From contig CAWFAK010000005.1 in assembly GCA_963813715.1 (NCBI GenBank), positions 352,001-416,000 of the forward strand: a stretch of 64,000 nucleotides of DNA, written 5' to 3'. The first letter of the stretch is position 1, and each line of letters starts with the position of its first letter. Source of the stretch: an uncultured Planctomycetaceae bacterium (lineage in GTDB: Bacteria; Planctomycetota; Planctomycetia; Planctomycetales; Planctomycetaceae). Of this stretch, positions 1 through 64,000 are shown one piece after another. Under the pieces are notes generated by a model. It did not search any database, was not told where the DNA came from, and was given only the letters and a program-made list of their open reading frames with translations. The translations under genes were made by a program, and so were the position numbers.

Positions 1-3000
1 GTTGCTCCAGTCGATTTCCGCCTGCGGCACCGCCGCTTGCAGCAGATCGAACAGCCGCTCGAGCAGTTCGGCCTCCCAGCGGATCCGCTTGCCGCTGGGA
101 AAACCTTTGCGGGACACGTGCCATTTGCGACCGAGCACCTTCCAGGGCGTGAGTTCGGCCGGATTGAGCTGCTTGCGGTTAATCGCATCCTGGAACGCGT
201 CGGCCGCTTTCGCCAGGAATTTCTCGAAGGCCGGCGTTTCGATCTCTTTGAGCCAGTGCACAGTCACGGCGACTTCCTGCCATGCGCCCTTCACATTGCG
301 CACGCGCACGCGATCGGATCGGCCGTAGACAGGCAACTCGTCGAGATCGTCGAGCGACTTGAGAGCCAACTGCTGTGGCAATCGTTCCTGGTCGAACGTC
401 TTTTTGGGTACGCGGAACCGCAGCGTGAGCAGCCACTCGTCGCCCGTGAGCGCGTGCAGGAACCAGACGCCGGTCCGCTCGGTGCCGGTGATTTCCACGA
501 CCGAACGGTCGTTCCAGTTGGCCGGGGCGAATCCCGGGCGGGCCTCGATCCAGTCGACGACCTTTTCGAGCGCGGCCGCTTCCCATCGCGGCGGCTTCCC
601 GTTGTGGGCCACGTGGTCGACGGTATGCCAGCGGCGGCCGTCGGTCTGCCAGGGCATCTTCGATTCGCGGCCCACCTCGCGCAGGTCGAGGTCGCCTTCG
701 CGCTTGGCCGCGGCTTCGGCGGCGCTGAAATACTTCTCGCTCGGTGCGAGTGCCCGACTTGAGAACGGGAGCCAAAAACTCGCCCGTGTGCGAGCGAAGC
801 CCGCCCGCCGCCATTTTTCCCGCTCGTCCTTTTTCAGCTCCTTCGCCCGGGCGACGACGTCTTCGGGAGTGCCGGTCGCCACGATCTGCCCGCCCTCGTC
901 ACCTGCTTCGGGACCGACGTCGATGATCCAGTCGGCCGTCTTGATCACGTCGAGATTGTGCTCGATGACCACGACGGTATTGCCCTGCTCGACGAGGCTG
1001 TTCAGCACCTTGAGTAGCTTGTCGATATCGTCGAAGTGCAGACCGGTGGTGGGTTCGTCCAGGATGTACAGCGTTTGACCCGTGTCGGGCCGCGGCCAGT
1101 TCGGCGGCTAGCTTCACCCGTTGCGCCTCGCCGCCGGAGAGCGTGGGGGCCGGTTGGCCGAGGGTGAGATAGTCGAGGCCGATCGCGCAGAGCGTCGCCA
1201 GGTAACGGCGGATCCGCGGAATGTTCTCGAACACCTCGAGCGCCTGACCGATCGGCAATTCGAGGACGTCGGCAATCGAGCGGCCGCGGTATTGGACGGC
1301 CAGCGTCTCGCGATTGTAGCGCTTGCCGCGACACGTTTCGCACTCGACCCAAACGTCGGGCAGAAAGTGCATCTGGATGCACTTCTGGCCGTTGCCTTCG
1401 CAATCGTCGCAGCGCCCGCCCGGCCGATTGAAACTGAACCGCGCCGGCCGATAGCCGCGGACCTTGGCCTCGGGCAGCCGCGCGAACAACTCGCGAATAG
1501 AATCGAACACGCCCGTATAAGTCGCCGGGTTGGACGCGGGCGTGTTTCCCAGCGGCTGCTGATCGACGATGATCACCTTGTTGATGAGCTCGAGCCCGGT
1601 CAGATCGTCGTACGGGCCGGGCGTTTCGCCCGCGCGATTGAGCTTTTTCGACACGGCTCGCGCCAGCGTGTCCTCGATCAGCGAACTCTTGCCCGATCCC
1701 GACACGCCCGTCACGCAGACGAAGGTGCCGAGCGGAATCCGCAGGTCGACGCCACGCAGGTTGTTGAGGCGGGCCCCTTTCAGCTCGATCCAGCCACCGC
1801 CCGGCGGAAGGTCGGCGTCGGCCGAGATGCGGCGGCTCGCCGGAATCGGAATTTCTTTGCGGCCGGAAAGATACTGCCCGGTGAGCGATGCGGCCGACCG
1901 CGTGACGGCCGCCGGCGTTCCCTGCGCGGTGATCGTTCCGCCAAAGCGACCGGCACCCGGGCCGAAATCGTAGAGCCGGTCGGCGGCCTGGATTACCTCC
2001 CGATCGTGCTCGACCATCACGACTGTGTTGCCGAGGTCGCGCAGCCGCCGGAGCGCCTCCAGCAGCCGGTCGTTGTCGCGCGGGTGCAGGCCGATCGTCG
2101 GCTCATCGAGCACGTAGAGCACGCCCGTCAGCGCGCGGCCGATCTGGCCCGCCAGGCGAATGCGTTGCGTCTCCCCGCCCGACAGCGTCGGCAAGGGTCG
2201 AGCCAACGTGAGATAGTCGAGGCCGACGTCGACCAGAAATCCCAGTCGGCTCGTTGCTTCATTGATCAGGTCCCCGGCCACTTTTTTCTGTGCCGCCGAC
2301 AGCGGGATCCCCTTGAGGAAGGCCAGCGTTTCGTTGAGCGGCAGCGAGCACAGCTGATGGACGGTGCGATCGAGGAACCGCACCGCGGCCGCGTCGGCCC
2401 GCAGCCGGCTGCCGCCGCACCAGGAACAGGGAACCTCGCCGACCAGCTCGTGCAGCTTCTGGCGGTAGGCGTAGGAAACGCGGGACGATTCCTCGATCGC
2501 CGGGAACAGACCCTTGTATTGGAATTTCCAATCGGATTTTTTGCCGACGGTGATCCAGCGGTCGCCCGTTCCGTGCAGCACCAATCGTTGCTGCGTTGGC
2601 TCGAGCCGCTCAAAGGGGACATCGAGCGGGACCTTGAACTGCCGGGCCCAGGCGTCGAGCATCTTGGCAAACAGCGGATTCTGCTCGGGGTTGGGCCACG
2701 CCGCAATCGCCCCGGCCGAGAGCGGCCGTTTGCCGTCCGCGATCAGCGCGGTGAGATTCGTGCCTTGCTCGGTCCCCAATCCCTCGCACGACGGGCACCA
2801 GCCGAGCGGACTGTTGAAGGAGAAACTGTTCGGCGTCAGTTCTTCAAAGCTGCGGCCGCACTGATGACAGGCGAAATGCAGGCTGTAACGATCGACGATC
2901 CATTCCTCGTCGGGAAGCGAATCGTCGACGCGGGCCACATAGATCGCACCGCGGCCCAGGTCGAGGGCCGTTTCAATCGAGCCGGCGATCCGCGAGCGGG

Positions 3001-6000
3001 CCTTGGGATCGACGGCGATGCGGTCGATCACGATTTCGACGGCGTGCTTGCGGCGGCGATCGATCTGCGGCACATCCTCCAGCCGATAGATCTTGCCGTC
3101 GATCCGCACCCGCAAGAATCCCTGCAGCTGCACGCGCTGCCAAAGCGTGTCGTAGCTCTGCCCGACCGTGACTTCCTGTGGAGCGAGCAAAATCAGCCGA
3201 GTTCCGGCCGGAAGCGTCAGCAGCTTGTCGACAATCTGGTCCGACGTCTGCGTCTCGACGGGAATTCCGCAGTCGGGGCAATAGAGCTTGCCGAGACGTG
3301 CGTAGAGAATTCGCAGGTAGTCGTAGATTTCGGTGACGGTACCGACCGTCGAGCGGGGCGTGTGGCCGGAGGCCTTTTGTTCGATGGCAATCGCCGGCGA
3401 AAGGCCGTGAATGTGGTCGACCCTGGGCTTGGGCATCTGCCCGAGAAATTGGCGGGCGTAGGCGGAGAGTGATTCGACGTAACGCCGCTGACCTTCCGCG
3501 TAGAGCGTATCCATCGCCAGGGATGACTTGCCGCTCCCGCTGGGACCGCAGAAGACGCTCATCTTTTCCCGCGGCACTCGCACGTCGAGGTGCTGCAAAT
3601 TGTGCTGGGCGGCCCCGCGAATCACGATCTCCGTTGTCGACGCACCGTCGCCACCGTTCGCGTCCGCCGCGTCGGCAAACTGCCAGCGGCCTGCGGGGAT
3701 CGATGCGGCGGCAATGCCCGCGGTCTTGCCTTTCTTGGCAGACGGCTTGGCCGTCGCGGTCGTTGCCGAGCGCGTGGCGGGCAGAACCTCGCGGAGGGCC
3801 TGGCCGGTGTAGGACTCGGGCAGGCGGCCACGTCTTCGGGCGTTCCCGCGATCACGATCTGGCCGCCGCCCGAGCCGCCGTCGGGCCCCAGGTCGATAAC
3901 CCAGTCGGCCGTTTTGATCACGTCGAGGTTGTGTTCGACGACCACCACCGTATTACCCGCGTCGACAAACCCGTGCAGCACCTCCAACAGCTTCTGAATG
4001 TCGGCGAAGTGCAGCCCCGTCGTCGGCTCGTCCAGCAGATAGAGCGTGCGGCCCGTGGACCGCTTGCCCAGTTCGCGGGCCAGCTTGATTCGTTGCGCCT
4101 CGCCGCCGGAGAGCGTCGGCGACGGCTGCCCCAGCTTGATGTAGTCGAGGCCGACGTCGTGCAGCGTTTGCAACAGCGTGGTGATGTTCGGAATGTTCTT
4201 GAAGTGCTCGAGTGCCTCTTGCACGTCCATCTCGAGGATTTCGGCGATCGTCTTTCCTTTGTAACGCACCTCGAGCGTTTCTCGCTTGAAGCGGGCCCCC
4301 TGGCAGACGGGACAGGTCACCCACACATCGGCGAGGAAATCCATCTCCAGGCGATTCGCACCCCGACCTTCGCACGCCTCGCAGCGGCCGTCGGCGACGT
4401 TGAAGCTGAAGCGGCCCGGCTTGAAGCCGCGCATCTTCGATTCGGGCAACTGCGCGAACAGGTCGCGAATCAGGTCGAAGAGCTTGACGTACGTGGCCGG
4501 ATTGGACCGGGGCGTCCGGCCGATGGGCGATTGGTCGATGTCGATGGCTTTGTCGAGCTGATCGAGACCGGTGATTTTGCCATGCGCGCCGGGCCGTCCT
4601 TTGCCCTTGTTCAAATCGCGGTTGAGGGCTTCCCAAAGAATGTCGTTGACGAGCGAGCTCTTGCCCGACCCGCTGACGCCCGTAACGCAGATGAAATTCT
4701 CCAGCGGGAATGTGACGTCGACGTTGCGCAGGTTGTTGTGCCGCGCTCCGGTGATTTTGAGCGACTTCTTGCCGCGCGGCCGTCGCTGGGCCGGAATCGG
4801 GATGACCAGGTCGCCCGAGAGGTATTTTCCGGTGAGGCTCTTGGGCTCCTTGCGGAGATCCTCGACGGTCCCTTGCGCGACGACCTCGCCGCCGCGAACT
4901 CCGGGCCCGGGTCCGAAGTCGACCACGTGGTCGGCTGCCCGCATCGTTTCTTCGTCGTGCTCGACCACGATGACAGTGTTTCCCTGGTCGCGCAGGTTCT
5001 TGAGACTGTCCAAAAGTAGCGAGTTGTCGCGCGGGTGCAGGCCGATCGAGGGCTCGTCGAGAATGTAGACCACGCCCACCAATCCGCAGCCGATCTGGGC
5101 CGCCAGACGAATGCGCTGCGTCTCGCCGCCGGACAAGGTCGGCGCGCTGCGCTCGAGCGTGAGATAATCGAGGCCGCAGCGCAGCAGAAACCCGAGCCGC
5201 GCCGCGGATCTCCTTGAGCGCCTCGGCCGCGATCATCTGCCGGGTTTCGTCCAGATCGAGCGATTGAAAGAAGGCGAAGGCATCGCGAATGCTCAGATTG
5301 CAGACGTCGGGCAGACTGAGCAGGGTTGGCCGCTTCGAGGCGCGGAACGATTCGCTACTGGAGGCGATGCGCACACTGCGAGCCTGCGGGTTGAGCCGCG
5401 TCCCCTGGCAATCGGTGCAGGGGACAATTTCCATGTATTTTTCGAGCTGCCGCCGGCGCATGATGTTCTTCGCCTTGCGGTAGCTCTCCAGCAGGTCGGC
5501 AATGACGCCGGCGAACGTGCCGCCGTGCTTCCACACGCCGCCCGAATAGCGCCACGAATAGGTGATGTGCCGCTCGCCAGTCCCTTGCAAGAACTGCGTC
5601 TGGGCCTCGGCCGGCAAGTCGCGCCACGGAGTTTTGAGCAGCGTGTCTTCGGGGAGCCCCAGGTCCTTCTCGATCGAGTTGGCGACTCCTTTATAAATGT
5701 GCTTGCGCCAACGTCCGATCTTACCGATCGGGCCGATCACCTCGATCGCTCCCTGCCAGAGCGATTTCGAGTCCTCGGGAATCAGCCGGTCGAGCAGGAA
5801 GTCGTGCCGCACGCCCAGGCCATTGCACTTGGGGCACATGCCGAGTGGGCTGTTGAAGCTGAAGAGTTGGGGCGTCGGCGGTTCGTAGCTGATGCCGCAA
5901 TGCGTGCAGGCGTATTGCGAACTGTAACGATGCTCGACGGCGGTCGGCTCTTCGGCCTCGCTCGGCCGTTGCCCGCGCTGGCCGCCGTTGGTGGGCGACT

Positions 6001-6715
6001 CTTGCGTGACCACCAGCGTTCCCGCGGAAAGCTTGAGGGCCGTCTCGACCGAATCGGTGAGTCGCGTGCGGGAGACCTCTCCGGCCACCAGGCGATCGAC
6101 GATCACCTCGATGGTGTGTCGCATCTGGCGGTCGAGCCGCAGATTGTCGGTGAGCTGGACCGTGCGGCCGTCGACGCGTGCCCGCAGAAAGCCCTGGCGT
6201 CGCAGGTCCTCGAAGAGGTCCTGGTATTCCCCCTTCTGCTGCTGAATCACGGGGGCCAGAAGCTGAATCCGCGTCCCCTGGGGAATGCGGGAGACGTGCT
6301 CGATGATCTGTTCGACCGTCTGGGCCGTGATTTGCCGCCCGCAATTCGCGCAGAACCCGGTGCCGACGCGGGCAAACAGCACCCGCAAGTAATCGTAGAT
6401 CTCGGTGATCGTGCCGACGGTGCTGCGGGGATTGCGTCCGCTGGCCTTTTGCTGGATCGAGATCGACGGCGCCAGGCCGCTGACCGAATCGACCTCGGGC
6501 TTGGGCATCTGGCCGAGAAACTGGCGGGCGTAGCTGGACAGCGACTCGACGTACCGTCGCTGTCCCTCGGCATACAGCGTGTCGAACGCGAGCGAGCTCT
6601 TCCCGGAGCCGCTCACGCCGGTCATGCAGATCAGCCGGTTGCGCGGCAAGCGGAGGTTGACGTTTCGCAGGTTATGCTCGCGGGCTCCGCGAATGATGAT
6701 GTCGGAAGCAGGCAT
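1..6715 (-). CDS. uvrA: Double-length excinuclease ABC subunit A (two UvrA units in tandem) plus a C-terminal extension; runs off the left edge; about 5 apparent frameshifts (~5200, ~3815, ~1095, ~815, ~732)
   Basis: N-terminus [69 protein letters not shown] second copy starts at ~3625 (IRGAAQHNL...[34 protein letters not shown]). Four Walker A motifs, four LSGGE signatures and CxxC zinc modules. After correcting the ~3815 shift, an Ala-rich linker reads in frame into the second unit. Confidence 0.93.
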
Positions 6716-6875
6716 ACGTGCGAAACCGCCAAACTCCGTTTAAGGATCGACAGGCTGTCCGCCCGCAGGCGCGAGCAGGAGACAGGAATCTAACGCGCCG
6801 TCAGCCTCGAGCACCGCAGCACCGGGAGAAAACGTTCCGGTCGACTTTCTTCGCCGACCGGCGACGCTGGGCAAC

Positions 6876-7235
6876 TCATCCGGCCGGCTCGGTCGGGCCT
6901 GGCTCGTCCGGGGGCGATTCTCGATTCCAACTCACCGACGGAAAATCACGATCGTCAGCACTCGCTGGTGGAGCGGGTTTGACCGGTGGATGAACGGGGA
7001 TGTCAGTCGGGAAATCGGCCAGTTCCGACTCTTCGCCCTCCGAGCCGGACGGCTCGGGCACACGGACGGTCGGCTTGGGTCGTGGCAACTCGACCAACCG
7101 CATCGACACCCCCTCGCGCGTGCAATTGCAGAGGCGGGCCGTGGCTTGGCCTTCCGATCGCAGCTGTCGATGACACTCGGGACATTCCCAAACTCGGCGA
7201 ACATCCAAGTCCAACCGCATCCCCGGACCCTTCAT
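6876..7235 (-). CDS. Small hypothetical protein with a zinc-ribbon-like Cys motif and a Pro/acidic tail
   Basis: MKGPGMRLDLDVRRVWECPECHRQLRSEGQATARLCNC (CxxC...CxC); GGGGGAG RBS-like sequence upstream; co-oriented upstream of uvrA. Confidence 0.7.
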   Translation of the reverse strand: MKGPGMRLDLDVRRVWECPECHRQLRSEGQATARLCNCTREGVSMRLVELPRPKPTVRVPEPSGSEGEESELADFPTDIPVHPPVKPAPPASADDRDFPSVSWNRESPPDEPGPTEPAG

Positions 7236-7490
7236 GGCTCCCCCTTCTTGCCAAGCGGCCGCTAGATACCGATGCTCGAAATCGGTTCCCCAATTTTAGG
7301 CCGCGGGGGCGTCGGGGCCAATTGAGCGCCAAACGCCTAGCCGATCGGCACCACGACTCTTGGAGCCATCCTCAGCGATCCACCAAGCGACGGAACCTGC
7401 CAAGCCCGGTTCGCTCGGATTTGCCCCTGCCACTATCATTCATTCGAGCACAGGACTCTGGCTGTTCACGTCGTTTGAGCGGACCCTTTG

Positions 7491-8234
7491 ATGCCGTCGG
7501 AGAAGACCGAAGCCCTCGTCATCCGGTTAGCTGACTTCAGCGAGACCAGCCGCGTGGTGACGCTCTTTACGGAGGATTTTGGGCGAATATCGGCCTTGGC
7601 GAAGGGGGGTAAACGGCTGAAAGGGCCCTTCGATGCTGCTCTTGACCTGCTCTCGGTTTGTGAGATAGTGTTCCTCCGCAAATCGTCGCCGGGGCTGGAC
7701 ATATTGACGGAAGCCCGGCTCATTTCTCGTTTCCGGCCGCAGGGCCGGGAGTTGGCTCGGTTCTACGGAGGCTATTACGTCGCCGAACTACTTTCGGGAC
7801 TGACAGCCGAGGTCGACCCGCACCCGCAACTCTTTCGCGAATCCATCCAAACCCTGGAACGACTTCAGGAGGCGGATCCCAAAATCACAATCCTGCGCTT
7901 CGAGCTGGCCACCCTCCGCGAAATCGGCCAACTTCCCGCTTTCGATGTCTGTGTCGGGTGCGGGCGGGCCGCTGAGAGCGGAGGGACATGGTCATTTTCG
8001 GTGTCGCAGGGCGGTTTGTTGTGTCCCAACTGTGGAAAGGAGTCCACTGCTCGAGTTCGCATTTCGGCGGGAACGGCCGCCGTTTTGCGTCGGTTGGCCG
8101 AAGAATCGGGCGCGGTTGTCGGCCGCCTGGCCCTTTCGCCCCGACAGTTCCAGGAAGCGCGGGAGGTCGTAACGGCCGCCATCTCCCACGCACTCGGACA
8201 TCCCCCCAAAATGCTCCGCTACATTTCGATCTGA
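7491..8234 (+). CDS. recO: DNA repair protein RecO
   Basis: EKTEALVIRLADFSETSRVVTLFTEDFGRISALAKGGKR OB-fold N-terminus; C4 zinc finger CVGC...CPNC. Confidence 0.92.
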   Translation: MPSEKTEALVIRLADFSETSRVVTLFTEDFGRISALAKGGKRLKGPFDAALDLLSVCEIVFLRKSSPGLDILTEARLISRFRPQGRELARFYGGYYVAELLSGLTAEVDPHPQLFRESIQTLERLQEADPKITILRFELATLREIGQLPAFDVCVGCGRAAESGGTWSFSVSQGGLLCPNCGKESTARVRISAGTAAVLRRLAEESGAVVGRLALSPRQFQEAREVVTAAISHALGHPPKMLRYISI

Positions 8235-8341
8235 CCCCCAGGATTTCGGGCCGTTGGATTTCGAATTGAAGAAAGCGAACGCGGAATCTCTTCTCCCTTC
8301 CCCTGAGCTTCTTCGCTTCCTTTCCTCAAAAGCAGTCACGG

Positions 8342-9709
8342 ATGACGACTTGTCCCCCTGTTCGTCGGCGGCACGCATGCCGGGCCGCGACACGTAGCCG
8401 CGCGCTTTGGGCGATCGCGGTTTGCGTGGTGCTGGCGGGCTGTCAGACGCCGGGAATCGACGCTTCGTCCCTTTCGAAGAAGGACGATGCGCAACTCCAG
8501 CAGATGACGAGCACCGATGAAATCCACGGCCCGATGGAGCGATTCGCCATCGCCACGGGCATCAAGGACGGGGAAAAGAACAAGAAGCGGCAGCTCGTCA
8601 ATCCGCCGGACGCCATGGCCGCCTATCACCGCGGCGAAGAGCTGTTCAAGGAGAAGCGATACGTCGAGGCCGAGCAGGTGTTTTGGAAGGACACCGCGGA
8701 AAAATTCGCCGTCTACCCGATCCGCGAAGACGCACTGTTCATGACGGGCGAATGTACTGTTCCTACAACAGCTCTATCCGAAGGCCCAGGACAAATACGA
8801 CCTGTGCATCAAGGAGTTCTCGGCGACGCGGCATTTGGATGAGATCAGCCGCCGCAAATTCGAAATGGCCCGTGTCTGGTTGAAATTTCCGGACAACATC
8901 ACGGCCAAGGACGTGAGGCCGGTGAATTTCGACGATCCGGGAAGGAACCCGCCGCCGCAGACGGCCTGGCAGGAACCGAGCGATTTGACCTACAAGATCC
9001 CGATTCTTCCCAATTTGAGCGACCACACGCGACCGACGTTCGACACCGAAGGGCCGGGCGCTCGAGGCGTTGAAATCGATCTGGCTCAACGATCCGACGG
9101 GTCCGCTTGGCCGACGACGCCATCATGCTGTCGGCCAGCTATTACCTCCGCAAAGGGGATTACACGGAAGCCGACCACTTGTACGAGCTCTTGCGGAAGG
9201 AGTTTCCCAAGAGTCCGCACGTCGAAAACGCCTACGTGCTGGGCGCCTACGTGAAGTTGATGGAATACCAGGGTCCGGAGTATGACCCGACCCCGATCCG
9301 CGAAGCCAAAAAGCTGCGGGAAGCGACCATCCGCCTGTATCCCAACAATCCGGAGCGGGCGCGGTTTGAGGCCGAACTCAAGAAAATGGAGCTGGCGGAA
9401 GCCGCTCAAATTTGGGCCGACGCTCAATACTGGAAGGCCAAAGGCAAGCCGAAGGGCACCGCCATCTATTGCAAAGAGTTGATCAAGAAATATCCGCACA
9501 GCGATTTCGCGGTGAAGGCGCGCGAGGAATTGGCCAAGATCAAGCCCGACGACAAACAGGAGCCCGCGCCGCAGAAGAAGTACGAAGAAACGCCCAAGAC
9601 CGGCAAGGCCGCCGTCGGCGATACGCCGGGCGTCTTCGAGGATCCGGTCGCGCCGCCGCCCAAGAAGGGGCCGCAGGTGATCGACAACTTTGGCGTCAAT
9701 CCAACCTGA
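8342..9709 (+). CDS. bamD: BamD-like TPR outer-membrane assembly lipoprotein (frameshifts at ~8757, ~9057, ~9110)
   Basis: Lipobox VLAGC; helical TPR segments (AYHRGEELFKEKRYVEAE; ADDAIMLSASYYLRKGDYTEADHLYELLRKEFPKS; AIYCKELIKKYPHSDFAVKAREEL); lies between recO and lptE. Confidence 0.7.
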
Positions 9710-9747
9710 AACCGTCCGACCTAAGCCCGTCTGATTCCAAGACTGTC

Positions 9748-10314
9748 ATGAGGCTCGTACCGCTCATTTGTCGCCGAAAGATGCTCCCCGCCGGCTTGCG
9801 GGGACGCACGCTGGCGAGCATCGTCTGGGCGGTCGCGCTCCTGGCCAGCGGCTGCGGTTACACGATCGGCAACGCATTCCAGGGGAACGTCAAGTCGGTC
9901 TACGTGCCGATCGCCACGTCCGACGACTTCCGCCGCGGTTACGAGTTTCAGTTGACCGAGTCGGTGCTGACGCAGATCAAGGAGCGGACGCCGTTCCGCA
10001 TCGCCAAAGACGATGCCGCCGACACCAAGCTGACGATGAAGATCAAGAGCATCCGCAAGACCGTGATGGGCACGACGGCCGACAACGACCCGCGCGAACT
10101 GCAGGTTCAATTTGCCGTCGACGTCGTCTGGGAAGATCTCCGCACGGGGCGCATCTTGGCGCAGCGACAGGTGTCGCTCGAGCCGGAAGTCTCGCACCTG
10201 TTCGCGACCGCCGAAATGGCCCCCGAAGTGGGCCAGTCGCTGACGACCGCCACGCAGACGGCGATGAACGGCATGGCGCGGCAGATCGTCGACCTGATGG
10301 AAGCCCCCTGGTAA
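9748..10314 (+). CDS. lptE: LPS assembly lipoprotein LptE family (start 9748 or 9781)
   Basis: Lipobox LASGCGY, then VKSVYVPI...FRRGYEFQLTESVLTQIKERTPF...ADTKL, the LptE/RlpB pattern. Confidence 0.75.
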   Translation: MRLVPLICRRKMLPAGLRGRTLASIVWAVALLASGCGYTIGNAFQGNVKSVYVPIATSDDFRRGYEFQLTESVLTQIKERTPFRIAKDDAADTKLTMKIKSIRKTVMGTTADNDPRELQVQFAVDVVWEDLRTGRILAQRQVSLEPEVSHLFATAEMAPEVGQSLTTATQTAMNGMARQIVDLMEAPW

Positions 10315-10393
10315 GGACCGGGTTTCCCCTTGGTTTCGCCGCGTCGCTGGTATAGCCTCGACTATGCCGGCTGTTTGCCGCGGAGGTGACACG

Positions 10394-10762
10394 ATGCCCC
10401 AGACCCAGCGGATCACGACCTTCTCCGAATTCTGGCTCTATTATCTCCGTGAGCACAGCCGTCCGGCTTGCCGCGCGCTCCACTACGCGGGGACCGTCTG
10501 CTCGTTCGGAGCCATCGGCGCCGCCATCTTCGTTTCTCCCTGGTGGCTGTTGGCGGCGCCCGTCGTCGGCTACGGTCCGGCTTGGATCGGGCATTTCGTC
10601 ATCGAAAAGAACAAGCCGGCGACGTTCGGCTACCCGCTCTGGTCGCTGGTCTCCGACTACCGGATGGTCGGCCTCGCCGCGATCGGCCGCCTTGGGCCCG
10701 AACTCGACCGCGCGACGCATTCGTCCGCGGCTCCGGCCGCCGAGCTCTCGCGGGCCGTCTGA
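10394..10762 (+). CDS. DUF962 / Mpo1-like membrane protein
   Basis: FSEFWLYYLREHSRPACRALHYAG...GYGPAWIGHFVIEKNKPATFGYPLWSLVSDYRM; GGAGG RBS at 10382. Confidence 0.85.
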   Translation: MPQTQRITTFSEFWLYYLREHSRPACRALHYAGTVCSFGAIGAAIFVSPWWLLAAPVVGYGPAWIGHFVIEKNKPATFGYPLWSLVSDYRMVGLAAIGRLGPELDRATHSSAAPAAELSRAV

Positions 10763-10890
10763 GCCGCCTAATGCGACTTCCACTCGCCGCACGCGGGACG
10801 CGTTCTTGCACCCCGGCGACGAACGCGGCAGTGCGAACGTCTGCCGCACGCCGGTCGACGAGCTGGCCCAGACCGCTCGTTTAAAACAAC

Positions 10891-10919
10891 TTGACCGGTT
10901 TTCGCACCTGTCTTATAGT
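10891..10919 (+). promoter_or_regulatory. Putative sigma70 promoter for the PPIase gene
   Basis: TTGACC (10891-96), 17 nt spacer, TATAGT (10914-19), about 80 nt before the ATG at 11002. Confidence 0.5.
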
Positions 10920-11001
10920 CCCGCCCCCTCGCAACCGACCTCTCAACCGTCGGCGGCATGGAGGCTGCGGACAAAACCCTGCATTCCGGAGTACAGGTGC
11001 G

Positions 11002-12140
11002 ATGAGCGTTTCGACCCAAACAAATCCGTCCAATAATTCGCGCTCCAATCGCGCGAGAGCGGCCTGGATCGCGGCAGGAACGGCTGTCGTCGTGGTCGTG
11101 GCTGCGGTGGCTTTTCAGTTCCTGCGGCCCCGCGAAGGAGCGGCCGGGGAAAACGCGCCCGGAAACGGGCCGCGCTGCGGTGAACTCGGGCATCAGCAAA
11201 CAGCCGCTGGCCCGCGTCAACGGCGAACTGATCGCCTACGACACGGTGGCCGCCGAGTGCATGCAGCGCTACGGTGGGGAAGTTCTGGAAAGCTTCATCA
11301 ACCGCACCATCATCCATCAAGCCTGCGCCCGGCAGGGCATTGAGATCCGCGAGGACGAAGTTCGCGAAGAGATCGTCAAGATCGCCAAGAAATTCGACAT
11401 CGATCCGCAGAACTGGCTCCGCGTGATTCAGACCGAGCGGCACATGAGCCCGCTGCAATACGAGCAGGACGTGATCTGGCCCATGCTGGCTCTCAAGCGC
11501 TTGGCTGGCCAGGACGTTCAGGTGAACGAAGAAGAACTGCAGAAGATCTTCGTCCGCGACTACGGCGAACGGGTCAAGGCCCGCATGATCCTCTGCGACA
11601 AGCTGCACCGGGCGCAAGAGGCCTGGAACATGGTCAAGAACGATCCCCAGAACTTCGGCAAGATCGCCCGCGAGAAGTCGATCGATCCGACGAGCAAGTC
11701 GCTCGACGGACAGATTCAGCCGATCCGCCGCTTTGCCGGCAACGACAATCTCGAGCGGGAAGCGTTCAAGCTGAAGGATGGCGAGATCTCGGGAATCATC
11801 GACGTCAGCACGCCGGAAGCGCCGCGCTACGTCATCGTGCTCTGCGAAGGGCGCACGGTGCCCATCGTCAAGAACTCTCGATGATCCGGGCATTCGCAAA
11901 GAGGTCGTCAACCAGCTGACCGAAGAAAAGACACAAGTCGCCGTGGCCAAGGTCTTCGAGAAGCTCAAGAAGGATGCCCAAGTCGACAACTTCCTGTCCA
12001 ACACCTCCACGCGGGGCGTGATGCAAGCAGGCGGCACCTCCGAGGGCCGCGAGCGCGTGAGCCGCGCCGGCGGATATCGCACCCAAGGCGGAGCCATTGG
12101 CACCATCAACCGCTCCGCCGAAGCCGACGGCCAACAGTAA
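11002..12140 (+). CDS. Membrane-anchored PpiC/parvulin (SurA/PrsA-like) peptidyl-prolyl isomerase (frameshifts at ~11170, ~11875)
   Basis: N-terminal TM ([19 protein letters not shown]); [10 protein letters not shown]; rotamase core VKARMIL...[21 protein letters not shown]...[17 protein letters not shown]. Confidence 0.8.
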
Positions 12141-12409
12141 CGGCACGGGCCCGGGACTATCCGAGACGGCCGTGTCCGGACGTCCGCATTCGGACTTTCC
12201 GTCTCGACGACCGACGGTCTGCGAGTCGATTCAAGGCGGCGTGCTTTCCTCAGGGACTGCACGCCGCCTTTTTTACCACCGGGATTTGTCGTCCGCTTTT
12301 TGCGGTCCGTTTCGGCCCTGCTAGAATCGAGGGCGTCCGGGCAGAATTTGTTCCCTCGCGCCGCCTGCCACGCCACGCAACTTCTTCTTTAGCGGAATCG
12401 AACGCTCCG

Positions 12410-13648
12410 ATGCGCAGCGAAACCGAAGTCCCCTTCGAGGACAAGCCGTTCCGAATCAAGGTGGCCGACCGAGTCAACCGGCTGCCGCCCTACATGTTCG
12501 GCAAGATCAACAAGCTGAAGTACCAGAAGCGCGCGGCCGGGGTCGACGTGATCGACCTGGGGATGGGCAACCCGACCGACGCACCCGATCCCTTGATCGT
12601 GGACAAACTCTCCGAGGCGCTCGCCGATTCGCGGAATCATCGCTACTCGGTTTCCAACGGCATCGAGAATCTTCGCAAGGAGGTTTCGGCTCGCTATTGG
12701 AAGAAGTACGGCGTCCGCCTGGCTCCCGATACCGAAGTCATTGCCTGCATCGGCTCGAAGGAAGGGTTCAGCCACATGTGCCTGGCCCTGCTCGGTCCGG
12801 GGGACACGGCCATTGTGCCTGCCCCGTCGTTTCCGATTCACGTCTACGCCGTCATGCTCGCCTCGGGCAACGTGATCGCGCTCGACGTGCGGAACCCCGA
12901 GCGGTTTTTGCAGAACGTCGCCTACACCTGTGAGCACCTCTATCCGAAGCCCAAGGTGGTCGTCGTCAATTTTCCGCACAATCCGAGCACCACGGTCATC
13001 GAGCAGGACTTTTATGTCGAACTGGTGGCGCTCGCCAAGAAGTACGGCTTTCTGGTCATCAGCGACTTCGCCTACGCCGACATTTGCTTTGAAGGCTATC
13101 AGGCTCCCAGCTTTCTAGCCGTGCCGGGTGCGATCGACGTCGGCGTCGAGTTCACGACGATGAGCAAAGGCTACAGCATGGCCGGTTGGCGGATCGGTTT
13201 CTGCAGCGGCAACGCGGAGATGGTCCGGGCACTGGCCACCATCAAAGGGTATTACGACTACGGCATCTTCCAGCCGATTCAAATCGCCGCCATCGTCGCC
13301 ATGCGGCACTGCGATGCGGCCGTCGAGAGCGTGGCTTCCGAATATCAGCAGCGACGCGACGTGCTTTGCGAGGGACTGCAACGAAGTGGTTGGGAGCTCG
13401 AGGTGCCCAAGGCCGGGATGTTCGTCTGGGCCAAAATCCCCGAGCCGTGGGCCAAGATGGGCTCGATCGACTTCTCGCTGATGCTGCTCGACAAGGGGGG
13501 CGTCGCCGTCAGCCCGGGCCGCGGCTTTGGAGACGAGGGCGAAGGCTACCTGCGGCTGGCTATCGTCGAGAACAGCCAGCGATTGCGGCAGGCCGTTCGC
13601 CAAATTCAGCGGTGCCTCAAGAGCGAGCCGGTTCAGGTTGGTGAGTGA
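12410..13648 (+). CDS. PLP-dependent class I/II aminotransferase (AlaC / LL-DAP aminotransferase-like)
   Basis: RLPPYMF...[26 protein letters not shown]-lysine motif [15 protein letters not shown]. Confidence 0.92.
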
Positions 13649-14777
13649 GCCGTTTCGGCGCGGAGCCAGCAGATTGTCGTGTTGCTGACGGCCTCAATGT
13701 CCAGCGGCCGACTCGGCATGCACGGCGCGGCTGCCGGCTGGATGCGATCGAGAAACTGCCTTGATCGCCGCGCCATACGGCTCGCGGGCCACGTATTGAA
13801 CGTCGTTGTGCCCGGTGCCCTGGCAGGACGACAAACGTCTTCGGGATCGAATTGGCCGAGACCGCCGGAGCCGCGTCGAATAGGCGCTTCCCGGACTCGA
13901 ACGGCACGATTGTGTCGACGTTCCCATGCACGACGAGCACCGGGCAAGTCACCTTGGCGATGCGCTCGGCCGAGGGAAACCGGTCGATCAAGAACAGCTT
14001 CACGGGCAGCCACGGATAGTGGCAGGAGGCCACCTCGGCCAGACTGGCGAACGTCGATCGCAGGATCAGTCCGCCCGGCGGAGTGCCGGCCTGCGAAAGT
14101 TCCGACGCCAGCCGCGAGGCCACGCCGCCACCCAACGACTCGCCGAGCAGCACCACCTGCGACGGCTTAACGTGTCGCGTCGTGGTCACGAACTTCCACA
14201 CCGCCTGGGCGTCGGCCGCGAAGTTTTCTTCGCTCGGTTTGCCCGGATTGTCGCCATAGCCTCGATAGTCGACGAGAATGGCGTCCGCGCCCAACCGCGA
14301 CAACTGATCCAGCTCGATGGCCCGGTAGCCGCGGTGGCCGGCGTTGCCCGGAAAATAGATCACCGTCGGACGGTCCGCAGATCCACCGTTAGCTGATCCA
14401 CCATTCGCCGAACCGCTGTGATCGGCATCGCGGGACGCGGCGAACGCCTTTACGCACCAGCCGTTGAGCTGCATGCCGTCCGCAGTGGGGACGTGGATCT
14501 CTTCGACGCGGCCCGCACCCAGCCCGCTGTACTGTGGGTCGATCACCTCTGCTCGCGTCGGCTGGTAGATCAGATAACGTTGAAAGAGAGCCAGCATCAC
14601 CAAAATGATAAGGTACCAGTAGACGATCCGTCTGCCGATCCAGCCCATTTTTGAGCGGACGGTTTTGCCCTTAGGAATGGGGACGCACAGCCGCAACACC
14701 CCGGAGGAGATGCGTCGGCCGATCGAACGCGGCTGATCCGTGTTGTCACTCGGTGCAAGAGGCTGCGAAGCGACCAT
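13633..14777 (-). CDS. Alpha/beta hydrolase (BEM46/ABHD13-like), membrane-anchored; 3' end frameshifted and uncertain
   Basis: [24 protein letters not shown]; nucleophile elbow [15 protein letters not shown]; catalytic His in GHND in the shifted frame. Confidence 0.82.
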
Positions 14778-14855
14778 AGTGGACCTCGACACGCTTTACG
14801 GTATTCGCCCGCAACCTGGCCCGCTTACGTTCATTCCTTTAACTTTCCCGGCACG

Positions 14856-15680
14856 ATGCAAATTATCCCCGTCCTCGATCTGCTCGGGTCGCAAGTCGTT
14901 CGTGGCGTCGCCGGTCGCCGTGATCAGTATCGGCCCCTCGAAAGTCGTCTGGTCGCAGGAAGCGATCCGTTGACCGTCGCGACAGCGATCCGGGGCGCTT
15001 TCGACCTCTGCCATTTCTATGTGGCCGACCTCGATGCGATCCTGTCCCGGCCGCCGAATCGGTCAATTCTGCGGGAGTTATCCGCGAACGGCTTTTCGCT
15101 CCTGGTCGACGCGGGCATTCGTCACAGTGCCGACGCCGAGCCGATTTTCGACCTCGGCGTCGATTGTGTCGTCGCGGGGCTTGAAACCCTCCAGAGCCCG
15201 AAAGAGCTGGCGCACCTTATTGAGAGACACGGCTCGGGGCGAATTTTGTTCAGCCTGGATCTGCGCAACGGCCGGCCGATCGCCTCATCCTCCGCCTGGC
15301 CGATGGCCGAGCCCTTCGAGATCGCCCGCTTGGCGATTGAAGCCGGCTGCCGGCAGCTGATCGTGCTCGACATTGCCGGCGTGGGGACCGGCGGGGGCGT
15401 CTCCACGCTGACTCTCTGCAAGCAGATTCGCCAGGCATTTCCAGGGGTGACCCTCTTCACCGGAGGCGGCGTCCGCGACGCTCGGGATTTGCAGACACTC
15501 GTTCACGCGGGAATCGACGGCGCGCTCGTCGCGTCGGCGCTGCACGACGGCTCGATCACGCCGAGCGACCTGGCGATGCTACCAATGCCAACAATCCCGG
15601 TCGCTCAGGCCAACAGCGACTCGACCACTTCGGCATTCGTCACGGGCGAATCGGTCAGCGAGTCGTCGCGGCCGTCGTGA
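14856..15680 (+). CDS. HisA/HisF-related TIM-barrel protein (hisAF_rel type)
   Basis: MQIIPVLDLLGSQVVRGVAGRRDQYRPL; YVADLDAI; LVDAG; VAGLETL; IVLDIAGVG; GGGVRD; GALVASALHDG. Confidence 0.85.
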   Translation: MQIIPVLDLLGSQVVRGVAGRRDQYRPLESRLVAGSDPLTVATAIRGAFDLCHFYVADLDAILSRPPNRSILRELSANGFSLLVDAGIRHSADAEPIFDLGVDCVVAGLETLQSPKELAHLIERHGSGRILFSLDLRNGRPIASSSAWPMAEPFEIARLAIEAGCRQLIVLDIAGVGTGGGVSTLTLCKQIRQAFPGVTLFTGGGVRDARDLQTLVHAGIDGALVASALHDGSITPSDLAMLPMPTIPVAQANSDSTTSAFVTGESVSESSRPS

Positions 15681-17046
15681 GGATACGTAAGCCGTTCGTG
15701 GTCGAGACCCAAGGCCGCGAGGAGTGTGGCGTGCAAGTCGTGCACGCGGACGATATCGCGCACCGACTCGTAACCGAAGTCGTCCGTCGCTCCGTGCACA
15801 TAGCCACGTTTGAAGCCGCCACCGGCCAGCCAGAGCGAAAATGCCCGGCGGTTGTGATCGCGACCGTCGTTGCCCTGCGAGACCGGTTGGCGTCCGAACT
15901 CGCCCGTCCAGAGCACGATCGTCGAATCGAGCAGGCCCCGTTGCTGGAGGTCTCGCACGAGCGCCGCGCTGGGCCCGTCGGTCTTCGCGCACAGCCCGAC
16001 GAGCGTCTTCGCGTTGTTGGCGTGCGTGTCCCAGGGTTGGCCGCTCAAGAAGACCTGCACGAACCGCACGCCGCGCTCCACCAGCCGCCGCGCGATCAGG
16101 CAGCGCCGGCCGTAATCTTCCGTCGCCGGTTGATCGAGCCCGTAGAGCGACTGCGTGGCCTTCGATTCCTGGGATACGTCGAGCGCCTCGGGCACGGCCG
16201 ATTGCATCTTCGCGGCCAGCTCATAGTTGGTGATCCGCGCTTCCAGCTCCGAGTTGGCCGGATTGCGACGGAGATGTTCGGCGTTGAGCGTTCGGAGAAA
16301 TTCGAGCTGCCGCTGCTCGTGCTGCGGGGACGATTTCCGGCGGCGTCTGCAGGTGCAACACGGGCGAACCGGCGGGGCGGAAAGCCGTCCCCTGATAGAC
16401 GGCCGGAAGGTAACCGGCGCTCCAATTCTTCGTGCCGTCGACCGGCAGCCCGCCCGGATCGCCCAGGACGACGTACGCCGGCAGCTCTTCCCGCATCGAT
16501 CCCAGGCCGTACACTACCCACGAGCCGAGGCTCGGCTTGCCTGCGAAGAAAGTGCCGGAGTGGATCAGCCGCAGCGCCGATTCGTGATCGACCGACGTCG
16601 TCGTCATCGAACGGACGAGAGTCAATTCGTCGGCGACGGCTCCGGTGTGCGGCAACAATCTCCGAGAGCTCCATGCCGCACTCGCCGCGTTTCTTGAACT
16701 TGAAGGGCGATCCCAACAGGTTCGTGGACGCGTGGGCGAAGTGGACCTCCACCTTGCCGGGATACGGTTCGCCGCTGTGCCGCGAAAGCTGCGGCTTGAC
16801 GTCGAACAGATCCATCTGGCTCGGACCGCCGTGCTGAAACAGGCAGATGACCGATTTCGCCCGCCCCGGATTGTGCGGCGGAACGGAAGCCAGCGGGTCT
16901 TTGCGCTGACTGCCGGCAGCGAACGCCTCCCGCTGCAGGAGATGCGCCAGCGCCAGCCCACCGATGCCTCCGCAGTAGTCGGCCAGAAAGGCTCGACGGT
17001 TGACCGCGAACGGATTCGGCATTTTGTCGCTGGCTCGCTCATTCAT
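15605..17046 (-). CDS. DUF1501 family protein (frameshifts at ~16660, ~16335)
   Basis: Twin-Arg leader [77 protein letters not shown]. Confidence 0.88.
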
Positions 17047-17056
17047 CGGCAGGCCT

Positions 17057-19888
17057 TCACTCGACGTACAAAAATGCGTTGCTGGCCAAGAGCATCTGGC
17101 AGAAATCACGCCACGCCGATTCTTCGTTCGCAGAATAGCTCGCCGTTTGCTGCGCGAGGAACTGCGATGACGCGGCCTGTTCCGCGGCCGTCGGCGCGCG
17201 GCCGAACGCGACCGTGATCGCGCGGCGGATTCGCGCCTCGGTTGCGGAGCCGGTTTCGGCGAGCCAGACGGGGCGGCCGGTGACCGACGCGCGGCTGCGG
17301 CGAACGCCACGGCCCGCGCCCGGACAAAGCTCGAATTGAGCAGGGCCAGCGACTGCAGCGGGACCGTCGACGTGCCGCGCACCGGGCAGTTGTTGACGAT
17401 GGTCGGCGCGTCGAACAGCTCGAGCAGGGAATTGACCTGCGTCCGCCGCTGCTGCAGATACAGGCTGCGGCGGTGGGCTCCCTCCTGGTCCTCGCGGACA
17501 ACAACGGCCCCTTCCTCGTCGCGGTTGCACATGACGTAGGGGCCGTACATTTTTTCCGCCATCTCTCCCGAGACGCACAGCATCGAATCGCGGACGGCCT
17601 CGGCGTCGAGCCGCGCGAGTGGGAATCTCCACAGCAGGCGGTCATCGGGATCGAGGGCCGCGCCCGGCCCATTTGCGGCGCTGGCCTGGCGATACGTTGC
17701 CGACAGCACGATCAAACGGTGCAGGTGCTTGACGCTCCAGCCGCTGGCGCGAAATTCGTCGGCCAGATATTCGAGCAGGGCGGGATGCGTCGGTCGCGAC
17801 CCGGAAAGTCCGAAATTGTCCGGAGTGGCGACGATCCCCGTGCCGAAGTGTTGTTGCCAAATGCGATTGACCATCACTCGGGCCAGCAGAGCGGCCGCCC
17901 GCGATTGCGGCTCGGTGAGCCAGCGGGCAAACGCCAGCCGTCGTCCCGAAGAGGTCGAGCCTGGATAGGGCACGTTCATACGCAGCTCGGCCGGCCCGTC
18001 GCTCAATACTCTCAGAGCTGCGGGAACAACGGCTTCGCCAGGGTCGGTGTAACTGCCCCGCTTCAAAACGTGCAACGCGGTCGGATTCTGCACGACGTCG
18101 GTCACGCAGGCCAGCTCGCCCGGCTTGGCGAGCCGTTGGGAGTCGAGCTCGTTGAGCAGTTTTCGCAGCCGTCGCGCACGACGGGCGGCGTTGGTGTTAT
18201 AGGCGACGAATTGCGGCGCGGGCGAACCATCGGCCGGGTTCGAGCTCTCCATGAGCACGTCGCTGACGATGAAGCTGCGGCCGCAGCAGTACTCAAAACC
18301 GAACGCCCCGTCGGGCAAGTCGGCGGCGTCGATCGTGACGGCATTCTTTTCCGTCATGAGGTCGACGACTTGCTCAATCCGCAGCTTCTGGTTGCCGACG
18401 TTCGTCACGCGGACGCCGTAGCGATGTCCGGCCCGATAGCCCGACTCGCCAATCTCGCCGATCGCGCGCGAATGCGGACCCGGATAGGCGATGTTCAGGG
18501 CCGCTTTGCCCGCGGGGTTGCCGTCCAAAAGCACGTTGCCCGTCGAGCGGCGGATTCCCTTCGCGTCGGCCGTTTGCGCGGCGATGAAGAAGGCGACCCG
18601 TTCGGCAGGCGGCGAACCGCCGATCCGATCGGCCACCAGGTTGAAGGAGGCTTGGATCCACTCGCCTTCGCGGCGCGGCCTCCAGTTGAATGTCTTGCGA
18701 GTGACGAGCCAGCGATCGCCGCTGTTGGACTCATGAATGCGGAGCGTTCCCTTCTCAATCGAGGCAGCGGGAGCCTTTGCGGTATCCACGGCGACGGCAC
18801 CGATCGCTCCGGGAAGATTCGATTCGGGAGTCGGGCTCCACCAGGACTCGCTGAGTCGGCCCGGCGATTTGAATTCGTCATGGAAAAGGATCGCCTCGGG
18901 CGGGCGGTGCGACTCGACCCAGCTCGCATAGACCTGGACGGCCCGGGCTTTCTCGACGTCGATTTGATGTTCGTGCGATCGCCAGACCACGGCTTCGTCG
19001 CCCGCCGGCATCTCGCGGACGCGGTCTTTGGGCTTGATCCAGTGCTCGGCGTCGTAGGCGGGAAACGCCGGGTAGAAAATCGACTCCAGCTGGTAATACT
19101 CGGCGGCGGTGATCGGCTCGAACTTGTGCGCGTGGCAGCGGCAGCACTGAATCGTGACGCCCAGCAGCGAGTTCATCGTGAGCTGCAGCGTCCCGTGCAA
19201 CACGGTCGCCCGATCGACCCGCACCTCGTCGGGGTTGCCGTCGCTCTCGCTCGATCCATCCTGGCCGTTTCGCAAAAAGTGGGTCGCCGTGAACTGATCC
19301 ACAATGTCGCGGGTGAGGGGCTGGCCGGGCATGATAGCCGGAAAGCTCGTCGCCCGCCAACTGCTCGCGGACGAACTGATCGAAGGGCCGATCACTGTTG
19401 AATGACCGAATCACGTAGTCGCGGTACTTGTAGGCCAGCGGCCGATCGCTGTCGGCGTTGAAGTAGCCGTTCGAATCGGCGTAGCCGGCCACGTCGAGCC
19501 AGTACTTGCCCCAGCGTTCGCCATAATGCGGCGAGGCGAGCAGCCGCTCGACCAAGCGAGAGTAGGCATCGGGTGCGGGGTCGGCGATGAACCGCGCGAC
19601 CTCGTCCGGCTTCGGCGGCAGGCCCGTCAGGTCAAAGGAGAGCCGTCGCAGCAGGGTCGCCCGGTCGGCCTCCGGATTCAGCGACAGCTTCTTCTGCTCG
19701 AGTGCTTGGAGCACGAACGCATCGACGGGCGAACGGGTCACCGCCGCACGCTCGAGGCGAGGGATTGCCGGCCGCACCAGCGGGCGGAACGCCCAGTGAT
19801 TTCGGGGATCCGCGTCGGCTCCCCGCACAGCCGCGATCGCGGAGGCGAACAACAGGGCCGACGTCAGAACTCGCTGCAGCGCTCGCAT
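17057..19888 (-). CDS. DUF1549 (PSCyt2) + DUF1553 (PSD1) protein with an internal insert (frameshifts at ~19325, ~17290)
   Basis: [118 protein letters not shown]. Confidence 0.88.
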
Positions 19889-20077
19889 GCGAAAAAGACC
19901 TCAATCCATAAAGGATTGCTTATTAGAGTAGCAACCGGGGAGAAGCCTGGGAACTTTTCGGCATCCCGTCACAGATCGGAGGGCGACGGAACCGCTCGTG
20001 CGGGCCGGGTGAACGGGCATCTGCCGGGTCGACTCGGTAGAATGGAAGCGTCGATTCCCGCCGCTTCGAGACCCGCC

Positions 20078-22462
20078 ATGAAAGCCTGCCGGCCCCTCCT
20101 GCCGCTCGTATTGCCGTCGCTCCTGGCAATGACGGCTCTGGGCACGCCCGCACTGGCAGAGGCCGACCCGGGAGCTGAGACGACGGCCCGGTCTGTCGAC
20201 TTCAACCGCGATGTGCGGCCCATCCTGTCGAAAAACTGCTTCGCCTGCCACGGGGCGGACGAACAGCACCGCGAAGGCGGCCTGCGACTCGATCTGCGGG
20301 GCGACGCCATCAAACCGCTGGCGGACGGAAAAACGGCCATCGTCCCCGGCCACACGGACCGGAGCGAACTCGTTCGCCGCATCACGTCCACGGACGCCGA
20401 CGAGCGGATGCCCCCCGCCAACGCCAACAGCACGCTCACCGACGATCAGCGGCGAATTCTCACACAATGGATTCGTGAGGGAGCCGGCTACACCCGGCAC
20501 TGGTCCTTCGAGAAGCCCGTGCGCCCGCAGCTGCCGCGACTGGCTGCAATCGCCGGACGGCCGGAATGGCCGGCCAACCCCGTCGATCTCTTTATTGGCG
20601 TGAAGCTGCAGTCGGCCGGTCTGGCCCCCTCGCCACCGGCCGATCCCTACACGTTGATTCGGCGACTCAGTCTCGATTTGCGCGGCTTGCCGCCGACTCC
20701 GGCCGAGGTCGAGGAGTTCGTCCGCGACTCTAATCCCAGCGCCTACGAACGTCTCGTCGATCGAATGCTGGCCGACCCGGCGTTCGGTGAGCGGTGCGCA
20801 CGTCCCTGGCTCGACCTGGCCCGCTACGCCGACTCGGCCGGTTACGCCTCGGACCCGCTGCGGACGATCTGGCTCTATCGCGATTGGGTGATCGACGCGT
20901 TCAACGCGAACACGCCGTTCGACCAATTTACGATCGAGCAGCTGGCGGGCGACCTGTTGCCCCGGCCGACGAACGAGCAGCTCGTGGCCACCGCCTTCAA
21001 TCGCAACACGATGACGAACACGGAGGGGGGAACCGACGACGAAGAGTTCCGCGTGGCGGCCGTGAAAGATCGCGTCGACACGACGATGGACGTCTGGATG
21101 GGACTCACCATCGGCTGTGCCAAGTGCCACAGCCATAAGTTCGACCCGATCACACAAGCCGAGTACTACCGGTTCTTCGCCCTCTTCAACCAGACGGCCG
21201 ACAACGATCAGCCGAGCGAATCGCCGACGTTGTCCTTCCCGTCGCCCGAGACGGCCCGACAGCGCGCGACCGTCGATGCTCAAATTGCGTTGCTCAAAAA
21301 GCGGGTCGGCTCGCAGAAGGATCCCAAGCTCGCCGCACGCATCGCCAAGCTGGCCCGTTCTCGCGCCAAGGATCCCAGCGTCCCCGTGATGCAGGAATTG
21401 CCGCGGGAGAAGCATCGGCAAACCAACGTGATGGTCAAAGGCAACTTCCTCGTCCCGGCCGAGGCCGTCGAGCCGGGCGTGCCGGCGTTTTTCGGCTCGC
21501 TGCCCAAGCAGGCACCGGCCGATCGCCTGGCGATGGCCCGATGGATCGTGGATCGCGAAAATCCGCTCACCGCGCGCGTCGCCGTCAATCGACTGTGGTC
21601 GCAAGTTTTCGGCCAGGGAATCGTCGAGACCGAAGAGGATTTTGGGACGCAGGGCCGGGCGCCCAGCCATCCGGAGTTGCTCGATTATCTCGCCGTCGAA
21701 TATCGGGACCACGGCTGGAACACCAAGGCGCTCATTCGCCTGCTCGTCACCTCGGCCACTTATCGGCAGTCGAGCCGCGAGACGCCGGAAGCCCTGCAAA
21801 AAGATCCCGGCAATCGCCTTTACGGTCGGGCGCCGCGGTTTCGCCTGGAGGCGGAGATCGTTCGCGATCAGGCGTTGGCCCTCTCGGGGCTGTTGAGCCA
21901 GAAAATGAAGGGCCCCTCGGTCTTTCCGCCGCAGCCGCCCGGACTTTGGCGGGCCGCATTTAACGGCGATCGCACCTGGCCGACGAGCCCCGGAGCCGAC
22001 GCGCATCGCCGCGGGCTCTACACGTTTTGGCGGCGGACGATTCCCTATCCGTCGATGAGCACGTTCGATGCCCCCAGCCGCGAGGTTTGCTCGGTCCGCC
22101 GCGTGCGCACCAACACGCCCCTGCAAGCCTTCGTCACGCTCAACGATCCGGTGTACGTCGAGGCGGCGCAAGCCCTCTCGCGGCGGATCATGACAGAAGG
22201 CGGCCATTCGCCCCGCGACCGCTGCCAATTCGCACTGCGGCTCTGCCTGGCTCGGCCGCCCCTGGTCGAGCAGGTCGCGGAGCTCGAGTCGCTGCTGCTC
22301 GACGAGCGGCGGCACTATCAGGCCGATCCCCGCGCGGCGCGAATGCTGGCGGGCGGTCCCCAGGGCCAGCTGCCGCCCGGATTGGACGTAGCCGACCTCG
22401 CGGCGTGGACCGTCGTCGCCAACGTGCTGTTGAATCTCGACGGCGTGCTGACCAAGGGCTGA
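20078..22462 (+). CDS. Planctomycete cytochrome c (PSCyt1) + DUF1549 + DUF1553 protein
   Basis: VDFNRDVRPILSKNCFACHG; RMPP; WLDLARYADSAG; CAKCHSHKFDP; ARVAVNRLW; PSHPELLDYLA; TNTPLQAFVTLNDP; ANVLLNLD. Confidence 0.92.
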   Translation: MKACRPLLPLVLPSLLAMTALGTPALAEADPGAETTARSVDFNRDVRPILSKNCFACHGADEQHREGGLRLDLRGDAIKPLADGKTAIVPGHTDRSELVRRITSTDADERMPPANANSTLTDDQRRILTQWIREGAGYTRHWSFEKPVRPQLPRLAAIAGRPEWPANPVDLFIGVKLQSAGLAPSPPADPYTLIRRLSLDLRGLPPTPAEVEEFVRDSNPSAYERLVDRMLADPAFGERCARPWLDLARYADSAGYASDPLRTIWLYRDWVIDAFNANTPFDQFTIEQLAGDLLPRPTNEQLVATAFNRNTMTNTEGGTDDEEFRVAAVKDRVDTTMDVWMGLTIGCAKCHSHKFDPITQAEYYRFFALFNQTADNDQPSESPTLSFPSPETARQRATVDAQIALLKKRVGSQKDPKLAARIAKLARSRAKDPSVPVMQELPREKHRQTNVMVKGNFLVPAEAVEPGVPAFFGSLPKQAPADRLAMARWIVDRENPLTARVAVNRLWSQVFGQGIVETEEDFGTQGRAPSHPELLDYLAVEYRDHGWNTKALIRLLVTSATYRQSSRETPEALQKDPGNRLYGRAPRFRLEAEIVRDQALALSGLLSQKMKGPSVFPPQPPGLWRAAFNGDRTWPTSPGADAHRRGLYTFWRRTIPYPSMSTFDAPSREVCSVRRVRTNTPLQAFVTLNDPVYVEAAQALSRRIMTEGGHSPRDRCQFALRLCLARPPLVEQVAELESLLLDERRHYQADPRAARMLAGGPQGQLPPGLDVADLAAWTVVANVLLNLDGVLTKG

Positions 22463-22477
22463 CGAAAGCGGCAAACG

Positions 22478-23966
22478 ATGAAATCGCACGACAAACTCCT
22501 GCAGGAAGCTCGGCTGGCGCGCGTGCAATTGCAGACGCGCCGGCACTTCCTGCGGCAGTCGCAGATCGGCCTGGGAGCGCTCGCCCTGTCGAGCCTGCTG
22601 GGCAACGCAGCGACCGGCGCGTGCGTCCGCCTCGGGCGCGACCGACAATGCCCTGGCGCTGCGCCCGCCCGTGAGAGCGGCCAAGGCGCGGGCCGTTATC
22701 TATCTGCACATGTCGGGTTCGCCGCCGCAGCAGGACCTCTTCGACTACAAACCCAAGCTCGTTCAGTACAACATGCAGCCCTGCCCGGACGAGCTGATGA
22801 AGGGGCAGCGGTTCCCGTTCATCAAGGGACATCCGAACCTGCTGGGGACGCCCTACCATTTTCGGCCGTACGGCCAGTGTGGCACGGTGATGAGCGAGCT
22901 GTTGCCCCACATCGCCGGCCAGGTCGACGACATCGCCCTCATCCGTTCGATGTGGACCGATCAGTTCAACCACGCGCCGGCCGAGTTGCTGTTGCATACC
23001 GGTTCGCCGCGGTTCGGCAGTGCGTCGATGGGCTCGTGGGTGACCTACGGACTCGGATCCGAGAACCAGGACCTGCCGGGCTTCGTGGTGCTGGTCAGTG
23101 GCGACAGCGATCCGAGCGCGGGCAAGAGCGTGTGGGGCAGCGGATTCTTGCCGTCGGTGTTTCAGGGCGTGCAGTGCCGTACCGCAGGCGAACCGATCCT
23201 GTATGTCAGCGATCCGCCCGGGATGACGCGTGACGTCCGCCGCCGCAGTCTCGACGCACTCGGCAAGCTCAACCGGCTCGAGCTGGCCGAGTTCGGCGAT
23301 CCGGAAACGCTCACGCGAATCAGCCAGTATGAGCTGGCCTACCGCATGCAGATCTCCGTTCCCAACGTGATGGACATCTCCCGCGAGCCGGCCCACGTCC
23401 ACGAAGCCTACGGCACGAAGCCGGGCGTCACCGCCTTCGCCAACAATTGTTTGCTCGCCCGGCGACTCGTCGAGCGGGGTGTGCGCTACGTGCAGCTCTT
23501 CGATTGGGGCTGGGACATGCACGGCACGGCCCGCGACAACGACCTGATCACCGGGCTGCCCAAGAAGTGCGGCGAAGTCGATCGGCCGATCGCCGCGCTG
23601 TTGCGGGATCTCAAATCGAGCGGCCTGTTGGATGAGACGATCGTGATCTGGAGCGGCGAGTTCGGCCGCACGTCGATGAACGAAGCTCGCGGCGGCTCGA
23701 AGCTCTTGGGCCGCGACCATCATCCGCACTGCTTCTCGATGTGGCTGGCCGGCGGCGGCGTCAAAGGAGGCACGGCGCTCGGGGAGACCGACGACCTGGG
23801 CTACTTCATCGTGAAGGACAAGGTCACCGTCCATGATCTGCAGGCCACCGTGCTGCGTCTGTTGGGTCTCGACGCTCATCACCTGACGTTCCCGTTCCAG
23901 GGCCTCGACCAGCGGCTGATCGGTCCGACGAACGAAGCTAAGATCATCCAGCCGATCCTGAGCTAG
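22478..23966 (+). CDS. DUF1501 family protein (frameshift(s) at ~22620-22675)
   Basis: TRRHFL leader; [66 protein letters not shown]. Confidence 0.9.
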
Positions 23967-23987
23967 CTGGTCGGTGGCTCCGGCAAT

Positions 23988-24017
23988 TTGACATCGTCCT
24001 TCGTCAGCGGGTACGAT
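23988..24017 (+). promoter_or_regulatory. Putative sigma70 promoter
   Basis: TTGACA (23988-93), 18 nt spacer, TACGAT (24012-17), upstream of the AAGGAGG RBS and ATG 24080. Confidence 0.45.
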
Positions 24018-24079
24018 CCGCGCCTGTCCTCTGCAGCTGCTCGGCCGACGCAATCGATCCATTTCAAGGAGGCAAATCG

Positions 24080-24697
24080 ATGAGGCGGTCCATCCCGCTA
24101 GCTTTGGTCGCGGCAATCAGCACCTCGACGGGCGCGTGGCTCTGTGCTCAGACGCCGACCAATGCGCCCCTTGATGCCCAACTCAGCACCCCCTTTGATG
24201 CGCCAGCTGATGTCAAAACGCCCGTCCCGGAAGGCGCAAAGGCAACGGGAGGACCAGCCGCCAAACCGGCGGAACTCGCGTCGAGCCCGCCGCTCGCCAC
24301 CGCGAAGGTCGAGGCGATCAATCTACGCAATCAGTTCATCGAGCTGTCGAAGAAAAAGGCGCTCTTGATGAAGGAGCCGGAGCTCAAGCGCGAAATTCAA
24401 TTGCTGGAGCGACAGATCCCGGAACTCGAAGCCTGGGCCAAGGCCGATGAAGCTGCCCGACTGTTGCACGAGGTGATCGAAAGACACCCCAACACCCAAG
24501 CCGCCAAATCGGCGCAGGAGGCCATCCAACTGATCGAGCGACGCCCCATTCCCGAACGGGACGACCTCTTTAGCCCACGCGGAGACATTCGGCACGCCCT
24601 TCCGCCGACCGACAGGCCATACGATCGCGGACCCTCGCGGCACGACGATCCTGCTCCGCTAAAACCCATACCGGAAAGGGATAGTTTCTCGTCCTAA
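24080..24697 (+). CDS. Secreted hypothetical protein with a helical core
   Basis: Strong RBS AAGGAGG; signal peptide-like N-terminus; helical segment LLHEVIERHPNTQAAKSAQEAI. Confidence 0.7.
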   Translation: MRRSIPLALVAAISTSTGAWLCAQTPTNAPLDAQLSTPFDAPADVKTPVPEGAKATGGPAAKPAELASSPPLATAKVEAINLRNQFIELSKKKALLMKEPELKREIQLLERQIPELEAWAKADEAARLLHEVIERHPNTQAAKSAQEAIQLIERRPIPERDDLFSPRGDIRHALPPTDRPYDRGPSRHDDPAPLKPIPERDSFSS

Positions 24698-24722
24698 CTC
24701 GCCTGTCACCGAAACCACCGGC

Positions 24723-26015
24723 TTAAACCACCCGGGCGACCACGAGAGTCCGGTCATCACGGGGCGCGGCTCCGTCCGTGTGCGATTCGACGTGCTTGAG
24801 CACGCGATCGACGATCTCGGCTGGCTCCGCTCCGCAGGCAGCGAGCGCCTTGTCCAAGCGATCGGTGCCAAAGAGTTCGCCGGTGGGGCTGGCGGCTTCG
24901 GTGATGCCGTCGGTGTAGAAGACGATCTGGTCGCCGGGCTGGAGTTGCTCGGTGTGTGAGACGAATCCCGGGTCTTCAAGCACGCCGAGCGGAACTTGCT
25001 GGGCTCCGTCGAGGGCCAGCACCGTCTGATCGCCGCAACGTCGCATCCGCGGCGGGTTGTGGCCGGCCGACGAGTAGGTCAGCCGTCGCGTCTTTGGATC
25101 GTAGATGCCGTAAAACGCCGTCACGAACGTGCCGTTGACGCCCACGTAGTGGTCCAGCAGCTTGCGGTTGAGAAACGAAAGCAACTGGCTCGGCGGCGCC
25201 GGATCGTTCGGATAGTTGTGCACGATGCTGTGCATCACGGCCATCATCACGGCGGCCGGCGTCCCGTGTCCGCTGACGTCGGCAATCAGGATGCCCAACA
25301 GGCCCTGCCCAAGCGGGATGAAATCGTAATAGTCGCCGCCAGCTCGCCGCGCGGTCTCGTAGTTGGCCGCCAGGTGCAGCGACGGAATGTCGGGCAGCTT
25401 GGCCGGCAGCAGCGAGCGTTGAATGGCAGCAACCGCTTTCATTTCGCGGTCGATTTCTTCGTAGGCGGTTTTGACCTTGTCGGCCAGCACCAGCGAGTTG
25501 GTGGCCCGGCCGAACAGGTTTGCCGTCCAAACGTGCTCGGGCAGCAGCTCGGGATCGAATGTGCCCGACTCGCGGCGGAGATGGACGACCATGTTGAGGG
25601 CCACGCCCTGATCCAACAGCGGAATGGCGACCAGCGACGAAAACCCCTCGAGGTAGCGGGCTGCCGGATCGTCCGGTGAGACGGAAAAATCCTCGATGAT
25701 CCGCGGCTCGTCGCCGTAAATCAGCTCGCCCAAGATACCGCCGTTGATGATCGGCAGCTTGTCCGGCTCCTTCCAGGGATTGACCGTTTCTTCCCAGGCG
25801 GTCGAGCGGGTGATCTTCACCTGGGGCGGCCGCAAGTCGCGGCGGCTCAGCGAGATCGACCGATCGATCCGCCGGAACCGCTTCATCCGGGCCGCATATT
25901 GCTGCACCATCAATTGCGGATCGGTCTGCTTGCTCATCTCGCGCATCATTTCCATGACGGCGCTGAGCCGCTCTTCCCAGTTCAAATCGGGCGCCGCCAG
26001 GTTTTCGACTCGCAT
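24723..26015 (-). CDS. PP2C/SpoIIE (RsbU-like) protein phosphatase with an N-terminal GAF-like domain
   Basis: AAIQRSLLP; AGGDYYDF; IADVSGHG; TFVTAFY; SAGHNPP; FYTDGITEA; DDRTLVV. Confidence 0.92.
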   Translation of the reverse strand: MRVENLAAPDLNWEERLSAVMEMMREMSKQTDPQLMVQQYAARMKRFRRIDRSISLSRRDLRPPQVKITRSTAWEETVNPWKEPDKLPIINGGILGELIYGDEPRIIEDFSVSPDDPAARYLEGFSSLVAIPLLDQGVALNMVVHLRRESGTFDPELLPEHVWTANLFGRATNSLVLADKVKTAYEEIDREMKAVAAIQRSLLPAKLPDIPSLHLAANYETARRAGGDYYDFIPLGQGLLGILIADVSGHGTPAAVMMAVMHSIVHNYPNDPAPPSQLLSFLNRKLLDHYVGVNGTFVTAFYGIYDPKTRRLTYSSAGHNPPRMRRCGDQTVLALDGAQQVPLGVLEDPGFVSHTEQLQPGDQIVFYTDGITEAASPTGELFGTDRLDKALAACGAEPAEIVDRVLKHVESHTDGAAPRDDRTLVVARVV

Positions 26016-26119
26016 CGGACTCTCCGCGAGAGCTTGGATGACTGATGATCGACCGTCAGTTATCAGCTACCAGTTTGCCAATGGACAGCGGCTTACCGCC
26101 AGTGTCGCCAATGTTTCGC

Positions 26120-27199
26120 TCAGGATTCGGTGTAACGCGGGGACACCGCGATTCTTTCCATCCGTTCGTTGCGAATGATGGTGAGTTCCAGCGCCGCGGT
26201 TGCGGCACTTGGTTCCGTCGCCGGACTTGCTTGGCCGCTCGACGCCAGCCGGCCCGATAGTACGCGGTGCAAATCGTCGACGTCGGCGATGATCCGGTCG
26301 TTGGCCGCCACGATCACGTCGTGCGCCCGCAGCCCGGCCAGGTCGGACGGTCCCTTGGGCAGCACTTCGATGACTTCGACGGCCGTGTCGGACAGCAAGT
26401 CGTGTTCGCGAACGAGCCGCCGGGCCAATTGGGCCGCCGTCACCGTAATTCCGAGCGACAGGCGTCGCACGCGGCCGTGTGCGGCTAATTCCCCCACGAT
26501 CCACGCGGCCGTGCTCGACGGGATGGCAAAGCCCAGCCCCTGGGCCATGGCGATCACGGCGGTGTTGATGCCCACGACGCGACCGCGGGAATCGACCAGC
26601 GGACCGCCCGAGTTGCCGGGGTTGAGCGGAGCCGTGTGCTGCACGACGTTTTCGATCAGTCGGCCGAATTCGCTCCGCATGGCCCGTCCCAGGGCGCTCA
26701 CCACGCCAGTCGAGACGGTCGAGCGAAATCCGAACGGGTTGCCCATGGCGATCACCAGCTGGCCGACCTGCAGGGCCTGCGAATCGCCGAAAGTCGCGTA
26801 GGGCAAATCGCGGGCGGCCAGCCGCAACAGCGCCAGATCGGTCGACGGATCGTCCCCGACGAGGTCGGCCGCGATTTTGTCCCCCTCTTCAGTCGTGGCT
26901 GTGAATGAATCGCGTCCGTGGACGACGTGGCTGTTGGTGACGGCGTAGCCGTCCGGCGTGACGAGAAAGCCCGAGCCCATTCCGCCCCGCTGATCGCCGC
27001 GGGCCGCGACGGCGATCACCGCCGGCCCCGCGTTCTGGGCCACGTTGATGACCGCTTGCGAATAGGCGTCGAGCAAATCGGCGTCGCGCGTGGCTTCGGC
27101 TGGCGACGAGACTTTCGTCGGCGGCGGATTTTGACCCGAGTCGCTGCCCGCCGTCTCACCCGACGTGGCAAGCAGCGAGAAGATTCGATTGTGCGTCAC
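26120..27199 (-). CDS. Trypsin-like S1C (HtrA/DegQ-type) serine protease with a PDZ domain and no signal peptide
   Basis: GSGFLV; TNSHVV; TDLALL; LNPGNSGGPL; VGINTA; C-terminal PDZ; GAGGAAAGGA RBS before GTG 27199. Confidence 0.9.
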   Translation of the reverse strand: MTHNRIFSLLATSGETAGSDSGQNPPPTKVSSPAEATRDADLLDAYSQAVINVAQNAGPAVIAVAARGDQRGGMGSGFLVTPDGYAVTNSHVVHGRDSFTATTEEGDKIAADLVGDDPSTDLALLRLAARDLPYATFGDSQALQVGQLVIAMGNPFGFRSTVSTGVVSALGRAMRSEFGRLIENVVQHTAPLNPGNSGGPLVDSRGRVVGINTAVIAMAQGLGFAIPSSTAAWIVGELAAHGRVRRLSLGITVTAAQLARRLVREHDLLSDTAVEVIEVLPKGPSDLAGLRAHDVIVAANDRIIADVDDLHRVLSGRLASSGQASPATEPSAATAALELTIIRNERMERIAVSPRYTES

Positions 27200-27560
27200 G
27201 GCAAGTTCCTTTCCTCGCATCGGCGAATGTCGGCGGAATTGTAGGCGCGACACACAAACCGTTAACGAGGATCAGACGCACAGTGGCGGCCGTCGGCGAG
27301 CCCGAGCGCAAGTTTCTGCGCAGTCCCCAGTTGCATCCATGTATCAACGCCAACGTGCCGCGGCCGGCGAAACGGGCCAACTGGACACTCCTTGGACTGT
27401 GCGCCGGGCCGTTCTGGCCGCAGACGGGAGTGGCCGGGACTCAGTCCCGGACTGAACAAATGCCGGCTATAATGCCGCCATCCGTCCGTTCGCCCGGCCC
27501 CCTTTCGGCTGGCCCCGTTCTGCCTCAAACGACGCCCTGCCACAACCCGAGGAGCAAGCG

Positions 27561-28130
27561 ATGAAGAAGGCCCTGGCCCTGCTGTCGGCGTTCGCGTGCG
27601 TGACGGCGTTTGCCGTCGTCGCCCGCGCCGGCGAAACAAAGTCCGAGCACAAAGCCGTCACCAATCCCGAAACGGTCGTTTACGACGCGGAATCGGCGTT
27701 CGAGTTTCTCAAGTCGCTGACCGGCACCTGGCAGCGGACGGGCGGCAGTCACGACTATGGCACCAAGTCGCCCCAGAGCACGTTCCGCGTCTCGGGCGCG
27801 GGCAGCTCGATCGTCGAAACGATCTTCCCGAACGATCCGAGCGAGATGATCAGCGTTTATCACATGGACGGCAACGACCTGTTGCTCACCCACTATTGCG
27901 CGCTGCACAACGCCCCGGTGATGAAGTTCCAGAAGACGAACACGCCCGGCGAAATCAAGTTCGTCTTCAAGGGGGGCACCAACTTCGACCCCAAGGTCGA
28001 CATGCACGTGCACGAGGGCTACTTCAAGGTCTCCAACGATAAAACCATCCGGGCCACCTTCGTGGTTTACAACGACGGCAAGCCGGGACAGGCGATGACC
28101 GCCACACTGACCCGCAAGGACGCCAAGTAG
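27561..28130 (+). CDS. Secreted hypothetical protein
   Basis: GAGGAG RBS; signal peptide MKKALALLSAF...ARA; conserved-looking core AFEFLKSLTGTW...EMISVYHMDG...LTHYCALHNAPVM...MHVH. Confidence 0.75.
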   Translation: MKKALALLSAFACVTAFAVVARAGETKSEHKAVTNPETVVYDAESAFEFLKSLTGTWQRTGGSHDYGTKSPQSTFRVSGAGSSIVETIFPNDPSEMISVYHMDGNDLLLTHYCALHNAPVMKFQKTNTPGEIKFVFKGGTNFDPKVDMHVHEGYFKVSNDKTIRATFVVYNDGKPGQAMTATLTRKDAK

Positions 28131-28230
28131 GGCGGCCTCGGCCCGAGGCGCACGCAGCGAATCTTCAAACGAGCCAAGTCGTGACGCCGTCTGTTTGCTG
28201 CCGTCGTCCGTTGGTTGCTGTCGCCGCTGA

Positions 28231-29661
28231 TTAGAACCGCACTTCCATTCCCAGGTTGAGGCCCTGCGCCCAGAAGGTCGACTGGTTGGCGGTGTAGGAC
28301 GGCCGGGACGGATCGATGGCCGGGGCGGTGATCGGCGGATTGGCCTGCTGCACGAGGGCCGTGCGGAACAGGTTCTGGCCGCCATCGATCTGATTGCCCG
28401 GGCGGGCCACGTCGCTGATGTAGAGGAAGTCGTAGCCGACCAGGATGCGGGCCCACGTGTTGATCGCGTAGCCGACCGTCAGGTCGACTTCCGGCAACAC
28501 GGCAAAGTGATCCGAGCTGAAGCCGCCCAAGTTGCTCGTCTGGGTGAACGCGCCGCCGGCATAGTTGACCGGCGCCGCGGCGATCGGGTTGGCCAGGTTA
28601 GTTTGCGTTCCGCCGTTGATGTCGGTGCGTTCCACCGTGTCACCCAGCGCGAGCTTGAAGTCGGCCCGATAGTAGAACCCGCCGCGCCAGCCGCCGTGGC
28701 CGTCGTCCGGAGAAGTCTCGAAGCGGATGCCGAGCAAACCGCCGTAGAAGTTGTTGCTCGAGCTGAAGGTGTCGAACGTGTTGAACACCACGTTGGACTG
28801 CGACTGGGCCGTCGTCTGGTTGGCCGACGTGTAGTCCAGGTCCTCATAGAGAGAGAACCAGCGGAAGCCGAACATCGCGTCGACGCGGAAGTGATTGGCT
28901 TGCGTCAGGTTGAACAGCCCGTAGCTGTCGGCCCCCTGCGTGCGGCTCACCATGTTGAGCGAGTCGTGCGTAATGATGTTCCCATTCAATCCGCCCGGCA
29001 CCGCGAACAGCGTGGCGAGCGCGGGCAACATGGCGGCCGGTCCCGGCGTGCCGCCGTGGAAGGCCCCCGTCACGTCGAAGAACGGAGTCTGCAAGGTCGG
29101 TGCGGCGGCTCCGCCCAGCGTAAGTGCAGTCTGCGTTTCGCTGGCCGTCCCCAGGTAGAAGTAAGTGCCTTCCATCCCGACGGTGTGCCCTTCGTCGAAC
29201 CAGAAGCCGACCGTGCCTTTGACGCCTTGTCGCGTTCCCAGGTCGACGTCGTTGCCGCCGATGGCGACCGACGTGCCGGCTCCGCCAATGGCACCGGGCA
29301 TCGGGGTGCCGCCGGTCGGAGTGCCCGGGGCGACGCTGGTCGCCAGCGGGGTCGTCTCCGGGCTGGACTTCGTCCACCAGAGCAAGTACTCGGCCCGCGC
29401 CCACACGCGATCGCAATCGCTCGGCGCGCAGTTGTTGCAGCTGCCGTCGAGCGAATAGCCCTGGCCCGGCGGCGCGCTGTACACGGGGCCGGACATTGGT
29501 CCCATGATCGGTTGTTCCAAGGAGACGGGGCCGGTCGTGACGGTGGGGGGAGCCGGCGCTGCGGGTCCCATCACCGGCATTTGGTTGAGCGGCACTTGGG
29601 CCAGCGCCGAGCTAGCGCCAGCGAAGACAATGGCAACGGAGGCGAGCAATCCTTTGCTCAT
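28231..29661 (-). CDS. BBP7 family outer-membrane beta-barrel protein
   Basis: Signal peptide; WARAEYLLWW; NNFYGGLLG; FAVLPEVDLTVGY; VGYDFLYISDVARPGNQID; C-terminus FWAQGLNLGMEVRF. Confidence 0.85.
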   Translation of the reverse strand: MSKGLLASVAIVFAGASSALAQVPLNQMPVMGPAAPAPPTVTTGPVSLEQPIMGPMSGPVYSAPPGQGYSLDGSCNNCAPSDCDRVWARAEYLLWWTKSSPETTPLATSVAPGTPTGGTPMPGAIGGAGTSVAIGGNDVDLGTRQGVKGTVGFWFDEGHTVGMEGTYFYLGTASETQTALTLGGAAAPTLQTPFFDVTGAFHGGTPGPAAMLPALATLFAVPGGLNGNIITHDSLNMVSRTQGADSYGLFNLTQANHFRVDAMFGFRWFSLYEDLDYTSANQTTAQSQSNVVFNTFDTFSSSNNFYGGLLGIRFETSPDDGHGGWRGGFYYRADFKLALGDTVERTDINGGTQTNLANPIAAAPVNYAGGAFTQTSNLGGFSSDHFAVLPEVDLTVGYAINTWARILVGYDFLYISDVARPGNQIDGGQNLFRTALVQQANPPITAPAIDPSRPSYTANQSTFWAQGLNLGMEVRF

Positions 29662-30121
29662 CGGCCTTCCCTTCAATTCCTGATTTTGTTGGCCCGTCCG
29701 GTCTCGAAGCTGCGTCGACTGGTCCCCGCGACGAAAACTCGGCCGGCCGAACCGGCCCCGGCGGCTTCAACGCGTCCTTGCGTTCCGCCGCCGCCATCTT
29801 TCCGCATCGCGGCCCAACGACGTCCCGTTTGGCAGATGTCAGCCATCGGGTTCTATCGACGTGCCCTAGGCCGGGCAGTGAAAGCAACTTAAGTCAGTTG
29901 TTAAACTCTCCTAGATTACGCGGTTTGACGGCCTGTAAGGAAATTGTCGAATCTGCGGCAAACCCCGAAGTGAACGGAATTTCTGACTTTACGCGACGTA
30001 AGGCCTCGAAGCGTCGGCCGGTTGAACCCCTCCTTCGCGCTGTAAGTTGAGCATCGCGCTTCCTCTTTTGACCGACAACCCAGAGATCTCGCCCCCCGAG
30101 ATTATCCACAGAGATCCCACC

Positions 30122-30934
30122 ATGAAGTCTTTCCGCATTGCCTCGCTGTGCGTTGCGCTGGCTACGCTCTGCCTGTCCGCCGTTGCCCGCGCCGCCGATG
30201 AACCGGCGAAGCCGTTGCGGGCGCTGCTCGTGCTGGGCGGCTGCTGCCACGACTACGCACATCAAAAGGACATTCTCACCAAGGGCATCGGCGAGCGGGC
30301 CCGCGTCGAGTTCGTCGTGGCCTACGATCCCAGCACGACGACCACGCATCTCAATCCGGTCTACGAAAATCCGGACTGGGCCTCCGGCTTCGACGTCGTG
30401 ATCCACGACGAGTGCACGTCCGACGTGAAAGACCTGGCGATGATCGACCGCATCCTGGCGCCGCATCGCCACGGACTGCCGGGCGTCGTCCTGCATTGCG
30501 GCATGCACTGCTACCGCAGCGAAGGCTGGCCCAAGGCGATCATTCCCTGGTTCGAATTCACCGGCCTGCAGACGACCGCGCACGCTGCCCAAGAGCCGAT
30601 CGCCATCACCTTCCTCCCCGGCGACAGTCCCATCACGCACGGGCTGGCAAACTGGACCACGATTCACGAGGAACTCTACAACAACTACGCCGGCAAACTG
30701 CTCGACACGGCCACGCCGCTGGCCCGCGGCAAGCAAACGGTCCGCGACCGCCGGCAGCGAAAAATCACCTCCGACAACGTCGTCGTCTGGACCAACAACT
30801 ATCACGGCACCAAAGTCTTCGCGACGACGCTGGGCCACAACAACGAAACCGTCTCCGACCCCCGCTACCTCGACCTGGTCACCCGCGGCCTCCTCTGGTC
30901 CTGCGGCAAGTTGAACCCGCAGTATCTGAAGTGA
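30122..30934 (+). CDS. ThuA-like (class I glutamine amidotransferase fold) exported protein
   Basis: Signal peptide; LRALLVLGGCCHDY; VVLHCGMHCYR; EELYN; VFATTLGHN; LVTRGLLW. Confidence 0.85.
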   Translation: MKSFRIASLCVALATLCLSAVARAADEPAKPLRALLVLGGCCHDYAHQKDILTKGIGERARVEFVVAYDPSTTTTHLNPVYENPDWASGFDVVIHDECTSDVKDLAMIDRILAPHRHGLPGVVLHCGMHCYRSEGWPKAIIPWFEFTGLQTTAHAAQEPIAITFLPGDSPITHGLANWTTIHEELYNNYAGKLLDTATPLARGKQTVRDRRQRKITSDNVVVWTNNYHGTKVFATTLGHNNETVSDPRYLDLVTRGLLWSCGKLNPQYLK

Positions 30935-30937
30935 GCG

Positions 30938-30966
30938 CGTCCGGACCGGATCGGGGACCGGACCAG
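30938..30966 (+). repeat. Collapsed copy (R0) of the ~105 bp repeat: left and right ends joined, core missing
   Basis: CGTCCGGACCGGATCGGGGACCGGACCAG, 4 nt after the ThuA stop codon. Confidence 0.5.
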
Positions 30967-31046
30967 AGTTCACGACAAAAGACACGAAGGGATGACCCAC
31001 AAAGGGGGGGGCCGCGCCGGTCTCCGTGCAATCTCGTCAAAATCAA

Positions 31047-31154
31047 AGTGTCCGGACCGGATTCAGGTTTCGTCGTAACTTTCATCTCACGGTGTGCTTA
31101 ACCCCGGTCTCTTTTGCTCTCGTAGAAATGGATCAGACGGGACCGGACCGGATT
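31047..31154 (+). repeat. Direct repeat copy R1
   Basis: AGTGTCCGGACCGGATTCAGGTTTCGTCGTAAC-N17-CTTAACCCCGGTCTCTTTTGCTC...GACCGGACCGGATT. Confidence 0.9.
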
Positions 31155-31260
31155 TTTCACCACAAAGACACCAAGGCACAAAGGAAGAACCACAAAGAGC
31201 ACTTTGCTGCTCCCAAACTCTTGCTTCTCTTCTTTGTGGCTTCGTGTCTTTGTTGTGAAA
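31155..31260. repeat. Palindromic miniature element (CACAAAGACAC type)
   Basis: Arms 31155-31183 and 31232-31260 are reverse complements at 26 of 29 positions. Confidence 0.85.
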
Positions 31261-31296
31261 GAAATCTCCCTGCCCGTCGCGGTCTGCTTGGTCCCC

Positions 31297-31407
31297 TTTC
31301 AGTTGAGAGTGTCCGGACCGGATTCAGGTTTCGTCGTAAATCTTGTGTCGCAGTTTGCTTAACTCCGGTCTCATTTGTTCAATCGAAAACAGACCGGACC
31401 GGATTCA
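31297..31407 (+). repeat. Direct repeat copy R2
   Basis: TTTCAGTTGAGAGTGTCCGGACCGGATTCAGGTTTCGTCGTAAA-N17-CTTAACTCCGGTCTCATTTGTTC...GACCGGACCGGATTCA. Confidence 0.9.
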
Positions 31408-32126
31408 TCTTTCCGGGTCTCTGTCCGGAGGGCGCCAATCGCGCGTGAGTTGCTCGAGCTCGCGCAGCACCTGTTTGGCTTTGCGGTGCGCTGCTGACGC
31501 CAATTGGCCGTTTCTTTCCCCGCGCTGCGGTCGGACAAAAAAGCCCACTCCGGGTTGGGCCGCGTGTGGTTGGCTCGCGCCTCGAGCCAGGCGGTCGCAA
31601 ACTCCTGATAAGTCGGTGCGATTCCCTGGCTCCAGAATTCCCGCGCCAGGATCCGCGCCAGCGCCCCGTGGCGGAACTTGCCTCCAGTGAGGCTCGACAG
31701 CAACTCGACCAGGGCCGTCCGCCGGGGATCGTCCTGCGGGTAATAGAGCCGATCGGTTGCGTTGAGCTTCTTCGCCGGCAACTCAAGGCAGACCACGCGA
31801 GCGGGAAAACAAGTCGCCCCAGGCACATTCCCCGTCTGCAGAAACCGGCGGATCCGCTCGAGAATCACGCCTTTCCGATCATCCTCGCGCGTCTTCTGTC
31901 GCCCTCCGTCCGGCGTCTCGATCCAGATCGAATAAGGAATGCCCTGCGCCCGACAAAAAGCCTTGATCTCTCCCAAGTTGAGATAGTTCAGGTCGGGCAG
32001 GGGCGTGCCCCTGCACTCGGGGCGGCCTGGACCGGATTGCGGCCCGGGCTTCTTCCCGCGGGCTGCGGTTGGGCGAGACGGCTGCGCCCGCTGGGTGACG
32101 TTCCTGGATTTTGGTCGTGCAGTCAT
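31405..32126 (-). CDS. Hypothetical protein, possibly SAP-like/DUF6434-like; fills the R2-R3 interval (frameshift at ~31480)
   Basis: MTARPKSR...LPDLNYLNLGEIKAFCRAQGIPY...GKFRHGALARILAREFWSQGIAPTYQEFATAWLEA...; the corrected tail ...QVLRELEQLTRDWRPPDRDPER* stops at TGA 31405-07. Confidence 0.7.
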
Positions 32127-32229
32127 TTCAGTGGAAAGTGTCCGGACCGGATTCAGACTTCGTCGTAACTTCAACCGAAGTTGCTACTTAACTCCGGTCT
32201 CTTTTGCTCACTCAGAAACTGACCGGACC
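32126..32229 (+). repeat. Direct repeat copy R3
   Basis: TTTCAGTGGAAAGTGTCCGGACCGGATTCAGACTTCGTCGTAAC-N17-CTTAACTCCGGTCTCTTTTGCTC...GACCGGACC. Confidence 0.9.
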
Positions 32230-32420
32230 TGGACCTCGGAGGCGCAAACCCCACGAGGCCAGGGGCAAGTCTTCCCGAGTCATTCTCGCTTGCAACAAGA
32301 CGGATCAAGCCAGCCTACCAAGCCGGCGGCCGTGCCGAGAAGCCCGTGTTTCTACGGGCGCAGAAACAACGTTCGAGATCGCGTTTCTGAACGAGTCTCC
32401 AGAGAGCCTTGCCTAGGGGC

Positions 32421-32861
32421 TCACAGGGGGGCAAACGTGGCCGCCGCCAACAGCGCCAGGGAGCTGAGCCAAGTGTAGAAGCCTAAGCCAAATGAGGCGA
32501 TGGGTGTCGCATCGCCCAAACCGGAGCCGTTGGGTAACCCCCGCAGCAGCAAACTCGAAAGGGCAATGAGCAGAGCGGCGACGGCGATCCAGCGAGCGGG
32601 CTGCAGGTTCCCGAGCGAAAACAAGATCAATCCCGGGAGGAACAGCAGCTTGGCATACCAGCCAATTGCTCCAACAACAATTCCCAGACAACCATAGAGC
32701 AAGACTTCTCCGCCCGACGCGGCTGTTCCGCTATTGAACGCCCACATGCCACGAAAGTGAAACACGTCGAGGAAGATGGAAAGGCCGTAAAGCGCAACGA
32801 TCAGGGTTGCCAAAGCCAACCGCACCAGCACCAACCGTCCATCGGCGTCGCGTTTGCCCAT
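32421..32861 (-). CDS. Small multi-pass membrane hypothetical protein
   Basis: About 146 aa with about 4 hydrophobic segments (GWYAKLLFLPGLILF; GLGFYTWLSSLALLAAA); purine-rich RBS. Confidence 0.7.
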   Translation of the reverse strand: MGKRDADGRLVLVRLALATLIVALYGLSIFLDVFHFRGMWAFNSGTAASGGEVLLYGCLGIVVGAIGWYAKLLFLPGLILFSLGNLQPARWIAVAALLIALSSLLLRGLPNGSGLGDATPIASFGLGFYTWLSSLALLAAATFAPL

Positions 32862-32953
32862 CTCTTCTTCTCTCACCTGAACCACTGCCAGATTGCCGCC
32901 AAACGGAATCCAGGAATTCGATCGCGTGCCACGGCTGAGACGCAGCGGTTCAT

Positions 32954-33350
32954 TTACTTGGTGTTTTCTTTGGGCACCCAACCTTCAAGGCCTCGTGCGG
33001 TGCGACACCACAACCAGCCACTCTCCTCAAATTGCACGAGCAGCTGTTCCCCTTTGCTTACAGTCAGTTCCGTTGCGTTGTAGTCTCTCAGAAGTACACA
33101 GGTGTTTTCTTCAACCCTCACATAATTCTCCGGCACCCATCCTTTTGTTCCGTCTCTGGGTGGTGCACCATAACCATTCGGGCCATTGGTGTTTGTGCCT
33201 CTCAGAATTCAGCTTGTCGTCAGGGTCAAAATCGAGAGTGTCCCCGGCTCGGAGGATGAGAGGATTCGGATAAGCTGATGTGTAGGCCTTCACGACACTC
33301 ACCGCGCGTGGACTCGACGATGACGAAGTGCCTTGCGGTGGTTGAGTCAT
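32954..33350 (-). CDS. Tandem SH3-domain protein (frameshift at ~33155)
   Basis: Stitched: VVKAYTSAYPNPLILRAGDTL...WPEWLWCTTQDGTKGWVPENYV...LLRDYNATELTVSKGEQL...SGWLWCRTARGLEGWVPKENTK; two SH3 signatures (xY...EL/PL...G[DE]...W...GWVPxN). Confidence 0.8.
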
Positions 33351-33408
33351 TCGCCAATGTCTCTCCGAGCTACGAACGGCACATCGCGGGGCGTCGGTCG
33401 ACGATTCG

Positions 33409-33560
33409 ACAAAGGCACGAAGACACAAAGATTGGAGCAGGAAAAGATCTTGGACAGGAGGAAACAGAGGGAACAGAGAAATCAATCGATTCGAGTCTGT
33501 CTTACTCTGTTCCTCCTCCTGTTCAATGTCTTCGTCTTCTTGGTGCCTTCGTGTTTTAGT
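33409..33560. repeat. Nested palindromic miniature elements
   Basis: Outer arms ACAAAGGCACGAAGACACAAAGA (33409-31) and TCTTGGTGCCTTCGTGTTTTAGT (33538-60); inner arms TTGGACAGGAGGAAACAGAG (33450-69) and CTCTGTTCCTCCTCCTGTTCAA (33505-26). Confidence 0.75.
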
Positions 33561-33651
33561 GGTGAAAATCCAAAATTCCCGATCGTGAACACGACCAACG
33601 AGTTTCGGCAGCCTCCGGCTCGTAGGCGCCCGTCGGGACGGTCGATTTCGG

Positions 33652-36600
33652 TCAACGTGTCTCGGTCTGGGGTGGGTCCGTCGCGCGCTCGAGCGTCAAG
33701 TCGACCTCGTGTTCGGGACCGTAGCGGCCATTTTGCGTCGGCTTCACCTCGACCGACTGGCTGACGGGCACGAAGCCCGGGAAAGACACCGACAATTGAT
33801 ATTTCCCCGGCTCGGCGGTGAACGCGGTTCGGCCGAATTGCGACGACTGAACCGGGACGTCCCCCTTGAGGCCGGTCAGCCGGATGCGGCAACCCGGCAG
33901 AGGCAGGCCGTCCGTCGTAAACGGACAGACGTGCAGAAATCCCCGGCCCGAGGCGTGCGACGACGGCGCGTCGGAAAGGGCGATCGTCTTTTTCTCTCCC
34001 GCTGCCAGGGTGACCTCGCCCAGCTTGTCCGCGGCGATCACTCCTTGTTGCGTGAAGTAGTAGTCGCCGGCCGGCAGACCGTCGAATTCAAACCGCTCCT
34101 CTGGCGTCAGACTTTTTGAGGCAAACAGGCGATTGTCCTTGCTGCGTAATTCAATGTACCTGCCGCTTTCCGGGCCTGACGGTTTGAGCGTCCCGCTGAC
34201 CGCCGCCGTACCCTTTGGTGCTTCGAGCGTGATCGTTTGCTCCTTTGGGCCCGTGATCTCGATCTCATGCCGGACGCCCAGGTTCGGGGATCGATAAAAA
34301 GTCAGGCGATACTTGCCGACCGGCACGTCCCGGAAGACGAAGGGATCGTTCTTGCCCTGGGGCGGCTCGGCATTGCGGGACGACCCGTGATAGAACCACA
34401 CAGGATCGTACGGCCAGAGGATGAGATTCTCCCTCTGAGCGTTGCCGTCCCTGCCCGACTGCCCTTTGTCGTCCCTGCCTGACACATGAACGCGAAGCGT
34501 CACGGTCGTCAGATCGAGCGTGCCAAAAGCGTCGTTTGATGTTTGGACGACAAGCGGTTTGACGGGCGAGGTTCTCTGACGGTTGCCGGTGCCCGTCGTG
34601 TAGTAGAGCGTTCGCTCGCCGGGCGGGACGCCGCGAAAGACGAAGTTGCCGGCGTCATCGGTCATCGTGGCGGCCTCGAAAATGCCGTTGTTGGGTTCGT
34701 CGGCGAGGACCACCCGGGTGTTCGCCACCGGTTTGCCGTTCAGGAGCAGGCGGCCGGTGACTTTTTTGATCCCGCCGAAGTCGACGCGGAGCGACTTGCC
34801 CGGAGCCGGGCGAACCGCCTGCCGGATCACACCCTCCGCGGTCCAGCCATCGTGTCGAATGATGTAGACCAGGCTGTCGGGCAAGTGGGAGATTTCGTAT
34901 TCGCCCGCTTCGTCGGAGATGGCGGTCGCGAATTCTCCGGTTCCCCGATAGTCGTTGAATTGTCGATCGAGAAACTGCAGCCGCACGCCGGGAGCCGGGC
35001 GACCCGATTGGTTGTAAACGCGGCCGCGGATAGTGCCGCCGTGCTTCAGGGTGATCCTGAGAGGCGCGGGCGTCGCGTCCGCCTTGAGCTCGATATCTTT
35101 CACTTCGGCGAAGACATAGTCGGGATGCAGCGCGCGAATCGTCTCCGTGCCGGGGCTGAGGTTCTCGAAGCGAAAACGGCCGTCAGTTGTTTGAGGGTTG
35201 GCGCCGGGAAGCACTTTGGCTGCCGAAGCAGGCAGCGGGCGGCCGTAGGTGGAACGGGCAAGGACCGTGGCGCCGTTGATCGGGCGCCCGGCTTCGTCCA
35301 CCACGGTGCCCGACAGACTCAGCCCTTTCGCGAGCGTGACGCGAACTTCCTGCTTGGGATCGACCGCGGTGTCGGCCGGCGCACTCTTGGTGATCGCATA
35401 TCCGTCGGCCGACGCTTCGACGACGTAAACTCCCGGCCCGGAGATTTCGACCGAAAACGCGCCGTGCGGGTCGGACACGCTGTGCCAGCTCGGATCGACC
35501 CACTCGTTCCGGCCGCCCAAACCTTGCGTTCTTATGACACGGACGCGGAGGTTGGTGAGCGGTTTGTCGGGTTTTCCCGCCAACACCCGCCCTTTGAGCA
35601 GCACCGGCTCGCGGGCCGTGATCTCCAGGACGACATCGTTCGTTCCGGTGGCAACCGCCGGGATTCGTTTCATCTCATATTCGCGGGAGTTGATCGTCAG
35701 CTCGTAGCGGCCGTCGGGGATCGGGCCGATCTTGAAGGTGATGTCGTTCGGCTGGACATACTGCATCGAATTGTCGGAACGTTTGCCGGTCCCATTGGCA
35801 CTGATCCAAAAGCCCTGCTCCTTCGGCCGGTTCCCTTTGAAATGGATGCGACCGGAGATGGTGCCCGTCTTTCCGGGCGAGGGGAAGTTCGTTTTGAGGG
35901 CCAACGGTTCCTTGCGGTCGAAGAGATCGACGTCGCTCATCACCGGGGAGTTTTCCCAACTACTAGGACCGCGGGGAATCGAGACGCTGATCTTGTAGGC
36001 CCCGAGCCCGATGTGCGGCAGCGTGAATGAACCATCCGCGCGAATCGGGAGGCCCGACGGCGAAGACATATAGTCCCACCAACTGGGCAGAGCCTGGATG
36101 GTGCTTCCCACCGGGGGCTTGCCGTCACTGCAGATCACCGTTCCCTCGACCGCCTTGCCTTTGGTCAGCGTGATTTCCCGCTCGACGATCTTTTTGGTGT
36201 CGTCGAGTTTGATGTCGAGGGATCCGAGCGCGTAGTCCTCGTGGTGGAAAGCGAATCGAACGACCTGCGGCGAGGGGGCCATCCCGCCCACCGTGGCGGT
36301 TCCATCCTTGGCCGTCGAGTGCCATTTGCCGTCGTACCGCCCTGGTTTGTAGATCGACACCTTGGGGAGCGGATGCCCCTCTTCGTCGACGACCTTCAGC
36401 TTGAGCTGACACCCCGGCTTGAGGACAAAGTTCCGCGTCACCGTGTGCGGCGGATCGAGGGGAATCTCGAGACGCTCGTCCTCGTAGTCCGAGAGACTGA
36501 TGCAGCGGTTGCTGAAGATGCTCAGACGGTATGCACCGGCATCGGGCACTCGGTCGAACGCATACGAGCCGTCAGGCTTGGTCTTCGCCATGTAGACCCG

Positions 36601-36906
36601 GCCGCCCTGCTTCGGATAAATCTGCAGCTCCGCATCGGTCACGGGCGCGCCGGTCTCGTCGGTAATTCGCCCGGTGAGCGAGCTGGGCAGCAAGGGAGGC
36701 CGCGGCCGTCTGGCTCTGGGCTGCGGCTTTGGTTTCGCCTTCGCGGCCGCGGGCGCGTCGACCTTGGGCGGATTGGCCGCCGGTGGATCGGCGGCTGGCG
36801 CGAGATCGCAGTCCGACAGCGGCGCCAGGGCGAGCAGGCCGGCGCAGACGAAGGTGGCGCGGGCAAACATGGCACGCCACGAAAACGCGGATCGCGACGA
36901 GAGCAT
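33652..36906 (-). CDS. Large exported protein of repeated carboxypeptidase-regulatory-like (prealbumin-fold) domains
   Basis: Signal peptide; repeated G[RT]V.DE.G.P...A.V / DG.F.F..L.PG.Y modules; GAGGAG RBS before ATG 36906. Confidence 0.82.
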   Translation of the reverse strand: MLSSRSAFSWRAMFARATFVCAGLLALAPLSDCDLAPAADPPAANPPKVDAPAAAKAKPKPQPRARRPRPPLLPSSLTGRITDETGAPVTDAELQIYPKQGGRVYMAKTKPDGSYAFDRVPDAGAYRLSIFSNRCISLSDYEDERLEIPLDPPHTVTRNFVLKPGCQLKLKVVDEEGHPLPKVSIYKPGRYDGKWHSTAKDGTATVGGMAPSPQVVRFAFHHEDYALGSLDIKLDDTKKIVEREITLTKGKAVEGTVICSDGKPPVGSTIQALPSWWDYMSSPSGLPIRADGSFTLPHIGLGAYKISVSIPRGPSSWENSPVMSDVDLFDRKEPLALKTNFPSPGKTGTISGRIHFKGNRPKEQGFWISANGTGKRSDNSMQYVQPNDITFKIGPIPDGRYELTINSREYEMKRIPAVATGTNDVVLEITAREPVLLKGRVLAGKPDKPLTNLRVRVIRTQGLGGRNEWVDPSWHSVSDPHGAFSVEISGPGVYVVEASADGYAITKSAPADTAVDPKQEVRVTLAKGLSLSGTVVDEAGRPINGATVLARSTYGRPLPASAAKVLPGANPQTTDGRFRFENLSPGTETIRALHPDYVFAEVKDIELKADATPAPLRITLKHGGTIRGRVYNQSGRPAPGVRLQFLDRQFNDYRGTGEFATAISDEAGEYEISHLPDSLVYIIRHDGWTAEGVIRQAVRPAPGKSLRVDFGGIKKVTGRLLLNGKPVANTRVVLADEPNNGIFEAATMTDDAGNFVFRGVPPGERTLYYTTGTGNRQRTSPVKPLVVQTSNDAFGTLDLTTVTLRVHVSGRDDKGQSGRDGNAQRENLILWPYDPVWFYHGSSRNAEPPQGKNDPFVFRDVPVGKYRLTFYRSPNLGVRHEIEITGPKEQTITLEAPKGTAAVSGTLKPSGPESGRYIELRSKDNRLFASKSLTPEERFEFDGLPAGDYYFTQQGVIAADKLGEVTLAAGEKKTIALSDAPSSHASGRGFLHVCPFTTDGLPLPGCRIRLTGLKGDVPVQSSQFGRTAFTAEPGKYQLSVSFPGFVPVSQSVEVKPTQNGRYGPEHEVDLTLERATDPPQTETR

Positions 36907-37006
36907 GGGCGGTCTCCTCACGGACGGCCAAACGCTTTCGCACGATTATACTGCGGATGCGGGTCCTCGACTGCCTGGATAGGAAAGACGCGCTTCGAGT
37001 CGCGAG

Positions 37007-37459
37007 CTAGTGATTCTTGGGAGCTGGTTTTTTCAGGTAGTTGGCAATTGGGATCGAATGATAGTACCAGGTGAGTGGCTCGCTCTTGCCGTCAAGGGTC
37101 CGCGTCCTCAACTGGATCTCGGCGCGCGCCGCCCATTCGCGTTTCAAATGAAGATCCACTCGACGGTTTCCGTCCACGTTTCGCACCGCCAGCGGGATCG
37201 AGAGATCGACGAAGCCCGTCCCGGCTTCGCCGGGGATCACTAGCTCCACGCCCGTGAGCGGCTGCAACCGTCCCTCGTCGGCGATCGTCAGATTGACCGT
37301 GACACGGCCCGAGCCGTGCTCAATGCACGAGACATCGTAGGCGAGTTTGAGTTGCTCTTTCGTTTGCCCCAACTTTTCGCCCAGCCCGTGGGCTGGCGCG
37401 GCTACGAACAGTCCGAGAGCAAACACGAAGATGGTCACGCCGAGCCGACGCAGGGGCAT
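37007..37459 (-). CDS. Secreted hypothetical protein
   Basis: AAGGAG RBS; signal peptide ending APAHG; 150 aa. Confidence 0.7.
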   Translation of the reverse strand: MPLRRLGVTIFVFALGLFVAAPAHGLGEKLGQTKEQLKLAYDVSCIEHGSGRVTVNLTIADEGRLQPLTGVELVIPGEAGTGFVDLSIPLAVRNVDGNRRVDLHLKREWAARAEIQLRTRTLDGKSEPLTWYYHSIPIANYLKKPAPKNH

Positions 37460-37611
37460 AGGTCCGCTCCTTCACCGAGTGACGATCACCCGATTATAGA
37501 CGCGCCCCTTCAGACTTACCCCGTCCGGGATTGGTTCCGCGCGCAACGTCTGGCGCAACCGCTCCCAGGTGCCCGGGCTCGGTGATGTGGCGGGCCGAAG
37601 CGGTTCGCGCG

Positions 37612-39565
37612 TCAGCTCCCCAGGTGGGCCGGCACGACGAGCACACTGATATGCGAGGGCTGCCCGGGCGTGTGGTACAAGCGCTCGGTCGCCTTTTTGT
37701 ACTGCGACTCCTTCGCCGAATAGATATCGGTGAAGACCTGCGGGTTGCGATCGATCACGGGGAACCAGCTCGACTGCACCTGGATCATCAGGCGGTGGCC
37801 GGCGCGGAACGTGTGCAGCACGTCGTTGAGCGCGAACTTCACCGGCGTCGGTTTGTTCGGCTCGAAGGCTTGCGGTTTTTCGTAGCTGTCGCGGAACTTG
37901 CCGCGCATCACTTCGGCACGCAGCAGTTGCTCGTAACCGCCCATGCTGGCTCGCGTCGGGTTCGGATCCGGATTGGGGTAATCGTCGGGATAGACGTCGA
38001 TCAGCTTCACGACATAGTCGGAGTCGGTGCCCGAGGTCGAGACGATCAGGTTCGCCTGGACGGGGCCGGCGATGGTCAGATCTTCTTCGAGCACGGGCGT
38101 CTTGTAGGTCAACACGTCGCTGCGACGCGACGCGAAGCGCTGGTCGGCCGTCATGTAGTCGCGGGCGATGGTGTCGGTGATCCGTTCGATGTAGGGAACC
38201 GGATGGGCCGGGTCGCTCACATATTCGTCGGACTCTTTGTCGGTGTTGTGCGGGCCGGCGGCGGGCGCCTTCTCCGTGAGCTTGCCCCCCTCCTGGAAGT
38301 AGAAGGACTTGGGCGTCACGCCCTTGGGCGGCCACGTGGCGTAGCCCCGCCAGACATTCGTCCCCGTTTCGAAGACGTAGGCTTCGGTCTTGTCCGGCTT
38401 GCCCTTGCCTTTGAGGTAGTACTCGAAGAAGGGGAACTCGATGTGCTCGGCGTAGTATTCGGCCGTTTTATCGTTGAAGGTGACGTCGCCCAGCTTGGAG
38501 CCGTCGCCGCGGGCCCAGCCGCCGTGAATCCACGGGCCCATCACGAGCCGATTGACTGTCTCGGGCGATTGGCGCTCGATGCTCTCATAGACCTGGATCG
38601 CGCCCGAAGATTCCTCGCAGTCGTACCAGCCGCCGACGGTGAGCACGGCCGGCTTGACGTGCTTGAGGTGCGGTAGGATCGTGCGGGCCTTCCACCACTC
38701 GTCGTAGTTGGGGTGCTCGACCAGGTCCTTCAAGAAGCCGGTGCCGCCGCGGGCCTGCCGTTCGGCGATCGTGTCGAGTCGGCCGAGCGTGAGGTAGTGG
38801 TTGTAGACGTCGGGCCGACTGCCTTCGCGGCGCATGCCGCCCATTCGGCCGCCTCCCCGGTTGGCGGCTGCTCCGCGTTGCGGCCGATCGAAGAACTCCA
38901 GGAAGTTGATGCTGTCGGCCAGGATGAACGCGCCGTTGTGATGGTAGTCGTCGCCGACGAACCAATCGGTGACCGGCGCCTGAGGCGAGACGGCCTTGAG
39001 CGCGGGGTGCGCATCGACCAGACCGCACGACGAATAGAAGCCGGGATAGGAGATGCCCATCAGGCCGACGTTGCCGTTGTTGTTGGGAACGTGCTTGATG
39101 AGCCAGTCGATCGTGTCGTAGGTGTCGCTCGACTCGTCGATCTGTTTGTCTTTCTTGTTGGGAATGTACGGGCGGATGTTGACGAACTTCCCCTCGGACA
39201 TGTGGCAACCGCGCACGTCCTGAAAGACGAAGATGTAGCCCGACTTGTCGTAGTGCGACGACTGGCCGAGCCGCGCGCGATACTGATCCTCGCCGTACGG
39301 CCGCACGCTGTAGGGCGTCCGCGTCATCAACATCGGGTATTTTTGCGACTGGTCTTTGGGGACGTAGACGGCGGTGAAGAGCTTGACGCCGTCGCGCATC
39401 GGGACCTTGTATTCGTACTTGGTGTAGCGAGCCTTGGTCTCGGCGACCTGGGCCGGATCAGGCGCCGGGCCTTGGCCGCGAGAGTCGGTTTGACAGAGCG
39501 CCGGCAAGCAAGAGAGCAGCCAGCGCGGCAGACCGGGAGACGAGAAACCGCCGGATCGGAGTCAT
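37612..39565 (-). CDS. CocE/NonD family hydrolase (alpha-amino acid ester hydrolase-like); frameshift at ~39490 after the signal peptide
   Basis: VPMRDGVKLFTAVYVPK; RTPYS; QDVRG..MSEG; nucleophile GISYPG; GGWYD; GPWIHGGW; PepX-C-like C-terminus. Signal peptide MTPIRRFLVSRSAALAALLLAGAL is in the upstream frame. Confidence 0.9.
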
Positions 39566-39757
39566 TTTGGGCTCTTTGGCAAGTGCGTCACGGGTGTGGG
39601 ACTGACGTCGACAATGCGCCCTCGAATATAACAAAGATCGCGGGCGCGAAGGGGTCTCCCGCGCATTAAGAGGCGTTCACGAAGGGCTCCGCTGCGCTGG
39701 GCCGACCGACGGCGAAAACAGGCGAGAGGGAGGGCTACGAACTCCACGCGCGACGGG

Positions 39758-40740
39758 CTAGGTTGCCGCGCGGATCGGTTGCGGGAGGTTCGCCAGCCAT
39801 TGCAGCAGCAGGTCGGGCCACTTGGCCGGGGGAAATCCGTTCTTCACCCGCTGCGGGATCAGGTTGCCGACACCGTGGCCCCCTTCGCGGAACTCCTCCA
39901 TGTGCACCGGCACGCCGAGCTTTTCCAGGTCGGCCTTGATGGCCCGCGGCATCTCGATCGGCGCACCGCCGCTGATCCCATCGTTGGTGGCGTGAACGAG
40001 GAACACGGGAGGCGAGTCTTTCTGAAACTTGAAAGGGGACTGCTTCTGCCGCCAGTGCCACGTCGCCAGCCCGACAGCGAAGTCCGGGCGGCTGCTCAGC
40101 CGTTCAATTGGGTCGACGGCGTCCTTATCTCCGCCGTCGAAGTTGGCGGCCAGGTTCATCGCCAGGTTGTGCCCGCCGAGTAGCCGGCGATGCCGATCTT
40201 GTGCGGGTCGATGCGCCACTCTTTCGCCCGGTCTCGCACGACGCGCGTGGCCCGCTTCGCGTCGAGCAGCGTGATTTCCTGGATGCCCGCGTTGCTCACC
40301 CGATACGGAGGCCGCAAACGATACTTGAGGCCGATGACGGCGACGCCTTTCGGCACGAAGACATCGGCCGCGTAGACGACGTGCGTCTTCCAATCGAGCG
40401 CGCCGTAGCCGCCTCCCGCGCAAACAATCAGCGCCATTCCCGTCGCCTTCGCCGGCGGCGGTAGGTAAACGCTGATCGTCGGCACCGACACCATCTTGAT
40501 TGTGCCGCGCGGCTCGACGGTTTCGGGCGGGGCACCGTCCAGAAACTTGGGGGGCTTGCCCGGCCAGAGCGGCAGGACCAAGGGTGCCCCGCCGACAGTC
40601 CCTGGCGGCACGGAATTCTGGCGGGCCGATCGTCGGACGGACGGAACAGAGGTGTCTTGCGCCACCGCAAGGGCGCAACAAACGGCCAGCAGCAGACCGG
40701 TGGCAGACAAGAATCGAATCGCAGGTGAGAATCGAATCAC
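39758..40740 (-). CDS. Alpha/beta hydrolase (acetyl-xylan esterase / BD-FAE-like); start uncertain; frameshift at ~40170
   Basis: LPLWPGKPP; PTISVYLP; VCAGGGY; LKYRL; IDPHKIGIAGYSAG(G)HNLA; RPDFAV; PPVFLVHATND; GGHG. Confidence 0.85.
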
Positions 40741-40973
40741 AGGCGAGAAGAATCGAATCGAGGCCTGAGCGTGACAGATGCGACAGTGCAGAGCCGCTCA
40801 CTCCGTTTATGTCTGTTCGCGAAACGCTGGCAAAGGATGCGGACCGGGCTGGAAAATGTCGGCAGCGGGGGACTTGCCGGCGAGAAATCAGCGGGCTGGG
40901 AGCTTAGAGTCTTTGTATCCGCTGCGCACTTTGCCCAAGAAAACGGGATCTGTCAACGACGGAGTCCAGCCGC

Positions 40974-42104
40974 ATGAGGGCTCTCTCTAACCGCATCTGC
41001 CACAGACGAGAAAGAAACTTGCAGCTCCAGCATGAACGACCGCAAACCGCTTGCCTGCTGCACGGGAGGATCCGGACGAAAGTTTTTGTTTTCGCGACCG
41101 TGCTCATGGCGACGTTGCGACTGGCGCTGGGCCAGGCGACGGCTCAAGCCCAATGGCAGACGCAAGCGATCAACACGAGTGCGAACTTCCGCGGACTGTC
41201 GGCCGTGAGCGCCCGGGTGGCCTGGGTGAGCGGCACCGAGGGCACGTACGGCCGCACGACCGACGGCGGTCAGACGTGGTCGGTCGCCGTGGTGCCCGGT
41301 GCGGACAAGCTCGATTTTCGCGACGTCGAGGCCTTCGACGCGGCGACCGCGTACCTCTTGAGCGCCGGACCGGGAACCGACTCCCGAATCTATAAGACGA
41401 CCGATGCCGGCCGCACGTGGAATCGGCAATTTCAGAACTCCGATCGCCAGGCGTTCTTCGACGCCCTGGCATTCTGGGGCGAGCGGCATGGCCTGGCGAT
41501 CAGCGATCCGGTGAACGGTCGCTTTCCGCTCATCGTCACAGAGGACGCCGGCTCGCATTGGACCCCGCTTGCGGCCGTCGATCTGCCGCGGGCGCTGCCG
41601 AACGAAGGGGCCTTCGCGGCGAGCGGTACCTGCCTGGTCACGCACGGTCCGAGCGACGTGTGGTTCGGCACGGGCGGAGCCAAAGTGGCCCGCGTCTTTC
41701 ACTCGGCCGATCGGGGTCGACACTGGACGGTGAGCGAGACGCCCATTCCCGCCGGAGTCGCGTCGGCCGGCATCTTCTCGATCGCCTTTCGCGACCGCGA
41801 TCACGGCCTGATCGTCGGCGGCGACTACGCCAAACCGACTCAGCCGGGAGCGAACGCGGCCCGCACAGTTGACGGCGGTCGCACGTGGACGCCGCTAGGC
41901 CGACCGTTCGCTTATCGCTCGGGCGTCGCTTGGGCGAGAGACCGCTGGATCGCCGTTGGCACCTCCGGTTCCGACGTCTCCACTGACGATGGTGTTACGT
42001 GGAAACCCCTCGACCGACAGAACGACAATACGGTCAGCTTCGCGCCGGACGGCACAGGCTGGACCGCCGGTCCGCGCGGTCGGATTGCGAAGTTCGTTAA
42101 CTAG
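40974..42104 (+). CDS. BNR/Asp-box repeat (YCF48-like) beta-propeller protein; start uncertain
   Basis: Repeated T.DGG.TW Asp-boxes; LDFRDVEAF; FFDALAFW; EGAFAASGT; VGGDY. Confidence 0.87.
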   Translation: MRALSNRICHRRERNLQLQHERPQTACLLHGRIRTKVFVFATVLMATLRLALGQATAQAQWQTQAINTSANFRGLSAVSARVAWVSGTEGTYGRTTDGGQTWSVAVVPGADKLDFRDVEAFDAATAYLLSAGPGTDSRIYKTTDAGRTWNRQFQNSDRQAFFDALAFWGERHGLAISDPVNGRFPLIVTEDAGSHWTPLAAVDLPRALPNEGAFAASGTCLVTHGPSDVWFGTGGAKVARVFHSADRGRHWTVSETPIPAGVASAGIFSIAFRDRDHGLIVGGDYAKPTQPGANAARTVDGGRTWTPLGRPFAYRSGVAWARDRWIAVGTSGSDVSTDDGVTWKPLDRQNDNTVSFAPDGTGWTAGPRGRIAKFVN

Positions 42105-42200
42105 AGGTCAATCAGCGGAGGTTGTGCGGTCGCAGTCTCACGTCGTTCGGCTTGGTATCTTTGAGCGCGTCGAATTCCGGAACAGTGTCACACGATTCTT

Positions 42201-43028
42201 ATGCCACATACCATCCTCCTCGCCCACGGCGTTTTGGGATTTGGGGCCGACCTCAAGATCCGGTTGCCCGCGCAATACTTCAACGGCGTGGCCGGGCATC
42301 TCGAGGGGCAGGGGCACCGGGTGTTCGCGCCGAGCGTGGATCCGATCGGCAGCATTGCGAAGCGCGGCCGGCAACTGGCGGAGCGGATCCTCGAAGTGCC
42401 GCTGGAGCCGGGCGAGAAACTGCACGTGATCGCCTACAGCATGGGAGGGCTCGACGCGCGGCACGCGCTCTCGAACATCAGCGAGGAGGACATCTCGCAG
42501 CGGGTGGCCGATCGCGTGGCGACGCTGGTCACGGTGGGCACGCCGCACCGCGGCTCGCCGGTGGCCGACGCGATCGCCAATCCGAGCCTGCCCCTGTTCC
42601 AGAAAATCCCGCCCCTGTTACGGGAGGCGTTTCGCGACGCGGCGCCGGCGCTTCGCGACTTGACGACCGAGGCCGCCGAACGCTTCGATCGGGAGACGCC
42701 CGACGTGCCCGGCGTGCGCTACATCGAAGTGGCGGGCGACGCCTTTCAGGCGGGCAAAGGATTGTTTGTCTTCCAGCTGGCCGCGGCGATCGGCGGGATC
42801 AAAAGCGAAGTCAACGACGGCGTGGTCACGCGGGCCTCGGCTCTGCGCGACGTCGCCGGTCACGAGCACCTCGACGACTGGCCGGTCGACCACGCGGGTG
42901 CGATCGGCTGGAGCTTTCCGTCGCTGCTGCTCTTCAACGCCCGCCACTTCCCGATCAAGTTTCGCCTTCCCTGGCTGCCGCCGCCCACCCATCTGGAGCG
43001 GTATGACGAAATCGTCGCCCGGCTCTGA
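42201..43028 (+). CDS. Triacylglycerol lipase/esterase (alpha/beta hydrolase)
   Basis: ILLAHGVLG oxyanion region; nucleophile AYSMGGLDAR; GTPHRGS; NDGVV; DH. Confidence 0.87.
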   Translation: MPHTILLAHGVLGFGADLKIRLPAQYFNGVAGHLEGQGHRVFAPSVDPIGSIAKRGRQLAERILEVPLEPGEKLHVIAYSMGGLDARHALSNISEEDISQRVADRVATLVTVGTPHRGSPVADAIANPSLPLFQKIPPLLREAFRDAAPALRDLTTEAAERFDRETPDVPGVRYIEVAGDAFQAGKGLFVFQLAAAIGGIKSEVNDGVVTRASALRDVAGHEHLDDWPVDHAGAIGWSFPSLLLFNARHFPIKFRLPWLPPPTHLERYDEIVARL

Positions 43029-43206
43029 GATCGACGTCGCGGGAGGGAAAAGCCCCCACGCAACCTGTCGGAAGGCAGGCGGCGGATCGCTCCTAAGTCG
43101 CGTACTACGAGCCTGTTAGCGTATTCGGCCGGGCCCGGGTCGCGACTCCAAAGGGGTCGCGGGCGGCCGCGGAACCCCGGCCAAAATCCGTCAAATCGGG
43201 AATCCC

Positions 43207-43254
43207 TTGACCGGTTCCGGCCGATGTTAATACAATCGTTTCATACAAACGGAT
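43207..43254 (+). promoter_or_regulatory. Putative sigma70 promoter with an adjacent palindromic operator for the TetR gene
   Basis: TTGACC (43207-12), 18 nt spacer, TACAAT (43231-36), then CGTTT-CATAC-AAACG (43237-51). Confidence 0.55.
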
Positions 43255-43314
43255 GATGCGAGCGTTTCAGGCGATCGTTCAGAACGTCGCGACGAACACG
43301 GACGACGAATCAAG

Positions 43315-43986
43315 ATGACCATGAAAACCAACGACGACACCGAATATCGCCTGCTGCAAGCGGCCGGCGAGCTGTTTGCGGAAAAAGGCTACGACGGCGT
43401 CAGCGTCCGCGAGATCTGCCAGCGGGCGGGCGCCGGCAACGTGGCGGCCGTCAACTATTACTTCCGCGACAAGGAGCGGCTCTACATCGAGGCGGTGAAA
43501 TCGGCCTGCTCGCGGGGGGACGAAAGCTTCCCTTATCCCGATTGGCCTGCCGGCACCGAGCCGCGGCAAAAACTGATCGACTTCATCCGCGTGCTCACGG
43601 ACCGCATGTTCGGCAACAGCCCGCCGTGGGCCCGCCGATTGTTCTTGCGCGAATTGTCCCATCCGACCGAGGCCTGCACCGAATTCGTGCAGAAGATCGT
43701 GCGGCCGAACGCCGAGCTGTTGGGCAGTATTCTCACCGAGCTATTGCCCAAGGTGCCGCAACGCAAGCGGAGCCTGATCGCGTTCAGCATCGTCGGTCAG
43801 TGCTTTTTCCATCGCTTTGCCCAGCCGATCGTCACCCAGCTCGTGGGCGAGGAAGAAGCCCGCAACTACGACACGGCGCTCTTGGCCGAACATATTGCCG
43901 ACTTCAGCCTGGCGGCGCTGGGCCTGGAACCGGGTAAGAAAAGCCGGCCGCCGCGATCGCGTTCGGCGTCGCGGACGCGGGAGTAA
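43315..43986 (+). CDS. TetR family regulator with a CecR/YbiH-type (DUF1956) C-terminal domain
   Basis: RLLQAAGELFAEKGYDGVSVREICQRAGAGNVAAVNYYFRDKERLY; AFSIVGQC; FSLAAL. Confidence 0.9.
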   Translation: MTMKTNDDTEYRLLQAAGELFAEKGYDGVSVREICQRAGAGNVAAVNYYFRDKERLYIEAVKSACSRGDESFPYPDWPAGTEPRQKLIDFIRVLTDRMFGNSPPWARRLFLRELSHPTEACTEFVQKIVRPNAELLGSILTELLPKVPQRKRSLIAFSIVGQCFFHRFAQPIVTQLVGEEEARNYDTALLAEHIADFSLAALGLEPGKKSRPPRSRSASRTRE

Positions 43987-43990
43987 CGAC

Positions 43991-45133
43991 GTGACCTGGG
44001 TCGCGCTCAAGATGATGACCGGCAATCGCGGCAAGTATTTCGCGATCGTGTTCGGGATCGCCTTTGCCTGCATGCTGATGGGGCAGCAAGCGTCGATCTT
44101 CTGCGGACTGATGCGAAATACCACGAGCCAGATTCGCGACACGACCGGGGCCGACATCTGGGTGATGGACCCCAGCGTGGAATTCGTCGACGACGTCACG
44201 CCGCTGGCGGACAACGATTTGTTCCGCGTGCGGGGCGTGCCCGGCGTGAGCTGGGCGGTGCGGTTCTACAAAGGGCTGGCCCGGGCGCAGTTTTTGGAGG
44301 GGAACTTCAAGCAGTTCATCGTGCTGGGTCTCGACAACGAAAACTTCGTCGGCGCTCCGCAAGAAATGCTGTTGGGATCGCTCGAAGATCTGCGGCGGCC
44401 GGACGCCGTGATTCTCGACGAGTACGGCTATCACTACTTGTGGCCGGGCGAGCCGCTGCGGGCCGGACGCACATTCGAGATGAACGATCGCCGGGCGCAG
44501 GTGGTCGGCGTTTGCAAAACCTCGCCGACGTTCCAGACGTTCCCCGTCGTCTACACCCGCTATACCCAAGCGCTGCAGTATGCACCGCAGGAACGCCGAG
44601 TGCTGTCGTTCGTGTTGGCCAAGGCCAAACCCGGCGTGCCCGTCGCGGATGTCTGCGAGAGCATCCAGGAGCAGACCGGCTTGATGGCCCTCTCGCAGCC
44701 GACCTTTAGCTGGATGACGGTCTCTTATTACATGCGGCGGACGGGCATTCCGGTGAACTTCGCGACGACCGTGCTTCTGGGGTTCATTATCGGTGCGGCG
44801 GTCGCCGGTCAGACCTTTTATCTCTTCACGATCGGCAACCTGAAGCAATTCGGCGCGCTCAAGGCGATGGGCGTGAGCAACGTCCGCATTTTTGGAATGG
44901 TGCTCGTGCAAGGCGCGTTCGTGGGCGTGATTGGCTACGGGATCGGCATGGGAATGGCCGCCCTCGTTGAGACGGTGATGTCACTGACGATCACCACGAT
45001 TCCCCCCGTGTTCTATATGCTCTGGCAGATTCCGGCAGGGACCGCGATTGCGGTCGCGCTGATTATGATCGCAACCACGTTCGTCAGTTTGCATCGCGTG
45101 TGGGTGCTCGAACCCGCGGCGGTCTTTCGTTAG
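43991..45133 (+). CDS. ABC transporter permease (MacB/FtsX, DevC-like), copy 1
   Basis: VALKMMTGNRGKY; ADIWVMDP; GQTFYLFTIGNLKQFGALKAMG; LEPAAVFR. Confidence 0.9.
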   Translation: MTWVALKMMTGNRGKYFAIVFGIAFACMLMGQQASIFCGLMRNTTSQIRDTTGADIWVMDPSVEFVDDVTPLADNDLFRVRGVPGVSWAVRFYKGLARAQFLEGNFKQFIVLGLDNENFVGAPQEMLLGSLEDLRRPDAVILDEYGYHYLWPGEPLRAGRTFEMNDRRAQVVGVCKTSPTFQTFPVVYTRYTQALQYAPQERRVLSFVLAKAKPGVPVADVCESIQEQTGLMALSQPTFSWMTVSYYMRRTGIPVNFATTVLLGFIIGAAVAGQTFYLFTIGNLKQFGALKAMGVSNVRIFGMVLVQGAFVGVIGYGIGMGMAALVETVMSLTITTIPPVFYMLWQIPAGTAIAVALIMIATTFVSLHRVWVLEPAAVFR

Positions 45134-45145
45134 GCCGAGACGACT

Positions 45146-46280
45146 ATGCCCTGGCTGGCTTTAAAGATGTTGTTGGGCGATCGGGCCAAGTATCTGGCCA
45201 TCGTCGCCGGCATTGCCTTTTCCGCGCTGCTCATTGCGCAGCAGTCGGCGATTTTCTGCGGCTTGATGCGGCGGCACGGTGGGCCAGCTGCGCGACGTCA
45301 CGGACGCCGACATTTGGGTGATGGATCCGTCCGTCGAATACCTCGACGAGCTGAAACCGATGAAGGAGAACCACGTCTACCAGGTGCAGGGAGTGCCCGG
45401 AGTGGCCTGGGCCGTCCGCTTCTGCAAGGGGCAGGCCCGCATGAAGCTCTTCGACGGCAAGTATCAACAGGCGATCGTGCTCGGACTGGACGACGCCACC
45501 TTCGTCGGCGCACCGCAAAACATGCTGCTGGGCTCGCTCGCCGGGCTCAAGCTGCCCGACGCCGTGATCATGGACGAGATTGGGTACCGCTACCTGTGGC
45601 CGGGAAAGCCGCTCCAGATCGGCGGCACGTTTGAAATGAACGATCACCGGGCCGTGATCGTCGGAATCTGCAAGGCGAATCGGACGTTTCAAACGTTCCC
45701 GATTCTTTACACGCGCTACAACCTGGCGCTGCAGTACGTGCCGCAGGAGCGGCGCGTGCTCCCCTTCGTGCTGGTGAAGGGCCAACCCGGATTGACCACG
45801 ACGGAAGTTTGTGAGCGGATCACACAGCAGACGGGGCTCGAGGCGCTGCCCCGCGAGGAATTCGGCTGGAGAACCGTCGGCTATTACATGAAGCGGACGG
45901 GCATCCCCATCAACTTTGGACTCACCGTGGTGTTGGGGTTCGTCGTTGGCTGCGCAATCGCGGGCCAGACCTTCTACACCTTTGTCCTGGAAAACATGAA
46001 CCAGTTTGGGGCGTTGAAAGCCATGGGCGTCAGCAACCTGAAGCTCGTCGGCATGGTGCTTTTTCAGGCCCTGGTCGTGGCGACGTTGGGGTACGGCTTG
46101 GGAATCGGACTAGCGGCCTTGTTCGGTGTGCTCACGCAAAACACCGAGGTCTCCTTCTTCCTTCCGTGGCAGGTGCTGGGCCTGACGGCCGTCGCGACCG
46201 CGCTGATTGCCGTCTTGGCCAGCGTGATCAGCATCCGGCCTGTGCTGTATCTCGAACCGGCGGTCGTGTTTCGAGGCTGA
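45146..46280 (+). CDS. ABC transporter permease (MacB/FtsX, DevC-like), copy 2 (frameshift at ~45275)
   Basis: LALKMLLGDRAKY; ADIWVMDP; GQTFYTFVLENMNQFGALKAMG; LEPAVVFRG. Confidence 0.88.
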
Positions 46281-46303
46281 TACGCCTTACTTGAGAGCGG
46301 ACG

Positions 46304-47134
46304 ATGATCTGGCGCAACGCGACAAAACGAGAAACCGACGATTCCGGCACGGTCGGACTGCTGAACGGCCCGACGACCGCCGTCGTCTGTCGCCAGGTGA
46401 CCAAGGAATTCGGCGACGGCGATTCCCGGGTCTTCGCGCTGCGTGGCATCGACCTGGAAGTTTACGGCGGCGAGCTGACGCTGTTGGTCGGTCCGTCGGG
46501 CTGCGGCAAAACGACGCTGATCTCGATCATCGCCGGCCTGCTCGATCCGACGGCCGGCTCGCTGGAAGTGTTGGGGGAAGACCTGAGCCGGATGCGCGGC
46601 GGACAGCTCGTCGATTTTCGCGGCGCCAACGTCGGCTTTGTGTTTCAGCAGTACAACTTGCTCCCCGCGTTGACGGCGGCTGAGAATGCGGCCGTGCCGC
46701 TGATCATTGCCGGCCGTCCCCGCCGGGAAGCCATCGCCAAGGCCCGGGACATTTTGGCGGCGCTCGAGATGAGTGACCGGGCCGACGCCCTGCCTTCGAC
46801 GTTGTCGGGCGGCCAGCAGCAACGGGTGGCGATTGCCCGGGCCCTCGTCCACGAGCCGCGCCTGCTGGTGTGCGACGAGCCGACGGCCGCGCTCGACGCG
46901 CGTTCCGGCCGCACCGTGCTCGACCTGGTGAAGCGCGTGGCCGTGCAGCCGGATCGGGCCGTGATCGTCGTCACCCATGACAATCGAATTTTCGACTTCG
47001 GCGACCGGATCGTCACCATGAACGACGGCCGCATCGAAAGCGTGACAGACCAGAAAAACGCAGGCGGGCCGAAATCCGTCCCGCACAGCGCGTTGGAACC
47101 GCGCGCTTGGCCTTTTGAATCAGGTGAAGCATGA
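46304..47134 (+). CDS. ABC transporter ATP-binding protein (LolD/DevA-like)
   Basis: GPSGCGKT; GFVFQQYNL; LSGGQQQRVAIARAL; CDEPT; VTHD. Confidence 0.93.
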   Translation: MIWRNATKRETDDSGTVGLLNGPTTAVVCRQVTKEFGDGDSRVFALRGIDLEVYGGELTLLVGPSGCGKTTLISIIAGLLDPTAGSLEVLGEDLSRMRGGQLVDFRGANVGFVFQQYNLLPALTAAENAAVPLIIAGRPRREAIAKARDILAALEMSDRADALPSTLSGGQQQRVAIARALVHEPRLLVCDEPTAALDARSGRTVLDLVKRVAVQPDRAVIVVTHDNRIFDFGDRIVTMNDGRIESVTDQKNAGGPKSVPHSALEPRAWPFESGEA

Positions 47135-48057
47135 AAATCAGAATGGGGAAGTTCTTCCTGCCGTTCCTGGCCGCGGGCATGCTGGGCTTTGCGATCTATC
47201 ACGTGGCGATGGCGCAAAAGACGTACACCAAGGCGCCGCCGCCGATCGAACCGCCGACCACTCCGTTCGGCCACACGGTCGCCGGATCGGGCATCGTCGA
47301 GCCGAACAACGAAGCTAGCACGACTTCGGCCATCGCCGTCGGTTCGCAGATTTCGGGGGTGGTCACTCACGTTCACGTGCGAATCAATCAGAACGTGAAG
47401 TTGGGCGACCTGTTGTTTGAGCTGGATAAACGGGCCGCGCTCGCCGACCTGCACGTTCGCGAAGCGCAAGTCGGCGTCGCCGACTCCAACGTCCGCCTGC
47501 AGAAGGACCAGTTGGACCGAGGCGCCAAGCTACTGCCGCGGCAGGCGATCACCGAGCAGGACTACGTCACGCGCGTCGAGAACTACCGTTCGGCGCTGGC
47601 GTCGTTGGAGCTGGCCAAGGTGCAGGTGGAGCAAGGGAAGACGGCCGTCGATCTGCTCGAGATTCGCGCCCCCGTGGACGGCACGATCCTGCAGATTAAC
47701 ATCCGCCCCGGCGAATTCGTGTCGATCTCGGGCAATCAATCGATGATCCAGATGGGCAACATGCAGCCGCTGCACGTCCGCGTCGACGTCGACGAAGAAG
47801 ACCTGCCGCGACTGAAGCTCAACGCGCCGGCCACTGCCAAGATTCGCGGCGACGCCCTCCAGCAGGAGGTGCCGCTGCACTTCGTGCGGCTCGAGCCATT
47901 CGCCATGCCCAAGGTTTCGCTCACCGGAGCTAACACGGAACGAGTCGACACGCGGGTGGTGCAGGTGATCTACGCGATCGAGCCGAACAACAAGCTTGTC
48001 GCCGAGAGGAAGATCCTGGTCGGCCAACTCTTGGACGTGTTCATCGACAGCAAGTGA
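47131..48057 (+). CDS. Efflux periplasmic adaptor (HlyD/MFP family)
   Basis: N-terminal TM; lipoyl halves ISGVVTHVHV...GDLLFELD and IRAPVDGTILQINIRPGE; ERVDTRVVQVIY; ATGA overlap with the ATPase gene. Confidence 0.88.
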   Translation: MKIRMGKFFLPFLAAGMLGFAIYHVAMAQKTYTKAPPPIEPPTTPFGHTVAGSGIVEPNNEASTTSAIAVGSQISGVVTHVHVRINQNVKLGDLLFELDKRAALADLHVREAQVGVADSNVRLQKDQLDRGAKLLPRQAITEQDYVTRVENYRSALASLELAKVQVEQGKTAVDLLEIRAPVDGTILQINIRPGEFVSISGNQSMIQMGNMQPLHVRVDVDEEDLPRLKLNAPATAKIRGDALQQEVPLHFVRLEPFAMPKVSLTGANTERVDTRVVQVIYAIEPNNKLVAERKILVGQLLDVFIDSK

Positions 48058-48366
48058 CCGGGTCGCCTGAGCGCTGCCGGTGTCATCTTGACTTGTGGGT
48101 TGCACGGCGTGGTTCCGCCATCTCGGGCCACGCCGTGCTTTATTAATGCCCGGTAATTCGCCGCAACCTCTGATGGCGAATGCACGAATGCGATTCTTGC
48201 GGAGCGCAACGAGCGGCTGCTGATGCCGCGCGGCGGCCCGCCGGTTCGATCTTGTCGCGCCTCTCGATTTCGCCTACCTTCCCGCCTCTATTCTGCGGGC
48301 CGACTGCCGATTCCCATCTCTGGGTTTTCCCTTCCTCCCGTCTGAGTTCGCTGGAGGCCCCAACCC

Positions 48367-48969
48367 ATGCGTGGCGATTCGCCCTTCGTCCGACAATCGA
48401 TCCGCTTTGTTCGTCAGTCCAAACGGCCGTTGGCGCTGGTGCTTGTCGCCGCGTTTTCGATTCACGCGGTCTCGTGTGGGACGATCATTCACCCCGAGCG
48501 GTGGGGTCAGCCGCGAACCGGCCCGCTCGATCCATCGATCGTCATTCTCGACGGCTTGGGCGTGTTGTTGTTCGTGATTCCGGGCGTGGTGGCGTTCGTC
48601 GTCGATTTTTCGACCGGTGCCATCTATCTGCCCGGGCCGTCTGCCTACTATCCGGCGCCGCCGGGAGGTTATCCGCCTCCGCCGTCCTATCCGCCGCCCG
48701 GCGCTTACCCGCCGCCTGGCGCCTATCCGGCCGGCGGAAATTATGCAGCGCCCGGCACCTCGTCGGCCTATCCGCCTCCGCCACCGACGGGCGTTCCCAT
48801 GACGCGGATCGACGTCGATCCCACGCAGCTCAACAAGGACAAGATCCAAGCGGTAATCCGTGCCCAAACCGGACGCGACGTCAACCTCGATGATCCGGAC
48901 GTGGCGGTGCAACCCGTGCCCAACGTGGACGACGCGTCGCGTTTGCTGAACGCTGCCCGCCAGCCCTGA
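48367..48969 (+). CDS. Putative lipoprotein with an internal Tyr/Pro-rich repeat
   Basis: GGAGG RBS; AVSCGTIIHPERWGQP; hydrophobic hairpin ILDGLGVLLFVIPGVVAFVVDFSTGAIYLP; repeated YPPP. Confidence 0.75.
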   Translation: MRGDSPFVRQSIRFVRQSKRPLALVLVAAFSIHAVSCGTIIHPERWGQPRTGPLDPSIVILDGLGVLLFVIPGVVAFVVDFSTGAIYLPGPSAYYPAPPGGYPPPPSYPPPGAYPPPGAYPAGGNYAAPGTSSAYPPPPPTGVPMTRIDVDPTQLNKDKIQAVIRAQTGRDVNLDDPDVAVQPVPNVDDASRLLNAARQP

Positions 48970-49144
48970 CCATCAGGTGAAGGGCCCGCGCCCCCTCGAG
49001 CCGGACGAATCTGGCACGAGCCTCCTGCGGGGGCTACGATAAAGTTCCGGCGTCACTGGGCTGGAGCCTTGCGGACCCGCGGATTTTCGCGTCGGTTCCG
49101 AAGTTGCCGCGGCTCGCCCGGCGCCCTGCTACGACACGTTCGTC

Positions 49145-52100
49145 ATGCACTACGTTCCCGACTCGGCCCGCGACTTTCTGCCCGACGGTGCGGCACAGCG
49201 AACGGGATCGGGACTGCCCGGCGGCCGACTTTCCGCCACCAGCTTTCACTACCAGTCCGCACCGGTCTATTTCCTGACACTGATCGTCGGGGCCCTGCTC
49301 GCCGCCGATTTGGTGATCGGCCTGTTTGCCGACCCCGCGTGGTCAGTTTACCGAGCGCCGTTCGGTTTTCGGCTGGCCCTCTTGGCGGCGGTGCTTGGCG
49401 GCGGGCGGATCCTCTATCAGACGCTCGACGGGCTCTTCGAGGGGCGAGTCGGAGCGGAGCTGGCCCTGACGATCGCCGCTTTGGCGGCCATCATGCTTGG
49501 CGAATATATGACGGCCGCGCTCGTGGTCTTCATCGCGCTCTGCGGCGAAAGCGTCGAGGGCTATACGCTCGATCGCGCCCAGTCGGCCATTCGTCGCGTC
49601 TTCGATCTTTGCCCCGCGGTGGCGCATGTCGTCCGCGGCGGGCGCGAGGTGGACGTTCCCGTCGGCGAAGTCGGCGCGGGCGAAACCGTGACCATCCGTC
49701 CCGGGGAGCGCGTGCCCGTCGACGGCACCGTCTCGTCCGGCGTCTCGACCGTCGACCAAAGTGCGCTCACCGGGGAGAGCTTGCCCGCCGACAAACAAGC
49801 CGGAGCGGAAGTCTTCACCGGCACGCTCAATCAATACGGATCGCTGAGCGTAGTCGCCAAGAAAGTTGGGCCCGACACCACGCTGGCGCAAGTCGTCGAA
49901 CTGGTCGCTCAGGCCACGCAGCAGAAGACGCCCCTGGAGCGGACGGCCGATCGGCTGGCCCGTGTCTTCTTGCCCTTCGTGCTGGGCGCGGCAGTGCTGA
50001 CGTTGATTGGCTGGTGGTGGAGCACGGGCGAGTGGCGCGCGGGCTTTCGGCCGGCGCTTGCCGTGCTGGTCGTCGCCTGCCCGTGTCCGCTGATTCTGGC
50101 GACACCCACGGCCGTCATCGCCGCTATGGCGTGGCTGGCGCGCAAAGGCGTCGTCGTGAAGGGCTCGGCCGCGCTCGAGAGCCTGGCCAGTGTCGACACC
50201 ATCGCTTTCGACAAAACGGGGACGCTCACCCGCGGCGAACTCGCGCTCGGCGCGATCGTGGCCTTGCCGCCCTTGTCCGAGACCGAGTTGCTCCGCGTGG
50301 CGGCCATCGCCGAGCGGCGCAGCGAGCACCTCCTGGCGCGCTTGATTGTCCGCGAAGCCGAAGCCCGCAATCTCGTGGTGCCGGGGATCGAAGAGTTCAC
50401 GCTGCATCCTGGCGCCGGCGTGGTGGCCCGCGTCCGCGCGACGCTCTTGGGCCCGTGGGTCGACGAGACGAGCGGCCTGTGTGCGGTGATCGTCGGCAAT
50501 CGCCGGTTGCTCGAAGCGCAACAGGTCGTTGTCGATGCGGCCTTCGAGGCGCAGCTCACCCAAATCGAAGAGAGCGGCGCCACCACGATGCTGGTCGCGG
50601 TCGACGGCCGGCTGCTCGGAGCGATCGGCGTCCGCGATGCGCTCCGCGACGAAAGTCGGTCCGTGATCGCCGAGCTGAAACGCTCCGGTGTGAAATCGTT
50701 CGCCCTGCTCACCGGCGATCGCCCGCAAGCGGCCCGCACCGTGGCCGACGCATTGGGCGTTTTCGACGAGGTCCAGTCCGGCCTGTTTCCCGCCGACAAG
50801 GCCCGCTGGATCGACGAGCAACAGCGACGGGGCCGACGGGTGGCCATGGTGGGCGACGGAATCAACGACGCGCCGGCCCTCGCTGCGGCCGACGTCGGTA
50901 TCGCGCTGGGGGGCGTCGGCAGCGACATCGCGGCCGAGGCCGGCTCGCTGGTGCTGATGGGCGATCCGCTGCGGCCGCTGCCCGGACTGTTGCGACTGTC
51001 CCACGCGCTCGTTCGCAACATTCGCCAGAGCATTTTGATCTTTGCCTTCGGCATGAACGCGGTCGGCATGCTGCTTTCCTCGTTCGGCCTGCTGAGCCCG
51101 GTGCTCGCCGCCGTGTTCCACGAAGCGGCCTCGCTCGCCGTGATGGTCAATGCGACGCGGCTCTTGGGCTTCGAGCGGCTGCAATCATCGACGGCGGCCG
51201 GAGTATGGGAGCAGTTTTCGCGGGGCGCGGAATGGCTCACGCAAGCGCTTTCGCCCAGCCGCTGGATTTTTCGGCTGATCGAGAACCGCGCCGTCGTGCT
51301 GGGCGTCCTCGTGCCGGCGATTGTCTTTGTCTGGCTGTTGTCCGGCATCGTTTGCATCCGCGATAACGAGCGGGCCTTCGTCACCCGCTTCGGCCGGGCC
51401 GAGGCCGATCTGCCCGCGGGAGTCCATTGGCGGCTGCCTGTTCCGTTCGAGCGAATCTATCGCGAGCCGGCCGACAAGCTGCGCACCGTGCAGATCGGCT
51501 TTCGTGGATCCGACGCGCGACCGGCGTCCGACCCTGCCGTGGTCGGCGAACCGATCGAATGGACCAGCGAGCATAACGAAGCGGGTTTCGAGGGGCGTCC
51601 CGACGAGTCGCTCGTGCTGACCGGGGACGAAGTGCTCGTCGAAATGACGGCCGAAGTCCAGTGGCGAATCGCCGACATGCGGCAATACGCGTTCGGATCG
51701 GTTCGCCCTGCCGAGACTCTCCGGACCGTGGCCGAAAGCGTCCTCCGCGGGATGGCCAGCCGGCAAACGCTCGACGGAATTCTCACGGAGCGGCGGCAAG
51801 CGATCGAGGACGATTGCCTGGCGCGGCTCCGCGGTCGCATCAAGCCGCTGGGCCTGGGAATCGAAGTCACCGAGCTGACGCTGCTCGACGTTCACCCGCC
51901 GCGGCCCGCCGTTTCGGCCTATCGCGACGTGGCCGACGCGCTCGAAGAAAAGGAAGAACGCATCAACGAGGCGGAGGCCTATTACGCCGGTCGGCTGTTG
52001 CGCGCGGCCGGCGAACGGGCCGTGCTGATGTTAAGCGATGCGGCTGCTGATTCGAGACAGCGGTTCGATAAAACGACGGCCGGCGGCGTCTCCGGCTGGA

Positions 52101-52600
52101 CGCTGACGGACGCTCTCTGGTCAAAGCTCAATCCCGAGTCGCCGACGACGGAGCTCGTCCTTTCGGGCGAAGCGGCCACCGTCCTGTTGGGTGCGCGAGC
52201 GCAGGCGACGCAAACCACGCAAGCCGCCGGCGGACAGGCCGATCGCTTCAAAGAACTGCTGGGCGCATATCGGTCTCAGCCAGAGCTGACTGGCCGACAC
52301 CTCTATTGGCAGGCGGTCATCGATTCGCTCTCCGGGCGGGCAGTGACGATCATCGACCCCAAGGCGGGCGGCCACAAACGGCTCCTGCTCGGCAGCCCCG
52401 ACGACTTGCGGAACGGCGGCCTGCTCCGCGAGATCGGCTCCGAAGCCCCGTCGACCTCCACGAATCCCACGGACGTGGCAAGCCCAACCGGTGCCCCGAA
52501 CACAACCCCAACTGAGCCGTCGCCAAACGTCCCGTCGGACCGGCCGGCCGAATCCGATCCGTCCAACCGCGGAAGTTCAAACAACGAGTCCAATCGCTGA
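49145..52600 (+). CDS. P1B-type heavy-metal ATPase fused to a C-terminal HflK-like SPFH (band 7) domain
   Basis: One uninterrupted 1151 aa ORF: TGES, ACPCPL, DKTGTLT, TGD, GDGINDAP, VFHEAAS; then a TM segment and RFG...GVHWRLPVP...LTGDE...VQWRI...DVHPP...AYRDV...INEAEAY. Confidence 0.92.
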   Translation: MHYVPDSARDFLPDGAAQRTGSGLPGGRLSATSFHYQSAPVYFLTLIVGALLAADLVIGLFADPAWSVYRAPFGFRLALLAAVLGGGRILYQTLDGLFEGRVGAELALTIAALAAIMLGEYMTAALVVFIALCGESVEGYTLDRAQSAIRRVFDLCPAVAHVVRGGREVDVPVGEVGAGETVTIRPGERVPVDGTVSSGVSTVDQSALTGESLPADKQAGAEVFTGTLNQYGSLSVVAKKVGPDTTLAQVVELVAQATQQKTPLERTADRLARVFLPFVLGAAVLTLIGWWWSTGEWRAGFRPALAVLVVACPCPLILATPTAVIAAMAWLARKGVVVKGSAALESLASVDTIAFDKTGTLTRGELALGAIVALPPLSETELLRVAAIAERRSEHLLARLIVREAEARNLVVPGIEEFTLHPGAGVVARVRATLLGPWVDETSGLCAVIVGNRRLLEAQQVVVDAAFEAQLTQIEESGATTMLVAVDGRLLGAIGVRDALRDESRSVIAELKRSGVKSFALLTGDRPQAARTVADALGVFDEVQSGLFPADKARWIDEQQRRGRRVAMVGDGINDAPALAAADVGIALGGVGSDIAAEAGSLVLMGDPLRPLPGLLRLSHALVRNIRQSILIFAFGMNAVGMLLSSFGLLSPVLAAVFHEAASLAVMVNATRLLGFERLQSSTAAGVWEQFSRGAEWLTQALSPSRWIFRLIENRAVVLGVLVPAIVFVWLLSGIVCIRDNERAFVTRFGRAEADLPAGVHWRLPVPFERIYREPADKLRTVQIGFRGSDARPASDPAVVGEPIEWTSEHNEAGFEGRPDESLVLTGDEVLVEMTAEVQWRIADMRQYAFGSVRPAETLRTVAESVLRGMASRQTLDGILTERRQAIEDDCLARLRGRIKPLGLGIEVTELTLLDVHPPRPAVSAYRDVADALEEKEERINEAEAYYAGRLLRAAGERAVLMLSDAAADSRQRFDKTTAGGVSGWTLTDALWSKLNPESPTTELVLSGEAATVLLGARAQATQTTQAAGGQADRFKELLGAYRSQPELTGRHLYWQAVIDSLSGRAVTIIDPKAGGHKRLLLGSPDDLRNGGLLREIGSEAPSTSTNPTDVASPTGAPNTTPTEPSPNVPSDRPAESDPSNRGSSNNESNR

Positions 52601-52623
52601 ACCTCAGCGCTGAAGTCGAAACC

Positions 52624-53829
52624 ATGATCGATCGTAGTTCGGATCAGTTCGCTCGTACCCCGCCCGACGGACTGAGTCCACCGCCCGACGGCCGCTTCGC
52701 GCGACGCCTCGGGCTCTTTGCGCTGGCGCTCTCCTCGTCGGACTTGCGGCGACCTGCGTGATCTTTGTCGACGAGCGGGAGGCGGTGATCGTCGAGCGGT
52801 TTGGCAGCATTGTGCGAGTTTACGATCGCGAGGCCGACCGTGGAGCCCACTTCAAGCTTCCCTGGCCCATCGATCTGGCCCGCCGCTTCGATCGCCGCGT
52901 GCAGTTGTTCACGCCGTCGGCCCGCGAGATGTTTACGAGCGATAAGAAGAACGTCACGGTCGACGTCTACATCTGCTGGCGAATCGCCCAGCCGCCGGAA
53001 GGTGCCGCCGACGCACCGGGCGAACGGCCCGTGGTGCGCTTCTATCGCGGGCTGGGCAGCAGCGACGTGGCCGAGGCCCGTCTGGAAAGCCGCGTCCGCT
53101 CGATCCTGACGACGGCGCTCGGCCAGGTCGAGCTGAGCCATCTGCTCGGTGTGAAGAATTCCGAGCAGGGCCCGGCGAAGAACGAGACCGGGCCGCTCGA
53201 TCGCCTGTCCGAAACCGTCCGCGACGAAACGCTCAAGCGGGGGAGCGAGTCCGAGTCGCTCCGTGATCGGCTCGGTATCGAAGTCGTCGATCTGCGGATC
53301 ACGCGGCTCAATTTGCCGCAGGGCAACCAGCAGGCCGTCTTCGATCGAATGAAGAGCGAGCGGAAGAAAATTGCCGACCGGTATCGCTCGGCGGGACTGG
53401 CGGAAAACCAGATGCTTCGCAGCCAGGCCGACCGGCAATACAACGAGCTTTTGGCGAAGACTCGGGCCGACGCTGAGCGGATTCGCGGCGTCGCCGAAGC
53501 CGAGGCTGTCCGCGTGCTGAACGCGGCCCACGGGCAGGATCCCGAATTCTACGCCGTGCTCGCGGCGCTCGATGCGTACCGCAAGATTCTCAATGACCGC
53601 ACGACCCTGGTGCTTTCCGCGTCGAGCAGCATGCTCAAGCTGCTGACCGACGGGATCCCCGAGCTGAAGAGCCGGCCCGAGCCGGTGCCTCGCACCACCG
53701 CGCGGCCGCCACTGTCGCCAAACGGCAAATCGCCGACCGGCAAGACGGCGCTCACCCCCAAAAGCGCCGCCCGGCAGCCCCAGCCGCCGGCGTCCGGCCA
53801 TTTCGGGCATGTCGGGAGGGGGCCGATGA
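52624..53829 (+). CDS. hflC: HflC-like SPFH protease modulator (frameshift at ~52735; 3' end inferred)
   Basis: VDEREAVIVERFG; GAHFKLPWP; FDRRV; TSDKKNVTVD; GIEVVDLRITRLNLP; VFDRMKSER; RGVAEAEA; DPEFY. Confidence 0.82.
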
Positions 53830-54916
53830 AGCGCATTGCGCTCGGCGGCGCGCTGCTCGTGGCCGTCTATCTGGCGACTGGCTTTTATGTCGTGCGCGGG
53901 AACGAAAAGGCGGCCGTCCGTCATTTCGGCCGTTTCATCCGGACGCCGGAGAATCGCGTCGCCCTGGAAGGGAGCGGTCTGCACTACACACTGCCGTGGC
54001 CCTGTTCGGACATCGAGCGGATCAACCTCAACGAAGTGCGGACGCTGTCGATCGGCATGGGCGAAGTCGCCGAGCCGGGGGCCGGCGGTTTTCTGCGTTC
54101 GCTCGAGGCGGAGAACCGCTCGCAGTTTCTGACGGGCGACAAAAACATCCTGCATCTGCAGATCAACGCTCAGTATCGCGTGGCCGACCCGACGGTCGAA
54201 GACTTTCTGTCCCGCTCGGCGGCGCCGGAACGCCACCTCGAGCGAATCGTGGAGGCGGTGGCGGCCGGGCTGATCGCGCAGAGCGGAGTCGATTTCGTGC
54301 ACCCGCTCGGCCAGGTCGAGCTGAACGCGTTGTTGACGGCCGGCGTGCGTCGCCTTGCCGAAGAGCAGCGACTGGGTGTGGAAATCGACGACGTGGCGAT
54401 CAATGCCGTCTATCCGCCGATCCTGGTGAAATCGTACTTTCTCGACGTGACGAGCGCTCGGGCCGATAAGATCAATTCCATCAACGAGGGATTGGCCTAC
54501 GCCGAGGCCCGCCATTCCGCCGCGCAGGCCGAAGCCCGCAGCACGCTCGACGAAGCGGCCAGCTACCGTCAGCAGACGGTCGAATCGGCGCGGGCCGAAG
54601 CGGAGAGTTTTTCGCGACTGATCGAACAGTTGCGACACGAGGAACAGTCGGGAGCGGGCGGACGCACTTACGTGCAAGCCCGGCAGATGGCCCTCACCCG
54701 CCGTTATTACGACACGATGCGCGACGTGTTGAAAACGGTCGCGACGAAAGTCCTGCTCAATTCGGGCGAACCGGCCGACCTGACGATCTTCACTCCCACA
54801 GGTCGGCCTCCCGCCGCAGCTCCTTCCGCTGGGCAAGCGCCGACACCCCGGCGCCCGCCGCGACCCGGCGCCCTGCCGCCGGCGGATCGGAAACGCCCCC
54901 GGCCTGGTTGCGCTAG
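53826..54916 (+). CDS. hflK: HflK-like SPFH protease modulator (3' end uncertain)
   Basis: GGGAGGGG RBS and ATG 53826; TGFYVVRGNEKAAVRHFGR; GLHYTLPWP; FLTGDKNI; VYPP; FLDVTSARAD; ARAEAESF; RRYYDTMRDVL. Confidence 0.8.
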
Positions 54917-54997
54917 CGGGTCAAAACTTGACTCATTCCGCGCGAATCGGGCGACATTTTGTGTCGCACCCGCTCAAAATTGCCGATTTTTGAGATT

Positions 54998-56350
54998 ATG
55001 CGGGCTTATCGGCTGTGCGCGGCGATATCGCGGGCCTGGAGCCGCTCGTCAGCGCAACTGCGTTCGCGTGTTACGACACTGGCCCTCTTGGCCAGCCTGT
55101 GCGTACCGCCCGCGGTGCTGGCCGACTCGGGCTCGACCGCGGCCACAACCGCAACTCCAACTGCCGCCGTCGCGCCCGACTCACGCCCGCGGTCGTCCTT
55201 CGCGTACTACGGCATTCTCGGCGAGGTGGCCCGTCCGGGCGTCTATCAGCTCTCGACCGGCTGCACGTTGGGTCAGCTAGTCATTGGTGCCGGCGGCCTC
55301 ACAGGCAACGCGAATGGCAACGCGCGGGTCCTGCGTGGGCGCGGCAGGCTGAACAATTCTTTGTGGCCGCCTCTGAGTCCGCGGTCTTGTCCCCCGGCGA
55401 CTTGATCGTTGTGGGCGTACAGGCATCGCGGTTGGCCGAGCCCAACGGTGCCCGCGCCGGCCGTGGACCATCGCAAGTGCAAATTGGCCTGTTGAACCTG
55501 ATCAGCCGTCCGGTCGTGCTCACGTTGCCTCGCGAGCTCGCGGCGCCCGCGCGGATCGTCGAGTTCCTCGGTCAACCGCCCGCATTGGCGGACGACCTCG
55601 GGATCGTCGGCCCGTCGCGAGCGGAGGTCCGCGCCTCCTTCAGCGCGAACTTTGCGGATGACCGGCTGGCGTCGGGCGCGGTCCTGATTTTTCCTTCGCA
55701 CCGCGTCCGTGTGGCATCGCTGCCCACGCTGCCCGATCCGATTCCACTCCCCGCCCAGCCGCAGTTCCTGGCAGCACCGTCGACTCCGGCGGCGCCAGCG
55801 ACGGAAACGGCTCGCGGCGCGGATGCGCCGTGGACGTCGGTCGCAGCCGCGCCTTATCAGGCGGGCCGCGTTGCCGGCTTTTACCGCGCGCGGTGCCGTG
55901 TGCCGAATCGCTCCGGCGCCGCCGGCCAACGTGGACGCCCCGTCCCCTCAGCAGCTCGAGCGGATGATCTTCGGCTCACTCCCGCGGAACGTCTCGCGAC
56001 AAGAGTGGGACCGCGAAGAGCAACTCAGCGCCGAACGTGCTCGATCGCGTCCCTACATCTTTTTCTTTGTGATCGCCGGAACGGCCACCTTGGCGATCGC
56101 GTTCACGATCGGCTCGATGGGCCTGCGGGGGTTGCGCAGCATTCGCTCGCGTCGGCGGGCGACTGTGGCCGGGCTGGTGCCGCCCGTGCCGACGTTTGCC
56201 GAGCTCACGCCGGGGAATCGCATCCTCCGCGTCGATGTCAACCAACCGCAAACGCGACTGGCGCTCGACCTGGCGGTTTTCGAGCAGGCGCAGGCCCGCC
56301 GTGCGCAGAGAGCGATGAGCCTCCCGGACCACACGCCGAAGGCCGCCTGA
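54998..56350 (+). CDS. Exported SLBB (beta-grasp) domain protein with a C-terminal TM segment (frameshifts at ~55340, ~55880)
   Basis: Signal peptide; YGILGEVARPGVYQL...TLGQLVIGAGGLT...LSPGDLIVV; Pro-rich linker; TM YIFFFVIAGTATLAIAFTIG. Confidence 0.6.
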
Positions 56351-56436
56351 TCGGTCACGCCGTCTCCTCGGAGCGACGCCCGCGTTTTGCGCCGCCGTCG
56401 AGCGACGTGCGATCCGCGCTGTGCTACCCTACGCCC

Positions 56437-56985
56437 GTGGGCGCAACTGTCGTTTACTACGTGTGCGTGACGATTTTGCTGTTGGCGATGGCCGGCGCGT
56501 GGCTGGCCAATTTGTTCGCGTTGCCCGGCAATTGGCTGATCGTCGCGCTGGCCGCGATTTTCGCCTTCGCGTTTCCGGTGTCGGCCGGACGGGGCATTCA
56601 TTGGGCGACGGTCGGCGTCGGCGTGGGTCTGGCGGTTGTCGGCGAGCTCGTCGAGTTGGCTGCCGGCGCTGCCGGGGCGCGACAAACGGGAGCGAGCCGC
56701 CGGGCCATGGTGCTGGCCTTGCTCGGCACGGTGGTGGGCAGCGTGCTGGGCGCGTTCGCGGCGATCCCCATTCCCATCGTCGGACCGATCATCGGTGCCG
56801 TGGGCGGCGGAGCGCTCGGAGCGTTTGCCGGCGCCTACATCGGTGAGACGGCGATCGGCCGCTCGACGGAGCAGAGTCTGGCGGCCGGCAAAGGAGCGAT
56901 GATCGGTCGCCTGCTGGGAACGGCTTCCAAGCTGGTGATCGGCGTGGTGCTGTTCGTCGTCGTCGCGGTCGATGCGCTGATCTAA
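56437..56985 (+). CDS. DUF456 family membrane protein
   Basis: LPGNWL; GASRRAMVLALLG; GALGAFAGAYIGE; GRLLGTASKL. Confidence 0.8.
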   Translation: MGATVVYYVCVTILLLAMAGAWLANLFALPGNWLIVALAAIFAFAFPVSAGRGIHWATVGVGVGLAVVGELVELAAGAAGARQTGASRRAMVLALLGTVVGSVLGAFAAIPIPIVGPIIGAVGGGALGAFAGAYIGETAIGRSTEQSLAAGKGAMIGRLLGTASKLVIGVVLFVVVAVDALI

Positions 56986-57015
56986 CAGCGGGGTTGTGCG
57001 AGGACCGGTCGAGCG

Positions 57016-58843
57016 ATGCACGAACACTTCGATCTGATCCTCACGCTGAGCGGCGCGTTCACCGCCGCGCTCATCCTGGGCTACGCCACGCATCGCCTCG
57101 GCCTGTCGCCGATTGTGGGCTATCTGCTCGCCGGCATCGCCGTAGGCCCGAACACGCCCGGCTTCGTCGCAGACACGAAATTGGCGAACGAACTGTCCGA
57201 AGTCGGCGTGATCCTGCTGATGTTCGGCGTCGGCCTCCACTTTCACTTAAAGGACCTGCTCGCCGTGCGACGGATTGCCGTGCCGGGGGCGCTGGGCCAA
57301 ATCGGCGTGACGAGTCTCGTCGCGGGCGCGGTGGAGATGGCGTTCGGCGGAACAGCGTGGGCGGGGATTGTGTTCGGGTTGGCGCTGTCCGTGGCGAGCA
57401 CGGTGGTCCTCTTGCGCGTATTGGCCGACGCGCACGACTTACACACGCCGGTCGGGCACATCGCCGTCGGCTGGCTGGTAGTCGAGGACCTGGTGACCGT
57501 GCTGGTGCTCGTCATGTTGCCCGTCTTGTTTCGGGCGGAGTCGCAGGGAGTGGGACGCATCGCGCTGTCGCTCGGCGCTTCGGTGCTCAAAATCGGACTG
57601 CTGGTCGCGGTGATGCTGTATGGCGGTCGTCGGCTGGTCCCCTGGCTGCTCGCGCAGATGGCGGCCACTCGCTCGCGCGAGTTGTTCACGCTGACCGTCC
57701 TCGTGCTGGCGCTCGGGATCGCGGTGGCGTCCGCCAAACTGTTCGGGGCTTCGATGGCGCTCGGCGCGTTTCTCGCCGGCATGGTCGTCGGGCAGTCCGA
57801 CTTCAGCCTGCGGGCGGCGGCGGAAGCGTTGCCGCTGCGCGATGCGTTCGCCGTGCTGTTCTTCGTCTCGATCGGAATGCTCTTTCAGCCCGGCTATTTC
57901 CTGGTGGCGCCGGGGTTCGTATTGGCGACTCTGGGATTGGTGTCTGGTGCTCAAGCCACTCGTGGCGCTGGTGATCGTGCTGGCGCTGGGCTATCCGTTG
58001 CGGTGCGGGCTGGCGGTCGGCGTCGCGCTCGGGCAGATCGGCGAGTTTTCGTTCATCCTGGCCGAGGTCGGGCGCGAGCTGGGCATTCTGGACGACCACG
58101 CGACCAACACGTTCGTCGTCGCGGCCATCGTTTCGATCAGCGTCAATCCGATCCTCTATCGCCTGGTCGACAAAATCGAGGATCGGGCCAAGCGACGGCC
58201 GGGCCTTTCGAGATGGCTGATCGATCGGCGGAGCGTTGGCGCGAGCCAGCCCGCGACCGGTGCGGCGGTCGCTTCGGACGATTCGTCCCCGAGCGCCACG
58301 GTCTATCACGCCGTCGTCGTCGGCTACGGGCCCGTCGGCCGGACGGTGGTGCCGCTGCTTCGCGAGAACTCGGTCGAGCCGACGATCATCGAACTGAACC
58401 TGGAGACGGTCCGGCAGCTCCGCGCCGCGGGGATCGCGGCCGTCTACGGAGACGCCACGCGGCCCGAGTCGTTGAAAGAGGCTGGTATCGAACGCGCCAT
58501 CGTGCTCGTGCTCAGTGCCACCAACCTGCACGGAGGCCCGGAGATCATCCGCCTGGCCCGCGAACTGAACCCCGCCGTCCGGGTCTTCGCCCGCACGAAT
58601 TATCTGCGGGAGATGCCCGGCCTCAAAAAGGCAGGAGCGGATGTGACCTTTGCCGACGAGGGAGAAGTCGCCCTCTCGATGATCGAACTCCTGCTGCGGC
58701 AACTGGGCGCGACGGCCGAGCAAATCGATCGCGAACGCGACCGCATCCGCAACGAGCTGTTCGGCGGCCCGCTCTCTGCCGAACCGCTGCTGCCGGCCAA
58801 ACCGCCTGACGAATCGGCGAGTGCGGACACGCCGCAAGCGTGA
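57016..58843 (+). CDS. CPA2 monovalent cation:proton antiporter (YbaL/RosB-like) with a TrkA-N domain (frameshift at ~57935)
   Basis: LSPIVGYLLAG; GVILLMFGVGLHF; SVASTVV; GWLVVEDL; LPLRDAFAVLFFVSIG; QIGEFSFIL; VVGYGPVG; YGDAT. Confidence 0.9.
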
Positions 58844-59339
58844 TCGCGCTTAAAATTGGCACAACAAAACGAGTATGCCTCTATATCAGTTTTAAGTGTA
58901 CCGACCCAATTCAGGGTGCCTGACCCTCACGCCGCCTCTCATCATTCATTGACTGTCGGCGGCGGTCGCTTTGTAGAACAGGCGCTCTGTTGAGATCAGA
59001 CACGTGGCGTGCCTTCCGATTCCCGTCCTAGCCGACGCATATTCCGACCGTTCACAAATTCGCGGGCGCGCACTCCTATCGTCGCGAAACAACCGCCGGT
59101 CGGGAAACCGGCAGCGGAGGCCTCCAAGATCCACTCTGCCATACCACACCCAAATCACCAAGATCAGTTTTTTGAGCGACCGCCGGTCCGAGGGCTTGTC
59201 CCTTTATGGGCTCGGAGCACTTTGCTCAGTGCGCCGCGCTGACGTCGCTCGGCACCCGCGAATCAGCAAACGGGGACGCGCCGCCGCGTGATGCCCGCCG
59301 TACGCGGGACCGTGCGGGGACATTACCGCGGGCGTCCAT

Positions 59340-62300
59340 CTAGAACGGATGATCCAATCCGAACCAGAATTGCACCGCCGTATCGTCGTTGACAGTTTTC
59401 GCCACGTCGAAGCGGACGATGGTCCGCTCGATCAGGCTGAACCAGGCGACGTCGACGCGTAGGCCGACGCCGACGGCATGCGCGATCGGGCCGCTCTCTT
59501 TGCCGTTGAGATACGTGTTGCCCACGTCATAGAACGGGGCGCCGTAAATGTTGCGGACGCCGACCGCGTGATCGAGCAGGTCGAGATTCACCCGCTGCAC
59601 GAGCGGAATCCGCCATTCGGCACTGCCGACCCAGGCCATGCTTCCCTGGCGCTGGCTCAAGTCGTAGCCGCGGAAGAGTTCGCCGCCGCCGAGAGTGAAG
59701 ACGCGGGCGTCGTCGGGCTGCGCCGCCGCGCCATAAATTCGGACCGCCACGCGCGAGTCGCCCAGCCAGCGAAGAAACGTCGACTCCTCGCTGAGGTCGA
59801 ACAGGCCGCGCAGCGTTTTGACGGTGGAAGCTTGCGTGAAAACCTCTTGGAACGAATGGTGTTCGCCCAAGACGGGCAGACCGTCGGCTCCGGTCACGTC
59901 AAAGGACAGTCCGGCTTCCGGGTTCCAGTAGGGCGTCAACAGGTTGCTGTGGTAATGCAAACCGGCGAGCGTCTGATCGTGAAACGGATCCGCTCCGGGA
60001 GTCGGCACGCTCGGTTGCGGCAGCGAATTGCTCTGCATGGCCTCGAAGGCCTCGACGTACTGGAACGGCGGCAGGTAAAAGCTGCTTCCCGGTAAGAACA
60101 CATAGCGTTCGAAGAGGACGGCGCGGCTTGCCCGGTCGCGCCCGTTCGTGTCCGAACCCGAAGTCGGACCGTCTTCCCACGTCGTCAGGGCTCGTTCGAT
60201 GTTGAGGCCGATCTGCATTTCCGGGATCGGCCAGTGATACCACCACGCGTCGACGCCGGCGACGACGTTGCGATCGTCGCTGCGATAGGCCACGTAGGCT
60301 CCGCCGCTGAACTCCTGAGTGCGATAGGCGCCCACGCGGAAACCGGCCATGGGCGAGCGCGTGTACCAGGGATCGATGTAGGTCGAGTCGTAGACCCAAG
60401 GCCCCGCGATGATATTCCAACGATCGTAGGCGTTGGTGAGGTCGACCTCGTCGAGCTGGGTGTAAAGGGGCGTCAGCCGCAAACGGGCGTGGGGCTTCCA
60501 GTGGTTGTTGGTCGGATCGCGGTCGAGCAGGACCTGATCGGGATCGACGGTGATCTGCGTCGGCTCGCAGGGCAGCTCGACCTCCACGCGCACGCAATTG
60601 TCGGGCAGAACCTCGATGTGCGTCGGCGGATTCTCCAATTGCATCTCCGGGACTTGTGGGAAGACGGGGATTCGCACCTGGTAGTTCCCGCTTCCGTCCA
60701 GGCTGAACCCGAGCACGGTCTGCTCGCAGTAGTCTCCTTTCTGCCGCAGCGTGACGCGTCACGCGGCACCGCTCCGGATGCGGCCCGGGGCATGGCTGTC
60801 CCTTGAGTGCGGCGAGCAGGCCCGGATCGTAGTCCAGCGGTTGCCAGCCCGGCCGCTCCCAATTGCGGTGGGCGTCGGACCATTTTTCGATCCGCACGCG
60901 CTCGACTCCCCAATCGGTCATCCCCTTGCCGTAGAGCCAATCGTCGAAGAATTGTTCCCACGAGCGTCCCGTATAAGCCTCCAGCTCGTGCTGGAAATCG
61001 CGGACGCGCAAGATGCGGTACTGATACTTGGCGTAGACCAGGCTCATGAAGTTGAAGAAGCCTTCTTCGCCCAAGCGGGCCTCGATCATGCCGACGATCT
61101 TGCCGCCGCGGTCGTAGGTCATCGCCATCAGCCGCACGAGATTCTTGAAGCGGGGCATCTCCTGCACCGTCGCCGACGATTCGCCGCGGGCGAGCGAGCC
61201 CATCAACGTCGCGTAGCGGTAGTCGTCGCGATGAATGTTGGGGAGCCATTCCAGCGCGGTCGGCAGCGAAATCAGCGTGTTGTTGCGGCCGTACTTCACG
61301 TCCATCAGCCGGTGCGCGAAGTAGACCGCCAGGCCTTCGTCCATCCAGGTCTCGGCATAGCCGTTGACGCCGACGACGTTGAACCACCATTGGTGGCAGA
61401 CCTCGTGCGAGACCAGCTCGTCGACGAAGTTGCTGGCGCGATGCGGCAGCCCGAAGATCCGCGAGTCGATCATCACCAGGCCGCCGCACTGGTTGCCGTT
61501 CCAGCCGAAGTACGACTCGCAGATGGTGAAGTCCGCGTACGGGTAAGGCCCAAACCACCGCTGGTACGCCTCGAAGGCCTCGGCCGAGATCCGGATCATC
61601 TGCTGCGCGTAGAACTCGTGCCCGGGCAGCGCGAAGCAATGCAGGCGGACCGGCCCAACCTGGCCCACGCATTCCTGGTAGCAGGCGCTGCAGGTCAGGC
61701 TGAAGTCCCGCACGCCCGGAGCGCTGACTTCGACCAACTTGCGGCCGTTTCCCAACTCGCGCTCGCCGACGATCGAGCCCGAGCACGCCAGCTTTTGGTC
61801 GAGTGGCAGATCGATGTGGGCCGTGTAGACGCCGGCTTCGTTGAAGAAGGGTTGGTGCCAGGGGATGAAGGGCGTCGGCTGCCAGCCTTGCTCGTCGTAG
61901 AAGGCCAGCACGGGCAGCCACTGCGCCAGAAAGGTGACGCTTTCCCATTGTCCCCAACGTCCCTGGCGTTGAGGCAGTCGCAACGAGAACGTGACCTCGA
62001 CGGTGACGTGCTCGCCCTGGTTGATCTCACGCGGCAAGGTGATTTCGAGGGCCGTGTCGTTGTCCGCGCGATAGCGAAACGGCAGTTCAATCGGTGCGGC
62101 CGAGGCGTTGTGTGTGTCCTCACTCACCAGACAGACGTGCTCGATCGTTAGCGGCGGGCCGTGCAAGTCGATGGCGTCGCTCGGAGCGAGCCGCAAGATC
62201 TCCAAAGTCTTAGCGAGCAAGCCGAGATCGGCCGACGGGACGGAGTAGTGCGCGTGCGCGTTGAACACCAATTCGCCGGCCGGGCGGGCGTGGCGGTTGT

Positions 62301-62430
62301 GCCAAGTCACGCGCTCGGTCACGAGGACGCGATGCTCGGGCACTTCGATCCGCATGCCCAAGTCGTAACGTGGCAGCCACGAAGGGATTTCACCATGAGC
62401 CGCCGGCGGCGCGACGAACCACGTGAGCAC
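59340..62430 (-). CDS. M1 family zinc metallopeptidase fused to a C-terminal Omp85/BamA-type beta-barrel (frameshift at ~60757; true start possibly ~62515)
   Basis: VRDFSL; FGPYPY; HEVCHQWW...WMDEGLA (HExxH-18-E); YDRGG; VDPD...NN. C-terminus GGGELFRGYD, FYDVG, GVGLRVD, FWFGLDHPF. Confidence 0.85.
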
Positions 62431-62925
62431 GATCGTTAGCGCGGCAGATCGAGCGCCGCCAGAAGTGGACTGGGTTTGCGCGGATCCGGTCGGTGGACGG
62501 GGAGACTGTCTCCAATCCCGACGACCTTAAGTGGAGGATGGAAGGAACCCTGCGGAGAGGCGCCCTGTCGGCGTGCCCGCAGGTCGCGGCATCAAGTGGT
62601 TCGGACGGGGAACGAGAAGATTGCTTCGTTTTGGGAGGACGATGAGCGAAAGGCTTGAAGTGAGAGAGGGAGCAAAAAATGATGAGCTGGGAGAAGGGTG
62701 GGAATCATCGACGAAATCGGCACCGCTGTCAATCGCCGATTGGCGCCGTAAGTGATTGTGTAAATAGTATTTAAGGTTGCGCGAAACCTGAACGACAATT
62801 CAGAAAATGGCCCTTTGTCGTTAGCCTCACGAGGGTTCGGGTAACTCCGGCGAAATCGACGTGTTCCTCCTACGGGGCGAACGCTCACCGACGGCGCGTT
62901 GACGGGACCTCCACCCGGCCATTCA

Positions 62926-63007
62926 AACGAAAAAAACACAAGGAAAGCTTCGCGTTGCAACCGCTTCCGCGGTCGCGGGTCCGCTGCTTCGCCTTGTGTT
63001 TTTTGTT
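62926..63007. terminator. Long hairpin flanked by A- and T-tracts; possible bidirectional terminator or structured RNA element
   Basis: AAAAAACACAAGG (62931-43) pairs perfectly with CCTTGTGTTTTTT (62992-63004); inner stems AAGC/GCTT and ACCGC-TTCC-GCGGT. Confidence 0.5.
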
Positions 63008-63140
63008 GCAGCCCGCGTCGGAGACGGTGCCCTCCGAACTCACGTCAGATGGTTTTGCCCATCCGACGTTCCGCCCGGCCGGCAAGCGATGCGACCCACA
63101 TGGTCGTCAATCAGCCAAGCACAGGCTGCAAATTTCCAAT

Positions 63141-63663
63141 TCAAGAGGCGTGTTTGACTTCGACCGGCATCTCCAGCGAGACCGACTTTCCTGTCTCCGG
63201 AACGGCCATCACTTGCACCTGATTCTTGCCGGCAGGAGCCTCTTTGGTCGCTTCCAGGCTGACGGTCACTTTGTTCTTGTCCCGCCGGGATGGTGGCCAT
63301 GGTGGGCGTGACCATCACACCGGACGGAGCTTTGAATTCCAGTTTGACGCTCTGCTTAAACTCGCTCCCGCGACTGATCGAGATGTCGACGTCGCGTTTC
63401 TTGCCGGTGTCGAGCGTGGTTTCCATCTTCGGGGCGTGCAGCGTAAAGGTGTTCGCCTTATCGACGACGTTCGGCGCGGTTTGTTCCTTCATCGTTTCCC
63501 GAGAGTAGCCGTCCGACTTCACGGTTGAGGTGCTCGAGGTCGTGGTTTTCGGATTGCTCGACACTCCGGGGCCGCCCGGGTTGCTCTCTTGAGTGCAGCC
63601 GGCCAAAGCAGCAAACATCGCGAGCGCGCCGGCGAGGGGCAGGGTCGGGGGAATCATTCGCAT
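63141..63663 (-). CDS. Lipoprotein with one Ig-like beta-sandwich domain (frameshift at ~63275)
   Basis: GGAGAG RBS; lipobox LAGC; TFTL...VDISISRGSEFKQSVKLEF...GVMVTP; the corrected tail KVTVSLEATKEAPAG...EVKHAS* stops at TGA 63141-43. Confidence 0.75.
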
Positions 63664-63755
63664 AGCATCTCTCCAAACGGGTCCACTGGTCGGCCGCTGA
63701 CCGGCCTTGCAGTCTGATTCTCGAACCAAGCTCACAGAAACAGAGACCGAGAGAA

Positions 63756-63772
63756 TGCAACTGGTATGCCAA
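63756..63772 (-). promoter_or_regulatory. Putative sigma54 (-24/-12) promoter
   Basis: Minus strand TTGGCAT-ACCAG-TTGCA versus consensus TGGCAC-N5-TTGCW, about 95 nt upstream of the lipoprotein ATG. Confidence 0.65.
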
Positions 63773-64000
63773 CGATCATTACCGGCAGTGACAGGCTTGC
63801 CTTAATGTGCCGAGAATTAGCGAATTGAAAGTCTGCCCTCTGCCCCGCGGATCCTCATCTTCGAGACGCCTGCTCGGCCACCCAACAGCCTGATCGCGGC
63901 GAAGCCTTGTATTTGCGGCGATTTCGCAGCAAGATCGAATGCACCTTCCTTGATTCGTCGCGCGAAGGCCCGCCGCGAGCCCCCACTCTGCCGACTCACC

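Follow-up and report, generated by a model that had tools for sequence, protein, structure and literature searches.

A conserved planctomycete gene module in which a P1B-type metal ATPase is fused to an HflK-type SPFH protein

The DNA analysed here, a stretch of 64,000 nucleotides (the window) from a soil planctomycete, encodes a genuine fusion of a P1B-type metal ATPase with an HflK-type SPFH protein (K1), followed by genes for an HflC-type protein (C) and for a second HflK-type protein (K2). The fusion is conserved, the two downstream genes are dedicated paralogues accompanying it, and the whole set of three, found widely across the phylum, is so far unstudied. The arrangement suggests that HflK-like membrane scaffolds may be built around a transporter.

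RESULTS

The fused gene

Gene 1 (49145..52600, plus strand) starts with ATG and is, as the earlier note had described it, an intact ORF of 1151 aa. The P1B ATPase that it was said to carry is indeed complete. Its core (residues 108-673; 49466..51163) scores 550.8 bits with the heavy-metal P1B profile TIGR01525 (cut-off 346), and the Pfam families PF00122 (residues 156-334, 1.1e-53) and PF00702 (350-583, 3.9e-30) are both found. TGES, the CPC of M4 (ACPCPL) and DKTGT can be read off the sequence, and M6 carries H-E-x-x-S (FHEAASLAVMVN). No HMA domain is present in the ATPase, and its best PDB matches are CopA, sCoaT, LpCopA and ZntA (336-297 bits). A cytoplasmic linker (residues 674-716; 51164..51292) follows, in which AlphaFold2 (AF2) predicts helices at 683-700 and 705-713 with low pLDDT, and in which S703 and P704 form a conserved S-P motif in invariant alignment columns.

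The extra transmembrane (TM) segment that had been placed at about 51290-51360 corresponds to a ninth TM helix (residues 717-735; 51293..51349), which is the top hydropathy peak of the whole protein (2.63), is positioned by AF2 at residues 715-732 and aligns with its counterpart in E. coli HflK. Beyond it lies the HflK-type SPFH and coiled-coil part (residues 738-1090; 51356..52414), recognized by Pfam Band_7 (PF01145, residues 738-945, 1.5e-20) and by the hflK profile TIGR01933 (residues 736-973, 150.2 bits, slightly below the cut-off of 159.4). The alignment of the K1 TM/SPFH region covers residues 81-399 of E. coli HflK, in three pieces in the case of chain 7vhp_E, and from alignment and AF2 together K1 holds all the parts of HflK, namely TM helix, SPFH domain, two coiled coils and C-terminal strands. 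A K1-specific motif in an SPFH loop (E805, W806, H810) occurs in most K1 rows of the alignment and is absent from its K2 and canonical HflK rows. The argument that the extra helix would put the SPFH part on the periplasmic side holds up: the protein has the eight P1B helices plus one, the ninth aligns as in HflK, and C and K2 have brief basic N-termini followed by a single TM helix, the cytoplasmic tail of K2 being almost absent.

GC3 follows a single frame across the fusion junction. The junction region (51150-51400) is spanned by Logan contigs from four independent soil or rhizosphere runs of four studies, one of the runs being from an RNA library, and these show no indels at 51000-51500.

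Genes 2 and 3 in the window and in relatives

Genes 2 (C, 52624..53829) and 3 (K2, 53826..54916), both on the plus strand, are real, but the window copies are broken. The hflC profile TIGR01932 gives gene 2 163.6 bits (above the cut-off of 134.4), and TIGR01933 gives gene 3 121.1 bits (below the cut-off of 159.4). Read literally, the frame opened by the ATG at 52624 ends after 45 codons (TGA 52759-61), and the hflC-like body, from the TM helix onward, sits in a different frame whose earliest ATG, GTG or TTG is the GTG at 52758, beyond most of the TM helix. From there a single 840-aa ORF (52758..55280) runs, uninterrupted by any stop, through both the hflC-like part and the second hflK-like part. 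Because the two parts share one frame, the ATGA at 53826-29 is not a stop/start overlap in the window; nor does the TAG at 54914-16 lie in that frame.

Comparison with a 96%-identical relative (G002) locates three 1-nt differences: a G missing from the window near 52724 (52724..52725, GGG read as GG), an extra base at 53793..53796, which merges the C and K2 frames, and a C missing near 54839 (54839..54842, CCC read as CC), which takes the K2 stop out of frame. At the first site G002 and a further relative (G003) are each one base longer (a G in G002), and the added G is seen in the Logan contigs of all four runs. The base at the second site is missing from both runs that cover it (X3 and X11; X1 and X2 do not reach it), and an additional base at the third is present in both covering runs (C in X3, A in X1; the site lies outside X2 and X11). 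The genes of G002 are clean, with products of 1148 aa, 406 aa (beginning 24 nt downstream) and 362 aa (with an ATGA overlap). Since neither G002 nor any covering public contig has the three indels, they are probably long-read assembly errors; if real, they would mean that the module of the window strain is decaying. The hflC-like gene reported to start 24 nt after gene 1, and the second hflK-like gene reported to be coupled to it by an ATGA, are thus found as described in G002 but not in the letters of the window, for which the earlier note gave the biologically likely gene structure.

Conservation and linkage

At E<=0.001 gene 1 has 259 database matches; among the 120 best that were listed, 109 share the same three Pfam domains, the ATPase pair plus Band_7. 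Matches spanning the junction were found in 25 of 41 related genomes, and two further fused genes in G027 and G032; an HflC-type gene is present in all 27 relatives that carry the fused gene. C and K2 directly follow the fused gene at 15 of 20 relative loci. They are non-adjacent at the other five (G023, G028, G033, G038 and L002), and the genome search, which covered the first four, found the C-K2 pair elsewhere in each. A comparison of neighbourhoods revealed no other conserved neighbour genes. The absence of ftsH from the window, already pointed out, extends to the whole contig, FtsH matches being confined to contigs C12, C9 and C2; nor is ftsH linked to the module in any of the relatives with the window's neighbour genes, which are G002, G009 and G003.

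Relation to canonical HflK and HflC

In a tree of 80 rows, K1, K2, C, canonical HflK and canonical HflC each fall on one side of a branch (SH-aLRT 97, 85, 80, 98 and 94, respectively), and the HflC-type and HflK-type halves are separated with an SH-aLRT of 100 each. Canonical HflK and HflC of planctomycetes and gammaproteobacteria cluster with one another and apart from C, K1 and K2 (SH-aLRT 98 and 97), and the trees of K1, C and K2 agree broadly with each other. A search for a canonical pair found no other HflK/HflC in the window's own genome, which is 82.6% complete, and an hflK-hflC pair together with the module in five relatives (G024, G025, G030, G035 and G040). The module is a separate three-paralogue SPFH system, and the description 'its own hflC and hflK' is too simple for it.

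Unfused triples beside a second ATPase lineage

A related layout, in the order K with a long N-terminus, C, K and P1B ATPase, occurs in four planctomycetes (G029, G109, G063 and G061) and in a gammaproteobacterium (G418), whose genes overlap by 4 nt. The five ATPases linked to such unfused triples form one clade and 13 fused ATPases another (100 each, FastTree), and the two are not sisters. Because linked and fused ATPases form separate clades, two pump lineages partner the same SPFH triple. Among the 80 loci kept, the 76 without a fused gene had no SPFH neighbour. In the phylum sample, six K-C-K triples have no ATPase within a downstream flank of 1.5-4.6 kb, so the triple can occur without a linked pump.

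A published locus of similar layout is the Zur-regulated hmtA locus of Pseudomonas aeruginosa (PA2434-PA2439). Like the module, it comprises a P1B ATPase and three HflK/HflC-family genes; mutation of znuA induces it, and its promoter is bound by Zur. The available text of these papers gives no role for its SPFH genes (PMC4542158, PMC8531726, PMC11761036). The SPFH proteins of the gammaproteobacterial locus L124, which has the hmtA-locus make-up going by published descriptions, pair with those of a planctomycete module, a tie between module and hmtA-type loci that comes from the SPFH genes, whose branches here are long and only moderately supported (SH-aLRT 90 and 93). There are also differences. 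In hmtA-type loci the pump has a gene of its own, last in the operon, rather than being fused, the N-terminal domain of the first K is polytopic, spans about 300 aa and matches no Pfam family, and the linked ATPases belong to the other clade.

Metal specificity

In gene 1, the H-E-x-x-S of M6 lines up with HEGST in the P1B-4 pump 7qbz, and M6 does not have the M-x-x-S-S of Cu(I)-type pumps; more remote fused members have H-Q in M6. His-rich cytoplasmic tails were found on three of 22 planctomycete C proteins (13 His in G025, 38 in G040 and 22 in G030), the window's own C being without one, and also on C of the G418 locus; L124 shares this feature with those planctomycetes. In G025 and G032, 10 His are found at the N-terminus of each ATPase. 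From these motifs, and because some C subunits bear His-rich cytoplasmic tails, the pump substrate is probably not Cu(I) but a divalent, zinc-like metal. The likeness to P1B-4 ATPases (sCoaT, 7qbz) includes a short N-terminus without HMA and H-E-x-x-S/T in M6, and the match to 7qbz covers nearly all of the gene 1 ATPase (residues 50-677). However, P1B-4 pumps have SPC in M4 where gene 1 has CPC, the score to P1B-4 is not above that to CopA, and they are without the extra TM helix and the SPFH part.

Predicted K1-C complex

Structure prediction placed K1 and C side by side with ipSAE values of 0.66, 0.67 and 0.66 in three runs, compared with a best of three of 0.00 for controls; contact agreement between runs is 96% or higher, and partner pLDDT does not fall below 73. 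In calibration, 116 of 157 complexes of solved structure attained the mark, against two of 215 mismatched pairs. The predicted interface is long, running along the coiled coils and C-terminal strands. Modelling of this pair yields an HflK-HflC-like contact; since HflK/HflC complexes are already solved, the result reflects likeness to them and may simply reproduce those structures.

DISCUSSION

The explanation that we favour, and consider reasonably probable as a whole, is a three-gene module in which the pump is tethered within a joint assembly of C- and K-type SPFH subunits. The cytoplasmic C-terminus of the gene 1 pump would lead through the ninth TM helix into a full-length, periplasmic K1. 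On the periplasmic face, C would take turns with K-type subunits, either K1 or K2, around a hetero-oligomeric SPFH ring or cage, the pattern known from HflK/HflC. The pump would be a covalently tethered client, either enclosed in a small membrane domain or placed at its wall, and K2 would fill the K positions that bear no pump, giving a mixed K1/K2 stoichiometry. The purpose might be to cluster or stabilize pumps, or to confine metal at the periplasmic mouth of the pump. HmtA is reportedly an importer of Zn and Cu (attributed in reviews to Lewinson 2009, one review saying that confirmation is needed). Given that an hmtA locus of comparable make-up is induced by zinc shortage, the metal 'exit' beneath the cage could equally be an 'entry'.

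It could also be that the module serves as the HflK/HflC of this lineage and acts mainly via FtsH: K1, C and K2 would make up the normal assembly that holds FtsH, and fusion would render the pump a preferred substrate, or a protected client, of FtsH quality control. We regard this as unlikely: canonical hflK-hflC and the module coexist in five relatives, the canonical proteins are separate in the tree, and ftsH is not linked in the window or the three relatives sharing its neighbours. Such a role would nevertheless fit the whole-length alignment of K1 to E. coli HflK, the presence of FtsH genes on three contigs and the fact that the only notable HflK/HflC-like matches in the window's genome are those of the cluster, although at 82.6% completeness a canonical pair may be unassembled. 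Also on that side, eleven same-genus genomes each have at most one hflC match, and ten have one. Alternatively, there may be no joint assembly, the SPFH part acting in cis as an appendage in the periplasm that regulates the pump, targets it to lipid domains or senses metal, with a C/K2 complex merely co-regulated. The C-K2 pairs unlinked from the fused gene in four genomes, the K-C-K triples with no adjoining ATPase and the E805/W806/H810 loop, which could be a ligand site, are points in its favour. We nonetheless hold it to be improbable, as K1 retains the coiled coils and C-terminal strands by which HflK oligomerizes, the long predicted interface with C lies on just these parts, the three trees are broadly congruent and none of the 27 relatives with the fused gene is without an HflC-type gene.

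That the long ORF is an artefact of mis-assembly or a lost stop, or that the cluster consists of decaying pseudogenes in this strain, seems to us highly improbable. The fused ORF is unbroken and in a single GC3 frame, it has hundreds of independent full-length protein matches, short-read contigs span its junction, and the indels are missing from G002 and all covering contigs. The three frame-breaking indels would otherwise point that way, as would an ftsH copy split across frames and a genome that resembles an error-prone long-read assembly (18 contigs, yet 82.6% complete).

The tethered assembly that we favour can be set against two further systems. E. coli HflK/HflC (7vhp, 7wi3) likewise has adjacent genes for K-type and C-type subunits; by profile K1 and K2 are HflK-type, though below the curated HflK cut-off, and C is HflC-type, K1 aligns from TM helix to C-terminal region, and a side-by-side K-C interface is predicted. 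However, it has two paralogues where the module has three, one K with an entire P1B pump at its N-terminus, and the module is phylogenetically separate and coexists with the canonical pair in some genomes. In Mycobacterium tuberculosis, the available description of PacL-Ctp 'effluxosomes' has membrane scaffolds encoded with P1B ATPases clustering and stabilizing the pumps within domains of the membrane (PMC13460109). Dedicated scaffolds co-encoded with P1B ATPases would be common to both systems, an analogy of function only; in that account the PacL proteins, unlike K1, are small DUF1490 proteins facing the cytoplasm, unrelated to SPFH and not fused to the pumps.

Domain organization of the fused gene

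Gene 1 (49145..52600, + strand) is an uninterrupted ORF of 1151 aa with a single GC3 frame over its full length, in which Pfam recognizes an E1-E2_ATPase domain (residues 156–334), a HAD hydrolase domain (residues 350–583) and a Band_7/SPFH domain (residues 738–945). Residues 108–673 constitute a heavy-metal P1B ATPase, with a TIGR01525 score of 550.8 bits that lies above the curated cut-off of 346.25. By hydropathy and in an AF2 model (64-row alignment, mean pLDDT 76.3, pTM 0.59), P1B-type helices are located at approximately residues 43–61, 73–91, 104–117, 121–153, 263–294, 298–333, 611–646 and 652–675, followed by a 40-residue linker with two short helices and by a ninth helix (residues 715–735), which is the most hydrophobic of the protein. 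Beyond the ninth helix the model continues with the strands of the SPFH domain and two long stretches of coiled coil, and closes with short strands at the C-terminus. Judging sidedness from solved relatives, both ends of the ATPase would be cytoplasmic. The ORF, the Pfam and TIGRFAM assignments and the AF2 model confirm the earlier note's description of one intact protein combining an ATPase, an additional TM segment and an HflK-type SPFH protein.

The SPFH half of gene 1, called K1 here, has the layout of HflK (TM helix, SPFH domain, coiled coils, C-terminal segment and an adjoining hflC-type gene), and aligns to the solved E. coli HflK (7vhp_E) in three pieces, namely the TM helix, the SPFH domain, and the coiled coil with the C-terminus, with lineage-specific inserts relative to the E. 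coli protein. Residues 736–973 are HflK-like, their TIGR01933 score of 150.2 bits being slightly below the cut-off of 159.4, and K2, the second HflK-type protein encoded by gene 3 (53826..54916), reaches 121.1 bits. Since both score below the cut-off, K1 and K2 are, as far as profile scores tell, HflK-type paralogues and not TIGR01933 equivalogs. The HflC-type product of gene 2 (C, 52624..53829) scores 163.6 bits with the TIGR01932 hflC model, above the cut-off of 134.4, and despite this falls outside the canonical HflC group in trees.

Reading frames of genes 2 and 3

In the literal window sequence, the frame that begins with the ATG at 52624 is closed by a stop after 45 codons. No start codon precedes the TM helix in the frame of the HflC body, a single frame of 840 aa holds both HflC and the second HflK, and the TAG at 54914–54916 is not in frame. 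Alignment with the 96%-identical relative G002 reveals three single-base differences, near 52724, 53795 and 54840, and G002 carries three clean genes of 1148, 406 and 362 aa, of which the first two are separated by 23 nt and the last two overlap by ATGA. The arrangement originally proposed, an hflC gene starting 24 nt downstream and a second hflK coupled to it by an ATGA overlap, is thus disrupted by indels in the literal window and intact in G002.

Logan contigs of public sequencing runs were compared over 51000–55000; they derive from four runs, each of a different study (three of soil DNA, one of a rhizosphere RNA library), and represent related populations for which strain identity is unproven. 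The RNA-library contigs (run X11) are taken as sequence presence only, not as transcription, and the interpretation leaves out runs with small word shares (X17–X20) as well as regions to which a given run contributes no coverage. The ATPase/SPFH junction, for which a check in reads had been suggested, is crossed without a gap by these contigs from related populations, and one contig over 51000–51501 has zero differences. One 8.7-kb contig covering the whole stretch has exactly three gaps, which coincide with the three indel sites. The extra G near 52724 is present in all four runs, the corrections at ~53795 and ~54840 in two of two covering runs each, and two of the three sites involve a change in homopolymer length. 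The assembly (G000; 7.49 Mb, relatives labelled planctomycete), of which the window is C5:352001-416000, is only 82.6% complete despite its 18 contigs, and one of its three FtsH matches (G000:C2:53396-55163) is split over two adjacent open frames of 424 and 312 aa, probably by another indel. Because of this low completeness with few contigs, and of the ftsH copy split between frames, the three indels in genes 2 and 3 are very probably long-read assembly errors.

The genes that follow, at 54959–56985, also look frame-broken relative to G002: one encodes a signal-peptide protein from ~55000 onward and the other a DUF456 protein that ends at 56985, and the G002 ORFs of 333 and 385 aa are replaced in the window by 148 and 656 aa in other frames. 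These breaks fit an indel-prone assembly.

Conservation of a three-gene module

In 15 of 20 relative loci the genes for C and K2 lie directly behind the fused gene, and in four genomes (G023, G028, G033 and G038) the C–K2 pair lies elsewhere. No conserved neighbours beyond the three genes of this module were found outside the closest relatives. A TetR/CecR-type regulator and a MacB-like ABC exporter set (two FtsX permeases, an ABC ATPase and an HlyD adaptor) are located upstream at 43231–48057, and were considered as module members; among the relatives examined this set is common only to the closest, G002, and the candidates were rejected on that limited conservation. Since nothing beyond the three genes is conserved, the TetR/MacB-type genes are regarded as local neighbours only.

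An ordinary hflK–hflC pair is encoded elsewhere in addition to the module in five relatives (G024, G025, G030, G035 and G040), and without any fused gene in G019 and G034. The question raised in the earlier note, of whether the genome has a separate canonical pair, is therefore answered differently for the window's own genome, in which (at 82.6% completeness) no HflK/HflC beyond those of the module was found, and for these five module-bearing relatives. In an 80-row tree (quick IQ-TREE, SH-aLRT only), K1, C, K2 and the canonical HflK and HflC, with groups defined by context, each form one side of a branch, and the C types occupy one half with a support of 100 and the K types the other; the three SPFH proteins of the module accordingly stand apart from the canonical ones in the tree that the note had envisaged.

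Distribution of the fusion

A protein search with the SPFH part, limited to lengths of 633–2015 aa, gave 259 matches, and among the 120 listed all three Pfam domains are present in 109, the hydrolase and Band_7 domains only (truncated forms) in 10, and Band_7 is missing from one. The E1-E2_ATPase plus Band_7 architecture, for which the note had proposed a search, hence recurs in 109 of the 120 listed relatives. The fused family amounts to hundreds of 90%-identity clusters from soil and water planctomycetes, with Symmachiella dynata, Tautonia marina and Isosphaeraceae among the named carriers, and its names in the sources are generic ('Cu+-exporting ATPase' at JGI, 'cation-translocating P-type ATPase family protein', once 'HflK'). 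Matches at E<=1e-20 were obtained in 25 of 41 related genomes, nearly all of them crossing the junction and most with open frames of 1090–1245 aa, and G027 and G032 carry more distant fused genes. An even sample of the phylum (301 genomes) added five junction-crossing matches (G043, G111, G204, G262 and G281). From these counts the fusion is frequent in some families and not universal. When 601 aa from the ATPase half served as query for the closest unfused pumps, the matches were again mainly fused proteins of 1000–1050 aa, with no named HmtA among them. A profile scan of the relatives' contigs with the full-length alignment caught generic ATPase motifs, such that only four of the 80 kept loci were fused; the other 76 all lacked an SPFH neighbour.

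A 1331-aa protein from the eukaryote set eukprot (P0035) also combines the ATPase and Band_7 domains, and its SPFH part is 52% identical; its presence there likely reflects contamination of the set with bacterial sequence.

ATPase subgroup and candidate metal

P1B ATPases are characterized by DKTGT, by TGES in the actuator domain and by CPx or xPC in M4. In gene 1 these are DKTGT (residues 356–360), LTGES (208–212) and ACPCP (311–315), all invariant or nearly so in 64 sequences, M4 being CPC. In M6, FHEAASLAVMVN (HEAAS) is aligned with HEGST of 7qbz, a P1B-4 pump of solved structure; H659, E660 and S663 are invariant in the 64 relatives, and distant fused members carry H-Q in M6. No HMA domain was found in gene 1.

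Assignment to a known subgroup was considered in two directions. The P1B-4 group is defined by SPC in M4 and an HEGT-type motif in M6, and the combination of CPC in M4 with HEAAS in M6 makes gene 1 a hybrid, because of which it is not filed there. Cu(I) pumps of the P1B-1 group (CopA) have M-x-x-S-S in M6 and Y-N in M5; the TIGR01511 score of gene 1 is 396.4 against 397, and generic CopA-like loci have AMS.SS, of the M-x-x-S-S type, where gene 1 has HEAAS, so that this group was rejected as well. In a PDB comparison, CopA, sCoaT, LpCopA and ZntA score alike (336–297 bits).

The cytoplasmic N-tail of C is strongly His-rich in three families (13 His in 39, 38 in 92 and 22 in 83 residues); such His/Asp-rich tails occur in the HflC-like genes of loci L088, L090, L091 and L124:10013-10996, and two fused proteins (L088, L112) have His-rich ATPase N-termini. 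Canonical HflC tails are 0–6 residues long, and K2 tails mostly 2–6. The M6 motif, together with the His-rich C tails and ATPase N-termini, points to a zinc-like divalent metal for the pump, and we infer that through these tails C would be linked with the pump in the cytoplasm.

HmtA-type loci and unfused triples

At the hmtA locus of P. aeruginosa, three HflK/HflC-family genes (PA2437-2439) lie beside the P1B ATPase gene of HmtA (PMC4542158, PMC8531726, PMC11761036). Loss of znuA raises the expression of these genes 9- to 14-fold (Table 2, PMC4542158), the HflK/HflC-family proteins of the locus rise under zinc depletion (PMC11761036) and the PA2439 promoter is shifted by Zur (PMC8531726); in their passages on the locus, these zinc-homeostasis papers list the three genes without explanation (PMC4542158, PMC8531726, PMC11761036). 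According to reports HmtA is an importer, and one review asks for confirmation of this. A survey of P. aeruginosa SPFH proteins makes no mention of the locus.

Sampling at the order level around Halomonadaceae (151 genomes) and at the family level around G386 (6 genomes) showed that second hflK–hflC pairs are many in the Halomonadaceae-centred sample; 17 of the 18 loci examined there have no ATPase and one, L124 from the gammaproteobacterial genome G418, has an hmtA-type layout. L124 consists of four genes with 4-nt overlaps, encoding a K-type protein whose polytopic N-domain (~320 aa) matches no Pfam family, a C-type protein with a His-rich tail, a second K-type protein and a P1B ATPase of 628 aa. 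The same unfused order (K, C, K, ATPase) is found in the planctomycetes G029, G109, G063 and G061, and for six more K-C-K triples the flank examined is free of ATPase genes; in the phylum sample, four of 10 loci examined are a K-C-K triple followed by an ATPase. In quick IQ-TREE/FastTree trees with long branches, the C and the long-N K of L124 pair with those of G029 (locus L110; SH-aLRT 93 and 90), the third protein is unplaced, and canonical HflC and HflK, whether from planctomycetes or from gammaproteobacteria, cluster together, away from the module (98 and 97).

The gene 1 pump was also considered as a member of the clade of ATPases encoded beside K-C-K triples, and this was rejected, since the five linked ATPases form one clade and 13 fused ones another (support 100 each, FastTree), which are not sisters. 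By these sequence comparisons, two pump lineages go with a single kind of SPFH triple, the first through an operon and the second through fusion, which is a classic pattern for physical partnership.

The linked ATPases of L131, L138, L139 and L140 have unusual M4 motifs (CPV, CPG, LPC, CPT), that of L124 being CPC; their M6 motifs vary as well (H-H, Q-N, H-E, H-N), and this clade may have atypical chemistry at the metal site. The phylum sample also yielded many HflK-like matches from other planctomycete families, with open frames of 590–920 aa, from which the 10 loci above were taken; the rest may include spurious GC-rich ORF extensions.

Predicted assembly and possible function

HflK and HflC form a large alternating ring or cage that binds FtsH. 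A two-chain prediction with K1 residues 700–1095 and C residues 30–385, each with its own alignment, scored 0.66, 0.67 and 0.66, the best of three controls reaching 0.00, with a contact agreement of at least 96% between runs and a partner pLDDT of at least 73. The pair thereby passes a calibration mark that is passed by 116 of 157 solved complexes and by two of 215 mismatched pairs. The predicted contacts extend over the SPFH domains, the two coiled coils and the strands at the C-terminus, as in HflK–HflC. Since HflK–HflC complexes have already been solved, this pass attests likeness to HflK/C, may reflect memory, and says nothing of a ring; of the hetero-oligomer modelling foreseen in the earlier note, this prediction covers the K1–C pair.

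We consider it somewhat probable that the module forms an HflK/C-like hetero-oligomer in which the pump would be tethered to some of the K positions. Such an assembly could serve for clustering or stabilization of the pump, for confinement of metal at the periplasmic mouth, or for hand-over to FtsH. It could also be, though we hold this wider proposal to be rather unlikely, that three-paralogue SPFH rings are purpose-built enclosures of P1B pumps, providing a nanometre-scale periplasmic chamber and a lipid patch for hand-over of metal to or from the pump, that the His-rich tails of C act as the pump's missing metal-binding domain, and that two pump lineages were recruited, by operon (including the Pseudomonas hmtA type) and by fusion. 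If the enclosure proposal were true, the 'caged transporter' would be a general strategy, of ancient origin, for dealing with zinc-like metals.

In the main texts of the literature searched we found no description of an ATPase–SPFH fusion, and the nearest functional analogy to the module is the PacL–Ctp 'effluxosome' of mycobacteria. HflK/HflC, prohibitins, stomatins and flotillins build cages or rings whose contents and purpose are debated, and to our knowledge the FtsH/AAA protease is the sole structurally resolved client of such assemblies. A natural SPFH–transporter fusion would name a second client directly, and offers a taggable, self-assembling complex for cryo-EM. The module further gives a testable role to the HflK/HflC-family genes beside the zinc-regulated HmtA of P. 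aeruginosa, and makes one ask what a cage would do to the release or capture of metal on the periplasmic side.

Two further features of K1-type proteins were observed. A polytopic N-domain of ~290–320 aa, which contains several hydrophobic helices and belongs to no Pfam family, replaces the ATPase in the K1-clade proteins L110:1460-3286 (G029), L124:7907-10000 (G418) and L138:3263-5035 (G109). An insert in the first SPFH subdomain (residues 785–830, nt 51497–51634), where AF2 confidence is low, has invariant E805, W806, H810 and E821; it is missing from K2 and canonical HflK, and most K1 proteins have it, among them the G029 K1 that carries no ATPase.
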